In this document: one piece after another, positions 1 through 64,000 of the stretch | Numbering within the stretch: position 1 is the stretch's first letter | Layout: every line of letters begins with the position of its first letter | Assembly (NCBI GenBank): GCA_038496445.1 | Contig: JALMLS010000488.1 | Span: 62,001 to 126,000 of the forward strand | Length of the DNA stretch: 64,000 nucleotides | Direction: 5' to 3' | From: Trichosphaerium sp. ATCC 40318 | Taxonomy: Eukaryota > Protista > Tubulinea | Position numbers and translations under genes: made by a program | Notes under the pieces: generated by a model | Told to the model about the DNA's origin: nothing | Database searches by the model: none | What the model saw: only the letters and a program-made list of their open reading frames with translations

Positions 1-492
1 GAACAAAATATTAACGAATACGGGACACCATTGTATATTGCCTACCGCCTTGGTGGCGTAGGGCCGGTTATCAAACGTATTTCGGTGATAGAATTCGGTC
101 AAGAGTACTTTAGGGACGTATGCAATAAGTTTTCGATAGTGCGTAGCGACACCATGGGTAACGGAAATCTAAATGAGGGGACGAGGTCGTCAAAATTCTT
201 GTACATTGGGTATATACTACAAGCCATTGAGTTTGTAGTGTAAAAAGTAAACGACATTTTACAAAAATGCCAAAATTGGCAGAAAATCGATCATTCGATT
301 GTATAAAATCCTGGCGCGTTGTGGTGACCCGTTTGGGTGTTACCACGTTTATCAAGACGTCAAAAGTAGATTTAGGTGTAAACCTCGCTTAAATCGTTAA
401 GATATTGCGTGTCGTCTTGTTGGTTCGTTGTGCAATGTGTGCACTACGGTAATAGTCAAATAAGATACAATATTATCTTCAAACCGTTTATA

Positions 493-1279
493 ATGGACAC
501 ACAACCTTTGCGGTTTGTAGCAGGCAAAGCTGATGCTATTTCTAAGTGGATATTCTCGCTGGTGTCAAGACGGAATAATAGAACGATTTTATTGCTGACT
601 TCGTCTATTCTATGCTTTATACACTCTCTGCCATTGATTTACCCGCGATACTTCGTAAACCTATCAAAAGGTGACATTACGCTTCCAAACCGTATTTCTA
701 ACGTCTGAATAAAGGTAAAACTAAAAAAGGAACCGAAACAGAAGTATGTACCAGCAACATTCCATAAAGTCGCCGAATTGTGTTCATTTGTAACGAATAT
801 AGGTTCACTTGCTTAGATCTCTTGGAATATTTAATTTGGTAGTGGGCACGTTTTTTTCATTTAGTGCTGTTGGCGGCTTGGACATTCAAAAAGTACCTTT
901 ATTTTTGCTTAGCCTTCGCATAGCGTTATTTTTTATTTATTACTAGGTTGGTTTGCTCTGTTTGACGCTATTTCATGGTGGTTTCGCGTCAGTTGAAATG
1001 CGTAACTTGATGGACAAAGAACAAAATCTTCATGGTGAATATTCAAGTTAGTCAACTTGTTTTTATGCAGTGGTTACTCACAACACTTTATAGCGTCTGG
1101 TCTAGGATTTGGCGTACTATTTCACATGGCATTTAGCACTCTAGGACTTGCTCAATACATAAGTAAGTTGACTCCAAATCTTGCTTTTATTTTTTTCTTT
1201 GTGTCGATTAACAAAAACTGAATTGATTGTTGCAGCTTCTCGCAATGTTCCCAACTTTCCTATAACCTATTATGGATGA
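493..1279 (+). CDS. Hypothetical small multi-exon membrane protein (start uncertain)
   Basis: GT-AG bounded exons give hydrophobic segments VGLLCLTLFHGGF and GLGFGVLFHMAFSTLGLAQYI, ending NVPNFPITYYG-TGA. No family recognised. Confidence 0.35.
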
Positions 1280-1353
1280 TATAGCCTATAACAACGGTTA
1301 TTTTGTATCAAGAGAAATATAATCTATTAAATACGACGAATACCTCTTTTTTT

Positions 1354-2816
1354 TCAGCACGTGCTGATTTCGTAAGGACTATTTGAAATGTGCTGGCCTT
1401 GAATCTTTACTCCAAAAGAATACTTGGCGCTAGGTATGCTAAGATTGCTTGAAACACTCCATGTGCCATCTCCTTTGTCTTGGAGCGTTGGTTGACTTGC
1501 GCCTCCCTAGCATCACAGTTATTATGTTTATACGCGTGATTACCAGTACGGACCTCTGGTCCAGATAATTCTATGGCCCACGCTTCATTGCCAACAACCA
1601 TTTGCCTGTTTTTTTAGTACAGTTTGGGGAATATCAACTTTTGTGTGACACGTACCTTCCATCACTGTCAATTCCTTGTATAGTGATGTAGCATTGTCCA
1701 GTATTGATGACTTTTGCCCCACTTACAGTACTACGAGTTGAGGCCTCTGTAGTGGTATTAGATGAACATTTACGTCTAGACATAAAGAAAAATTACTCAC
1801 TCCCTGTAACTACAACAGAGCTTGTTGCAACATTAGAATTATTGTGAACCACCCTGATGTTGTATTGTCCAGGCGCTGATACTTTGTACTCGGCTCTGTA
1901 GTTGGCACCACCACCGGACACATTGGCGAGTGTGGTTGTTGGCCCTCTATCCCGTATTAGTACAGTAAGCACTTAGGAATGTGTCACACTCGACGTATAC
2001 AGTTAGGTCGCCAGGGCTAATATTAGCGGGGCGACCTGAGGCATCGGCTGTTGTCATATTGAAAGAGATAGGCACATTTATCTTGCCGCCCACATTAAGC
2101 CCTGGACCAGAGCAAGTGATGCGAATTTGTCCTCCAGCCTTTTCTGTACAAGTTGTAAGTCACTACCAATATTCGTGGTTAGTACCAAGTCCAGCGTGGG
2201 AACCACTGAAGTTTTCAACATTGCTAGCAGAGAATACACTAAAGAAGCTCACTAAGCATTGTAAACTAAAAGATTCGATCTTGTCGTACTCCAAGCCAGT
2301 CTTGAAGAGCTGTCTTCCTTGCCTAGATATTGTAATATCGTGCATGCCAGCCTCATGAGGTTCCAACCTGAAGGCGTATCTACCTAGTTTTGAAGATTAA
2401 AACGCGTTTCTTTTTTATCGGTCACGTGATTTTTATACAAAACCACCAAAGCGGAGCGTACCGGGTCTTTTTTCGTACATGGTGTACGTAGAATTACGTG
2501 ATCTGCTTGATACGTTAACGCTAAAATCAGAAGCCGAAACAGATACTGGAGAGCCTGTGTTCTTATCAGTGACGAGCACGAAGAACTCTCCAGACATATT
2601 AACGCCCATAGATCTAGGTCCTTCAAGATTGAAACGGGCTGCCTTTTTGAAGCTTGTTATTAATAATTTTAATGTCACGGTACCATTTGGTGCTTGTAGT
2701 TCGCCTGTAGTTTTATGTCTAGATTTAACTGACTTATTTACTTCCGGAGATTCACAGGAAACATTTGTATTACCGTTCTATAAACTGTAAATAACAACAT
2801 CAGCTATACCTTTCAT
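1354..2816 (-). CDS. Filamin/ABP120-type Ig repeat protein
   Basis: Spliced exons give filamin-repeat motifs FRLEPHEAGMHDITI, YKVSAPGQYNIRVVH and QDKGDGTWSV...YSFGVKIQGQHISNSPYEI. TGA at 1354-1356. Confidence 0.7.
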
Positions 2817-2923
2817 GTAACCAAATTTGGCTGTTTGAGAAAAACGTATTGTTGCATAACGCCGCAAGAAATCACGTGATACACAAATTGGTTCTAATGA
2901 TATTGAGGAGTCTCGTTGTAAGT

Positions 2924-4488
2924 TTATTTTTTCCTGCACACAAGGCAACGTTCATTACTGTTAGCCAGACACCACAGCTTTCTGATAACTTCAAAATCTG
3001 TAAACCTTTTTACAAAATCCTGGATCAAACTATCCGTTTTAGCTGTAATAATTGTAGGGTGTCGCTTCGGCCATTTAAGCGTCAGAATAACGTAGCCACC
3101 AGAGTTCATAAATGTATGGAGTGTTGAAAACACGTTGTCCAACATCTCTTTTGGGTCATTGTTTATGTCAACAACCTAGTTGCAAAGTGAGCAAAAAACA
3201 AACAAACAAACCAAAAAGAATTTGCAGCAAGCCCATTGGGGTATCAAAACCACTGATGGTACGTACCATTAAGTCGTATTTATATTCTCCTATCTCATCA
3301 AGGGCGAATTGTGCCCTAAATTTGGAATAAAGATTTGTTTTTGTGATAGAATGGTTTGTTTACCTTTTTTGAATATGTCGAATTTTGTCGTTTGGTGCAA
3401 TCTATAAGCATCCAGTTAACGCTAATATGAAGGGATAACTTTGTACCTTTAGTTTTCCTGGATCTACAGCGACAACAAATGATACCTTCCCACTTAGGTA
3501 CTCAGACCATCCTATAAAGTCGTAAGTGATCATCACTAAAGTTCATGAAAAGAAGTATGAAGCATACCTCCTGGTGAAGCACCAACATCGATGGCTACCC
3601 ACTCTGGCTTTAATTCTAAATGAACTACATTGCAAATAAATATTGAATGGAGCCACAAACAAAACACAAAGAAAGTTGAAACGCACCTCGCTCTATTGTT
3701 TCTTTGAGTTTGTAATAAGCACGTGACAGTCTGTGTTTTTTAACAGAGTGTATTGCGTTTTCAACACAAAAGAAGACTTCTTTAGGAGCTAGTCCCATGT
3801 AGTAGCCGTCATCAACGCATATGATACTCAAGTAGTGACTAAATTCCTTTGGATGCAATTTAACGCCATTCTCTTCGAGTGTATCCAGGATTTGGTCGCT
3901 TCTGCCTTTTGGGAATATTTGTACTCGGAGTGTCAAGTCTGCGATGTCAAAGGACGACACGTCGAGTGTAGGCACTTTTTTGGTGATTGTGTAGTATCTT
4001 AGCTGTTTGTTAGTGGTCTTGTAAGATAAAACACCGCCAGAGTAAAATATGGGATAATACCATGATCTATACGCTAGGCGGTGCTATTGTAGTACCTGTG
4101 TACGTAGCGATAGAGCATATCGTGTTTAAATAGTTCCAAGAGGAACTAATGCCATTATGGGTGACTATGGAGTGTGCCAATGCGTACGGAATGAGGATTA
4201 GGGTGTTCCAGCCACACTAGTGATGGGAGTGTAGCAGCTACGCTTGCTTCAGGGTATACCTCAGGAATGTACCTACATTGGTAAGAAGTGCGCTCGTTTT
4301 GTGCGGAAAATGTACTCTGCGATTCTGCTTGTATGCGTATCATCGCACATTACAACGACATAGCCTAATCCAGGCTTGTTGGAATTAAAGAACGTATTTG
4401 AAGGTGTAGACTCCTTTTTGGTACTCTCAGAGGTACTCGACGCAATGGCGTCATCATCTAGCTTGATCCGCTTTGTCTTAGGTTCCAT
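2924..4488 (-). CDS. FtsJ/RrmJ-fold, RlmM-like RNA 2'-O-methyltransferase
   Basis: SRAYYKLKE, VAIDVGASPGG|WSEYL, VVAVDPG and GGYVILTLKW motifs. Basic N-terminus MEPKTKRIKL. Confidence 0.75.
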
Positions 4489-4665
4489 ACGTTATTAATA
4501 CTCTGAAAATACGAAAAAAGTGAAAATTGACACCAACTTAACATTTACCGGACTTAAACAGGGTGGTGTCACGTGTTTTATTTTAAGTATGTTGCAACAC
4601 GTGTTCTTTTATGTACATTTGCTACATACAATGGCTGTCAACTAATGTGGTGTGCAAACAACGTA

Positions 4666-7657
4666 TTATTGGGCGTCAGCTTCTGCCTGTACGAGGTCGC
4701 CTGACGAAAAAATGAGCTTAAAGTGTTCCAAAACACCCTTCTCGTATCCTAGCTCTGCTAGCGCTCGCTTTACTACACCAAGTATTAGTATTCATACGGT
4801 TAAAAGTCGAATACCTGTTGGCCATTCAGGTGCTTCTTTGGCATTCTTTGGGAGCGCGCGGAGGAAAGAAATTAAGGAATTTCTTAGTTCTATGCGTTTG
4901 TGTGTTAGCCACTCACAAAATATGGGTTGAAGATAAGAAACTACCTATTTGAGATTGATTCAGGAGAGCATCATATTGAGGTTTAAGAAGAAATTCTTTT
5001 GTAGTGGTTGCCAAAGAGCAGACATAGTCGAGGAATATTTCCTAGTTTGTCACGTGTTAGTTATTTATAGAGGTACAAGACTGAAGAGACGTACTATTCT
5101 CCTAGCTGCTTCAGGTATTGAAGCTGACTCGTCTGACATTGGTACTACATGTAAGTCATTACCCCATATCAGTTGTGTTTCATGATTGCTCCTAATTAGT
5201 TCATTCAAAGTTAGTAATAATTCTTCTTTTGTTTGTGTAGTACAAGAGCTGTAAGGCAGTGCCGAACTTGGCATCAAGTTGTTGCCGTTTTTGCTGTATT
5301 ACATCGGGGTTTTCCGTCCACTTTGCCCCTTTGCTAAAAGTTTACAATGTGAGTATTTGTTCAATTGTCTTTATATTGTGTCATACCTCGATGATATAGA
5401 TCGTCTTACTTCATCAGCAATGCGATGAAAGTTATCATCCTTTAACGAGAACCCAGCAAAGAGCATATGTTGCGTAATTAACAGTGATTGTACGATACCC
5501 GACAGTGCTGATCTGCGTGTTGCATAGCGCATGTAATGTTCCTAGTATTGTTAATAAAATCTGAAATCCAATCAATTAAAGCTGATGGACTCACCCTTGT
5601 GAGTACAATATCCTCAGGGTGGCTCGCGCAGCCATGAAGTTTGAGTATCCATCTATCACACTTTGAAGCAGGCGCATACGGTAAAATGGCCGTGTCTAGT
5701 ACTAATTTAGATATTACTTTGTCATCGACAACTTTACCGTATCCAGCGCTTCTGGAAGCTAACTCAAACATTTCATTGTAATTTGTCGTGACTATCTAAA
5801 AAAAATGGATAGGTTAACCCTTAATTTAATTAGGTCGCGATAATCTTACTTGATGTACTGGAAGTCCAGCAAGGAGTGTACATGACAAAGAGTATGAATG
5901 CACTTGTACAAGCTCTGCAACTGTTTTATTGAGTTCTGTTTCACCTCCTAGACGGTTCTCAATAACAGAAGCACTGTCCAGGACATTCATCTAACAAAGG
6001 GTCAGTTCAACACTTGTTAACACAACTATCGTTTCGTTATACATACCTTTTTAATGACAGCTTTTTCTTTGGGCGTCATTTGTGCGCGATCTGCCAGTCG
6101 TTCAAGCAACTCTCCCCACGTAGGCATACCTGCCCCTGCACTAGTACATGAGATTAACGAACAATCAAAGCTGTATAAGTTCCTAAAAGGGACTGTTACC
6201 TAACGCCAGATCCCAAGAACAGGACTAACCGCTCATCTCGTAGAAGATTAGCACTAACTTTATTAGGTGTTTGAAATTTATGCCAGTTGAATCACGTGCA
6301 GTCGTTTGCCTTCACTCAAGAGTTTGTCATCATGATTTAGTACTTTTCTCCAGAGGTTGACCTGTTTAGCAAAACGTTCACGTTCTAATTGAATAGCTGT
6401 GATAGCAGCACGTTTCAAGTTGACAAGTGCTATATCAAACTCAAACCTAGACAAGAAGGGTAAAAACCAACAAAAAAAAAACTTGATATTAAGAAAAACG
6501 GAATAGTACTTTTTAGCAGCCTTGAACAATACAGGAAGAAGTGATACTATAATACCTCCTGTTGACCTACACAGTACAATAAATATCAATATCAAATACA
6601 AACAAGCGACTCACGCGCTGGCACCTCCTTGTCCTGTTCCAACAAGTGGTAATGCAACAAGATGTTTCCATCTTCCGTTTCTTGGTTTTTTGTCTTTCAA
6701 GTCGTCATGAACTTGAGAAAAGAATTCACGTGCTCCATCAATGTACCACTAATTTAGAATCATGACTGTGTTTTAACCTTTTTTTAAAATACATACTTGA
6801 ATATCAGCGATTGGTTTCCTTTCATGTTTCTGCGCAATTCGGTTCGAATGTATAAGTTTATCACAGCTAAAAGAGCCATGTTAAATCGTTCATAAACAGT
6901 CATGTATACTCTTACCGAGAACATAATTGTGCCTTATCTGCTTCACAATATATAGTAGCGCTCATTTCGACATTACAATGGTGACAAGCAGGGAGCTACG
7001 CCGAGGAACTGTCAGTACCTATTCAACAAAAAAAAAGAAAAAAGGATGTACTTTTATCCCACCAACATTTACTAGCCATGGCATACCACGTGACTTTCTA
7101 TACTCATAACCGTTACATTTGAATACTCTCATCGCTATATAAATTTATCAGAAAGACAGCTGAGTTTAAAAGACGAATAGGTTATTGCCTTTGTTGGTCC
7201 AATCCTTTGGTCTTTGAGGAAGCCCAAGTTTTTCTTTTGGAACGCCCCACGTTTTTTCAACGGTCCATTTTTCATCCGTTGGAAGCTGAAAAAAGCGATT
7301 ACGTGAGGTTCTTAGTCATAGCAGTAAAAGTCGTACCATCCATGCGTCACAAGTTAATTTGGAAAGATCGCCATGCACTACAAACACATGGCCGCTTTGT
7401 GGAGTGATTTCATACTGATCCAACGTACGATATGCCTGTTTACGTAGGATATCGCGAACTTTGTTATACGGTTTAGATTTCGTTATTTTATATTACGTAC
7501 GTCCTTCTATGTTCGCATCTAAGGCTTTACGACCTCCTTTGGGCGTAATGCAAGCAGAACTATTGAGGTTTTTTGCCATTGCCGGCACAGACGTCCCATT
7601 GGTCGGGGTAACTATATTTGCCGATAACGGCGTGGTTATATTGCTTTCTTCGGCCAT
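4666..7657 (-). CDS. Macrodomain-like + SIR2_2 (SIR2-like) fusion protein
   Basis: N-terminal GHVFVVHGDLSKLTCDAWMLPTD and LVALPLVGTGQGG (macro-like). C-terminal LVLFLGSGVSAGAGMPTWGELL, IVTTNYNEMFE, LKLHGCASHPEDIVLT and HMLFAGFSLKDDNF (SIR2_2). About a dozen introns. Confidence 0.85.
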
Positions 7658-7818
7658 ATTGATTAATAAGCCGTAGTAGTGCTATTTTGACGTAATTCCG
7701 TAAATTTGACGAGTTCAGAGATCGTTTTACGGTTTTTTCTTAAGGTTTTTGTACAAATGTTAAGCCGACTTAAGATTTTCAGTGAAAAAAAAGTTCAAGT
7801 GGGCCTTCTTACGGAATC

Positions 7819-9395
7819 TCAGTACACTGGAAATTCTGGATCAACCTCTTTGGCCCACGCCTCCAATCCTCCACGCACATTGCGTACAGACTTGAAGCCA
7901 TTGGATAAAAGTATTTGGGTTGCGATTTGAGAGTCAACACCTCGCCTGCAAAGTACAAAGATATCTTTATCTTTCTGAAGCTCATTTGCTCTTTCGTTGA
8001 TTTCTTCTAAAGGTACATCTAGAATATTTGAGTTAGCTATTACTTTGGTGTCCAGGATTTACGTTTAGATCCTTTCAAAGAGCATATCTTAAACTGGGTT
8101 TCGTTCCTGACGTCAAGAAGTACATGAGGTTTTCCTTCTTTTTGTATTTTCTGCAACTCTGTAGCTGTAATAGAAAGGGATTCATGCAGTGTATCGTTCA
8201 AGAGAGGCTATAATATGTCATTAAAGAATACCAGAAATACAGTCTCAAGGTGAGTTTTACCTTATCTGATGAAGGTGCTCCACAAAATTGTTCATAGTCG
8301 ATTAGAGTCGTTATTGTAGGGTTGCTACCTTTCACTAAATTAGCACGAAAATCTCGTCAACACGTCATACCACATACGCAACAATTCTTGTTTGTTGGTA
8401 ACGAAATGCGTGTAAAGCTAGCCGACAGTGCGCTGTACAATAATAATTTTTTTGACAAGGTTTCTGTTTGAAATGTCAATGAGGTAAAATGAAGAGCTAC
8501 AAATGACATACCACCAATATCACATATAATCTTGATAACCTCCATAGCTTGCAGGCATCCAATTGTACCGGGTACTATCCTTGTATTAGAACAATATTTT
8601 TTAGGTGTTCGTACCAACACCAACAACACCATTGTCGTTGCAACTTGATACTGTATCTGGTGAAGGTGGTGTAGGGAAAATACATCGCATGCAGGGTCCA
8701 CCTTTGTGATTGTATACTGTCAACTTTGTTGACGTTAGTAAGTACTTTAATAGCTTAATATAGCAAGTACCTGTCCTTCAAAACCAATTGCACTGCCAGA
8801 CACAAGAGGCTTCTTAGAGAGTACACATGCGTCATTTAATAAGTATCTTGTGGGCACATTATCTGTGCAATCAACAACTACATCATACGGTGCTATTATA
8901 GACATGCAGTTTTTCGATGTAAGAAGTGCTTTATGGGTGACTATTGAGATATCCGAATTCAACCCTTCTAGGCGTTCCTTTGCTGACTGTACTTTGCTCA
9001 CGTTTCTAACTTGATTATCACGTGGAGCCTCAAAAATCGTTTCAGCACGTACACTTTGTTTTCGGAATGTATGATTTGCCTGTGAAGGTTATTGAGGTCC
9101 ACTGTATCAGAATCTACAATACACATCTTTCCTTAAACAATATGAGTGCCATACTACGTATTACGCGTATATACCTATGCCAGCACCCGCTAGATACAGT
9201 GCTGCACTCGCACCAATGCCACCAGCCCCAACAAGTACAATACTCGCTCCACGAAGTTTTAATTGGCCTATATACGCATGTTAGCCACAATTGCGGAAAA
9301 CAGAACTGACCTTCAATTCCAAACTCAGCCAGGATTAGCTGGCGACCGTATCTACCAACCTCGCGGTTTGTTAAAGCGTAGGGGGCGCCTTTCAT
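7819..9395 (-). CDS. MOCS3: Adenylyltransferase/sulfurtransferase MOCS3/Uba4 (ThiF + rhodanese)
   Basis: [48 protein letters not shown]. Rhodanese [11 protein letters not shown]...[17 protein letters not shown]-stop. Confidence 0.95.
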
Positions 9396-9859
9396 TGTGT
9401 TACAGCACTTTTTGCTACAACTTAAGTTAACTGCAGTGTAAACAGTAATTTCATTATCAACGATGCTACGCTTAGCGTGCTCACATCCTATGATGGCTGG
9501 TACGTTATGATAGATTAAATAAGCTTCATTTACCATATTCAAGCGCGGTGTGCGCGACGAGAGCAACAACAAGTGTCAGAACAGATAGAATCCAATTCGC
9601 GCTATCATCACAATTATTCTAATACCCACCACGTGCGTACACTACGCGTAGAGCGGTTATACGTAAATGAGGAAGTGATTACTAACAATTTTATGCTTTA
9701 GACACGAACGCGTCACAACCGCACGCGATTTCAACGCCGTACCATCATAAAACAAGACAGCAACACCAACATTTCGTATGTAAAGTGGTTTGTACGTGTA
9801 AAACCTTTCTTGTATACAAGTAAGTCTCATATACTCTCAACAGGGTCCAACGATAGTAA

Positions 9860-10832
9860 TTGGGGCGGTACTTGGCTTGTATAATATGGGTACGCTTATT
9901 AGATGAGGCTGAAACAGATCTGAAGCTTACATGTTTGCAGTCGCTTCAGACAGTAGTTCGAGAGCGGCAGAATTCCATGCTGCAATATTTGAACGGGCAT
10001 CAACCGACAGAGACAGACAAATACTCACTGAATTGTACGTCATCTCTCCCCTTTTTTAACGTATTTCTAAGTCTTTAAACTAGAGAGGCAGGTGCAATAG
10101 AGCCAAGCTGGACACAGGAGCAACATGACGCCTTGCAACAAGCAGTGCTTGCCAGCCAAAACGCATTTAATGCACGTCAAAAAAAAGCCTTAAATTTTCT
10201 CGTAAAACCAAACGACGTCGTTGCTAAAACCGACTCTAGGATCCAGTGCTAGTCGCGACTGAAAAAAGTGATTTATTGAAGTACTACGCTGCACTTCAGC
10301 CCGTTGCTGTATACATAAGTATGGATCCAAAGAGAGACTTACATGAACAATTAATGGACGCTTTATTGCCGAGGAGTAAAACTGAAATGTCATGGTATCA
10401 TACAGCTACAGGTTTCGGCAATGCAGCTCGCTACGCTTATTCTGGTGACTTGAAGATGGGTACACGTGCTCAACTATTTTTACAGAATGGATACGATGGA
10501 CTGACGCTTGCGAAAAACCGTACGCATTTTTGGGTTTTTTTTGCTGTTATTCATTGTTTGTCTTAGAGCTAGAAGAGAATGTGATAGTTATTCTTGACAA
10601 TGTCGATGCCATTGATAAAAAGGATACTCTAAGAAAGATGCAGGACCTTCATTATATTTTACCAAAGTGCAACGTTACACTAGTAATAGCTGTAAAGGAC
10701 AGGAAGGTGTTGGATATCCCTAAAGTGGCTTTTGGCGATGCTAAGGCTGTTCGAAAACATAAATTTTATAAAGAGATATTAAGGAGCCCCAGCGATGATT
10801 TGAATAGTAACACTCAAATACTTGAGTTGTAA
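9860..10832 (+). CDS. Hypothetical protein (start unresolved)
   Basis: In-frame spliced exons ending NSNTQILEL-TAA. VIVILDNVD resembles a Walker B but no Walker A was seen. Confidence 0.45.
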
Positions 10833-11164
10833 ACAAGTCTAACAATTAAAATAAAAAAATTTGACACATGGCGTGTCAACTTGTTTCAAATATTCTCTGA
10901 AGTCGATCACCCAAAACAAAGGTCACAAAAAGTCACGTAACATCTAATCAAAATATCCGAATTGCCTTGAACTCAACTATGGAGAATACACAAGTGTTTG
11001 ACGCTGACAATTTCGATCCAGAGAAGCTTCTAGAGCTTGAAGGTGTCGAGAGTGTTGTAGATAACACCAAGGACCCACGTAAACACCTTGATTTCGTGCG
11101 TATATGATTATAATCGCTATTGAAGTTAAAATACGCTCAGAGGGAGCATTTTGAAAAGAGAGCA

Positions 11165-11885
11165 ATGACTGAGGCGTATCAGACCGCCTACTTGGCAGAA
11201 AATGAGAGAGAAAAAGCTATTATGGACAGGTGAGCATTTATATTCCATTTTAAAGGATTTATTTCTGCAAAATGCGCCAAAGGCCTTCTAAATCGCTAAC
11301 AACATCGTAGATTGAAGAGTGATGGCATTTTGGGTAGCGCCGCATGGGCTGCTGGTGTTTGGCTGCCACTCCATTTGAGTACGGACAGTGTCACAGTTAA
11401 ATCCCGCTAACAGCGTTGTTAAGTTGCTCAATCATACAGACACATGCCCTTGGGTCCTAGGTGGGGATTTCCTATTGGTACAATTTTCCTAACTGTCATC
11501 TGTCAAAAACAGTGTGTTAACATTCTTCTAGCGACTGGGTTCCTTGCTGGAGGTATAAACTTCTACTTTGTAGCAAATCGTGCATTGCATGAGCTTGTAG
11601 ATCTTGATGGAGAAACACCTCTGGGTAGACAAACGAGACGTGCAATCTATGAAATCAAGAAAGATGTCAAAACAATAAAAGGAGGAAGTGCGTCAAAAAT
11701 TACATGAAGTTTTTTTTTTGGTGCTCACAAAAGACAAATTAGAAAAAGCGGATCTTGAAGAGGAAACAGCAAAAGCACAGCGTAGAATGGATGTTGACAT
11801 GCTTGAACGCAAAATATATCAGATGGAGGATAAAGAAAAGACTGATAATATAGAACCAATCACAGCAATCGATGATGTAGAGTAG
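11165..11885 (+). CDS. Small two-TM membrane protein, weakly OCIA-domain-like
   Basis: Four exons: MTEAYQ...GILGSAAWAAGVWLPLHL...GFPIATGFLAGGINFYF...ETPLGRQTR, then an acidic tail. The family call is a weak resemblance only. Confidence 0.5.
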
Positions 11886-12156
11886 AAAAGCAAAAAAAAA
11901 AAAGACACATTTTGGAGCAAAATATCACTACGCGTGCTACTTGATAACTACTCGTTAATGTAGTTATAACCCCACTTGTAGAGATATTGTCAATTAGCTA
12001 TAGATCAACGTATGGCTTACACATTGTAATATAAATATCCCAGTTGTAGCACATTGTATGTTTGATTCAGTCACATTCCAACAAAAATTGTGGGGAGTTA
12101 CTTCACTTGGAGCTAGGATTGTCAAGTTTCTGTTAACGGTCAATTTTCATTCAAAA

Positions 12157-13063
12157 TGGCTGAACAAAAAGCAACCGACTGGGTCTCATGGTTCGAAAAG
12201 AACCAAATCGAACTTAAGAAACCACCTTTTGGTACGTTTAAATGATTTTCACATTTAACGTTATAGGTCTTGCTCCAATTGAGAAATCAAGCGCTGAGGT
12301 CATCAAAAAATGTGAGGCTGAACTAAATTGTACATTCCCAGACGACTATAAATCTTTTTCACAACAAATAGGAGCAGGCACGTTCTATTACGCGTAATAA
12401 TTCATATTAACGCGTATTCAGGTACAATTGGTCGCGTTCGTGTATTTTGGTATGCTATCTTGTTTAAAACACTTCAAACGCTTAAAAATCGCTTACAATG
12501 TCAAGTCCCGTGGCTGGTGGTGGATCATGTGACTTACGTTTTCAATCCAGTGTAGTTCGGGTACAGAAATACGTCACGAACCAATTGTAGCCTTACACTG
12601 TGCGCTACGACTAGGGAAAATTCAATGATCCTGATTTTGTAAACAAACATGACTTTGATCTATCAACAGCTGTATTTTTTGCTCAAGACAAGGTTTACGG
12701 CTACTGGTTCTGTTGGCTACCAAATGATAAAGCACGTAGCTGACTAATCATCTACGCATACTTACAAACTATGAGCACAGAACAAGGATATCGTGTATTG
12801 TGTTGATGTACGCAACAAGATGCCAAAGCCTCCACGTCTAGCAAAAACCTTTGTATCATTTATAGAGCGCGTCTGCTTGGGCACTTTGATGGATGAGCTT
12901 GGTTTGAAAAAGATGAGTACACTCCAACAAGGCGGTCAAGTTGATAGTGACAGCGACGAAGAAGGTACTAGGAAAAATGCTGAACTATCTTTGCTACATA
13001 TTCTGACCTCGTTGCTTAGATCCTAAACCACCACCAAGAGTATTTGTACCATTTAGAGGGTGA
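12157..13063 (+). CDS. SMI1/KNR4 (SUKH) family protein
   Basis: SSAEVIKKCEAELNCTFPDDYKSFSQQIGAG, AVFFAQD...YWFCW, IVYCVD and LAKTFVSFIE match the SUKH core. Two GC-AG introns. Confidence 0.75.
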
Positions 13064-13681
13064 GTGCAGTAGCAGGATCCCGTGTTGCATAAATAACCTA
13101 ATTTGAGTGTATGACTTTATTTTTGAGACACAGTTCAAGGCAAACAATATTAGTTGTAACATACCCATTGTTCCTAAAATGGAATATGATTAGTTTTAAC
13201 TTACCCTGCGCTGCAAATAATTTGCAAAATAGCCTCCCCAGAAACAGCCTTACAGTACATTACAGCACCCACTGAGATGTCCCAGAAAGCGCCATAGGTA
13301 GCCCTTTTGCAACTCTGCAAGCTACCAATTATTACATCCTTGTGGAGTACTTTACATCATGGTAAGAGGAGAAAGTCACGTGCGCTCTACAAATAATGAG
13401 TGGCGTTTTAAAAAGAATTGCGTTGAGGTAAATGTTCTACATACTTCCTTTGTAATGTCTCAAACTGCTGGAGCATGACGCTGCTTGAATAAATTTTGTT
13501 TCAACGACTCTGAATCTTGTTGACCTTTGTCAACTTTATGTTAACTGTAGCACGCTACACTAGCCCCTACGCGTTGTTTTCTGTTATGTAGGCGTATCAG
13601 TTCGTTAAAATGGTAACCAGACGTTAAAATGCTTAAACTTACTCTATTACGTAGCTCTCGGCTAATTTACAAGAAGCTTTA

Positions 13682-15867
13682 TTGCTACTCCAACGTAAAC
13701 GACAATTAAACCAAACTCGACCAACGAATGCTGAAGAGCTAACAACGAATCAACTGGCCTTAGCCAATGTTACTAAAAAGCTTGAAGCTCTTTTACAAGC
13801 TGACAGCAGCGTTTCAAGCCAAATAACTACTGCATCACGTGCGGTTGGTACACCAACAAGGAAACAGCTCAAAGACAAATTCAAAGACCTCCAACGCGCA
13901 ACAAAACAAGCACTGATGTCCTCAAGTGACTTGGGAAGCAACACATCAGAAGAGCTTGTCACCAAACCCATTCAAAAGCTACAATGTTGCGTTATACACG
14001 ACTTGTCGCTGTACCAGCGCGCATCGAACAGTGTGCTATTGTGTAAGGTATTCACTCAATGCAACATGAAGGTAGGCGTCAGTTTTGGCGTAGAAGATGT
14101 TGATGGCCATGTTATTCTAGCAAGTGTTTATAACACACTTGAGGCTACCCAGAAGGGGCTAGATAAAGTTTTTTACCCTGGACGTGTCATCGCTTGGAAA
14201 GCACCGTACTTGAAACTATCAGCTCATGGGCCAAACACATTCATTCGATGTGACAACCCTGATAATCTCGAGTTCATTGATGATCTCTCCTCGCCTGTTC
14301 TCATGTCTACGTCTTGGTATATCAAGGCTTCTGTTTCAGCTGATTGTACAGCAGATGGATGGAAGCTCAAGGGTAATGCATGGGTGGCAGATGGGAAATG
14401 GGTTGAAGCCATCAAGTGCTATACAAAGGGCATTGATATAGATTCAAGTCATTTTATTCTCTTGTCGAACCGTAGCCAAGCTTTTATCAAACTTGGACGA
14501 TGGGAAAAAGCTCTAAGTGATGCAAAAAGAGCACTTGAAATCAATCCAAAACATGAAAAGAGCTCTTTCAGAGCCGCTACTGCCTTGTTTGCTCTAGAAC
14601 GCTATTCTGAAGCACTGCCTTACTATGAGAGAATAACATCTTCTGCAGTCAGGATACAGACGGAGCGGACGAGGACGGCTATTAAGCAAAGTGAGGAAGG
14701 TTCTTATGACTGGGTACAAATGATCAAGACATTTATGAGCACATCGTGTACAAGGTTCAATTGTGCTAGTTTTATATCACGCCAAGTTCGTATAGATGAA
14801 GTTTCCGGAAAAGGACGTGGTATTGTCGCTAACTGTGATATTCCATCAGGTAGCTTGATATTTGTCGAAAAGGGCATAGCGATGGTATACGAAAAAGAAG
14901 CTGAAGGTATCTCTTTAGACATTGAATATGGTGTCAAAAGGATAAAGGACAAAGTCACTAAAGGTAAGCGTAAACACTTCATTCTTTGACGGATGTAGAT
15001 ATCTGTTGATTGAACTAACATTTAATAGCATTAATTGGTCGGATAAAGAAAAGAGTACAACGCGATGAGCTTGTTAGGAATAGGATAAATAATTTGTCTT
15101 GTAATGATTTTTCAGAAGCAGTTGCAAGTCAAGCGATTGGGACTTCTATAAAACATGCTATTGGCACTAATGCATGGCGAATATACAATAGATTAAAACC
15201 TAAAGAAGAGGGGGCAATACTTTTCTACTGGATCAGCCTGTTAAACCATGACTGCAACCCGAATGCCTCACTTTATTTTTTTGGAAACCTTGGGATTGTC
15301 AAGACTTTAAGAAAACTAGAAAAAGATGAAGAACTTGTCATTTCTTATGTTCCCACAGATCACTTTGTAACAGAGCGGCGTGATGGCCTAAAGTTTAGGT
15401 CTTTCAAGTGCAGTTGTAGTCGATGCAAGAAGGAGTTAAATGCATCTAATATTGAGCTGTTTAACGAAATAGAAGGTTCAATACAGGAACTTCTAGACAG
15501 TGCCAAGCGAGGGAATAAGAATTTACACCAAAGTCCAGATTTCTTACAAACAATGGAACTCATAAAGCGCCTTAAGGATGATTTCTCTGTAGCTTTGATA
15601 GGGTTATTAAAAGTGGTTCTGATAGCCTGCTCTGGTAGGGTTGGCGTTGACGCAATTGACCTTCGCACACGCTTGGTTAACTTGCACAGTTACGAATTAC
15701 ATGGCGGTAACGGATGTCGTATTGCATTGGACTGCATTGTGCTCTCTCTTATGGATTCAAAAAACTCAGAAAAATGGCAAAGTCAAGCGAAACATTGGCT
15801 CCAAATGGTAGTGCCCAATTGTTTAGTAGACTCGCTGTACAATGAACTATCTAGAGTTACTAAGTAA
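13682..15867 (+). CDS. TPR + SET domain lysine methyltransferase (start uncertain)
   Basis: TPR motifs (WKLKGNAW...AIKCYTKGI, LSNRSQAFIKLGRWEKALSDA). SET motifs SGKGRGIVA, LLNHDCNPNA, EELVISY and post-SET FKCSCSRC. One intron near 14964-15029. Confidence 0.85.
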
Positions 15868-16573
15868 AGTCTGCACATGCAAAAACCGACATAACACCAT
15901 CCTCTTTATTAATCTTACATGCAACGTGTTGATAACAGTTTTTCCAAATATTGCTATCTACGAAAACCTATTTTGTGCTAACTCTATACTATTTTCAGAT
16001 CGTTTGTGACCACAACGTACCGTGCTAGTTCCAGAAATAACTTTTTTACTAGCACAATGCGGAGGCATACTATCAAACTCACATAACTTTATTACCAATG
16101 TATTATGCGGTTGACGTCGGTGACGCTGTAAGTCATTAACGGCTTGAAAAAATACAACAAGTTAAACTTAGTAAATGAATCTCTTGGTTTGTGGACCCAT
16201 GTTGCTATGTTGGTAGAGCTCTATCACGTGCCTCAAATTAAACAGATCAGTACGTCGTTTGTATATGACTAAAAACTTATATACTACTGTGTAAACGCAA
16301 AGAAGGGAGTTTCAAGCGTTCTCCAAGCTTTTCTTTTTTCTCGGTTCTACTTTAGCCAAATTACGCTTGTGTTATAGCAACAACGTAGAGACCGGAGCTT
16401 TAGTTTTCATACAGCGAGTCCTTTTCGGTGTCTCGTAATGGTACACACAGTAGCTGAAAATCAATGAGAGCAGAGTATTTTTCAGAAATTTGAGAAATTC
16501 CGCTAGTTGTGTTACGTTTCCATTCATTATTACAAGGATCAAACCTCAGTAACAACACAAAAAAACAACAATC

Positions 16574-17987
<1,414 letters not shown>

Positions 17988-18413
17988 GTGCATTGATTGT
18001 ATTTTTAAATACTTAATAAATTGTCCATTATACATTCTCGTCTTTGTTGCAGTGAAAACCGAGGCAGTCTAGGCTTGTACAAAATTGTTTATTTTGTTAA
18101 CTACAGCGGTAGTATTTATTACCAGTCAGTTCTTGCATTTGCTGTATCTGCCTCAAGTAGGCTGTTCTGGTTGGTTACACTGCACTGTCGTCTAAAATCA
18201 GAAAAATAAATCAGGAAATAAGGTTTGGATTATCAATCGTCAATTTACTTCTAAGATACTATTGTTGCAATTCTGCACCCGTGGCTGGTATGTATGATGT
18301 ATACCTTCGCATAACAGATACATTATGTGTTAAGGCTAAAGCTCAAAGGAGTAGCTTAGACGTTAGCAAAAATCAAGAGAATTTCATATGTAAGTTCAAG
18401 TTTCAAACAGCAA

Positions 18414-18485
18414 GCCTTCTTAGCTCAGCGGTAGAGCGAACGGTTCTTGTCCGTTTGGTCATGGGTTCAATCCCCATAGGAGGCT
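18414..18485 (+). tRNA. tRNA-Lys(CTT), atypical anticodon loop
   Basis: 72-nt cloverleaf: acceptor GCCTTCT/AGGAGGC, D arm GCTC/GAGC, anticodon arm AACGG-TTCTTGT-CCGTT, T arm ATGGG-TTCAATC-CCCAT. TTTT just downstream. Confidence 0.8.
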
Positions 18486-19448
18486 GTAAATACTTTTAGT
18501 ATGCACGTTACAGAGTTTACAAACTAAAATTAATACCTGAAATTGCATACTCTAATTCAAACACAACAAGTCCATTTCGCCACTAAACTTGATTATATTC
18601 AAATAAAATGGGTGCTTTTATACACTGATGTGTGCAAGAAAATAACAATCGGACGTAACAGAGCTCAAAATCAAGAAAAGAAAATTTCAGTGAACGTTGC
18701 CGTTTCAAATCTTTGGCACTTTGATCACACATCCCACAATTTTATTAATTCTACACAATGCTGATGATAAAAGGTTATTGACGTTTCCTTTTCATGTGTT
18801 TCTCGGCCTAATGGCTTTGATCATATGTAGTAAAACTTCAGCTTGGGTTAAACCCCAGGCAAGTGACCACGTGTCACTTCCTTCTTAACTCATTATTTGG
18901 AAAACTAGTGGTGCATTGATATTGCTTGCAATGTCAGTTTCCACACAGTGATTATCCTAGCACAGCACCACCCACTAGAGTCGTAGTCACTTTTTTATGC
19001 TCTTCGGATGAGTTCTAAAAGTATTTTGCAATCTAATGTAAGGAAGTGGTATTGACCGCCTTTTGGCGTAGCTGTAAGCTAGATTTCCTTATACTAATTG
19101 TCAAATGATTGTACAAGCATGCTTTTTCTTCGCCATATGAATGCTGTTATGATCAACAAAATATCACCCAATTAAGCAAGCACTGTAAACGACGTTGAAT
19201 GGTCTAGCGGTTGTGCGCGATGCATACTTTGTCACCCTTGGTAATATTAGACACTATTGTATTGTAGTACATTAAAACGTGATATAATAATTTAACATTA
19301 TATTGTGGTTCTTGCTACAAACATAACGGCGATATCACCGTAATCTTTTTGCCAAATTTGTGTCGTACCGCGGTCAATATTTTTACGTTGGCTTCTTTCT
19401 TGTGCGCTGCTATTGATGCTGCAGCAAGTTAAGACATAGACGGGTAGT

Positions 19449-22148
19449 ATGGCAGTTGCCCCACGGAAAAAAAGGCGGGTGAGCAGTAAAAGGGTTTGTA
19501 ACAGCTGCCGCACCCTCAAGTTTGAGTGTGATGGCGGTGAGAATTGCTTTAGATGCTCTGAATTAAATCAAGACTGTATTTACCCAACAATGTACCAGTC
19601 CACTCGCTGTGCGTCTGATATTATACTCCGGGTATTTCCTGATTAATTTAAATAGCAGCAAAAGATATGACGATATCAGACCTAAAACAGGAGCTTAGCG
19701 ATAAGACAGACGAAGTTGAGTATTGGCGAGCTATGTTTGAGGAACAAAAGCGATTGAAACGGGAGAAACAGCAGGGTTTTCTTTGGCACATTGCTAAACG
19801 TCTCAACATAACCGCTTCCGTTTCTCAATGGCTTCGAGTATATAATGAGAGGCTTTCATGCATTTTGGTGCGATAATAGGCGTATTTTTCTGAAACGTTT
19901 TTTTTTTCCCACAACGCTAATATAAATAGGCTGTACCGAGTCGTCACTGGACAGGAAGCTACGCAGTGGAAGCTTTTAATAGCGACTCGAGTACGTTTGA
20001 TTTAAATCAATAGAACTTGTCTGTATCCTCGCCGCTTGACTAATGATGTTGCTTTAGTAATGTTGTTAGTACATAGAATGGGGTGAGGATACAGTTTGCG
20101 ATTGTTGAGGCTCGTAAGGTAACAATCACATGCAAACACTTTTTTGTTCTAGTTTTTTGGAAGAGTCACCCTGAGACTGTTGAGCTTTTGGCGTTTCTTG
20201 CACTTGGCGCAGGAGAATCTGGAAATAGCTTTAGTGCAGATTATATGTATAATATATGTATGGGAATTATAGACGAGTTAAAAGACGCAATACATGACTG
20301 TCTCGCAAGTACGTGACAGAGGAAAAAACTTTTGTTTCAAATATTTCACAAGCGTTGCCTTTGCCACCTGTATCCTGTGTTAAAATACAATCACAATGAT
20401 TTATACATACTACAAGATATGTTTTTAGGTACGGTAGAGTGTGTAAATTGCCGGGATATGGAAGGAAGGGCCACACGACTTGTATTTTTTTGCCTTTTTT
20501 TTACACTATGGGCAAATGGATTGTCTATTTATTTTTCTTTAAGCTGGTGAGATACTACTGGGTTATTACTGCATATTTTCTGGTAAAAGCGAAGGTTTTG
20601 CCCTCCAAAATAAAGGAAACGGTACGCACACTCACTAAAAAAAGAGCTACTTGTTCGTTAGCAGACTCTCTGGTTTTTTTTTCTGAACTTGTCACAATTG
20701 CAAAGTTTCAGTTTTTTTGTTCACTTAACTGACGTGTGCTTTCTAGAAATAATAAAACAGATTTGTATGGATAATACAAATCGAAAACAACAAAAGCGCA
20801 TCTTTACACGATCTATTGAAAGTCTTAAGCTTATTTCAATGCAGCTTAGAATGTACACAAAAAATTTCATGCTTGACAGGTGAGTTTAAAAAAACCAAAT
20901 ATTTTGTGATCATGTTTTACATGTTACAGCGGTCAAGTTGTCCAAAATTACTACTAATGTATAGTCTTATCATACACAGCAAAATTATATGGTAAATGGG
21001 AAGCCAGTAGTTAGATACCTTGACCGCTGTAGTCCATAAAAAACCGTTACAAAAAAATATATCTGCTTATTGAGCAAACTTATCTTGTTCTTACAAAACC
21101 TAAGGTCACTTGAACTTGACAATGCTGTATATTTGTATTCGCAATTATCTTATATACTTCAAATGAAATCACCATCAATAGAACAATATTTAATGATTTC
21201 ATGGACTGTTTGCGTGAAGGCAAGAACTCACAAAAAAATTCACAATAATTTGTTTATTTATTTTTCTTTACAGATTTGGTACACCATTTCAACGACAGCT
21301 CCTGCAACAATCCTTCAAACCAAGTCTATACCTTTAAACTCAATGAAAAGAATTGTACGTCAAAAAAGAAAAAAACTGAATGAACTGCTGTGAAGGCAAG
21401 TACTAACTCTTTTTTTTTTCCTCAAAAAGAACAAAGACGAAGTAGCACAATTTTTATATGATATCCAGTATCTGAGACTATACGATGAATTAGTACAACA
21501 ATGTCATTCTAGTATTTATAAAAACTGGCAATCAATACTAAGTTTTGTTTCTGCATTGACTTACTATGCTGGAGGACTTCCGGAGCAAGCATCGAAAGTA
21601 AGAAAGGAAATAGAAAAATGTTATTCTTATCTTTTTTTTCAGCATGCAAAAGCTGCTTTTAAATTGTTAGTTGGCCTTGCAAGACTAAGAAAGGGTGATA
21701 TAATTACATTATGCATGCTTCTTGATATTTGTACAATAGCAATACAATTGAAAGATGATTTATTTTTTGAAAAGGTACCTACCAACCGTTGTTTGTGGCT
21801 TTTTTTTTCAGTTTTTTTGGGTTTTTTTGGTTTTTTTATTATTACAGCTGTTCAGAGTCTTATTGGTTTTTTTCTTTAATAGGTGATTATATTCTTAGAT
21901 TCACAGTTTGGTAGAATGACTGCTTTACCATATACAACGTACGTTAAACAGAAATCATAATTTTGGTTGAAAAAAAAACCATACTAATATTTTTGTTCAG
22001 TGCTTTATTTCTATTTGCAAAAGACACAGCTCTTGATTTTTCAAAGCCAGATATTCTTCATATGATGTTTGATCTTCCTCGTGAAATACGTAATCCTCCT
22101 CCTCCATCACCAAATGATACATTAGATACTCCTCCAGGATCACCTTAA
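19449..22148 (+). CDS. Zn(II)2Cys6 binuclear-cluster transcription factor
   Basis: CNSCRTLKFECDGGENCFRCSELNQDC followed by a coiled coil and a many-exon helical body. Ends PPGSP-TAA. Confidence 0.8.
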
Positions 22149-22417
22149 GACCAAATCAAAAACCAATTTTATTTGTACAATAAAAGATAGGTAGCTTGTC
22201 GAATGACAACACGTTGTCTTTTTGGTCCAAAAATATGATCAAGCCTTTCTAGGGGTGGCTGTGGACCGTTCCTGGCTATTGTAGTACTTTAAAACAAGTC
22301 TTTATTAGCTATATCATACAAATTAACTCGGACTCATACTAACACATTTCCTACGACGTTTGGTTTGGACAACGTGTGAAAAACTAATTTTGTACAAAAG
22401 GTGGAAGTGGAGTATTA

Positions 22418-24909
22418 TTATTTAAACTTTATAAAACAGCCTACTCCAATACATACAACTATCAACGCCACAACTAGATGCAAACGTAAATAACACTCCT
22501 TAAAAAAAGTGAAGATGGAAAAAAAACGTACTGATACCGATTGCAATAAATATCCATATCGCCATACAAACATCTCCAATACATGTTTGAGTAGGGTCTC
22601 TATTATCTTGTGCAACACTAGGTTGAGATGGTTGAGAAGAATTGCTGCTTGTAGGCGCTGCAGATGGTACGATAGTCGTAGTTGTTGACACTGATGGCGA
22701 AGTCACTCCAGTGGATGGTGTCGGTGGTACTGCACTCGATGAAGGAGCAAGTGTTTGATCTACTGGCGCATCAACAGGTTCACTAGTTGGGATCCCTGTT
22801 GGAGTGCTTGTTGAAATAGCAGTTGGTGGGTTTGTAGGGAAGTCAGTTGGAGATACCGTGGACATAAAGTTTGAACATGATGGTGCTAAAGTGTTATTGA
22901 ATACCCAACCAAGACCTACATGCTAACAGTTAGTAACTTTTTTTGGAATCCATTTTAGGAACAACTATAGTATTTACAACGTACTCTCTAATATTGAAAT
23001 CTCGGGTGGTTGTAACTGTCGCTTAAGTATACCTGGAAATATTCCCGGGTTCATTACAGCTTGTGGCATTTGTGTACTATCAATATGTGACATGCTTGAT
23101 CCTCTACAAAAATAATATTTAATCACGTGTTAAAAGTTAAAAACATCAAAAACTCGAATTTTTTTTGGGTTCCTTTTTTCTTTCTCGAAAAATCTTGTAC
23201 CTTTGGAACGATGAAGGGAAATAAAGTTGGGGTAGAGTACCACAAGCATCAGTTTCTTGCGATTTGTATACTATTGGCCCAAAGGCACCTCTTCAAGGAA
23301 GAATGTTAGCATGAGCGTGATTGTCAATGCTTTGTTGGAAGCTGCTGTAAAGCATTGTTCCTTGACGTACGTTAATCCTGGAGTTGTGGTGCGCAGGAAT
23401 CCAAGGCTGTTAAATAGTGTTTGGTTGAAGTTTTGGAGATACATTGAACGCTCATATTCGGTTCTGAAGTTTGTAAGCTAAACAAAGAGAGTTGGAAAGT
23501 GTAAAGTTTTTGGACTTTTCTTATTTTGTTTTCGTTTGTTGTTTTGCTTCTTTTTGCATACCGTTGTACTTGACGAGCCATCTGAAACTACAATACTAGT
23601 CAGTTATTGAACTATGTAATATAGTGGATAAATACAACGACGTACGTGTAAGACTTGCAAAGCCAAATCCGTGCAGAATTTCATGAAGAAGAACAGTAAA
23701 AAAATCATACCTAAAACAAGTTATTTCTTTTTGCAGACCAATATATATTGACACTGGGTTTATACGTACTCATTTCTTGCTATATTATTGCTCATAGATA
23801 AATGGTAACCTAGGCGAAAAAACGTGAGTAAATGATAATAAAAAAGCACTCGTGTAGGGTTTAAACATTATATTCTAGCAGGTTCTCTATGTATGCATCA
23901 TTCAAGGGTCCCCACATACGTTGACTATTGGCTCTGAAACAAACTTAATATCTTTATCCTGGGCCATATTAGGCGGCCAAAAGTCACGTGCTGGGTACCT
24001 TGAGTGATGCGACACAAAGCTTCCAAAAACCCGAAATAAATTTTATCATATTGGGTAGGTTTGTTTTTTTTTTGGATTGTACAAGACACTTCATGGTGTA
24101 AAACAAATAAACGTACGTGCTCCAAAATTAACAATGACAGATATATCAGCGAGATTATGTTGAGGATATGGTTTTCTGTTAAGCTCATAACGTAGTGTGG
24201 CAGCACCACGGTTAAAATTATTAGGGAAACCAACCCAGAATGTTCCAGCTGCTGCCAACCTTGAGGAAGTTTGATCGTTTTCAGAAGTCTCAAAAGTAAC
24301 AGAAAGAGTCCTCTTTGCTAAAACATAACGTAAGCACTTAGTTTAACTTAGTTAAACGGGCTATAACTGAAGTTTACCTCTGTCGCTATTTGGAAAGTCA
24401 AGAATACCACCTAAGTACTGTAGTAGTGTTTCAACTATACTTTGAGCCTATTAGGCACGTGTTAACTGATGAAAAAACTGCAACAACTGAACACAAAGCA
24501 AAATCCCCTGAAGTCTCCAAATCCGTATGTCGAACTTACTTGAGGACCATCTGTAGGATCATCAAATCCTATGCCTGTACCATCATCACAATCAGTAAAA
24601 TAAACTTCCCATGAAATAGTATGCGAATCAACCTGTTTGTTGAAGGTGAATTAGAAGAGCACGTGTGTGAAAGGGCGTAATTATGGTAATGTTTACAATC
24701 AATGTTGGTGTTGATCTTTTCCACGTGATAAACGTAGTGTTTTTTATTTGTTTACACTCTGTGTCGTAGCACTGGAACGCCTTTGGCTCTATAAGAATAT
24801 TAAACGATGCGTAGAGAAAAAAGAACTCCGAGGCACCTTCTTCAGACGCATAGATGGTTAAAATGAATGTTAATAGGTAAATTACGGCGTACAGGCACTT
24901 TAGCGTCAT
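22418..24909 (-). CDS. Membrane-anchored zincin metalloprotease with Ser/Thr/Pro stalk
   Basis: Signal peptide MTLKCLYAVIYLLTFILTIYA, GIGFDDPTDG, YDFFTVLLHEILHGFGF (HExxH), GSSMSHID...VMNP, S/T/P-rich stalk and a C-terminal TM helix. Confidence 0.8.
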
Positions 24910-25450
24910 GTAGCCTTGTGTTTGAAGGGAGTAAATTATGTACACTTACGTAGGTACAACACAAAAAAGTCTTCGCAATTCTTGTTGTGTCTAGAAATTC
25001 TATCTAAATCTTTGCAAAGCCAGATTTCTTGTGTAAACTAAAAAGCATCTTTTCGTCATGATGAACAATGTAAAGTGTCATCATCGAGCACATGATTTCT
25101 ATTGCACTGGTGCTAAGGCATTTACATCTGCGGAACCTATGTCCATTTTTAATGTTAGTACTGAGGATGGGTGGCGCATCTGTAGCTGTAGCCGTATAGA
25201 GGAAAATAATAGGGTTATCGCTAAAAAAGATGTTCAATAAGCCATTAAGTTCAGTAAAAATGGAGACATGTAATTCTTCGCACCTTAACTATCACTAGTC
25301 TCATATACCTGCGGGCAAAAGGTACAATGGCAGCGCACGAATAGTGGATTAAAAAATCAACAGTTGACCAAGGTATTAATGCATGTGCTCACATAGGTGA
25401 AGAATTTTGTTCTAATAGCTATCGGTTTTATTTATTACCAGTCTAGTCAT

Positions 25451-26571
25451 ACACGTTGTTTCTTACATATTTGTTGTATCACGTGACTGTTGCTATTTGC
25501 ATGAATCATTGTTAGGCCTAACAGCGTCCGTTTCCACGCAAACAGTCTTTATAGTCATCATAGCAAGCTCTCCATTTTCTGTCAATGCAGCTGTCTGCAC
25601 TTCTCTTCCAAGGACACTCGCGTTCTGCTTGGTGAAAACACCTATTTTTTATGCTAACACAACACCTCCAAACCTATAAAAGAGTTTAAGCATGTAAATA
25701 TGATTATGTTATGATACCAAAAACGCATGGAGACATGTACAGAAAGTAAGGAAACACAAAAAATGTTTGATAAGTACTTACCGATTGTTCTGATTTTTCA
25801 CTCCGACATACTACCTGTGTTATACAGATTATGACAATGAAGCATAAGAGTAGTAGAGCTGTTGTTTGCATGTTGGTATGGTTTAAATTATACTTCTTTT
25901 TACAGGAGTTTTACATGATCACGTTATTGTTTGCGTTATTTTACACTTTAAAAATCCTTTACTCATAACAAATAGGTAGCAGTATCTCATCGCTATTGGT
26001 ACTTGCCCAAATCATATTTGGGATAGTACTTTAATTATGGTAATGTGAATCCCTTATCGAAGTACAGAAAAACGGCCGTATGCTATATAATGAGCTATCA
26101 ACAGTTTTTCTGAAGTTAGAACGCTCAATTTTAATCAATGTAGAATTGATTGCTTTCCTAATGATGTTACATGATGTTTTACTGATAATGCTGCTACAAG
26201 TTGACTCCGAGATATAAATCATTGAGATACTGCAAGTCTTGATTGGCTAGAACGGGTTATTTTCATAAATTACAATAATTGTAGTATTTACAGTTTACTT
26301 TGATGAGCTTTGTTTTTATGGCAAACTGTTGCCGTCAAAGGGATTTTTAAGGTGTACAATAATAATGCAAACAATAGCATGATAATGTAAAACTCCTGTG
26401 CAAACCAGAACGTGATTGTCCTTGCGCGAAGTACGTACAGCTGCATGATAGAAAATGGAGAGCTTGCTATGATGACTACAAAGAATGTTTGCGTGGAAAC
26501 GACGCTGTTAGGCCTAACAATGATGCAAATAACTAGAGCCACGTGATACAACAAATGCATAAACAACGTGT
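25451..26571. repeat. Degenerate long inverted repeat (foldback/MITE-like relic)
   Basis: 25451-25632 matches the reverse complement of about 26400-26571. Similarity resumes at 25901-25960 versus about 26335-26400. Confidence 0.8.
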
Positions 26572-26830
26572 AAACAATCTAGCTAGCCTTGCAGTATTAC
26601 AGATATGTTATTTTCAGCAAGGTTTCGTGACTACCTGAGTTTAATGGTTCCAAATTTCCCATTACTATGATGCTATCTTACAAAGCTTGCGTAAAGGTAT
26701 ATGCTGTTATATCATATGGTAATTGTAAGCAGGTAAATAGACTGTACATACACCACAATACGATTAGTTTCATTGTGCTTTATAATTTACATTTTTTGGT
26801 GATTCATCTTGCACCTCTCTTAAAATTAGT

Positions 26831-29800
26831 TTACACTCTACTCCACGGATTACGTGAAGGATTCGGTACTTGAGACCTTTAATACAAAGATAAGCAAGTT
26901 TTAAAAAGGCATGGGAAAAAAAAAAACACGTGATTTCACACGTGCAATAAAAGTTTTTTGTTTGAGACAAAAAGTGATCTTTTACCTTTTAGTTTGATTA
27001 TTGACAGGGTTCGATTTTCCATTCATTCTTTGTCCATGTTGCTTCCATACAGAATGAACTTGTTTTGTTGCTGTTGTGGCTTTCTTCTGTTTAACCATCT
27101 CTGTTGTTTGTTTTGTTTGAGGTTTAGCTTGTTTATGTTTAGGGCTATCCATAAGGTACTCAGGTACACGATCTGACGATTTTGATACTGCGCCTTTAGC
27201 TCCAGCATTGTTTTGATGCATAAGAAGAAGTGTTTCATAAATGTCTTGTCTCATTTGTTGGATTGTACTGTTTGCGTTATTATCAACTTGTGATTTACCG
27301 CTTTCATCTGGTAGTTGACTGCTATCAGTGGTTTCTTTCAAGCGGTTCATTAAACCAACGAGCTTCTTATGAACACTATCTAGTGTTGATGCAGCTTCCT
27401 GTCCACTTCGAACTCTCAGTTGTTTTGTAACATCAATTTGCTCATGATCATCTTGGACTTCTTGTGTCGAACTGTTGTTTGGTACATCAGTCTTTAAAGG
27501 ATGTTCTTCAAGCATGACAGAACTAGAGGGGCATGAGGAATCAGAAAGAAAGAGCGGTGAAACCAAGACAAGAAGAGAAAAGTACCGTAGTATGCTCAGC
27601 AGGTTAAACGTTGTTTGCTTTGGATGAAAAGGGACTGTGAGTTTATTCTCGATCCATTCAACAACTTGGCCATATGTAGTCAGATTCGGCTGTTTATCGT
27701 GAACAAACTAGATACAGAAATGAGACACCTCCAATGCGAGTACTGTTGGGTTTTTCTGATCCAATGTAAACAAAAATAAAGTACCAGCTTCAGTAGTGCG
27801 TGATAGGCTAAGAACTTAGCTGATTTCATATTAGGCGCTTCTGTTTGTACTTTATACTGCATCCATCTCGCTAAAAAAGGTAACAATGAGTTGTGTACAG
27901 TTGATATTGATTTGCTTCTTTTTTTTTGAAAGTATTTAAAGCCATTTCTCACCATTACAAATATACGATGGTGCCGGCTCCTCATCTTCAGTATCAGCCT
28001 CTATCTCTTTGTAAGATAACTCAACACCCATCTGTCTGGTTCTAAAAATAACGTGAATATCACAGCAAGTTCATGAAAATCACGTGATTTAAAAAACCTG
28101 CACGTGTAAAGAAATATGAGCATAAACGCGTGTCGTACTTGTTTACATAATCGTCAATAAGCCAAACGATATTTTTAGTCTTTCCGTCATGTTCTAGAAT
28201 TCCAGGATCACTTAGAGGTAAGTACGCATTGCGTCCAAACTTATCCTCGCTTGCTGCTGATTTCATTGCCCACGATTCAGGATTAGGAAAGTACCCTGGA
28301 CATAGTACATCAAGAGTTGCGATTGAAGCCTTTTTTTGTATTTATGAGATAAAAAACACAAACTTGGTTTAGTTTTGTACCATTCTCTTTGCTAGTTTCT
28401 TGCTCAAAGCACGACCTGTGCTGAACTGTTTACCACCTATAAATACAGTACATCCAAAAGGGTGCTATTAAAAATAGTCAACACAAAGCAGAGTAAAAAG
28501 AGAAACAATACGTACAACTTCATTGGTATCTTCATCTAGATGAAATTTAGGCAAGCAATTGAAAATGTTAACACAGTACTCCTGCAAAAACGTAACAGGT
28601 GACTTTCCTCTAATGGGAAACGTTAATATTTAAGCGTAAAAATCATGTATAAAGACGTACTCTGGATCAAGTTCAACAATGGATTTGCGGTTTTGCTTCC
28701 AATGTCTGGTTTGTTTATTTTTTTCTGGTTTTTTTTTCCTTCTTTTAATTATATCTGCTACTATCCACATAACACTTTTCTTTATCTCATCTTCAGTGCC
28801 TCCTTCTGGAAAGGCATCACATGGATCTATATGAGTTTCAAATTCATCAGCCTACCATCGATAAGTTCAAACAAAAAAGTTTGAGAGCAATAAAAAGCTT
28901 CCCAGTTTGGGCGTCAAAATACGCTTGCTATACGTTCAACTGATCTATTGTTTAATTTCTTACCTTTTTAGATGATTTGTCTTTTGTCTCTTCGTTTGGT
29001 TTTATCTCTCCTTCTTCGAGTACCTGCAGAAAAAACATAAGAACCTTTAAGAATTTTTCTCAACTAACAAGAAACCAACAATACCTTTGCTTCCTTAGCT
29101 GCTTTTCTAGCTTTTTCCGCTTCCTTAATATTACAAGTTACCATAAGCTAGTTACCTAAGCCATAAAAATAGATTTTTCTTGCATCTGTATGCAAGGCAA
29201 GCGCCAAAAAAGTCAAATCTTTTACTGTTTTTGATGCTCAAAAACAATTCCTTTTTTAATGCGCAGTGAACAATTTACTTGTCACTGTTAATTGGAGTAT
29301 TCTGTAAAACAGTGAAGTAAAATGACCACTGCAACAAAAGGACATGATAACGTAGAATAGAGCTTAACACGTGGAGGCATCTGATAAAAGAAAACAGACC
29401 AAAAAAAAACCAAAAAGCTTTTGATTGTATACCTCATCAATGGCGTAGTAGGTGTCTGTTGGTGGTTCATCAGATATTTTAGGTTGTGAAGATGGCTTTC
29501 CATCTTTTCTTGCCTCGTAGGATTCCAGGAAAGTCTTCTCTGTCGGGCTATAAGTGTGATAAGAAAAACGTTTCATCTTCAAAAAAAAGTCCTTAAAAAA
29601 ATAAGCAATGCTGACTTACTCTTCTATGAGAACTTTAAACGCCCAAAGTGGTACAAGATGTTTCTTGGCGTCCCTGCAACGTCTAGTATGGGTTAATAAT
29701 GGCGAGTTTTTTTATCAAAAAATAAACACGTCACCTGTAAGGTCTAGTCCAAGAAATAACTCCAGATCGTGTATGCAAATAAAAATTTAACCCATTGGCA

Positions 29801-30643
29801 TGTTTACATATTTCCCAGCCTACACACAAAGTCAGAAAAAGATGAATCATGGCAAACAATACAGTGGTCTTTACTGTAGCAATACGCTAATGTATTTTGT
29901 AGGTAACCTTGGAGACGCCAGTGGTCCCTCACAGGTTGTAAAGAATTGGTAAATTAGAAAGAACCACAAAGTTCTTTTCTCATTTTTTTTGAAAATTGTC
30001 TTCAAAAAAAAGTAATGTACCACGTGGTAATGTAGCATGCTTTGGTATTTCATCTTGACGTTCAAGGGCTGCCTCTTGACGTTTTTTCTTTAAGTCAGTA
30101 ATGTACTGTCGTACTTCCTCAGCTATGGCATTATACTTGGCCAACTGTTCATCAGAAATACTAACAAACGCGTCAGAGACCCAAAAAAACCCAAAAGACA
30201 CAGCTGTCAGTGTCAAAAAAAAAATTGTACCGTTTGTGTGAAAAGCTAACAGTGGCAGTACTGGTAGGCTCTTGTGGTTGTTTTGGTTGTTTTGGTGCGT
30301 TTTGAGACTTTGCCGCGTTTTGGTTCGCATTTCGCTTTTTCCCTCGCTTTTTATGTGTTTGGCTTTCACCTTTGGTAGTACTACGCTTTGTTTGGTATCC
30401 TTGTTGACGATTATTGCCGTTATGAGTTGAAGGATTATTATATTGTCTCTGGTACGAGCTATGACCATCTCTTCGCGTATCATAGGAATTTTGAGAGCGT
30501 TCATTATCGCCTCGAGTAGTATAACCTCTAGCAGTTCTATATCGCTTTGTATTGCGCCCTGCATCGTCATATCGTTCTCTCTGGCCGTTATACCGCTCTC
30601 TATTTTCTCTACCGTAACCGTCCCTGCCACGCTTTCTGCTCAT
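26831..30643 (-). CDS. DGCR8: DGCR8/Pasha-like Microprocessor subunit (WW/RHED, dsRBD1, dsRBD2, C-terminal tail)
   Basis: LPRGWEICKHANGLNFYLHTRSGVISWTRPY...KKHLVPL; HPFGCTVFIGGKQFSTGRALSKKLAKRMASIATLDVLCP; SAKFLAYHALLKL...PNLTTYGQVV; FNLLSILRSVM. Domain order is colinear with animal DGCR8. Confidence 0.85.
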
Positions 30644-30900
30644 TGTTAATTAGACCTATGGATAAATCCTGAAACTACAAATAGTATTTTAACTGTAAAT
30701 TATCCACGTATTTGAGCGGCAAAGTATTATCCATGGAAAATCCAAAAAAAAAATCAACTTCACGTTTCGTTCTCGAAAATACCACGAGGTCCACAAAGGT
30801 GTGCAATTAATTACGTAAGTTAACCTATTCAAATTACGTTGAGTCAATGTCAAAACCTTGTGAGTCATTTGTCTAAGAAAGGGATTTTTTTTTATTTATT

Positions 30901-32914
30901 CTACAAGGTAACCTGTACTGTACTTGAGAGTTTTACATTCGGTGTGTCGAGTGCACTTGAAGGAGTACGTTTACTCCCTTTGCTTTTAGTTATCCAAAAA
31001 GGTACGCTTTGAACAATGGATAGCGAGTCAAGAATGAGAATGTAGGTTGTAAAAAGAATCGCATACCAATAGCCATCAGCTGCTTTAACTAAAAAACAAG
31101 TTAAACTATTTTGTAGAACTCACACGTGATTGCATCCAAAAACAGTAATTACACGTACAGTCAATTGCAAAATTGAAAAAGAAATCAATGAGCAACAATA
31201 CTTGTAAGGTCGAGAAAGCAATGAGGCGTGCTCTCATCTAAACGTCAGTATTAGTTTTATTTTATATTAATATAACACGTGCCTTTAATAGTCTTTGTGA
31301 CTCAACCGTCATGCGCTTGATATGTACGAATAAAGAACGACTAACTATAATACTATAGACCACAATAATAGCAAGAGAGAGAATTGTCGCCGTCTAGAGT
31401 AGCGTGTTATAACGTTAAAAAATAATGTCCAAAAGTGGTGTACCCATCGAAGTATTGACATGTATTCAGCTACGTTGTTGCTCTCAAATGTTCTTGATAT
31501 AGCCGATGCAACATAGAATATGAAGAGAGCTACTATAATGCATATAAATACTTTTCTTGTTTTTGAGATAAAGTAAGTGACTTTAACTTCTTTGTTTACA
31601 ATAGCCTCGTGCCTATCGGAACGTTTAAAAAAAAACCAAAAAAACTTGAAAACAAGAATTGTACCAATACAAAGACACAAGTAATGCGCTACCAAGAGAA
31701 AACGGTAGAGATATTGCAATAAGTATTTGTTGTACTGTATAAGGATAAATACGATGTCCTTGGAAAGGATCAATAAGCAAAACCATCCGCACTAGAAATA
31801 GAATTAAATATATCACAAACAAGGATATTGGATTTTCTCCTATTCTAATAAAAGTCATCAAAAGGCGTACAAAGATTTGCAACTACCTCAAATACCAGAC
31901 AAACAATAGGAATAGTTAAAATATCAGTTCTGAAATGCGGACTGAGGACACGTTTCCACAATATAACAGCGGATACTGCGAATGAAGTCAAGGTATAAAT
32001 AATAAGTACAAGCATCGTTGTATGAAAAGCCCAATGTGACGTTGCTTTATGGAAAGAATTACTGTCTAAAGACAAAAATGAGTTAACAAAAAGTCCGTAT
32101 TTGAGAAAAGGATAAAGAAAAATCTGATCTTTTGTTTCAATAATCACGTGACAAAAAAAAATAAAAAATAAGTTTAAAGAACTTCCGTGCCTGGAAATAT
32201 GAAACCACTTAATTGTTGAGAGTCATTAATAAGTCCAGGATGAATATCTTCTTCTGCTATTGTCACAATTGGGATATTCATTCGAGCATCTTTTTGAGGG
32301 TGTCTCAGACGATAAGAAACAATTCCTACTTAGTTTAGAGATAAAATCGTTTTAGGGGAACCCATACCAAGATTAGTGCGATCTCTATTGACGGAATAAA
32401 GTACCAATACGGCTCCTCGTTCTTGAAGCTCAAAAGCACTAACGAATATTTATTTTGTTTCAAAGTTGAAATAAAAAAAAAAGTAATGGGCGTTTTTTGG
32501 TGTTTTTTGGTGCTTGTCTTGTTGTTCTCATTATTGTGTTTAAATCAACGTGGTTGCTTACTCGTTCTCATAGTCGTTAATATCACTGTCTATAATAACA
32601 CCTTTTCCTATTTGAAATATTAATACTGCGTGTAAGTTACTAGTACAGCACCTGACACGTCACTACTGTCACGTCTTACAATTGTGATATTTGTACCGGG
32701 CCACTTTTCCTCTACTGATCCAATAGCGTGCCCAACCGCCTTGTATGTACCTTTTAACATATACGGTTCCTCTATGATCAAGAAACAGTTGAATCCATTA
32801 TAGAAAGCAGATAAAACAAACAACAACACAAGCACAGAAGTTTCTATTTCAACAACAACAACAAAATTAGTTTACTCCCAGTATCAACGAAAATACGAAA
32901 CCTTTAGTTGCCAT
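30901..32914 (-). CDS. Multi-pass (probably 7TM) membrane protein with PA-like ectodomain
   Basis: Signal-like N-terminus, LQERGAVLVL and NIPIVTI (PA-like), then several hydrophobic helices (LRMVLLIDPF, LLVSLYWHEA). Start approximate. Confidence 0.6.
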
Positions 32915-33472
32915 AACAGTTGCCACCTGGAAATTCCGCGGGTAAGTAAGTAATTAAGTGAGTACTGCAAGTCGGTTAATGGACAAGCGCAAGCGCGGAG
33001 TTTTAATCCGCGAGAGTCAGGTATAAGCTGCTCAGGCAGTACGCTTGCTTTCAAAATGAAGGTCACTACACAAAAATCACGTGATGCTCATTAGTTTTTG
33101 ATGAAGTAAACGTAGTAGAGAAGAACAAATTTGGCTTGGGTTAGAGAATTAAATAAGTTTGTGAGTTGTCGGATCAAACAAAAAGCGGAGCTTTTACCCT
33201 TTTACGTTGTTTCCTTGCGATACCTGTACCCGTCACTGTATGTTTGAGCAAACCCTGTTTAAGACAGTGGTTTTTTTACTAAACACAAGGATCATATGTG
33301 TTTCCACAGTCTACTAGTAGTGTCATCAAAGTAATGAGTTCTACTACTCAGTTTGGCAGGTATGCTTTTGTTCTGCCCGAAAAGGTAAGAACAAACCGCA
33401 TATAGGTTCTGCGGGCGTAGGTAATATGAGTGGGTACAATGTTACGTCCATACATAATGGACAACAATTCTT

Positions 33473-34263
33473 TCACAGCAAAACCCCGAAAATTAAGCTC
33501 TGTTGCGCTATTCCAGCGTAGCAGTTAGAGTAGAGGTAGAAAGGCCAATATAATCTAGACAAAGGATATGAGGATTCACATGATAGTGTACCGCTATGAG
33601 TTTTCTTTAGTGATGGCAAACTACCAATACAACTAGTAGCCTTTGTTTTTTTTTTTCTATGTAGTGTTTTTTTTTTGTAGAAGAAGTAATTGTCAAAGTG
33701 GTGTCTGTCCATCAGCAACTTATAATCACAAGCTACTAGTGCTACGTTTGAATGTGAGTTTTCAAGTAGTGGTTTAATCAAACTTATAGGCTTGGCAATC
33801 TTTAGAGAGCACTGAAGCTCAACGTTTTTGTTCAAACAGAAAAATAGCAACAAAATTTCCAATTAGTAGTTGCTCAGGGCTAACAAGTAATCACTAAACC
33901 CGTGATTGGCTGTTTTACACTCAAATAATTTTACCTCTGTCTCAAGAAATGTCCCTGGTTTAAATGATAGTCCGTTACAGTTCAAATCGTTCAAATTCTA
34001 AAATTTTTTTTTGCCCCACAAACGCCTTGAATTTTATTTCGCTTACAAAACAGTACTTGTAAGGGCTGGGGCAAAACAACGTGAAGAATTTGAACTTCTG
34101 AGAGTTCGGCCATGATCCGCTTGTGGACCTCTTTGCAGGGACTGTGTACCGTTCCCGAAGGGGCCACACTGAAGTAGCGCAGATACACGTCGTCCCGGGT
34201 GCCGGTCCGTATTATTTCTTCTACAAATCTTTGTAGTCGAAATCCAAAAAGAACAAAATACAA
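33473..34263 (-). CDS. Hypothetical protein (exon fragments)
   Basis: GC-richer exon-like blocks with GT-AG boundaries. No family recognised. Confidence 0.3.
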
Positions 34264-34484
34264 AACAAGAAAAAAACAGGTTTGTTCTCTCTATGTACCA
34301 TACAATTGTTTGCACACACAGCTGATTTAGCACCGGTTTTCTTAGCCGATGATGGTTAACTTGCCTTGATTTGGATCGATAGTGGCGGAAAAAGTAGCGG
34401 AGATTAGATGCCTTTTTTGTAGATATTAAGCCAATGATAAAGTGGTTTATCTATTTTATCCTATTCACAACACTTGCGCCTTTT

Positions 34485-35379
34485 ATGTCTAACGAGTACA
34501 AACTATATTACTGGCCTGGAGCTCCAGGAAGAGGAGAATATATAAGATTGCTGTTTGAAGCAACCGGCACGCCATATACTGATGTCGTACGCTTATTTTA
34601 GCGACTTATAGCCTATTTGAATTTAATCAGTTTAAACTAAGGCCCAATTGCCAGAAGAACAAGGTGGGACGTATAAAGCAGTACTACCTTACACCAGCGG
34701 AAACAATGAAGGGTATATAAACTCGCGTTCGTCAGTTTTCTCATTATTCTAGTTTTCCAACGCTAGCACCTCCAGTATTGGTTCACAATGGACTGACATT
34801 GAGTCAAACATCAAATATTTGCCAGTACGTTGGAACCAAATTGGGTTTGGTTGGCAAAGCAGAAACAGACCTGTATTTGGTTAATCAAGTAGCTTTAACG
34901 ATTGCTGATGTAACTGCCGAGGTGCGTAAATGACTTTTAAATATAATTACCTTTAAATGAGTCCTAACGCGTGTCAGGTTCATGACACGCACCATCCTGT
35001 TGATATAACAGCGAATTACGAGGATCAGAAGCCTGAATCGCTAAAAGCAGCGAAAAGGTTCTGTCAAACGCGTCTACCAAAGTTTCTAAAGTACTTTGAA
35101 CGTATTCTGACACAAAACAAATCAGGAAATGGAAAATTTTTGGTCGGAGACAGTTTGACCTATGCTGACCTTATGTTCTACCATTTTTTGGTTGCTGTTG
35201 GTTATGCCTTCCCAAAATCATTTAAGAAAGCAACAAAGTTATCACCAAAATGTATTGCTTTCCGTGATAGTATTGGTGCAATTCCAAAAGTTGCAGCATA
35301 CATTAAAAGTGATAAAAGACAAAAGTTCTCAAATAATGTATTCCGTCAATATCCAGAGCTTGATCAGCCAGGAGAATAA
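34485..35379 (+). CDS. Glutathione S-transferase
   Basis: YKLYYWPGAPGRGEYIRLLFE, APPVL, LSQTSNI, EVHDTHHP and FLVGDSLTYADL. Confidence 0.92.
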
Positions 35380-35679
35380 TAAAAAAAGATGTTATGACCA
35401 CCCAATATAATATTTTATAAAACGTTCCTAACACGTGTTGTGTTGTTCAGCAAATACAGATTTCTGTTCATTTTTTTTTTTTTGAGCGAAATGATGCTTT
35501 TATTCCTGAACTACTAACTACAGAAACTTAATATAAGCTACATAATGCTGTCGTTTACTTAGTAGTCTTTATAAAAACAAACAAGAAAATCTCATATGAA
35601 ATCGGTGTTTATTATGAAGTGTTAATTTGTACAGTGGTTTGGTGTTTTTTGTTTTGTTTTGTTTTTTTGTTGTGCTACG

Positions 35680-38495
35680 CTAGTAGTTGCATTCTACTTG
35701 ACCGTTCTCAGCAATGATAATATCACTCTTTTTCAACCATACGCTTGGTTCATAAGTTGTAAAACCTTGTTGAAATCGTAGAAAAGTTATTCCATTCTCA
35801 ACAACAACATGAGCTGTTTGTTCTACATTCAAAGCGTTGATAAATACATCACCTTGATGGTTAAGGCTATCATCAATGACTAGCTCTTTGATAGCTATAC
35901 GTTCTCCAGGATTAATGATGGACAAGATCTCACGTCCATCTGCTATACGTGAAAAAGCGTATGCATGCGAAGTTTGACCGGACATTCTGAAGTAAATTGA
36001 TCCTTCAGTAAGAGGTTTACAACTCTTTCTTAATGCTATCATACGACGTGCCATATCAAAAACAACATTCTCAGTATCCAATACAGGATCGACTTGCCAT
36101 TTTTGCTAGAACCAAAGTAAGCATAAGCGTCATCAAGAAGGGAAAAAAAAGGGGAAAAAATAGTAAAAGTCTTTGTCACGTACAGATGGTTTGGCTGTCC
36201 AGTTACCAATGTACTCGTATGATTTTGGTATAACAGCGCTTGATAATCTCCAAGGAGAGGAAACAAACATATCTTGCCTCTTTAAAGAATCATCGTCACT
36301 ATCACAAGTTTGTTGAATAGAATCATAAGCTTTTCCAACATTTTCAAATGAAGTTTCACAGTGACCACTGAAGCCTTGTTCTTGACCATAATAGATAATA
36401 GGTTGACCTATGACTTATAAGAAACGAATAAGTAAGCCAACTAAAAGCATACCTGGGGCAGTGAGCAAGTGAACCAATCCCATAGTTGCTTTGTGTGTAT
36501 CATGTGGAAAATCAACTAAAAATCTAGGCCAATCATGTATTTCAAGTAAGGTCCAAAACAACCTTGGATCTGCTTGACCAGCGACCATATTATAATCATT
36601 TGATTTAAAATACTCTTGTATTGCGCTAGTTGGTTTCTTATTGAGTAAGGCATCCCGACTAGTACCACTTTCGTTGAAATCTAGTAAACAAAAATGTCAA
36701 CCACTAATCTACTAGTCAAACTCATTTCTGCGTACCATACACTGAGTCAAGTCCAGGATATTTACTATGAGGGTGACTCATGTATGTATCTTTCAATGTT
36801 ATTATACGATCAGTTAAACCTGCAGGAATACTCCTAATGGAAGGTGAACACTATTTACAAGAGCGAAGGTGTAGTTTGAAATAGGAAATGAAAAAGAAAT
36901 GTACCCATGCTGGTTCGGATTACTAGGATTGGAAAACATTTTTCCTAGACGGGTAGCTTCCCATTTCGACGGACCCGCTACTTCACCAACAACAAAGAAG
37001 TTACTTTTACCAAGTTTCTTAAACAAAAGTGTCAGATGGCAACAAACAGTTGACAGATACATACATTTGCGTAATCTCTTGTCATTGTGGATACATAGGC
37101 TATAAAATCTTGTGTAACATGCTTCGCTGCATCCAATCGATATCCATCAACATCAGCATAACTGTAAGGAAGTAATATTAATAAACAGGAAGCTTTCGCG
37201 ACAAAAACACAGAGAAAAACACATACGCTATCCAAAATTGTATTAGCTTAGTGTAAATCTCTTGAAAGTCATAATTTCTTGTATCGTAGTCGAACATTGT
37301 TGCTACGAAGTCTCCATAGACAGCGACTGGCTCTAATGGAATAGTAAGAAGGGTGGACAAGTTTGATACTAAGAAGAACGTACCAGTGCCAGAAGTGTCA
37401 GCTCCAGAGTTTTTACCACAACGGTTAAAGAAGTCTTGTTTTTTGAAAGGTCCAAAAAAGTTTGTGCTAAAATTCAATTGTCCTTCATGAACCGATCCTC
37501 CTGGATAACCACCCCAAAACTAAAAGAAAATAAGGATAAAACTCTAGAAAACTCGAAGATTTTCAAAAAAAAATGGCCTACCTTTGCGCTTCTGTCATCA
37601 GCACACTGGTAGTGATTATCGGGGTACTTTTTATACGTAGTTTCTCCGTCACAGAGGTGATTTATAACAATATCAAGAACGACATAGATGCCTCTTTTAT
37701 GGGCTTCTTTTACGAGCAATCTAAACTCCTCGTGTGTTCCAAAACCAGGATCAATATCAGTAAGATCCACTGTACAATATCCGTGATAACTAAAAACGTA
37801 TATACTTTAGTTGTCAAGTTACAACAAAACTAACAAAATACAGACTCCAAAAAAGGAAAGTGAATGACAATAACTGAAGTTATTAAAATGCTAACGAAAA
37901 GCAAAAAAATACCTTCCGTCGTGTTTAAAAACAGGTGTTATCCATAGTGTAGTAATACCCAAATAATGAAGGTAATCTAAACGATCAACAATACCAGTAA
38001 GATCACCTCCATGCCTTTATTTGAAGAAATAAGTCAAAAAAAAAAAAAAACGTGCAACAAACGATTCGTTACGAAACGTTGACATCTTGAGTTCAAAAAA
38101 ACGTACCTGAACGAAGGCAACCCGAATAAGTTAGGTGTGTCGTTGTATTTGATTTGTTCGGCCGGTAAGTTGTACATATCGTTCGTAAGGTTGCCGTTGT
38201 TAAAGCGATCGACCTTTGGGAAGTGTTAGTACATAAACTAAGAATCAGACATGGGTACCTGTATTTCATAGACTACTTCAGCACCCCAGTACGTAGGACT
38301 TGGCGTGTAGACGCCTCCAGACGAAATAAACGAGTTTTTAGCCCAATCGTTTCTATCATCGGCCCAATCCTTTATGCCTTGCGTCCCAAGTGTGTTTATA
38401 TCTGGCGCAGTTGCCCAAGGGTCTATAGGTGCGGAACAACACGCAAAAACTGCTGTGAGTACGATCAATGCGTATATACACGCGTTGCTTTGCAT
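35680..38495 (-). CDS. Secreted GH13 alpha-amylase family glycoside hydrolase
   Basis: Signal peptide, VDRFNNGN, HGGDLTGI, VVLDIVINH, DGYRLDAAKHV, VVGEV, EIHDWPRF and PIIYYGQEQG. Confidence 0.92.
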
Positions 38496-39017
38496 CCCGA
38501 GTACTTTTGACGTTTTGAATAAAAAAAGAAACGAATTCACAATGGCTTAAACAACGCACGAATTCGCTTCCCAAGCAATGCAACAAGTGTAAAAAAGGCC
38601 GTACATTTTATACTGATGTTTTTTTACTCTAAACCCAAACGTTCCCAATTCCCAACTTTTTAAAAAACGTATTCCTAGTTAGTTTCTCAAAAAAATAACC
38701 TGTCACTATTTTGGCTAGAAGAGCTTTGTAGTACGTCCTGTTGGGCCTTTAAAAATACCCAAGGCCTGCAACAAGTCTTCTTGTCTTATAGTCCACTATC
38801 ATGCTCAGCAACGTACCGTTTACGCCTTGAACTCACCTGTCAAATCGCTAATTCTCAATGACACCAAAGGTCGGAAACAAACCGGTGGGATTCTCTATCA
38901 GACGGTGACATGCAATGCCCACTGTTAAGAGCGAGCTCCATAAATCTATCATGTTTTGGCGAGTGTCAAATGAAAAACTTGTTAATTTCTGCGTTCACTG
39001 TTTTGTTGCTAGCACAA

Positions 39018-39690
39018 ATGTCAATAGCTGGTTCTCCCGTGGCTGCTTTGGGTATCATTGGTAAAGAGGTAAGTGGTAAGAGTTTAATAACCGTGTTTAA
39101 TCGACAATTGCTGAAGAATAATCCATTGTACGTCAAATGTCGCTCAAATGACTCCCTTCGGTTTCGCCATATAATACATAACTCTATTGACGTGATAGAA
39201 AGCCAAAGTACACTATTTTATTATTTTGTATTATTTACGCCTACAAGTAGAAGAAACTCATAAAGCAGGAAGATCTAGATACTTTTTGGTACGTGATTTG
39301 TTAGTAAATACAATATCCCGTTAAACCCGCCCTATAGAGCAAGTTATTCACTCTCGAAGAGTTTCGCGTTTACGGTTACTACACTAACACATTAATTAAA
39401 TTTGTGCTGGTACTGGATGATTTCAGCTCTGTCCGGTTAGAAAACATGGAAACCGAGCAAGTACGCGTCAAGATGGCGCCATCACGCGCGGAAAAACCTG
39501 AACGGTTTTTTTTTTTGGTGCTAAACCTTTTTTTTAGTTCTTTGTGCAACTTCATAGACTGTATGTTGATGTTGTATGTAACCCTTTCTACATTCCTGGT
39601 GAACAAATCAAATCAAAAATTTTCGAAAAGCGATTAAACGCTCTATTGGCAAATATATCATCTAACACTGATTCCAAGACAAAGCAGTGA
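39018..39690 (+). CDS. TRAPPC2L: TRAPP complex subunit 2-like (sedlin family)
   Basis: LGIIGKENNPLYV, FRHIIHNSIDVIE, EEFRVYGYYTNTLIKFVLV and LHRLYVDVVCNPFY. Confidence 0.85.
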
Positions 39691-39871
39691 TGTACGGCTT
39701 ACCCCAAACATACTTTAAAATGCTTATTACTTATACCAACAATAGTACAACCTCGCTATAATTCATAAAAAACAAGGTTTATTTTACCCAATCGACTTTG
39801 TGGTTTTTTTCCATTTGGTACATACAACTTAGCCCCATTTTAAAGGCTACTCTTTATAGACATCAAATGCC

Positions 39872-40563
39872 TTAGTTTGGGTTGAAGCGGAGTGATGCTG
39901 AGTTGACACAATGACGTTCATCCGTTGGGTGGTTGTAACTACACAAAACAAGTCAAAAAAAAAAAACCGACAAAAAAATAAAAAAAAATTTGTACTGTAA
40001 CTTCACGACAAAGGCAAAAAAAAACCCGAAAAAGCGAAAGAGCGATTTAGAAATAATACTCACCCTTCTCCTGAGAAAACATGTCCAAGATGTCCTTGAC
40101 ATTTACTGCATACAATCTCCACACGTCTCATACCGTGGGATGTGTCAACGTTACGCGCGACAGCAGCTAAGAAAAGAGTTAAACAACGTTAAACTTGAGA
40201 AACTCGCTTTTTCTTTCCGTTTAGATTTGCGGAGTAAATCTCTAAGTGTGGAAAACTGTACGTACCATTCTTTCCTCCAATAGAATCGTAAAATGCTGGC
40301 CATCCACAACCAGAATCAAATTTATGCTCTGATTTGTATAACTCTGCTCCACACCCAGCGCAAACGTATGTGCCTTTTGCTTTGTGGTGGTTGTATTCCC
40401 CTACGAAAACGTAAATAAATAATCCCTTTCGCGCTAAAAACGCTAAAAACGCGCTCTATAGTATACCTGTTCCAGGACGCTCTGTTCCCTTTTGTCTTAA
40501 GACTCTGAACTGCTCAGGAGTCAATTTAGCTTTCCATTCTGCTTCAGTTTGTGGCATAGACAT
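39872..40563 (-). CDS. msrB: Peptide methionine-R-sulfoxide reductase B
   Basis: [44 protein letters not shown] and RHCVNSASL (Cys form). Confidence 0.96.
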
Positions 40564-40771
40564 GTTGTAGGTATTGTAGGTATTGTAGGTTGTAGCTAGT
40601 TGTTTTAATAGCAAGTATAGCAACATCTTCCAGGGCTGCCCTGAAAATAGTTCTTAGCTGAAAAAAGAAAAACGTGCTGACACGTCATGATAATGACACC
40701 TCAAAATGGTTTGTTCTTTCCACATTTATTTACCATTTTTCTTTTTTTTTAGTTTCTACTTAGTATTGACT

Positions 40772-42292
40772 TCATACAATGCCTACAGCTTTATGTGTTC
40801 GGAAGGAAGTTTTTACATCAACACTTTCTGTTTTGACTTCGACGGTTTCTGTCTTCATTTTACACTTTGCACATACGCGAACGTTCCCCATACCATACTC
40901 AGGTAGTTTTACAGTATCACTGCTACACTTTGCACAAAATAGCAGGCCACCTGTAGCGAAAGAAACGTCAAATGACGTTTGATATTATGAAACTACAAAA
41001 AAATTTTCAACAACAAAAATGACGCACAAGAACGGCAATGATGCCTTCGCTTTAGAAAAGAAAATTTAACTCTACAAACTGTGCACTCAGCTGCACTATT
41101 ATCTGGTACCCAGTTTGGAGGTATCATATCACCTATCTCTTTACTAGCACGCAACTAAAAAGGTTAACTTATGAAAAAGATGGAAAAAAAAAAATCTAAG
41201 TTAGAACTACCCTTATCTAACTAAAATTTGCCTTCAAAAAATTTTGATCACGTGTACCTTTATGACGCCAAAAAGAATACCATGTGTATGATTTTATTTT
41301 TGGCGTCTTGAAAGAACAACGTGATAAAGAACGAACCTTTCTACGATAGTTCCCTACCTCTGACTTATGTCGCTGCTCCATAGCGATAATTTGAAGAAGC
41401 AATAGCTCAAATGCCAATTTGATGTTATCCCCTGTTTTTGCAGATGTCTCAACGAATCTTGCTTTACACTGCTTAGCAAACCTCTCTCCTATATCAGTGC
41501 TAACTTCTCTTCTATTTTTAATATCCGCCTTAGTTCCTACGACAACAACTTGAGGTTTCTTCCAATACGCCTTTAAACGTCATGAGATGGTTTGGCCAAT
41601 ACAGAAATTCAACAATTTATAAAATCAGCAGCTTAGGGGTAATTTTTGCCCAATCACGTGACTTTTTGAATTGGGAACAATGATTATGTTGTTACCTGAT
41701 AGTTTTCAATGAGGCGCATGTTATATGGTGCATATTCAAACGATTGCTAAGTATTCAATTAAACGGCCCAAATCGCAATGGTTATAAATAATAAACTTCG
41801 TATAATTTTCGGCGTGTTGTGTTTTGAAGAGACTACTTTTGAGGTAGTACCGATTTCGTACCGATGATGTAGAGCTGTAGCATATTAAAAACCCGTCAGC
41901 TTCTTGTACATACTTCTGTTGCATCGGTAGATACGTCTCTTCGCCGCTTACATCAATTACACGCAGAGTGAATACTAGAATTGTTAAAATTATGCCCAAT
42001 CTCACTACTAAAGCACGTGTGGTGAAGACATGTAGGCCAGCTTGGTTTTTTTTTAATTTTCTAGCGCCACAATGTCTTCGCGTTCTTGTGCCACTTAAAA
42101 TAATTGTAGTGTACCTTTGTTACGACCGGGTATCGATGGCTTTAACTTTGTAAAGTGCTCTTCCTCAATGGTTGGGTTATACATGTCTGAAAAGTCCCCA
42201 TACAGAAAAGTACGAATGAGAGAAGATTTACCAGACTCCGGTGCGCCCAAAACGAGTATAGTGTAATCGTACGGCGGATCTTGCTTGAACAT
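40772..42292 (-). CDS. Ras-family GTPase fused to a C-terminal FYVE domain
   Basis: [25 protein letters not shown] and ETSAK, then WVPD...CTVC...[16 protein letters not shown]...VRVCAKC. Confidence 0.88.
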
Positions 42293-42687
42293 TGGTAACA
42301 CTAAAACTAACACAAAAGTTAAGTCAAAAAACCCCGTTAAGGAGTTATGTCGTCCTTCGCGCAAGTCTCACCAAATGAAGTACAAGGTAGTAATAACTGT
42401 GTGCTCACAGTATACACTTTAAGTAAAAGGTAGGAGAGAATTTGGACAAGATTATCGGCCAAGCGTCAATCACGTTCCAGATTTTATCTTCAACTCCTGT
42501 AAGCACTCACTATCCTTCTGTTATCACTAAGATAGTAGTGTCCAAGCTCATTTGCGAGAAATACGGTAGTCCGAAGGAGTGCAGGTAATTGTGACATCTT
42601 GTCAGAAATTGTTACGACGTCAAGGTTGTTTTAAGGTCAAACCTGAGACTAATTCAACACAGAACATTATTTCAAAATTTTCTTTTT

Positions 42688-44227
42688 TTATTCTTTTTGT
42701 CCCAAAAACACGTAGTGTGGTGTTTTTAGATAAGGGACAAGAGGTACTGGTCCATATTTCTCATGTAGCTTGATTGTTTTAAACATATCAGCAATAACAG
42801 GCATGTGATCAGGTGACAAGAATACATTATCAGCATCGAACCAAATACGCCAGAAAGTGCGCATGAGCCATGTGTGTTTAGTGCGTCCGTCTGAAGGGTA
42901 TTTTGGAGCTACGAAAAAATCTACGATGCCTAAAACGAAGCAAGTTAGATAATTATGAATACAATTACACGTGTGTGAATTTTCAACTCAAAAATTAACG
43001 TTTCTCGTGCATACCAAGGTGACCTCCTTGTTTGAGGAAAGAGTGGGCATTCTTTAGAGCAGCATACCATGGAGGAATCTGGTAAAAATTTAGTTTACTT
43101 TGAGAGACTTTGATATTTTTGATGCACTGAAAGGAAGCAATAAAACCGTAAAAATTTCACACCTGACGGTGCATAAATAACCCAAAGAACATTGAAGGCT
43201 TATGCACCGCCAGAGGAGGCTCAAGAAGCAATAATGTAGTAATTGTAGATCGGAGATGGTAGAATTCTAACACTCAGACGCTGGCGTACCATTGTGAGAC
43301 TGTATGAGAAGGTAACTACGTCAACGGTACCACAAGGAGGCTTCCATGTGGTGGCATCTGCTTCAACAGCCTATGAAGTCATCAGAATAGGTACAAGACA
43401 GAATCGATGAAAAGTGCGATGCAGTTATTGCGAAAAGCGAGTTTTTTTGACTTGACGATTTAGGTTCCGGCTTTTTCTTCTCACCTCGACGTTTGTCCAG
43501 CCGTTTTCCTTTATACGTTTCCTTGCGACTGCCAACAAAGATGTTGATAGATCTACAAGGTACACCTTTTTAAAAGACTTGAGCTTGCCCAATTCAGACA
43601 TAAACTCAGCGTTTGAACCTGGGAACGAAAAACTTTTAGTACAAAACAAAAAAAAAGGAGTGAGTTCCTTATCATCGCGTACCAGTACCGCAACCTTAAA
43701 AACGAGTCAGTAGTGTTTTAAAAATGGAAAATAATAACAAAGAAACGAAAACTTTTTTTGTTCTCTAAATTAAGTCCTTTTTCGTCGATTTTAGGCTAAG
43801 AAATGCAAGATACAGTTTAATGAGCGATGCTTTACGCTTTTTTTTTTCTAATTTGTAGCAAGTGTCATATTTGCTTTTTGCGTACCCAAATCTACCCAAA
43901 CGCCACCTTCTGGTACAAGGTCGAGCATTTGTTCGCGAGAATGAAGAAGCTTTTTACGGAATCGATCATATAATCCAGCTTGACCTCTAACAACATTATT
44001 AATCGCTTATTGTTGCGTAGTATTGAAGCATGATAGTTCGCGCACTTTTCCCACTTTCAATAACGGTAAAAATGTTCTACGTACTTGTAAAAACTCTCCA
44101 ATCTTTCTTGGTGAGTGTCTCCCTTAATTTTGGCAAAAATGATGTGATACCAAAGTTTACACTCTGTGACAATGAACATTATGATATCGTAGATAGCCAC
44201 GAAGGGCGCCATGATTATGTTCGCCAT
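42688..44227 (-). CDS. btaB: Betaine lipid N-methyltransferase BtaB-like
   Basis: [62 protein letters not shown] and GIVDFFV. Confidence 0.88.
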
Positions 44228-44437
44228 TGCTAGGACCTGTAGAGCGCGACAGACTTTGTTTTACTGCCACGTCAGACAGTTTCTCGCAAAATTTCGTCAC
44301 ACGTTTTGTTTTAAAAGTCTCCCGAAAGTAAAAAAGCGCGAGATTTCGTCTATTGTTGCTTTTTAAGACCGCGAAGCATCAGTACTCTAGCACACAACTT
44401 TCTCTAACTAATTTTTTCTGTGTGAACAAGCTCAAAC
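44228..44437. promoter_or_regulatory. Putative bidirectional promoter between btaB and btaA
   Basis: Only 210 bp separate the two divergent ATGs. Confidence 0.5.
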
Positions 44438-46577
44438 ATGCGTAAGTAGAAAAAAAATTTAGGAAACATGCCAGAACGCTCACAATACGCTTAGCAGAAC
44501 AGGCTACTTCGACTATTGGCAAGATTCTTGCATTCATTGGCTCCATTATTCATTACATTGTCTTGAAAGTCAGTACCGTAATCCAAGACCGTCTCTACAC
44601 CAACAAAATCTTGTTTAACACTTGTTGGGAAGACCCACGGTAAGTTTACAAATACCACACGCAAATTTGGGTCTAATTTACAAAAAGTCTCGACACAGAG
44701 GCATTCGATTTGGGAGAAGAGGACAAAATTGTTATGATCACCAGCGCTGGTTGTAATGCACTAGCATACCTCCTAGATAGTACGCGCTTATTTTTTTTTC
44801 TTTTTTTCGGTTTCTTTTACAGAACAAGTGGCTAATTTAACCTTCTAGACCCTGGTCACATCTACTGTATTGATCGTAATCCTTGTCAAAACTCTATCCT
44901 CGACTTAAAAATCGCTGCCATTAAAACTCTCTCATACGAGGACTTTTGGCAATTATTTGGTCTTGGCTTCTACCCTAACTTCACTAAAGAACTATACCCT
45001 AAACTTCGCCCACTTTTGTCCAAAGATGTACGTTTCTTTTCATTTTTCGTAACAAATTTTTGTAGAACGCAAATTATTTTCAAAAACCAATGCAACCAAC
45101 TCACTCTATGTAGTCACAAGTACACTGGGATAAACATTCTTACTACTTCGATGCAAAAGGTTGGAGAAAATCATTCTACTACCAGTACGTGCACTTTAAA
45201 ACACTGCAAAAGCGTTTACGGAAAAGCATTTTGAAGATTCAGCGTTCTAACGCACACTTGGTTCTATTTTTTTTATTTTTTTTTTCAATTATTTACCCGA
45301 AGCACTCTATAGTGCTTCTACAACCAGTTTCTACATTTTTTCGTTTTAACAATACGCCCACGTAGACACTGAGCTAACTTTTTGTTCTTTTTTAGTGGTT
45401 CTTGCGGCGGTATCGCTTACATTCTTCACCTTTACATGAAAATGTACCCTGGACTACTCGCTGATTGCCAAAAGCTATTTGACGAAACTGACTTGAAAGA
45501 ACAAAAGAAAACTTATTACCGTGATGTACACAACAAACTATGGAACCCTGTCGTAAAGGCATTTGTCCGCTCTTCATGGAGTATGGCTTGCTGTGGTATC
45601 CCTGTAGAACAACAAAAACTACTTGCTGGTGAAGCCGGTGATTTCAGCAAAATTGGCATCTGGATCATGGAACAAGTGCGTACAATAACATTTATTTTAT
45701 TTTCATGACTCAGCCGAGTTTGGACTACAAAACTTTTTGTTCCCAATTTTTTTTTTCTGTCGGCTTTTTTTTAACGAATTGACGTTACTGACTTACTCTT
45801 TTCTTAGTTGGAATACTGTTGGTCTGAACTTCCTATCCATGAGAACTACTTCTGGCGTGTATACATTAAGGGCCGATACTCCAAGACTTGCTGCCCAGAC
45901 TACCTCAAGGAAGAAAACTTCCAAACTTTGAAGGTACACTTTTATTTTTGATATTGCAAAAAAAAGTTATTTTTGTATGATTGCCTGTATCTAAATGAAC
46001 TTAGGAACGTGTTGATCGCATCTCCATGCACACCACTACCATCGCTGAATTTTTGAGAGAACACAAGACTGCTGATATCTCCCGTTTTGTCCTCCTTGAT
46101 CATCAAGTACGTCTTTTTTGCAGACAAAATCCAAGCGCTTTTTTTTTTTTGGTGGTTTTCGCGATGATGACTTCACGCTGGCTCGTCAGAACCAATTATG
46201 TTGATCAGCTGTACCTGATTAGTACTGTCTGAGAAATCCACTTTTTTCCCTTAAATCTACACTCACACTGCTGAAAAACGCAAAAAAATGCTTTTCTAAC
46301 CGATTTCGCCCAGGATTGGATGGCAACCAAACCAGAGATCCTTGAAGACGAATGGCAAGCAATCCTTGACACTAGCGCACCTAACACCCGTTACTTCTGG
46401 CGTTCTGCTTCCCCAGACACCCAGTTCATCTACGACACAGAAGTCAAGTACCAAGGAAAGCGTAGAACGATTGAGAGCTTAGTAGACCGCAAAACCGAAT
46501 TGGCAGAGCGATTACACCCTCTCGACCGCGTCCACACCTACACTAGCTTCCATATTGCCCACCTCAAGTCCGAGTAA
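44438..46577 (+). CDS. btaA: SAM:diacylglycerol 3-amino-3-carboxypropyl transferase BtaA (DUF3419)
   Basis: LFNTCWEDPRLD, MITSAGCNALAY, IDRNPCQN, ENYFWRVY, CPDYLKEENF, LLDHQDWM and DRVHTYTSFH. Confidence 0.92.
46152..46241 (+). ncRNA. Candidate intronic box C/D snoRNA
   Basis: Box C ATGATGA (46164-46170) and box D CTGA (46229-46232), closed by stem GTGGTTTTC/GAAATCCAC, inside an unusually long btaA intron. Confidence 0.6.
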
Positions 46578-47039
46578 GAGAAGACCCCCATCTCTTTACG
46601 AAACCCCTTTTTGTCATTCTTAGAGCCATCAATTGTTTTTGTTGGCGTTTTTTTTAACCAAAAAACGTGCAATACGTGTTTTTAATAAATGCGTGAAGCG
46701 CGATGTCTTTGTAAGTTAGAACAAATGACATTTGTTAACAAAAAAACCCTCGTCTTCGTTGAACTTTTTTGTTTATTTGAACAAGGTTTTTTTAACCAAC
46801 TTTTTGGGATTTCTTTCTTGTCGTTGTATCTGATGTTGCTGTTAGAGCTTGTTTACATTTTCCTACTCCGGTTGTAGACTCCTTGTAGTAATTTTAGGAT
46901 TTTGCGCCTCATTAAAGACACTGACGCAAAAAGGAGAAGTCACAAATTAATAATAACCTAAAAGGCCATTAAGCTCACTTTTTTAAGTTTTAATAATTGT
47001 GATTTGTCACCTTTGAGGCTACTCCTTCGAATACCGTCT

Positions 47040-50000
47040 ATGTCGCATTTACTACATGTTGCTTACGTGTTATTGTGTCTGGCAGTATTCGGAACTGTTT
47101 ATAGCCAAATAAACACGTGCGATTGTGTTTTTCCATATAATGTCACTGTGGCAGCAGTTATACCTTCTTCTTACTATCATACCTCTTTTTGGACACAAAT
47201 TCGTCACGGCATGCGTGAAGCAGCTTCAGGTAAGTATAGTACATCACGTGATTAGACTAAGAAGCGATATAGATCTTAGGATTCAGTTCGAAGGTATCTA
47301 CAAAGTTGTAGTAAATTAAAAATGCTCTAATGTTGATGAAAGTGCGAAGTTTGTCTGAGGGTGAAGAGACTGCGCTTGGGAGTGAGGGACTTGACGAAAT
47401 AGTTCGTGTGACTGTTGAAGAAAATATAGATGGCATTATATTAACACACGCGCGATTAGAAGAGCACATGGAACTTGCTAAAAGCAATGGTACACCTTTT
47501 TTTTTATTTTATTTCTCCAAATCTTTTTTTTTTGTTCGTCTTGTTCACGTGATAAACTAATTTATTAACCTTTTTAGGTGTTCCAGCAATAGCACTAGGA
47601 ACTATTATCAATAATTCAACTAGGTGGACAAATACGCCAATGACTGCATTTGGTATAGACTTTGAAAGAGCCGGTGTTTTAGCTGCTGAATCTTTCTTAA
47701 AGTTGTCAACCAACGATTCAGATACTTTTGTTTGCGCAAATCATCAAAGGTCATTTGAAGGATTTACATATCTATGTGATGCCTTTAGAGAAAGATTAAG
47801 TATAGGAGGTTTCAATGGACAGGTTTATTTATTCGACGAGTTCAATGACGTTTCAGCACGCACTTTAATGGATGGTTTGAATCTAGGAGAACGTTTTGGT
47901 TCTCTTAAAGGTGTACTTGCTCTATCACCTGATGTTGGGCGATTTATAACGAGAAACAATGAATGGACCACTGATGTTAGTGTTGGTGTATTGGGGTTTG
48001 ATGTGGATACTTGGAGAGACTTGGAGGATGGGGAGATTACGTTTATTATTAGTCAACAAGTTCGTGACCTTTTTTTTTGTTTATATTCTTTTTTCTTGAG
48101 TTCATGACTTTGTCCTTTTTTAGCCTTACTATCAAGGATTCTTTTCTGTCGTATATATGGCAACGTATTTGACTAGAGGTCAAATACCAGATATGCAGTT
48201 TACCAATACAGGTCCTGTAATTATTACACAATCAGAGGTGTCGCCGAGAAAAGCACAGGTATGAAAAAACAAAACTGTACAGTATTTGTTTTTAGTGTTT
48301 TTATTGTTATCGGGTTTTAATCGTTTTTTCTGTTTCTCAGGACGCTCAATTGAGATTTGAGCTTCTAGCACATACAAATAATATCAATGATTTATTTTGG
48401 GGCTCTGTTTTTGATGGTACACAACCTATGTTTTGGTTTTATCACGTGTTAAAAAGTTTTAAAAATAGATTATTTTATTTATCGGTTGTTGACATTTTTT
48501 ACTGTTTTTTAGGTGTCGCTCATGCGCAGAATGAAATAAAATTAGCTTCAAATCCCTTGTCTTTCTTAGGAGATATTATTGAGCCACCTATTGACGAGTA
48601 TATGTCTAGACTGTACGGGTGTAACATTAATGTTACCAACGCTCATATTTTTTTTTCAAAGGATAACAGAGTATGCTAACAATGATGTTATTGATGGCAT
48701 TCAAACATCTATTCCTTTTCAAGAGTACCACACTAATTTTTATTTTATATTCATTTGACAATTTTTTTATTTTTACCTGACGTTTGTTTGTTTCCAGGTT
48801 GAATTCTTCGTTAATAGCCGCTGGTGCTTTGAAACCGATTGTTTCATTTAATTCTGGATATCAATTTACACAAAACCTACCAATCATCACCCACGTGAGT
48901 ACTCGAAAAATACATAGAGATAAAAGTTAAACAGTTGTTTAGGTAGGGCAAGATGAGGAAGAGGGTGGCATACTAGCGGCAAATAAGTTATTCGAAGCCG
49001 GTGCTAGGAATGTCATTTGTGCCAGAAATGCTCTCGCACCTATACTTAGATGTGACTCATTCAAGAAAGGTAGAAATAAAAGGATTTTTAAGGCGTGGGG
49101 CTGACTATAATTAAGAGTTCGAAGCTGTTGGTGGCGCAGTGATAGATGAAAATGGAGGACAGTTTACTCTTGTTCCTGAGTTGTATGATGATACTGTCTC
49201 TACAATATCACGTGTATTAAAGGATAATCCAAATATCGATGGTATAATAGGGCTATCTGTTAATATCATCAAAGGAATACTTGAGGGCATTGAAGAGGCT
49301 GAGCTAGATCACAAAGTTTTTGTAAGCTATTTTGCTTTGTTTATTGATTTCGATTATTCTCATATTTTTCTGCTTTACAGGTCGGTACTTTTGATACTGA
49401 AGGTGACATCATTTCTTTAATTGAAGAGGAAGATATATTATTTGGAATAAGACAACAAGCTTTCATTCAAGGTCCATAAATATAACAATAATTTCGTACT
49501 TCAAAAAACTCATTTCCAATCAGGTTACTTGCCTCAACATATGCTTAATGTTTACAGTCGTGTTGGTAACTTTACAACTGGTACTTAATACTGATTTAGT
49601 CAAGTAAGTAATAACTCACATGGTTAGACAAGATCACTTTCACTGGACCAACACTTGTAACCGAGGTATTAGCATTTGTGTATTTTTCAATATTAAGCAC
49701 AATTTAAGGAAAATAGTCAACAGTTTGCTTGCGATTCAGCAAAAGTTTGTGAAGACAATATAATAGCCCAAAACAATTTCCTTACCCTTATGGATGGATC
49801 AGAAGGTGCAAGAAAGGTACACAATCTTGTGAATTTGCTGGAACTTACTTTGTTTTCAACTATAGCCAATAAACTTGTTGGTTTCATCAGCAACTTCTGA
49901 AGAACGTATCTTAGCAACAAGTACTCTGAGTGGCAAAGTTTCCTTCAGAAAATCTTGCGAACCCTTTACAGCACAAGGTACACATTGGGTTTTTTGTTCA

Positions 50001-52713
50001 CGTGTTTTTTTAACTGTATTTCAGGCGAGATAGTAATAACTAATTTTTCTGGATGTTTTTTGAAAACAAAAGTGAATAACACTTTTCTATCTGGAGCGGC
50101 AGCTGTGGTAATTTTAATGCCTGAAGGACAGGAGGTAAATGGATCTATTTTTTATAAACATGAATTACCTCACAGCTAATAATAGGCTCAATTCGTGAAG
50201 ATTGCTGATGTTACATTTGACATGTTTGTCTTCATAGGTGGCTTCTTTTTCTTTGTTTTTTATTTCTCAACTCTAACACTGTCTAATGTTGTTTAGCTGG
50301 TGTGAATCAAACGGATTTAGAGAGCTATGTACGCTATCTTACTAATAACATTGCCTTGCGCTAATGAGGTTCTAGAATAACTCAGTGGCAGTCATTCACT
50401 TAGAACTACAAGAGCGTGAGTAGTAAAATAAGTTGCTTTTATTTACATATTGACCAGGTTTGGAGGAATTGAACAAGATTGTTATGTATGGAGTGTTATC
50501 TGTCACAACACTTCTTATAATAAGTGCACTGTTTCTTATGGTATATTTGATATATAACAGAGAAACAACGCCAATAGAAAGCTCAAGGTTGTCATATTTA
50601 AGCACCGTTCTTGCAGGTATGCTCTATTTCTTTTTTGAACAATTTACCTAAATTCAATGTTCACGTTTCTCTTTCCCTTTGCTACCTCAGGTAGATTTTG
50701 TAATCTTGACTTCTATTTCGAAGTCGTTATACTCTTACAGGGAAGTTTTATAACCATATATAGGTGCTATCTGTTGTTATATGACTATCTTTTTCTGGGC
50801 TTTTCCGCCAACGGAAACTTTGTGTTTACTCCGATTTTGGGTATTGTCTCTCGGACTTTCTATACTCTATGGGTGCGTATACTGAATATCACGATAAAAA
50901 GCTGACAATACAAAGAGCTTTAATTACAAAACAGTTTTGGTATTGGCGTCAAATGATAAGAAAAAAACCAGAAAATCCTGCTCTGTCAATATTAAGGATA
51001 TTCGTATTTATAGTCATAGTTCTAGTTGTGGATATTGTACGTTTTTTAAAATACGAAACAGGTGATTAAGAATATATAAATAATATCATTAGGTTGTCCT
51101 TGTTATAATGTCTTCAGCACATCACCCAGTAATCGAAGGTACAGGATTTTTCTCCCTTATTCTGTGAACTAATTTTGTTGAATCATAGAGCGAGTTTCTG
51201 GCGTTTATTTTACAAAGCGTTGTGCAAGAAGAGAGCTGTTTTATTATTTAATTTTCTTTTTATTATTTAAGGTATGTACCAAGTAACTACTTTCCATCAA
51301 ACCACGCTGAACTTTTTTGTTTATTTTTTTTTAGGGGTCAGTCTTGCTTCTTGGTGTATTCCTTGCTGCATCTCTAAGTTATGTCAAAGGAATATACAAT
51401 GAAGTGCAATATATTTCATTATCAGTATCCTTTATTTTCCCACAAGCTTCAACAAGATTCAACGTATTCACGTGTTTCTTTAACTCAAACTTTGATTTAT
51501 ATTGTCTTCGCAGTGAGCGCAATATCAGTTTTGTTAATGTTCCTTATTTCTTCAACAACTGCACTTTTCTTAATGTACGATAATAACCACGCATATATAT
51601 TCCTAAATTAAACACATTTATATAGATACAGTGTGGCAATAATCATATCAACAACATCAACAGTAAGTGAAAAAATAGAATAAAACAAGAAACAAAAAAT
51701 CTCGTTTAACTTAATAGACGTATACTGAGTTTTTTGTTTAAAAGGTAGGGTTCATGCTTCTCCCTAAAATGTGGGCTATTCAAATGGGGGATGTTATGAC
51801 AATGAAGTCAATAAAGTACGTCATGACAACTTTGTTAAGATTTTTCTTGCGTTTGAACCAAAAATATACCGTTAAACTGGTCTTAAACTGTCTTAATAGG
51901 AGGGACTTGTCTATCAGAGATTCTGGTGTAGAAACACTTCAACCCTCCATTAGACGTAATACAGGATCTACAAGAGGAGATAGACGCGGTACAGGATCCA
52001 TAAGAGGTAAAAATACACCAATGCAACTCTTCTGATGAAGCAATGCTTAACTATTGTTCTGTGTGCTAACTATTGGTGGTTAGATCTTGGAGACTCTGAA
52101 GTTGCTAGAATCCAAGAGTGCATCGAAGAAAAGCAAAATAATAATGCTCTAAAGGATGAAATAGATCAACTACAAAAAACAGTACGTGGAACAAAAAAAA
52201 CTCTTTCCGCCTTCCTTTAATTTGTTGATTTCTTCGAAACCTTATGAGTGTATAGATTAATAGACAAAAGAATATGCTCGCCAAGTATGGTATTCATATG
52301 AAAACAGAAGGAGAAAGTTCAGAAGAGGACACAGAGCAATCATCAGAGAGCAACTCTTCTTCGAAGAAAAGACCAAAATCCACTCTAACAAAAATGAAGC
52401 TTGCTCAAAACAAGCGTGATAGTATTGCTACCAAAAGAGATAGTATAATGACAAACACAGAAGATGAACTTGTAGTACAGTCAATGAATGACACAACAAG
52501 TTCTAAGCTTTGGGGTAAAATAACAAAGAAATCGTCATCAAAAGCATTGAGACGCTCTGTTGTACTTTCTCAAGTGTACGTCAAATAACAACACCATTAG
52601 GTTTTTCTTTACTAACACGTGTTTTTTTATCAAGTATCGAGAATGGTAAAAACAATGAAGGTATTGAAGAAAATGAAGATGGTGATGAAGAAGATAGCCT
52701 AATGGATGTGTAA
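47040..52713 (+). CDS. Family C (GABA-B/Grl-like) GPCR with two sugar-binding-protein domains and a PA domain
   Basis: Signal peptide; two periplasmic-binding-type units (FWTQIRHGMREAA...FIISQQ; FWGSVFDG...GQDEEEGG...LFGIRQQAFIQGY); PA-like SGC..KV.N...SGAAAVVI; 7TM with YNEVQYISLS and LLPKMW; coiled-coil/acidic tail. Confidence 0.8.
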
Positions 52714-53009
52714 AACAAAAACAAAAAAAAAAGATAACAAGATTTTGTGCACGTGCATGAAGAAAACTATGTATTTCAGGGTTTTCTCAAAATCTCTAAT
52801 GCACAATATCTTGTACTTCAAATCTCATTGACAACACACCTTGTAGAAAATAGATTTTTAATGTAAAACACCAAACAATCAAAAAGCATCCTGTGGATTC
52901 AAAAAAACAAGTTCGAAATTGATTTAATCCAACAACCCTTTTTTTAACTCCTTAGCTTAAGGTATGCCCGTAAAGCTTTTGACTACATTACGCGATTGTC
53001 TATTATTTA

Positions 53010-54019
53010 TCAATAATTTTACATTCCATAACGACACCATAGGGACCTGGGGGACCTGGCCTAAACGTGAAACCTACACCTGAGAAGAATATGTTAAGTT
53101 TTTTTTTTTTCAACTTGAATTGTACCTTTATACATCTTTATGGCTCTAGCGTTCTTTGAATTCACATCTAATGATACATACTCAAACCCAGATTTTCTTA
53201 CAATATCCAAAAGTGTGTTTGTCATAAGAGATCCAACGCCCTAAACAAAAGAAGTAAGTTACTTGCTTGTTTCCACATTGTAAGAAATAAAAAACTAGTT
53301 CGTGAGAAGACTCATTACCTTTCCTCGGTAATCTTTGTGTACTGCAACATTTGATAAGTATACCTTATTTTTTAGTCTAGTCGAATAAATGATATAGCCA
53401 ATAATAGTACCGTCCTTATTTGTCAAATATTAGTTTCAACGAACAAGAAAAAAAAAGGTGTTTAAGTACTTCAACGGTAGCGAGGATAGCTCCACCTCGA
53501 TTCATCTGACCTATGAAAACTTCGTATATCCAGTAGTCAGTAAACTCATCATGTGCTTCCTAGGGAAAAAAACGTGCTTTGAGCCCAAAAAAGAAAGTAC
53601 AAAATAAAATGGCAGTTATTGAAGGTGACCTTTCACATAACGTTTAAACTTACGTTAGAAATGGCTTCTACTGCTCTAACATCGCCTGTAGTCTTTGGAT
53701 AACGAAAATAAACGTTTATAGATGCTTTAGCACAATAAGCAGACACTGTATCGAATGTCTGTCCAGTGTAGGATATCTTGTTGCTGTTATCGCTCATACA
53801 CTCTACTGAGCTTATTGTTGGTTCTTTGCTTTCGTCTGAGGTCAATATAGAGCATTCTTCAAGCAATTCCACCAGTTCTCTTTCTGGCGTTCCTTTCTCG
53901 TCTGTACAAACCGTTACAAAGCAGAAGAAAGGTTCTACCGGCCAAAAGTGTTTGGAGTTAAAGTATATAAAAAATAGTGTACCAACATCTGATTCTGTTG
54001 TATTGTTTAGTGGTTCCAT
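53010..54019 (-). CDS. GNAT (RimI-like) acetyltransferase
   Basis: IIGYII, YLSNVAVHKDYRGKGVGSLM and LDVNSKNARAIKMY. Confidence 0.85.
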
Positions 54020-54304
54020 TTGCAAGTAATGGTTTAAATTCATTATTTCAGTGAACCACTCCAAGCTTATTGTCAAGTCTTAGACAACTGCTAGGTTAAC
54101 CACTTAAAGCAAAGAAAAGACGATGTTTTGGTAGGAAAGGAACACATCCGTCCTGAAATACATCTGACAAAAGCAGTTTTTTTGTTTGTAATCTGTTTGT
54201 AGTAATCTGGGTGATTTTCTGTTTGCTAAGTCCAGACTACAGTTGTATCTTTTGTATCAGTGTAAAATATTGCGGGTATATAGAAGAGTATGTGATTTTA
54301 TTTG

Positions 54305-54389
54305 GTCAGTAATTTATGCGTCTATCAAGTAACATCAGCTACCTTTATCAAAAGGTTTTTACTGTTGTACTTTCATTCAAATTGCTGAC
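54305..54389 (-). promoter_or_regulatory. Type II SECIS element in the 3' UTR of the deiodinase-like gene
   Basis: Minus strand reads GTCAGCAATTT-GA-ATGAAAGTACAACAGT-AAAA-ACCTTT TGAT AAAGGT-AGCTGATGTTACTT-GAT...AAATTACTGAC: AUGA/GA core, unpaired AA and an apical mini-stem. Confidence 0.85.
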
Positions 54390-54416
54390 TAGAAAACCAC
54401 ACCGTTAACGCAGTGA

Positions 54417-55715
54417 TTAGTTGGGGAATTTCGCTTCTAACCATAGTTTAACTTGGTCAATATGTTCACTCGTGTACCCCATTGGTCCAGGTACAGCCTA
54501 AGATAAAAGAAATAAGAAAGCAAGTCTGATTGTTTAAGGGAATGAAATGTTCATGAAAAAAAAAAGAGTACAATGTAAGCGAGTTTTCCTGTCTTGTCTA
54601 CGATGTAGTAACGTTCAGGCCACGCTGCATAAGTATTATGGAAAGAGTTACTAATGTCATCAACCTAAATATTAATTAACTGAGACAAGATAAAGCATTA
54701 ACAGTCACACAAATAGCGTACAACTAGAGGAAAAGTAATTTTATATTTTTTTTGAAGTTCAAGTGCAGCTTCAATTCTTTCTTTGTTCGTCTTGTGTTGC
54801 TTTGTAACAACCTATATTTAACCATTAGAAGATTAAAAGGTAATACTATTATTATTGTTGTTACCTTTGTGCCTAAAGGCCATTCATCAGCAGCATGGGC
54901 TTCCATTAGATACACCATTAAGAAATTGCATTTTTCAGCAAAACGCTTTGACATCTTTATAAAAGAAGGCAATGCGTATCTCATTGGTGGTCACGTGTGA
55001 GACCCTAAAAATAATAAACATACACCAAAAGGTCTTAATTCTATTAAAATACCTGCGATAATTACACATGGTTTTTCGTCGTCGAGGTGCATCAAATCGT
55101 GCAAAGCTACCTTCTCATTTGTTAGCTAACGTGGTATGAGCTTTGCTCGTATTCTTTCGCACTTTTTTCTCTTCCAAGCTAACTAGCGATACATCAGGTG
55201 CTATATCTCCTTCAGTAAGGGATCCGCTGAAGCTTCTATCGTATTTAATGTATATAGAAGCCTCTTTTAAGGAAACTGTTAGCTATGAGCGAATACCAAT
55301 GCCAACGTACCTCTAACATCATCGTCGTCCTTGCACAAACCGCGCTGGGATCTATATTTCTCGACAGAACAATCGTCCATCTCGAAATCTCTCAACAGTT
55401 GTTGTTGTAGCTTAGTTTCGACTTGTAGCAACCATTCTGCGTTGTCTTGTTGCGTGTAGAGTGTTTGGTACTAAATTACCTTAATTTGTTTGATTTACTG
55501 CTTGTCGCGAGTACCTCTTTTGAGCGACGCATTTGAGCCTCAGCTTTAAGCATCACCAACAATTTTTCTTTTGGAATGCGCCATTTTGATTCAATCTCGT
55601 CTTTAAAGGAAAGTAGGTCAAATCCGTACTTCCCTGAAGACTCTAAGAACATCTAAAGGGAAGATTACAACCAATACGCAAAATGACACTCTTTTTTTTC
55701 CCTAACCGCACTCAT
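54417..55715 (-). CDS. Iodothyronine deiodinase-like selenoprotein
   Basis: IIAGSHT-TGA-PPM (in-frame TGA at 54991-54993), VYLMEAHAADEWP and YAAWPERYYIV, plus a SECIS downstream. Start is 55715 or 55652. Confidence 0.9.
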
Positions 55716-56356
55716 AGTGGCTATAATATATCTACACGTACGTCCGTCATCAGTACTGGTTCCAGGTTTTGAAGGCCAGGCAGGATCAGTGAACAAAAGC
55801 TTAACCAACAGTACCTTATTTGGCGAATTTGGACTTGGATCGTGACAAACATGCTAATGTAATGATCCATGGATTGAGTTCAACCAAAAATCAGAGAAAT
55901 GGAACAGGTATCGGAATCCTATGGAAGAAGTTGTATCGGGAATTTTCTTCCCAGACTGTACTGCACAGTCTGCGATCAAAGAATTTGTCTTTCGGGTTCA
56001 AAAGCACTTAGTTTGAACCAAGCATGGCATAACCCACGTAAGTGTGGATATCAAGAGAGCATCATGTACCCACATGCATTGCGAGCTTGCTTGGCAGTTG
56101 CTACGGAAAATTTTCATCATTTTGCCAGTTGTGCTAACATGGTTTCACTTCACACAGTTGCATACTTCAACATGTGACTCAGTGGCCGCAAAGTTAATGA
56201 ATCATGCTAAGGTCAATCGGCAACGCATTTGTGCTATCGTTGAATGCGTTATAAGCTTTTAGGACAATACAGAAAAAACATTATTTTGTTTATTAAGTTG
56301 ATAAATAATTTCTTCTCGTTTTCTTATCTATTCTAATACCAAGAGCACTGCAATTC

Positions 56357-57262
56357 TTACTCGAGTGCTCCAATTCTAGCAATACAGCCCTTGACAGCAT
56401 GCTTCCTTTCTGCTTCCTTAGGTCCATTAGGTATCGCAACAGCTTTGGCCCATTTTGGCTCTGCAATGTGCCCATTGCTAGGGAAACGGCAACCAGCAAA
56501 CATCGAAACAACATCGCCGTCTGTCAAATGTACTTCATATTTTACGCCAGCATACTTTTTGCTTTCACCGCACAGATTGAACTGGGGAAACCAAGAATAT
56601 ACTCCTGGTGAATTAAAAGAAGCGCCAGGGAGTGGTATCTCAGAAGCTGCCATTTCAGCAAGTGCTCCGCCAAGTGAGTGACCTTAAGGAAAATCAAAAG
56701 GTTAGTTTTTTTTTTTTGTTTTTTGTTGTTTTTGTGTACCTGTAATAAAGTCAGGTTTCAATTTCGTAGCTATTTCTATTGCTTTTTGTTTAGCCTTTCT
56801 GATTATAGGTCCTGAGTAAATCAGAGAGAAATCTTGTACAAGACCTACAAAGTACTTGAGTACATCTTATTTATCCAAAAAATCAGAAAAAAACTCACCA
56901 AATACCGAATCCGTTCCTCTGAGAGCAAGTATCTTCTTGTTCTTGTACTTGCCCTTTAGGACCTTGTACAATCCGTATTGAATAAAGTTACCACTGTTAA
57001 AATACTGCATCTGTTTTTCTAGTCTCTCCAAATGATCCTTAAACTTGCCCTCCTCTTTGAAGTCGTAAACGTCTTGTGAACATGCCAGCAATAATTGTCT
57101 AATATTGTCATCTTCCAAAGGAAGGGTGAATTTAGCAGGATGCTTCTTATCTTCCGGAGGTTCATCTTCCAGGATATCTTCCAAAGTTTTTACATTCTTG
57201 TCGGGGTTTATAAACCATTCCTTTGGATTTGCTTCCTTTGTTGGTTTCGATGCCTCAGACAT
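56357..57262 (-). CDS. Class 3 lipase-like alpha/beta hydrolase
   Basis: ILALRGTD, ITGHSLGGALA, SFNSPG, GDVVS and C-terminal KHAV. Confidence 0.85.
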
Positions 57263-58448
57263 TTGGTTTTTAGTTGTTGTTGTTCTAGTGTTGTGGTGCT
57301 TGTAATGATTGAAATTAATACTTGCTTGATGAATTGTTTGCCCGGGTGAACTGGTGGTGAACTGGTGCAAATAGAATTTTTCACGTGAAATTTCAGGTGA
57401 ATGGATAAATCTACCTACGCTCAAGTCGGTAGAAAGCTAACTATTTTAGTATGTAATTTTTGGGTGGCGTTACCCACGTGTCTTTTGTTCAAAAAAGGAC
57501 TATAAAATTTTCCCGTGATTTACTTAGCTAACGGATTACCCGACATGTGATTTTAATTTCGCTAAAAAACTTTGTTTCAATCAAAACCCCAAGTTCAAAA
57601 AATACCGTGATTAGCAATCATACTTGAAGCAGCTGCTTTGTACATGGTAGTCCTGGAACATGCTCATTGTTAGCAACAAAAAAAAAACCAAGTTCGCGAA
57701 TATCTTTTAGCTGAAGTTACTTGTGAATTACGCCTGTGGGTTGTCATAGCTCCGAATGGCAGGTGACTGTTGAAAAAAAGAAGTGGGCATCAATGACAAG
57801 CCAAGCCAATTGGAACGCACAAAATCACGTGATTTTTTTTCACTAAAGTCAGAAACCACAGCTTAAAATAAAACCACGTGCCTGATTTACCTCCAGCAAG
57901 TGTACGTAAAACAAAGAGTCCTAATACCATTACGCCTAGGACAATACTTTTCCCAAGGAAAGAGTCTGGCCTCGTTTTTAAGACGCACTGGCTTTACGCG
58001 ATTCTGTTTTTATTATGACTATGCCGTGACCGACGACGAACCAAAGCAAAGAAAGAATTCACATGTTGCTGTTTTTGAAAGCTTCCCCTACAGTAGCAGT
58101 AATATATTTGGTTATGTGTGAGTATTAACTCTTTATTGAACATATGTACATGTTTACACAAAATGTTAAGTTGTTTATGGAAGCAGTTCTTGACTACTAA
58201 AACTCCATTATTTATTAACAATTCGTGTTTTACTTGTCGGGTACAAAGTTTAAATGCTTTGCACGTTTGATTTTGGTAAGTTTGTTGGTACAGCACCATA
58301 AGATGGGTGAACTACAGAATATGTTAGTAGAATTCTTGGAAGAAACAGAAAACTTTAATTTAACGAGAAATTGCAGCAGTGAGTTTGAAACAAAACTGAT
58401 TTTGTATTTTTTTTTTAAGAGAATGATTTCGGAATTTGTTGACTTTGT

Positions 58449-59253
58449 TTAAACAGTGTACGTACTTGCATAAGTGGCAGTTATCGTCTTCCTTCTATTA
58501 CGCTTACGTATTACAATAGATAAACAAGCGACTATACTTAAAACAATGATGGCAGGTATAAGAGTAGTACCCAAAATAAACCAAGTATTGCCTTTAAAAA
58601 AAACCAGTAAGTACTTGTATGTTTGTGGTATTCTTGTCTTTTTTCCAACAGGCAAAAGATCAAAACAGTACCTGTGTCTATAATAGATATGTATTCACAA
58701 CCTTCAATTATATTTTTGCACATGACTTCATCGCTAAAAGAACAATTAGTTAATGCGAAAAAAAAAAAAAAAAATCAGGATTTGGTTCGTACGAGCAATA
58801 GTGGCAATTATCATCAAGGTTGCAGTTAAAAACAGAATCATATGATGTACAAAGCGCTAAAAAAACATAAGAGAACTATAAAACATTACATTGGGATACA
58901 AAATCGTCAAACAAATGAGCTGGTTGTAGGAAAAAAAATGGTCAAAGATACCACCGACAAAGATTGAACTGAAATTGTCGTATTACTATTCTAAAGCTTT
59001 CAGTTTCACTAAACTACGTACTATGCGATGTAGGGAAACAAAATTGCATATCAGAGCAACTGGTGCTAAGGTAAAGGCTCTCACAGCTGCGTGTTTGTGG
59101 ACACCAGCCGCAGCCTGCTCTAGCGTTGCAAACAGAGCAGGAGGTAGAACTCGCAGTGTTGCATGCATCGTATACTACTGTAGGCCCTTGGGCTTGAATA
59201 GATACTATGAGGGAAACAGTTACTAAAAGCAATGTAGTAAGAGCAGTTGTCAT
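58449..59253 (-). CDS. Single-pass membrane protein with PSI domain
   Basis: Signal peptide, CSVCNARAGCGWCPQTRSC, TM helix then RKRNRRK. Confidence 0.7.
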
Positions 59254-59720
59254 CGTGTTTGTATTTGTTGAAGTAAATTCGTCAATAAACAGGAAAATAG
59301 CTTTTGACGCTTCACTGAACTCCCACAAATTTGAAAAACCAGCTTAATGTTTTGACAAGTTTGCTGTGCAGTGAAATGTGGTCCTGTTGTACTAAGCCTA
59401 TCTTTACAAGTAAATGCAAAAAAAACCGCGTTCAAGAATATGAAACTGTTTGTAGTGTTGAATAGTCTCAGGATTTATTTTTGTCTTCATTTACACATGT
59501 GAATGATACTTTACGCTCAATGGCGGTTGGAGTGCGTTTTGTAATTGCTCAGCGACATAAAAGAGCACTTCTCTATGTGAAGGTAATATTGAGACACGTA
59601 CGCAATATATGCGTGGCCGCTCGCATACATGTACTTTTTGTTACATAAAATACTGCTTTTGTCCACCACGTGACTTAAATACTTGGTATTTGGGTTTTTT
59701 ATACAGCCTTCAACACCCGT

Positions 59721-60550
59721 ATGTCAATAAAACAACTTGCACCCATTCAACAGCTTCCACCAGAGACTCTAACGCACATCTTACGTTATTTACAGCGAAA
59801 ACAGCGTATAAGGACTTCAACAGTGTCTCACCTCTTTAATAGTATTATTCGTAACAATATTGGCTTTGGCATCATAAAATTAAAAGAAAACACAGATTGC
59901 GCCATCCTCGAAGGAAGTCAGTTGCTTAAAACAACACAAATAAGTTGTAGATGTTTAACACTATCAAATAGTGATTTGATCTGTCTTTGTGGTGTTCACA
60001 CAGTTGATCTAGGACATACAAACGTTACAGACGAAGGAGTTTTGTCATTAATAGGAGGTGAAGATGGAACAACAAAAAACACAATTCACAGCATTAATCT
60101 GTCATATACAAGTATAACAGATGTTTCATTAAAGGCTCTAAGTACTGTACACAGTATTAACCTGTATGGATGCCATAGGAATATCACTGTAGATGGTATA
60201 AGGGCTTTAAAGAATGTACATCAAATAAGTTTGAATTTTCCAAATGATGAACAACTAAAAGAACTTGGAAGTGTACATTCAATAGTACTTAATGGAGCAC
60301 ATTTACTGATGAGGGAATAAAAGCATTGACAAATTTGAGACATTTAAAGTTATTTTTTTCTGATGTGGTGACAGACGAAGGTATAAAGAACTTGGTAAAA
60401 CTTGAATACCTTAGAACTTGGTATTGTAAAAAAATTACACATGATTGTTTGATCCACTTGAAATCTCTAAAACTCGTTGAAACTGAAGGTGTTCATATAA
60501 GACAATATCATGTAGAAAAATTGGGTATAAGTTGGAAGATATTTTTGTAA
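59721..60550 (+). pseudogene. Intronless F-box + LRR gene with a frameshift (pseudogene or sequence error)
   Basis: F-box IQQLPPETLTHILRYL and LRRs (NVTDEGV, SITDVSL). The frame breaks near 60300, where FTDEGIKALTNL continues in another frame. Confidence 0.65.
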
Positions 60551-60601
60551 GAAGAAGGTAGTAATTAGTAAACCAACACTTCCATTAATTGTTTTATTTC
60601 T

Positions 60602-62712
60602 TCACTTACCAATACAAAAGTCTGTAAAAATCAACCCTAGGATATCTTCAACATCTACTTTACCAGTTATACGCCCAAGTGATACTACAGCTTGTCTTAA
60701 ATCCTCTGCAGCTAACTCTACATCATCTCCACCAGGACGTTCTGTTATGAAAAGTGAGTGAAGCAGGTTGATATCACTAAATATTATTACCTAAATATGC
60801 ATCTAAACACTCTTGACATGTCTTCAAGTGGCTTCTGTATCTCTCCCTTGTTATAACAGGACTCTCAAATGAATGTTCTTTGAATCTATTTTGTAATAAG
60901 TTGCTTGAACCAAACACATTAAAAAACTCAACTGTTTTAACTTACATTGACTCCATGCCGCCTTGAACACGTTTCAACAAATTATCAATGCCTTCGCCTG
61001 TTTTGCATGAAATACGTATTGGCTGTTGTTCTAGTACAAGATCCTCAGGTAGGCATAAATCAGGACCAGGTAAATCAGATTTATTCCTATAAAAAGTGGT
61101 CAGTAGGCTAAGCGGTGCAAGTATGCTATTTTGTACAAAACGAGTATTGTTTGGTTTGGCATTGTATTAAGCACGTGTCTTATGTTACTATCCATTTGAC
61201 GTGTTTTATCTACTACACAAATGCGTATATCCGCGTTTTTTGCTCTACATAATGATCAGTATCAACAAGGATAGTAGTTACTGGTAAAGGAGACTTAAAG
61301 AAAAAATCAATGTTACATACTTTTGGCTTGCTCGTCTGATACCCTCCATCTCTATAACATCAGTTGAGTTTTCCTGAAATAGACATAAGTATACCAAAGT
61401 TACCAATGCGTAAAACTTACTTTTAATCCAGCTGTGTCAGCAATCATTACAGGATACCCGGCAAGAGATACTTTTACTTCAATAATATCTCTTGTTGTTC
61501 CGCTAATTGGGGAAACAATGGCAGCTTCCCGTTTCGAAAGAACATTCAATAAACTACTCTTTCCTGCGTTTGGTGCACCAATGATAGGTACAGATAAACC
61601 ATCTCTTAGGATCTCACCACGATTTCCATCTGATAAGTGAGCTTCCATATCTGAACGTAATGCTTCTATCTTTGGGTATGCTAAGCAATAAAAAATTTAA
61701 CAACTTGTTTGACATATACAGAATAAAGATGGTTACCTTGTTTTGCAATGTCATCTTCTATGTGCTCATCGTTACCAAAATCTATAAGAGCTTCATAATG
61801 TGCTAAACAACGAGTTATTGTTTTTGCCCATGACTCATAAAGTTGACCAAGCTCTCCCTAGGTAATTAATGAGAAAATAAATAACTAACATCTATTCATA
61901 CCTTCGATTGACGTAAGGCCTGCTTCCGCTGTGCTTCTGTTTCTGCATTTATAAGATCTGCAATACCCTCTACAGCCGTGAGATCCATCTTTCCATTCAT
62001 AAAAGCCCTGAACTAGGAATAAATACAATGATTAAAAGAAAGATAAGGTAACCTTTTGGTAAAATCTCCAGGCTCTGCAGGACCACAACCTTGACACGCT
62101 ATTAGAGATGATACTATATTATCGAATCAAACCTGGTAAGTCAGATAATGCACTGAGAGCTTTTGATAGTACAGCAGGACTGCCATGGCAATGAAACTCA
62201 GCGACATCTAAAATATTGAAATTAGTTGACTTGTTTGCAAGTCTTTGGCAAGAAATTGTAAGCACGTGCCTTCGCCAGTGTAACTGTTTGGTCCTGGAAA
62301 ATACAGAGAGAGTACCCTTGCTACTAGTTAACGTAAATAATTCATTTAAAAATAGTTAAGAACCTGTCAATGTCATCATTTGTTCGCCAGTCTACAAGAG
62401 TACGCAAACACGCAGTTCTTGGTGGCAGCGGCTTACCCGTCATCTTTTCAACAACCTGCGCACTACTAAGTACTTATTTGGTTATATAATGGATACCTGC
62501 TGTACATCTGGTCCAGATACGCGTATTATTGAAACTGGTGCTTTCGTTGTACCCGTACATACCGCAAAAACAGTTGAAACGTACGCACCCATTGTACCCG
62601 AATGGTTTCTATGATTATGTCACTTTACGCTCATTTTTCATTAAAATACGTACCGCTTATTGATTGTCAATCTCTTTTGAGGCGTTCGAGTTCGACAAGA
62701 CAATCTTAGCAT
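60602..62712 (-). CDS. GTPBP3: Mitochondrial tRNA modification GTPase MnmE/GTPBP3
   Basis: Arg-rich presequence [56 protein letters not shown] and DFCIGK-stop. Confidence 0.95.
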
Positions 62713-62871
62713 TTTAATACGTATTTAAGCTGTCATAGGTATTGAGTAAGGTGAATAAATGCGTAATTCCAGCAAAGAGCGTTTGTTAAGCTCAATCGAC
62801 AATGAAGTTTGTTGAAAAAATGTTGACTTTTTGTACAGTTATTCATCAAAATTAATACCATAAACCTTAAA

Positions 62872-64000
62872 ATGGCTGCAATTGTTGACTACTGTGAAGA
62901 TTTGCCAAAGCTTGAGTATCTTGGAAACCACGTTACGCTTGCTGAGGTTAAAAGAGAGTCTTATGACTCTATTCCGCTGTCATTTGATGTAGACCAATTT
63001 TTTAACAACGAAGATGAAGACAGGTACAATTAACCTCTACAGCACTAAGTTAACGCGGTAAAAGTAAGAATACTTCGGTTATACCGCTCGCTAAAGCGGA
63101 ACCAGTTAAAGATACAGACAAAGAGGTCTATCAACTGATCAGGGAACTTGAAGCACTCAGCGACGTAGTGCGATCTCTGACAGATAGACAGGCTCTATGT
63201 GTTCGCTCAAAGTGTCCCAACACGATTAGCGAGCTAGAAAATGATGCTGGTCGCGTCTTGAATACAATACAAACACTAGACAAGCACTTGTACGCTTTTG
63301 TAGTTTTCTTTTTTAGCGCTAGCTAACATACGCGTAGAACCGAAGCAAAGACTTTCTTTATACTATCATCTACGCATTTATATGCTGTAGAGCATTTACA
63401 GCAAGTACTAAACGAACAATACCATTACATCGTTTTACTCTTGGATCAACTACAAAGCCTTAAAACGCCAACATCTCAAATGTACGTGATTTAAATCTCA
63501 ACTTGCGTGGCATACAAAGATACTTGCCTTTTTAGGCTTTCTTGTTTATTTTGCGTCTCATTTGTAGTTTTACTTATCTACTACGTAATTTTAAACGTAC
63601 CTACCTATTTTACTTACTCGGCAAGTGTTTCTCTCTAAATCGGTAAAATAGGACCTCTCGCTGTAAATTGGTTATCCAAAACCAGCCAATGCCTTGGGTG
63701 TTTATGAAGAAGCGTCAGATGATTGCAGCAGACGTTATTCGCGTTAGAATTCTTGTACCTCCTAATATGAAGATAAAGTACCCTGCAAAGGTGCAACTTA
63801 TATTCCAGCCTTATGCTACACGCCTTGCGCGTATGAAAATGACAAAAGTTGTACGTTTAAGAAACACCTCTTGCCAGACAATCCCTTTTTTTTTTTTCGA
63901 ATTTTTTTTTTGAAAGAAATCTTTTCTTGTAAATGACTCGTCCACCAGTCTTCTAATAATCTGTTAGGTTGACAATGCTGAAGCCACTGTTGACCCTCAA
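62872..64000 (+). CDS. STAT-like protein, Dictyostelium type (5' part, runs off window)
   Basis: Coiled coil followed by KLVIQNQPMPWVFMKKRQM...VRILV...YPAKVQLI, which resembles the start of the Dd-STAT DNA-binding domain (ALVLKSQPFPVVISKGKQL). The SH2 domain is not in the window. Confidence 0.65.

What the first reader, a model, noticed from the sequence alone, without database searches (positions are those of the whole stretch)
4666..7657. Bacterial-type macrodomain-SIR2 fusion: candidate NAD-based immune effector, now intronised
Seen: a macro-like N-domain (GHVFVVHGDLSKLTCDAWMLPTD, LVALPLVGTGQGG) fused to a SIR2_2 domain with no Zn-finger cysteines seen, with TTNYN (usually TTNYD) and LKLHG. 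Established: Zn-less SIR2 domains are NADase effectors in Thoeris, DSR and short-pAgo defence, and macrodomains bind ADP-ribose derivatives. Inference: this architecture, which I associate with actinobacterial proteins, was transferred to a phagotroph and may work as a single-chain sensor-NADase against giant viruses or bacteria.
Basis: partly seen in the sequence, partly recalled or inferred. Interest (0 to 1): 0.72.

Follow-up and report, generated by a model that had tools for sequence, protein, structure and literature searches.

The report
Known amoeba macro–SIR2 NADase-type gene
This is a real, spliced and transcribed amoeba gene that joins an ADP-ribose-binding macro domain (with a small zinc finger inserted in it) to a bacterial-defence-type SIR2 NAD-cleaving domain, but this fusion, and this very gene, are already listed in a published survey of eukaryotic "SIRim" proteins, so it is a well-documented case, not a discovery.

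Summary
A minus-strand gene (ATG 7657, stop 4668-4666) with 20 exons gives one 671-aa reading frame.

Spliced contigs from three public runs support 16 of 19 introns. A published transcript fragment supports two more and puts both domains on one RNA.

- Bacterial relatives are common, about 520 aa and stand-alone. They come mostly from Myxococcota and Planctomycetota, not Actinobacteria, and have no conserved partner or defence-island signal.
- The eukaryotic copies form one clade (this amoeba, Echinamoeba, Capsaspora) that shares the B-box insert and several intron positions. The acquisition is therefore old, not a recent transfer into this phagotroph.
- Bonhomme et al. (bioRxiv 10.1101/2024.09.18.613514) already describe this SIRim+Macro "clade C" in 83 eukaryotic species. 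Their table lists two Trichosphaerium sp. Am-I-7 fragments that read identical to this gene.

Details that paper does not mention: the B-box module lies between two phase-0 introns, and a clade-specific Asp-to-Asn change gives TTNYN. NADase and immune function remain untested.

The scan flagged another Macro-SIR2 gene elsewhere in this genome (s1-400763).

The parts
4666..7657 (-). Complete coding region of the macro/B-box/SIR2 gene: 20 exons, 19 introns, 671 aa (685 aa if the 42-nt intron is retained)
   Evidence: Local frame check of the spliced model gives one ORF from ATG 7657 to stop 4668-4666. Intron joints come from spliced contigs.
7501..7657 (-). Exon 1 (start codon and polar N-terminal tail, aa 1-52). 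The following intron, 7459-7500, is inferred only.
   Evidence: No RNA contig lies upstream of 7441. The GT..AG 42-nt intron restores the frame into the macro exon.
6371..7393 (-). Macro domain (aa 75-292), interrupted by the B-box insert. It carries GHVF...GDL...CDAW (Asp90) and the LPLVGTGQGG phosphate loop.
   Evidence: The profile of homologous N-domains hits macroH2A macro domain 7ny6 at E 7e-7. AF2 plus Foldseek return only macro domains. tblastn of homologues onto the window.
6797..6995 (-). B-box zinc-finger module (aa 154-203) on two exons (6995-6916 and 6866-6797), bounded by phase-0 introns 6996-7051 and 6749-6796 and split by intron 6867-6915
   Evidence: Cys/His pattern. Alignment with the B-box of Capsaspora, Echinamoeba and P0006 against the gap in bacteria. 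zf-B_box Pfam hits come from homologues only. The exons on their own are too short for Pfam.
5390..6228 (-). SIR2_2 (SIRim) catalytic core, aa 325-516: GSGVSAGAGMPTW NAD loop, TTNYN, LKLHG, FAGFSLKDDNF
   Evidence: Pfam SIR2_2 on exon pieces. PADLOC ThsA on exon pieces. The family profile hits ThsA, DSR2 and KomC.
5775..5783 (-). Codons for N417 (equivalent to ThsA N112), Y418 and N419 (AAT, where 230 of 237 relatives have Asp)
   Evidence: DNA read. Residue mapping. Motif counts. ThsA N112/H152 mutant data in PMC7272460.
5634..5636 (-). Codon for His452 (LKLHG), equivalent to ThsA H152
5696..5737 (-). In-frame 42-nt GT-AG intron inside the SIR2 core. It is spliced in run X3 and retained in a contig of run X1. 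Relatives lack these 14 aa.
   Evidence: Joint table and pieces. Alignment with homologues. Sequence.
4669..5333 (-). C-terminal conserved part (aa 517-671): a low-complexity linker, then the last strands and helices that complete the SIR2 fold (FGTAL, ARRIEIFLDY, LLKPQYDALL motifs)
   Evidence: Conserved across the family. In the AF2 model of the Echinamoeba homologue, Foldseek alignments to SIR2 domains span about 330 columns.
4580..4665 (-). 3' untranslated end of the transcript
   Evidence: Contigs of X1, X2 and X3 end at 4580-4609 (table 8).

Best explanation
Shown:
- The gene is an intact, expressed nuclear gene of an amoeba, almost certainly Trichosphaerium sp. Am-I-7.
- It encodes a member of the published eukaryotic 'SIRim clade C'.
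- Its layout is an N-terminal macro domain with a B-box zinc finger inserted in one loop, followed by a zinc-less ThsA-type SIR2 domain.
- The lineage is bacterial-like in origin but old in eukaryotes.

Inferred mechanism:
- The SIR2 domain consumes NAD+ (as a glycohydrolase or ADP-ribosyl transferase to water), using Asn417 and His452.
- The macro domain does not look like a hydrolase. It lacks the MacroD-type Asn and Gly-rich loop 1, but keeps the adenine-contacting Asp and the GTGxGG phosphate loop. It is taken to bind an ADP-ribose-type ligand and gate activity, probably through oligomerisation as in ThsA, DSR2 or FAM118B.
- The eukaryote-only B-box adds a self-association or partner-binding surface.
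- A role in infection-triggered NAD depletion is plausible by analogy but is not shown.
For: Gene model and expression:
- 16 introns come from spliced contigs in three runs. One contig joins the last macro strand (exon 9) to the first SIR2 exons.
- The ORF is intact.
- The published transcript fragment P014699 reads the same from the GTGQGG loop to the C-terminal region.

SIR2 identity:
- Pfam SIR2_2.
- Profile hits to ThsA E 1e-30, DSR2 E 1e-23 and KomC E 3e-18.
- Foldseek hits of the Echinamoeba homologue model to KomC, ThsA and DSR2.
- PADLOC ThsA E about 1e-35 over the SIR2 part only.
- ThsA N112A and H152A abolish NADase activity (PMC7272460), and both residues are kept here.

Macro identity. 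All family-invariant macro residues are kept in the window.

Clade membership:
- Supplement file 4 of 10.1101/2024.09.18.613514 lists Capsaspora P007514 (= P0004), Echinamoeba P002063/64 (= P0263/P0153) and two Trichosphaerium fragments as clade C.
- In the tree, the window groups with them at SH-aLRT 99.
Against: - No biochemical or infection data exist for any clade C member.
- The bacterial homologues have no conserved neighbour and no TIR/ThsB signal generator. They match no whole-protein model in PADLOC or NCBIfam. No family recurs in more than 4 of 97 flanking genes, and those that recur are ordinary metabolic families.
- The Asp of TTNYD, conserved in 230 of 237 relatives, is Asn here and in the Echinamoeba-like subclade. 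From memory, this residue lines the nicotinamide pocket in sirtuins, so activity or co-substrate may differ.
- Macro loop 1 is not Gly-rich, so ADP-ribose binding itself is unproven.
- Exon 1 and the start codon have no RNA support.
Confidence: 0.6

Rival explanations
1. It is a housekeeping or signalling enzyme of NAD/ADP-ribose metabolism, not an immune effector. For example, it could be a protein (de)modifying sirtuin-like enzyme whose macro domain reads or processes its own ADP-ribose-type product, as in SirTM-macro pairs.
For: - The neighbours of the bacterial homologues are ordinary metabolic genes with no recurrent defence genes.
- Two metagenomic loci place it next to ADP-ribose-processing genes: a NUDIX gene overlapping by 4 nt in L001, and an Inositol_P + ADP-ribosylglycohydrolase gene in L004.
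- The gene sits among housekeeping genes in the window, with a ThiF + rhodanese MOCS3-like gene upstream.
- It is long-lived and intron-rich, with conserved intron positions.
Against: - The NUDIX and ARH associations do not recur in 80 genome loci.
- The SIR2 core is closest to NADase effectors (ThsA, DSR2, KomC), not to deacylases or SirTM.
- The zinc/substrate-binding module of protein-modifying sirtuins is absent.
Confidence: 0.25
2. In this amoebozoan subclade the SIR2 domain is catalytically altered or dead because of the Asp-to-Asn change (TTNYN). The protein would then work as a nucleotide-binding scaffold or sensor, or would use a different dinucleotide.
For: - Asp is present in 230 of 237 family members. 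Asn occurs only in the window, Echinamoeba, P0154, P0265 (TTNFN), P0001, P0003 and P0005.
- The change is fixed across a clade, which suggests a selected shift and not decay.
Against: - The two residues shown to be essential in ThsA (Asn and His) are intact.
- The rest of the NAD-binding motifs are conserved.
- TTNFN-type motifs also occur in other eukaryotic SIRim clades (clade B), so Asn at this site is a recurrent natural state.
Confidence: 0.1
3. One reading: a recent horizontal transfer of an actinobacterial macro-SIR2 gene into this phagotroph.
For: - The family is abundant in bacteria, and the eukaryotic clade nests within bacterial sequences.
- A few Actinomycetota carry it (L014, L020, L084).
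Against: - The gene has 19 spliceosomal introns.
- It is 53-56% identical to Echinamoeba and only about 40% identical to the best bacterial hits.
- It shares the B-box insert and intron positions with Echinamoeba-like and Capsaspora genes.
- The nearest bacterial group is Myxococcota/Planctomycetota.
- Clade C is reported in 83 eukaryotic species.
Confidence: 0.03

Closest known systems
Eukaryotic SIRim clade C (Bonhomme et al., bioRxiv 10.1101/2024.09.18.613514)
   Same: [quoted passage not shown] The window's own protein fragments, its Echinamoeba relative and its Capsaspora relative are all listed as clade C. The paper proposes the same bacterial ThsA-like ancestry and immune role.
   Different: The paper's text does not mention the B-box insert (0 occurrences of 'b-box'), the intron structure or the TTNYN variant. 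The listed Trichosphaerium entries are fragments that lack the N-terminal half, including the B-box.
Type I Thoeris effector ThsA (SIR2-SLOG; PDB 6LHX, 7UXT, 8BTO)
   Same: Its SIR2 domain is the closest solved relative (E 1e-30) and has the same TTNY(D) and HG catalytic motifs. It is a NADase activated by ligand-driven assembly.
   Different: The sensor here is an N-terminal macro domain, not a C-terminal SLOG domain. No ThsB/TIR partner lies next to the bacterial homologues. The motif has Asn in place of Asp.
Type II Thoeris ThsA (2TM-Macro, binds His-ADPR)
   Same: It uses a macro domain as the presumed ligand sensor of an effector.
   Different: Its effector is a membrane-spanning module, not SIR2. 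No transmembrane segment is seen here.
DSR2 and KomC/HAM-SIR2 defence NADases
   Same: They share the zinc-less SIR2 fold (Foldseek TM up to 0.8 on the target). DSR2 is a single-protein system.
   Different: They have other sensor domains or partners, and neither has a macro domain or a B-box.
Vertebrate FAM118B/FAM118A (SIRanc)
   Same: They are eukaryotic SIR2_2 proteins related to antiphage sirtuins. They form filaments and process NAD (PMC12700824).
   Different: They belong to a different SIRim clade, with a much weaker profile match (E 2e-6) and no macro domain.
macroH2A-type macro domains (e.g. Capsaspora macroH2A, 7NY6)
   Same: This is the best sequence match of the N-domain (E 7e-7). 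It shares the GDLT...CDA..PT and G-x-G loop motifs and is a non-catalytic binder type.
   Different: The domain here is not attached to a histone, loop 1 is not Gly-rich, and a B-box is inserted.

Membership tests
SIRim clade C (SIRim + Macro) | SIR2_2/SIRim domain without the sirtuin Cys4 zinc module | tested here: met
   Pfam SIR2_2 on two exons. Only three isolated Cys lie in aa 325-516.
SIRim clade C (SIRim + Macro) | Macro domain fused in the same polypeptide | tested here: met
   Macro fold shown by profile and by structure. One ORF and one transcript.
SIRim clade C (SIRim + Macro) | Groups phylogenetically with listed clade C members | tested here: met
   The window falls in an SH-aLRT 99 clade with Echinamoeba P0263 and Capsaspora P0004, both listed as clade C. 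Only quick trees were obtained, and other clade C taxa were not in the tree.
SIRim clade C (SIRim + Macro) | The protein itself is in the published list | tested here: met
   By eye, EP00028 Trichosphaerium P011002 and P014699 read the same as model residues about 370-671 and about 240-640, apart from a short duplicated/intron-derived stretch in P011002.
Type I Thoeris ThsA | SIR2 NADase core with the catalytic Asn and His | tested here: met
   N417 and H452 align to ThsA N112 and H152.
Type I Thoeris ThsA | C-terminal SLOG (STALD) ligand-binding domain | tested here: not met
   PADLOC ThsA models match only profile positions about 10-215 of 478. The C-terminus completes the SIR2 fold.
Type I Thoeris ThsA | Adjacent ThsB (TIR) gene | tested here: not met
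   No family recurs in more than 4 of the 97 flanking genes of 57 bacterial loci. No TIR or ThsB appears among the families listed, but only the top 25 families are shown.
Type I Thoeris ThsA | Ligand-activated NAD+ hydrolysis | not testable with these tools
   This needs biochemistry.
Type II Thoeris ThsA | N-terminal transmembrane helices plus a Macro domain | tested here: not met
   The macro domain is present, but the 73-aa N-tail is polar and the AF2 model of the homologue shows no membrane helices. No dedicated TM predictor was run.
Canonical sirtuin deacylases | Cys4 zinc-binding module in the small subdomain | tested here: not met
   No CxxC pairs occur in the SIR2 region. The canonical sirtuin SIRT7 is only a marginal hit (E 0.009).
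MacroD-type ADP-ribosyl hydrolases | Catalytic Asn after strand 2 and Gly-rich loop 1 | tested here: not met
   The family has PTD and a Trp-containing segment where macroH2A has PTN...GQVGG (alignment).
B-box zinc finger (PF00643) | Seven or eight Cys/His/Asp zinc ligands with B-box spacing | tested here: inconclusive
   The pattern C157, C160, C170, C178, C181, H186, H194 is present and aligns with homologues that pass Pfam. The two exons searched alone (26 and 23 aa) gave no Pfam hit.

The most novel reading that the evidence does not exclude
After an old bacterial-to-eukaryote transfer, a B-box zinc-finger module was inserted, apparently by exon shuffling, into a surface loop of the macro domain. 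In this gene the module is still framed by two phase-0 introns. In the amoebozoan subclade the nicotinamide-pocket Asp then became Asn. Together these changes would have turned a ThsA-like NADase into a eukaryote-specific, B-box-assembled immune or stress effector with altered co-substrate or reaction chemistry. This would be a mechanism not yet described for any SIRim protein.
Probability: 0.15. Interest if true: 0.6.

Novelty: already known. Interest (0 to 1): 0.28.

Why it matters
Bacterial antiphage domains that survive in eukaryotes, such as SIR2/SIRim, TIR, cGAS/STING and viperin, are a current route to finding new innate-immunity genes. This gene is a clean, full-length, expression-supported example of the SIRim+Macro lineage in a culturable amoeba. 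It could serve as a model for testing whether clade C proteins are ligand-gated NADases.

Its value is as documentation and as a source of sharper hypotheses (the B-box insert and the Asp-to-Asn variant). It is not a new kind of system, because both the fusion and its proposed immune role are already published.

Tried and rejected
- Pfam and PADLOC on the macro exons found nothing. The macro call needed a family profile and a structure model.
- The window's own protein is not in the large protein collections. The best match is 53-55% identical, so no protein id exists for it.
- The joined spliced model was therefore never sent to any search, folding or database tool. Those searches were done exon by exon by reference, or with natural homologues (P0114, P0263).
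- The joined model was built only inside local scripts. There it served to check the frame, map residues, compare with proteins already fetched, and place the gene in the tree.
- Conserved operon partners or a defence-island context for the bacterial homologues: none found.
- The NUDIX and ARH neighbours seen in two metagenomic loci do not recur.
- Viral origin or giant-virus homologues: only one distant SIR2-only hit in IMG/VR.
- The 'careful' IQ-TREE run did not finish within 452 s. Only quick trees with SH-aLRT support are reported.
- A literature search for the D101N sirtuin work was unproductive, so the role of the Asp is stated from memory only.
- Pfam on the two B-box exons alone gave no hit because they are too short.
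Full report
**Observation.** Pfam places SIR2_2 on two separate exon pieces: 5481-5795, E 1.1e-9, and 5374-5541, E 4.4e-9. PADLOC gives weak ThsA hits on the same pieces. The composition (about 40% G+C) and the many short ORFs fit an intron-rich eukaryotic gene.

**Gene model.**
- Contigs from three public runs (X1, X2, X3) lie on the stretch with gaps bounded by CT..AC or CT..GC on the plus strand. These are GT-AG and two GC-AG introns on the minus strand.
- A loose end at 6916 joins to 6866 and defines one more intron.
- In total, 16 introns of 42-59 nt are RNA-supported. Three were inferred from sequence, frame and homology: 7459-7500, 6567-6614 and 6447-6509.
- Two of the three inferred introns were later confirmed by a published transcript fragment. 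Only exon 1 and its intron remain without RNA support.
- One X1 contig joins exon 9 (last macro strand and helix) to exons 10-11 (the SIR2 GSGVSAGAG loop). The published fragment P014699 runs from the macro GTGQGG loop into the C-terminal region. The two domains are therefore on one mRNA.
- The joined model was assembled only inside local scripts, for frame checking, residue mapping, comparison with proteins already fetched, and the tree. It was never sent to a search, folding or database tool. Those steps used exon references or natural homologues, and the joined search was left out.

**Domains.**
- An exhaustive HMMER search with the TTNYN/LKLHG exon found 214 representatives. Many are 500-570 aa with the motif near residue 300.
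- tblastn of these proteins onto the window shows collinearity from GHVF to the C-terminus. The whole architecture is a conserved family (alignment A1).
- Pfam sees only SIR2_2 in these proteins, plus zf-B_box in two.
- A profile of 48 N-domains hits the Capsaspora macroH2A macro domain (7ny6, E 7e-7 over 160 residues).
- An AF2 model of one bacterial N-domain (pLDDT 90, pTM 0.87) returns only macro domains among its best 50 PDB matches. The macro call is therefore sound.
- The alignment shows that the adenine-contacting Asp (CDAW) and the GTGxGG loop are kept. The MacroD-type catalytic Asn and Gly-rich loop 1 are not. This favours a binder over a hydrolase.
- The full-length family profile hits ThsA (E 1e-30), DSR2 (E 1e-23), KomC (E 3e-18) and FAM118B (E 2e-6).
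- A full-length AF2 model of the Echinamoeba homologue (pLDDT 86, pTM 0.86) matches KomC, ThsA and DSR2 SIR2 domains over about 330 columns. The conserved C-terminal part therefore completes the SIR2 fold.
- N417 and H452 correspond to ThsA N112 and H152, whose mutation abolishes NADase activity (PMC7272460).

- Residues 154-203 form a B-box-type zinc finger (C-x2-C-x9-C-x7-C-x2-C-x4-H-x7-H). It is inserted between the VNVGG strand and the WY helix of the macro domain. It is absent from all bacterial relatives and present in Capsaspora, Echinamoeba, P0006, P0154 and P0265.
- In the window the module occupies two exons and lies between two phase-0 introns. The upstream intron (GGIK|LP) is at the same place in the Capsaspora gene (L091) and in an Echinamoeba-like metagenomic contig (L087). 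This looks like an exon-shuffling insertion.
- The window and L087 also share intron positions at DAWM|LPTD, near WSNxG, after the SIR2 'RS.G.' turn, and at ARR.E|IF. The intron after 'RS.G.' is in-frame in both genes, 42 nt in the window and 54 nt in L087.
- Capsaspora shares the position in the GGAxx|xxGG loop and has one intron a single codon away, at KK|MN versus M|N.

**Asp-to-Asn.**
- The Asp of TTNYD is present in 230 of 237 family members.
- Asn occurs only in the window, Echinamoeba, P0154, P0265 (TTNFN), P0001, P0003 and P0005.
- The codon is AAT in the DNA. A contig of X2 covers it without a listed difference.
- TTNFN-type motifs also occur in clade B SIRims.
- From memory only, this Asp lines the nicotinamide pocket of sirtuins. 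A literature search did not retrieve the source.

**Distribution and origin.**
- A scan of one genome per prokaryotic species found 160 relatives. The best 80 are mainly Myxococcota, Planctomycetota (Gemmataceae), Bradymonadia, Eremiobacterota/Vulcanimicrobiota and Chloroflexota, with few Actinomycetota.
- Among the flanking genes of 57 loci, no family recurs in more than 4 of 97. No TIR/ThsB or defence enrichment is visible.
- The NUDIX and ADP-ribosylglycohydrolase neighbours seen in two metagenomic loci do not recur.
- PADLOC and NCBIfam have no whole-protein model for the family.
- Viral contigs hold one distant SIR2-only hit.
- In two quick maximum-likelihood trees, the B-box-bearing eukaryotic sequences form one clade (SH-aLRT 99). 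With P0013 added, support is 92-94. This clade sits inside a Myxococcota/Planctomycetota-rich bacterial group (SH-aLRT 96). The careful search did not finish.
- The window protein is 53-56% identical to Echinamoeba and about 40% identical to the best bacterial proteins.

**Prior knowledge.**
- Bonhomme et al. [quoted passage not shown] They report them in 83 species, branching with ThsA-like bacterial proteins, and propose an immune role.
- Their supplementary table lists Capsaspora P007514, Echinamoeba P002063/64 and two Trichosphaerium sp. Am-I-7 fragments as clade C.
- Read by eye, the Trichosphaerium fragments are the same as residues about 240-640 and about 370-671 of the local model, apart from a short duplicated/intron-derived stretch in P011002. 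This identifies the source organism and shows that this very gene is already catalogued.
- The FAM118 paper also notes Macro-bearing SIR2_2 proteins in its tree (PMC12700824).

**Verdict.** The macro call is verified, and a B-box is added to the architecture. The bacterial-origin and sensor-NADase idea is reasonable but already published and still untested. The 'actinobacterial', 'recent transfer to a phagotroph' and 'defence island' parts are not supported. Interest is low to moderate, and the novelty rating is 'already known'. Two small leads are undescribed in the papers I could search: the intron-framed B-box insertion and the clade-specific Asp-to-Asn change.

Noticed in passing
window 5696-5737 (-); L087 about 2333-2386: A short in-frame intron sits at the same spot of the SIR2 core in two amoebae (42 nt here, 54 nt in the Echinamoeba-like contig). 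It is retained in one RNA contig (X1). It is read through by the prokaryotic gene caller that produced P0001. The EukProt fragment P011002 shows a duplicated or partly retained version of it.
   Followed up: partly
window 8040-9126 (-): The upstream neighbour on the same strand is a MOCS3/Uba4-like gene. Its exon pieces hit ThiF (E 5e-25) and Rhodanese (E 1e-3).
   Followed up: partly
window 3400-4512 (-): The next gene downstream starts about 70-100 nt after the end of the macro-SIR2 transcript (separate contigs of X1 and X2 end at 4497-4512). Pfam finds nothing on two of its ORF pieces.
   Followed up: partly
window 6254-6299 and 7135-7188 (-): Two of the 19 introns use GC-AG instead of GT-AG. 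Both are supported by spliced contigs.
   Followed up: no
window 5006, 5452, 5500, 5673, 7100, 7223: Single-base differences separate the contigs of runs X1/X2 from those of X3. They look like strain or allele variation, and none touches the catalytic motifs.
   Followed up: no
L001 9423-11602; L004 10001-16322: In two metagenomic bacterial contigs the macro-SIR2 gene sits beside ADP-ribose-processing genes. In L001 a NUDIX gene overlaps it by 4 nt. In L004 it is followed by an Inositol_P + ADP_ribosyl_GH fusion, a hypothetical gene and a DUF6508-TPR gene. The association does not recur in 80 genome loci.
   Followed up: yes
L091 3001-6790 (Capsaspora owczarzaki CAOG_00925): The Capsaspora orthologue carries a roughly 400-aa low-complexity N-terminal extension before the macro domain. 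It has at least five introns.
   Followed up: partly
P0013 (714 aa, Logan contig): This more distant eukaryote-like member lacks the B-box. Its model contains an F/S-rich stretch after the GAGLPSW loop that looks like an unspliced intron.
   Followed up: no

Follow-up and report, generated by a model that had tools for sequence, protein, structure and literature searches.

[quoted passage not shown] Outside the animals, the Pasha of ichthyosporeans has two dsRBDs, accompanied in three species by a WW domain (Bråte et al. 2018, PMC6206976). Some of these domains were detected by just one of two annotation programs (PMC6206976), which suggests that the domains of non-animal Pasha proteins are highly divergent. 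In the nucleus of the amoebozoan Dictyostelium, the maturation of microRNA requires RbdB, which is described simply as a dsRBD-containing protein in the relevant sections of two sources (PMC4894637, PMC5056781). Its partner is the Dicer-like DrnB, which clusters with the Dicers according to the part of PMC5056781 that treats it. The initial annotation of the locus described here had set Drosha–Pasha in animals and ichthyosporeans beside DrnB and RbdB in Dictyostelium, and this agrees with PMC6206976 and with the corresponding sections of PMC5056781.

According to the model for Amoebozoa in the same sections of PMC5056781, Drosha proteins evolved in Opisthokonta only. A 2026 review reports DGCR8 as “not identified” in Acanthamoeba or Naegleria, and the table of the same review includes an Acanthamoeba protein with 40% identity to human Drosha at an E-value of 2e-78 (PMC13315211). 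In the surveyed literature, no report of Pasha beyond animals and ichthyosporeans was found.

The locus studied here lies on the minus strand of the window, i.e., the whole stretch of 64,000 nucleotides that was analyzed. It runs from an ATG at 30643 to a stop codon at 26833-26831 and carries a single open frame of 795 aa in 17 exons. The limits originally claimed for the gene, 26831-30643, coincide exactly with this stop codon and ATG. All 16 introns of the model are GT-AG and the frame is uninterrupted. The GC content is 0.40 in the exons versus 0.32 in the introns, which are T-rich. The exon labels are working numbers, the last of the model's 17 exons carrying the label 18. The features are as follows:

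26831-30643, minus strand: whole gene; GT-AG model, 17 exons, 795 aa.
30231-30643, minus strand: exon 1, N-terminal and basic, with abundant R, N, Q, S and K and including a KKRGKKR stretch; from sequence and composition.
30021-30160, minus strand: exon 2, predicted helical segment with a ...LPRG end; acceptor 30161/30160 confirmed by RNA.
29735-29819, minus strand: exon 3, WW domain, protein residues 186-212; from PDB matches to DGCR8.
29620-29682, minus strand: exon 4, post-WW extension, ..KKHLVPLWAFKVLIE; from the gene model, with an in-frame alternative acceptor at 29673.
29433-29547, minus strand: exon 5, DPTEKTFLESYEARK...YYAIDE; predicted.
28964-29380, minus strand: candidate middle exons 29380-29330, 29123-29085 and 29023-28964, jointly about 50 aa; uncertain, from enumerated frame-compatible chains.
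28661-28851, minus strand: exon 10, acidic then lysine-rich, ahead of dsRBD1; from the gene model.
28516-28609, minus strand: exon 11, first dsRBD1 half comprising helix 1 and strand 1, GKSPVTFLQEYC...; from the gene model.
28381-28464, minus strand: exon 12, core of dsRBD1 with strands 2-3 and SKKLAK as the start of helix 2; from dsrm and PDB matches, donor 28380 confirmed by RNA.
28139-28329, minus strand: exon 13, last part of helix 2 in dsRBD1, then the linker, then the second dsRBD-like domain's helix 1; acceptor confirmed by RNA.
27785-28041, minus strand: exons 14 (28041-27953) and 15 (27870-27785), second dsRBD-like domain with its strands and helix 2; low-confidence fold.
27586-27689, minus strand: exon 16, helix following dsRBD2 (PNLTTYGQVVEWIENK), which is the last helix of the structural model, and start of the tail; alternative acceptor at 27707.
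26986-27522, minus strand: exon 17, long Q/S/K/T-rich tail of about 180 aa; RNA contigs over 26984-27319.
26831-26876, minus strand: exon 18 (17th of the model), final 15 codons and stop; RNA joint skipping 26877-26985.

RNA-derived contigs from three public runs of two studies contain the spliced joints 30231/30160, 28381/28329 and 26986/26876. The first of these confirms the exon 1 donor at 30230, and the contig that skips 26877-26985 also shows that the 3′-UTR reaches at least 26777. The proposed splicing is confirmed by RNA at 3 of the 16 introns; no joint connects the WW exons with those of the dsRBDs, between which 29420-28876 has no usable contig coverage. The in-frame 63-nt intron at 27585-27523 is predicted only. 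Following the strong GTAAGT donor at 29619, exon 5 was given the acceptor 29548, as no other keeps the frame; those at 29577 and 29592 are out of phase and were rejected. The candidate exons 29328-29279 and 29196-29167 were also rejected, as their phases leave no stop-free path to the next exons. A gene model maximizing coding length was discarded since it draws intron sequence into the exons. By position, exon 10 corresponds to the C-terminal part of the RNA-binding haem domain of DGCR8. Exon 1 matched no Pfam family; its basic region may serve in nuclear localization or in RNA contact.

The gene is probably native to the genome in which it lies. Half of its introns (8/16) have donors starting with GTAC, and the same holds for all three introns of the neighboring actin gene in the window. 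No report of a GTACG donor in amoebae was found in the literature.

The WW exon and the exon that follows had been placed by the initial annotation at 29735-29819 and 29620-29682, and both sets of coordinates are correct in the spliced model. The LPRG/W motif is formed solely by the splice between exons 2 and 3, with exon 2 providing the “LPxG” that precedes the first tryptophan of the WW domain. When the WW exon was compared with the 177,635 solved sequences of the PDB, the top matches were the WW/dimerization domains of DGCR8, 4E5R (E 0.0014) and 3LE4 (E 0.0027), ahead of the WW domains of PRP40 and NEDD4L. The matches derive from frog and human DGCR8, with 12 of 27 positions identical across human residues 307-333. 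Taken alone, the 27-aa exon 3 gives a Pfam WW E-value of 0.012, which misses the cut-off. The exon encodes an atypical WW domain. Exon 4 alone had no match in the PDB. It may resemble the stretch that follows the WW domain in DGCR8. Judged by eye against human DGCR8, the haem-ligand cysteine appears to be absent, with a valine at the aligned place.

For the first dsRBD, a 41-aa piece composed of exon 12 and the start of exon 13 scores 25.8 bits against Pfam dsrm, for which the cut-off is 23. In the PDB, this second half of dsRBD1 matches four DGCR8 sequences with E-values of 4e-7 to 6e-6, the best being to human DGCR8 residues 541-579 (E 4e-7, 20/39 identical). Among the solved sequences to which this comparison applies, the next families are ADAR (2.5e-3), PKR (4.8e-3) and Staufen (0.14). 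DGCR8 leads these three families by 3–4 orders of magnitude in E-value, and its score is 33 bits versus 21 each for ADAR and PKR. Even exon 12 alone reaches a Pfam dsrm E-value of 4e-4 and has four DGCR8 sequences as its top PDB matches (human residues 541-566). Exon 11 alone has no Pfam or PDB signal, and exon 10 matched designed helical repeat proteins only, with no DGCR8, by phmmer against the PDB.

The second domain is different in that it has no match by phmmer in the PDB or in Pfam dsrm, and no similarity to the dsRBD1 of the same protein. A single-sequence AlphaFold model of protein residues 495-583, with a low-confidence mean pLDDT of 63.8, gives the element order helix-strand-strand-strand-helix-helix, which is the dsRBD topology with an extra helix. 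The best 50 Foldseek matches of this model are nearly all dsRBDs, although weak with E-values of 0.02 at best, and VIA-align yields Z-scores of 5–6.3 that are tied across dsRBD families. Against the DGCR8 chain (614-697), model residues 1-89 align with a Z-score of 5.6, covering the whole model including the C-terminal helix. The model suggests, at low confidence, that the second domain is a strongly diverged dsRBD with a helix behind it, and the domain may act as a working RNA-binding domain.

The initial annotation had described a “full” subunit. The analysis does not bear out “full”: the matches claimed for the linker, dsRBD2 and the tail were not recovered by phmmer or Pfam. No DGCR8 or Pfam dsrm signal was obtained by sequence for these three regions or for the post-WW segment. 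For exons 4, 10, 11, 13, 15 and 16, and likewise for the latter half of dsRBD2, phmmer against the PDB returned no DGCR8; the top match of exon 16 was a glutaminyl-tRNA synthetase at chance level. In DGCR8 the C-terminal tail binds Drosha; here the exon 17 tail gave only chance-level rows and no family in Pfam, and short helical motifs are beyond such searches. The peptides quoted at the outset were all found after splicing: LPRGWEICKH...WTRPY, KKHLVPL, HPFGCTVFIGGKQFSTGRALSKKLAKRM/ASIATLDVLCP, LPLSDPGI and PNLTTYGQVV. The helix given as “IQEYC” was misread, as the sequence is FLQEYC.

The modules are arranged in the order WW domain, approximately 170-200 aa, dsRBD1, a linker of approximately 35 aa, and a dsRBD-fold domain with its helix. 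The offset of human DGCR8 numbering minus that of the protein is 121 at the WW domain, 122 at dsRBD1 and 119 at dsRBD2, the last by structure alignment. The spacing between the WW domain and dsRBD1 thus equals that of the human protein to within one residue; both this figure and the offset of 121 hinge on guessed exons that amount to about 50 aa. With DGCR8 as the top solved-structure match for both modules detectable by sequence, the likeness exceeds chance. The order, the near-constant offsets and these best matches uphold the original “DGCR8/Pasha-like” label, and the gene is a probable member of the Pasha family.

The most favored reading is that the locus is a single native, expressed nuclear gene of the DGCR8/Pasha family, and that its product probably serves as the RNA-recognition partner of a Drosha-type RNase III. 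By analogy with animal Pasha, the two dsRBDs would bind stem-loop RNA. The protein would recognize and position this RNA in the nucleus for a Drosha-type, Dicer-unlike RNase III, which would then cut the hairpin precursors to release small-RNA precursors. The WW region may mediate dimerization, and binding to the RNase III and a role in the microRNA pathway would be expected. A Drosha partner is plausible given the Drosha-like protein of Acanthamoeba (PMC13315211).

A further and more tentative step is that the host is an amoebozoan, and that the gene and a Drosha-type RNase III encoded at another place in the genome represent a vertically inherited Microprocessor of the animal type. If this is true, the Drosha–Pasha pair is no younger than the last ancestor that Amoebozoa share with Opisthokonta and would have disappeared from, or been replaced in, fungi, dictyostelids and other groups; an origin of Drosha restricted to opisthokonts or holozoans would thereby be overturned. 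With an amoebozoan orthologue of Pasha, the origin of the machinery would shift to the root of Amorphea or before it, and the shared ancestry of the animal and amoeba hairpin-microRNA pathways would become testable, either here or in a culturable relative.

The importance of the gene hinges on the placement of the host. Were the host a holozoan, for instance an ichthyosporean or some other single-celled relative of animals, the gene would still be a true Pasha, but an ordinary one from a lineage in which the Microprocessor is already on record. The host markers examined leave room for this: a SET/TPR reading frame matched generic TPR proteins only, a GST exon is of bacterial type, and for an actin exon, animal actins and the Dictyostelium actin are equally close, at 95-97% identity. 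A ThiF/MOCS3 exon returned taxa only at the domain level from the Atlas. Ichthyosporean Pasha proteins with a WW domain are also on record (PMC6206976). Against a holozoan host, exon 13 has no relatives among 1.84 billion representative proteins, its single match, a bacterial repeat protein, being spurious; this would be surprising if ichthyosporeans were close kin, yet exon 13 is poorly conserved. The exon had no usable match in the PDB or the ESM Atlas when searched alone. In JGI metagenome contigs it hit five loci, all of them cytochrome P450 genes sharing “YFPNPESW”, and these were rejected as relatives. Overall, a holozoan host is considered unlikely.

It is likewise improbable that the protein is a mere lookalike of DGCR8, arising through convergent shuffling of WW and dsRBD modules or as a distant paralogue. 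Such a protein would be a general dsRNA-binding protein, e.g., a Dicer partner of the RbdB, HYL1 or TRBP kind, or a factor in RNA localization or editing. The case for it is that the DGCR8-specific signal is confined to the WW domain and one half of dsRBD1, about 66 residues in all, with the remainder undetectable by sequence, and that the microRNA cofactor of Dictyostelium, RbdB, pairs with a Dicer-like enzyme in the sections of PMC4894637 and PMC5056781 concerned. However, the WW domain and dsRBD1 independently select DGCR8 as best among the 177,635 solved sequences, and the order and spacing of all three modules are those of DGCR8. To our knowledge, no other dsRBD family carries a WW domain, which also counts against a lookalike. 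A Dicer partner would be expected to have dsRBDs without a WW domain and to be closest to that family. What was found was a WW domain and a dsRBD1 nearest to DGCR8 (E 4e-7); among the known Dicer partners in the PDB, DRB3 appeared at an E-value of 0.47, while TRBP, Loquacious and HYL1 were unlisted.

The Pasha-family reading also assumes one gene, and a mis-modelled gene or two adjacent genes on the same strand could be envisaged instead, with a WW protein ending near 29366 and a dsRBD protein starting from an ATG at 29144. This would be compatible with the stretch left uncovered by RNA contigs (29420-28876), with the stop that follows after about 22 codons when the exon-5 donor is read through, and with the ATG at 29144 being in frame with the next exon (the EAEKARK exon). 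Fewer than 250 bases would then be left for a terminator and a promoter, frame-preserving GT-AG chains bridge the gap, and the two halves correspond to separate, correctly spaced parts of DGCR8. Two genes are therefore very unlikely here.

Horizontal transfer from a holozoan or animal, or a contaminating contig, would deprive the gene of any bearing on ancient ancestry, but despite the patchy distribution reported among organisms in the surveyed papers this is highly improbable, as the composition of the gene equals that of its flanks, the unusual GTAC donors are common to it and the neighboring actin gene, and even the best-conserved pieces are just ~44-51% identical to human DGCR8, which rules out a recent transfer and leaves an ancient one.

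The protein can be set against four described systems. HYL1/DRB1 and TRBP/Loquacious/PACT are tandem-dsRBD cofactors of RNase III enzymes, and they are among the structural neighbors of the second domain. No WW domain is known to us in any of them. RbdB would have the same expected function, that of an RNA-binding cofactor of an RNase III, and its sequence is absent from the PDB comparison. As far as we know, a WW domain has not been described in RbdB. Human and other vertebrate DGCR8 (PDB 3LE4, 4E5R, 1X47, 2YT4, 6V5B and 6LXD) differ from the protein in that dsRBD2, the linker, the remainder of the haem domain and the tail share no detectable sequence similarity, and in that the human tail is far shorter than the approximately 210 aa that follow the dsRBD core here. 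The two proteins nevertheless have the same module order with spacing within 3 residues, are of similar length (795 aa here versus 773 aa in human DGCR8) and both have a basic N-terminus. The ichthyosporean Pasha resembles the protein in combining, in three species, a WW domain with dsRBDs outside the animals, the second dsRBD being a low-confidence prediction here; the hosts in that case are holozoans.

The DGCR8/Pasha-like gene (the Pasha-like gene) lies at 26831-30643 on the minus strand of the window. Its start ATG at 30643 is preceded by an in-frame stop and its terminal stop is located at 26833-26831. In the 17-exon model these two points are exactly the gene limits that the initial annotation had proposed, and the coordinates that it gave for the two exons of the WW region (29735-29819 and 29620-29682) are likewise correct. 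All 16 introns between the chained exons are GT..AG-bounded, with the frame open over 795 codons; the exons within 29380-28964 are the best frame-compatible guess. The exons contain 40% G+C and 22% T, and the introns 32% G+C and 40% T.

The RNA evidence consists of short contigs from three public runs, belonging to one coded organism and two studies, matched at a likeness of at least 99%. They leave out 30161-30230, 28330-28380 and 26877-26985, and on the minus strand each skipped stretch starts with GT and ends with AG. The Pasha-like gene is therefore transcribed, and its introns 1, 11 and 16 are real. The C-terminus of the protein is fixed by the RNA-supported intron 16. None of the short contigs crosses the stretch from the WW exons to the dsRBD exons, where the other matches are of low complexity at 90-95% likeness. 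In exon 10, a stretch rich in A that encodes lysines (KRRKKKPEKNK; 28700-28750, minus strand) draws many short RNA-run matches at 90-95%; these are low-complexity matches and no measure of expression level. It is formally conceivable that the locus holds two genes, the second starting at the ATG at 29144, which shares its frame with the following exon.

The locus is a native gene and a contaminating animal contig is ruled out. The composition of the gene is that of its flanks, and GTAC-type splice donors occur in 8 of its 16 introns. An actin gene 10 kb away has GTACGC donors in all three of its introns. This preference for GTAC among the genome's splice donors is unusual relative to the common GTAAGT/GTRAGT and may be of aid in gene prediction and host identification. 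The window, at 33-44% G+C, is eukaryotic in character. Besides the Pasha-like gene, it contains the following:

5481-5795, minus strand: SIR2_2 (SIR2-like) domain exon (E 1e-9)
13655-15864, plus strand: TPR-plus-SET-domain gene; two long open frames of 444 and 282 aa that look like one gene
16575-17984, plus strand: actin gene with three short introns, at codons 4, 51 and 116
18413-18995, plus strand: tRNA-Lys(CTT) gene followed, some 300 bases downstream and in the same orientation, by a U2 snRNA gene, the pair lying just downstream of the actin gene
34957-35376, plus strand: exon for a GST C-terminal domain (Pfam GST_C_3, 1e-28 range)

The interest of the Pasha-like gene is evolutionary and depends on the placement of the host, whose position is left unfixed by three markers: the SET/TPR frame, the GST exon and the actin exon. 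The actin exon shares 95-97% identity with animal cytoplasmic actins and 95% with a Dictyostelium actin; where the gene's introns lie might carry phylogenetic information. The best 120 database matches of the GST exon are all GSTs of about 243 aa, 44-50% identical. Those with names belong to Burkholderiales, other Proteobacteria or soil metagenomes, and most of the GSTs are unnamed metagenome proteins. Such bacterial-type matches suggest that this gene was probably acquired from bacteria by the present eukaryote. Database matches to the TPR-plus-SET frames are confined to the TPR part (generic TPR proteins; a SET domain occurs in one fungal match), so the protein is without a close relative in the database searched.

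The kinship of the protein with DGCR8 was judged by matches to PDB sequences and structures. In the first dsRBD, exon 12 by itself (28381-28464, 28 aa) already ranks four DGCR8 sequences at the top of its solved-structure matches. Extending it across the RNA-confirmed junction by the opening 13 residues of exon 13 (28139-28329) gives a 41-aa piece that passes the Pfam dsrm cut-off (25.8 bits vs 23 bits). In the PDB this piece aligns with DGCR8 residues 541-579 (E 4e-7 to 6e-6; 20 identities in 39 residues), and the dsRBD families next in rank are ADAR (2.5e-3), PKR (4.8e-3), Staufen (0.14) and DRB3 (0.47).

The WW exon (27 residues) is sub-threshold in Pfam (WW, E 0.012). In a search against all 177,635 distinct solved-structure sequences, the WW/dimerisation domains of frog and human DGCR8 take the top two places (E 0.0014 and 0.0027; human residues 307-333), above PRP40, NEDD4L, SMURF and YAP. 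The canonical domain start, LPxGW, arises solely through splicing of exon 2 to exon 3. The solved-structure search gave no DGCR8 signal for the post-WW segment (exon 4) or exon 10. In a comparison by eye with the human sequence, the haem-ligand cysteine of DGCR8 is apparently replaced.

The second dsRBD of the initial annotation (residues 495-583) fails every sequence test, with no PDB match, no Pfam dsrm match and no likeness to the protein's own dsRBD1, but is moderately supported by a low-confidence fold. This model, made without an alignment (mean pLDDT 63.8), runs helix, three strands, helix, further helix. The best 50 Foldseek matches are nearly all dsRBDs at E of just 0.02-0.4, including PKR, ADAR, DGCR8, Loquacious, TRBP, HYL1, DRB, Staufen and RDE-4. 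The same set is tied in VIA-align (Z 5.1-6.3), in which DGCR8 covers the entire model including the extra helix (model 1-89 to DGCR8 614-697). On this basis, the presence of another dsRBD, highly divergent in sequence and trailed by a helix like that of DGCR8, is moderately supported. Sequence search of the linker and tail gave no DGCR8 signal, and a conserved Drosha-binding tail found no support by methods that cannot reach short helices. An unrestricted protein search with exon 13 found one spurious bacterial repeat protein; metagenome matches to this exon were rejected as relatives, being only P450 genes.

The domain identities are what the present data provide, and the working of the protein is proposed on the model of DGCR8. 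A core that binds stem-loop RNA would be built from the two dsRBDs and the packing helix, and the WW-containing region would mediate dimerisation. Nuclear targeting would fall to the basic N-terminus, which contains a KKRGKKR stretch, and the cutting enzyme, a Drosha-type RNase III, would be bound by a portion of the long tail. Such a partner enzyme is plausible. In a 2026 review, an Acanthamoeba protein is given as having 40% identity to human Drosha (E 2e-78), with DGCR8 “not identified” (PMC13315211), and small RNAs of Plasmodiophora are made by a Drosha-like enzyme (PMC13547706).

The literature searched records Pasha for animals and Ichthyosporea and for no other group. Amoebozoa are shown as an outgroup in the tree of Microprocessor distribution of Bråte et al. 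2018 (PMC6206976), and Kruse et al. 2016 state that Drosha evolved in Opisthokonta only (PMC5056781). A vertically inherited Microprocessor in Amoebozoa is a tentative prospect, somewhat on the doubtful side. The Pasha-like gene is at most a new member of a well-known protein family in an unexpected lineage.

Human DGCR8 carries the three modules in the same order and at the same distances, and is of near-equal length (773 aa vs 795 aa here). The offsets, human minus Pasha-like and computed purely from the residue numbers given by the searches, are 121 for the WW domain (307-186), 122 for dsRBD1 (541-419) and 119 for the second domain (614-495). The first of these rests on the guessed middle exons; the other two are independent of them. 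The shared order, distances and near-equal total length would be hard to account for other than by common descent with DGCR8.
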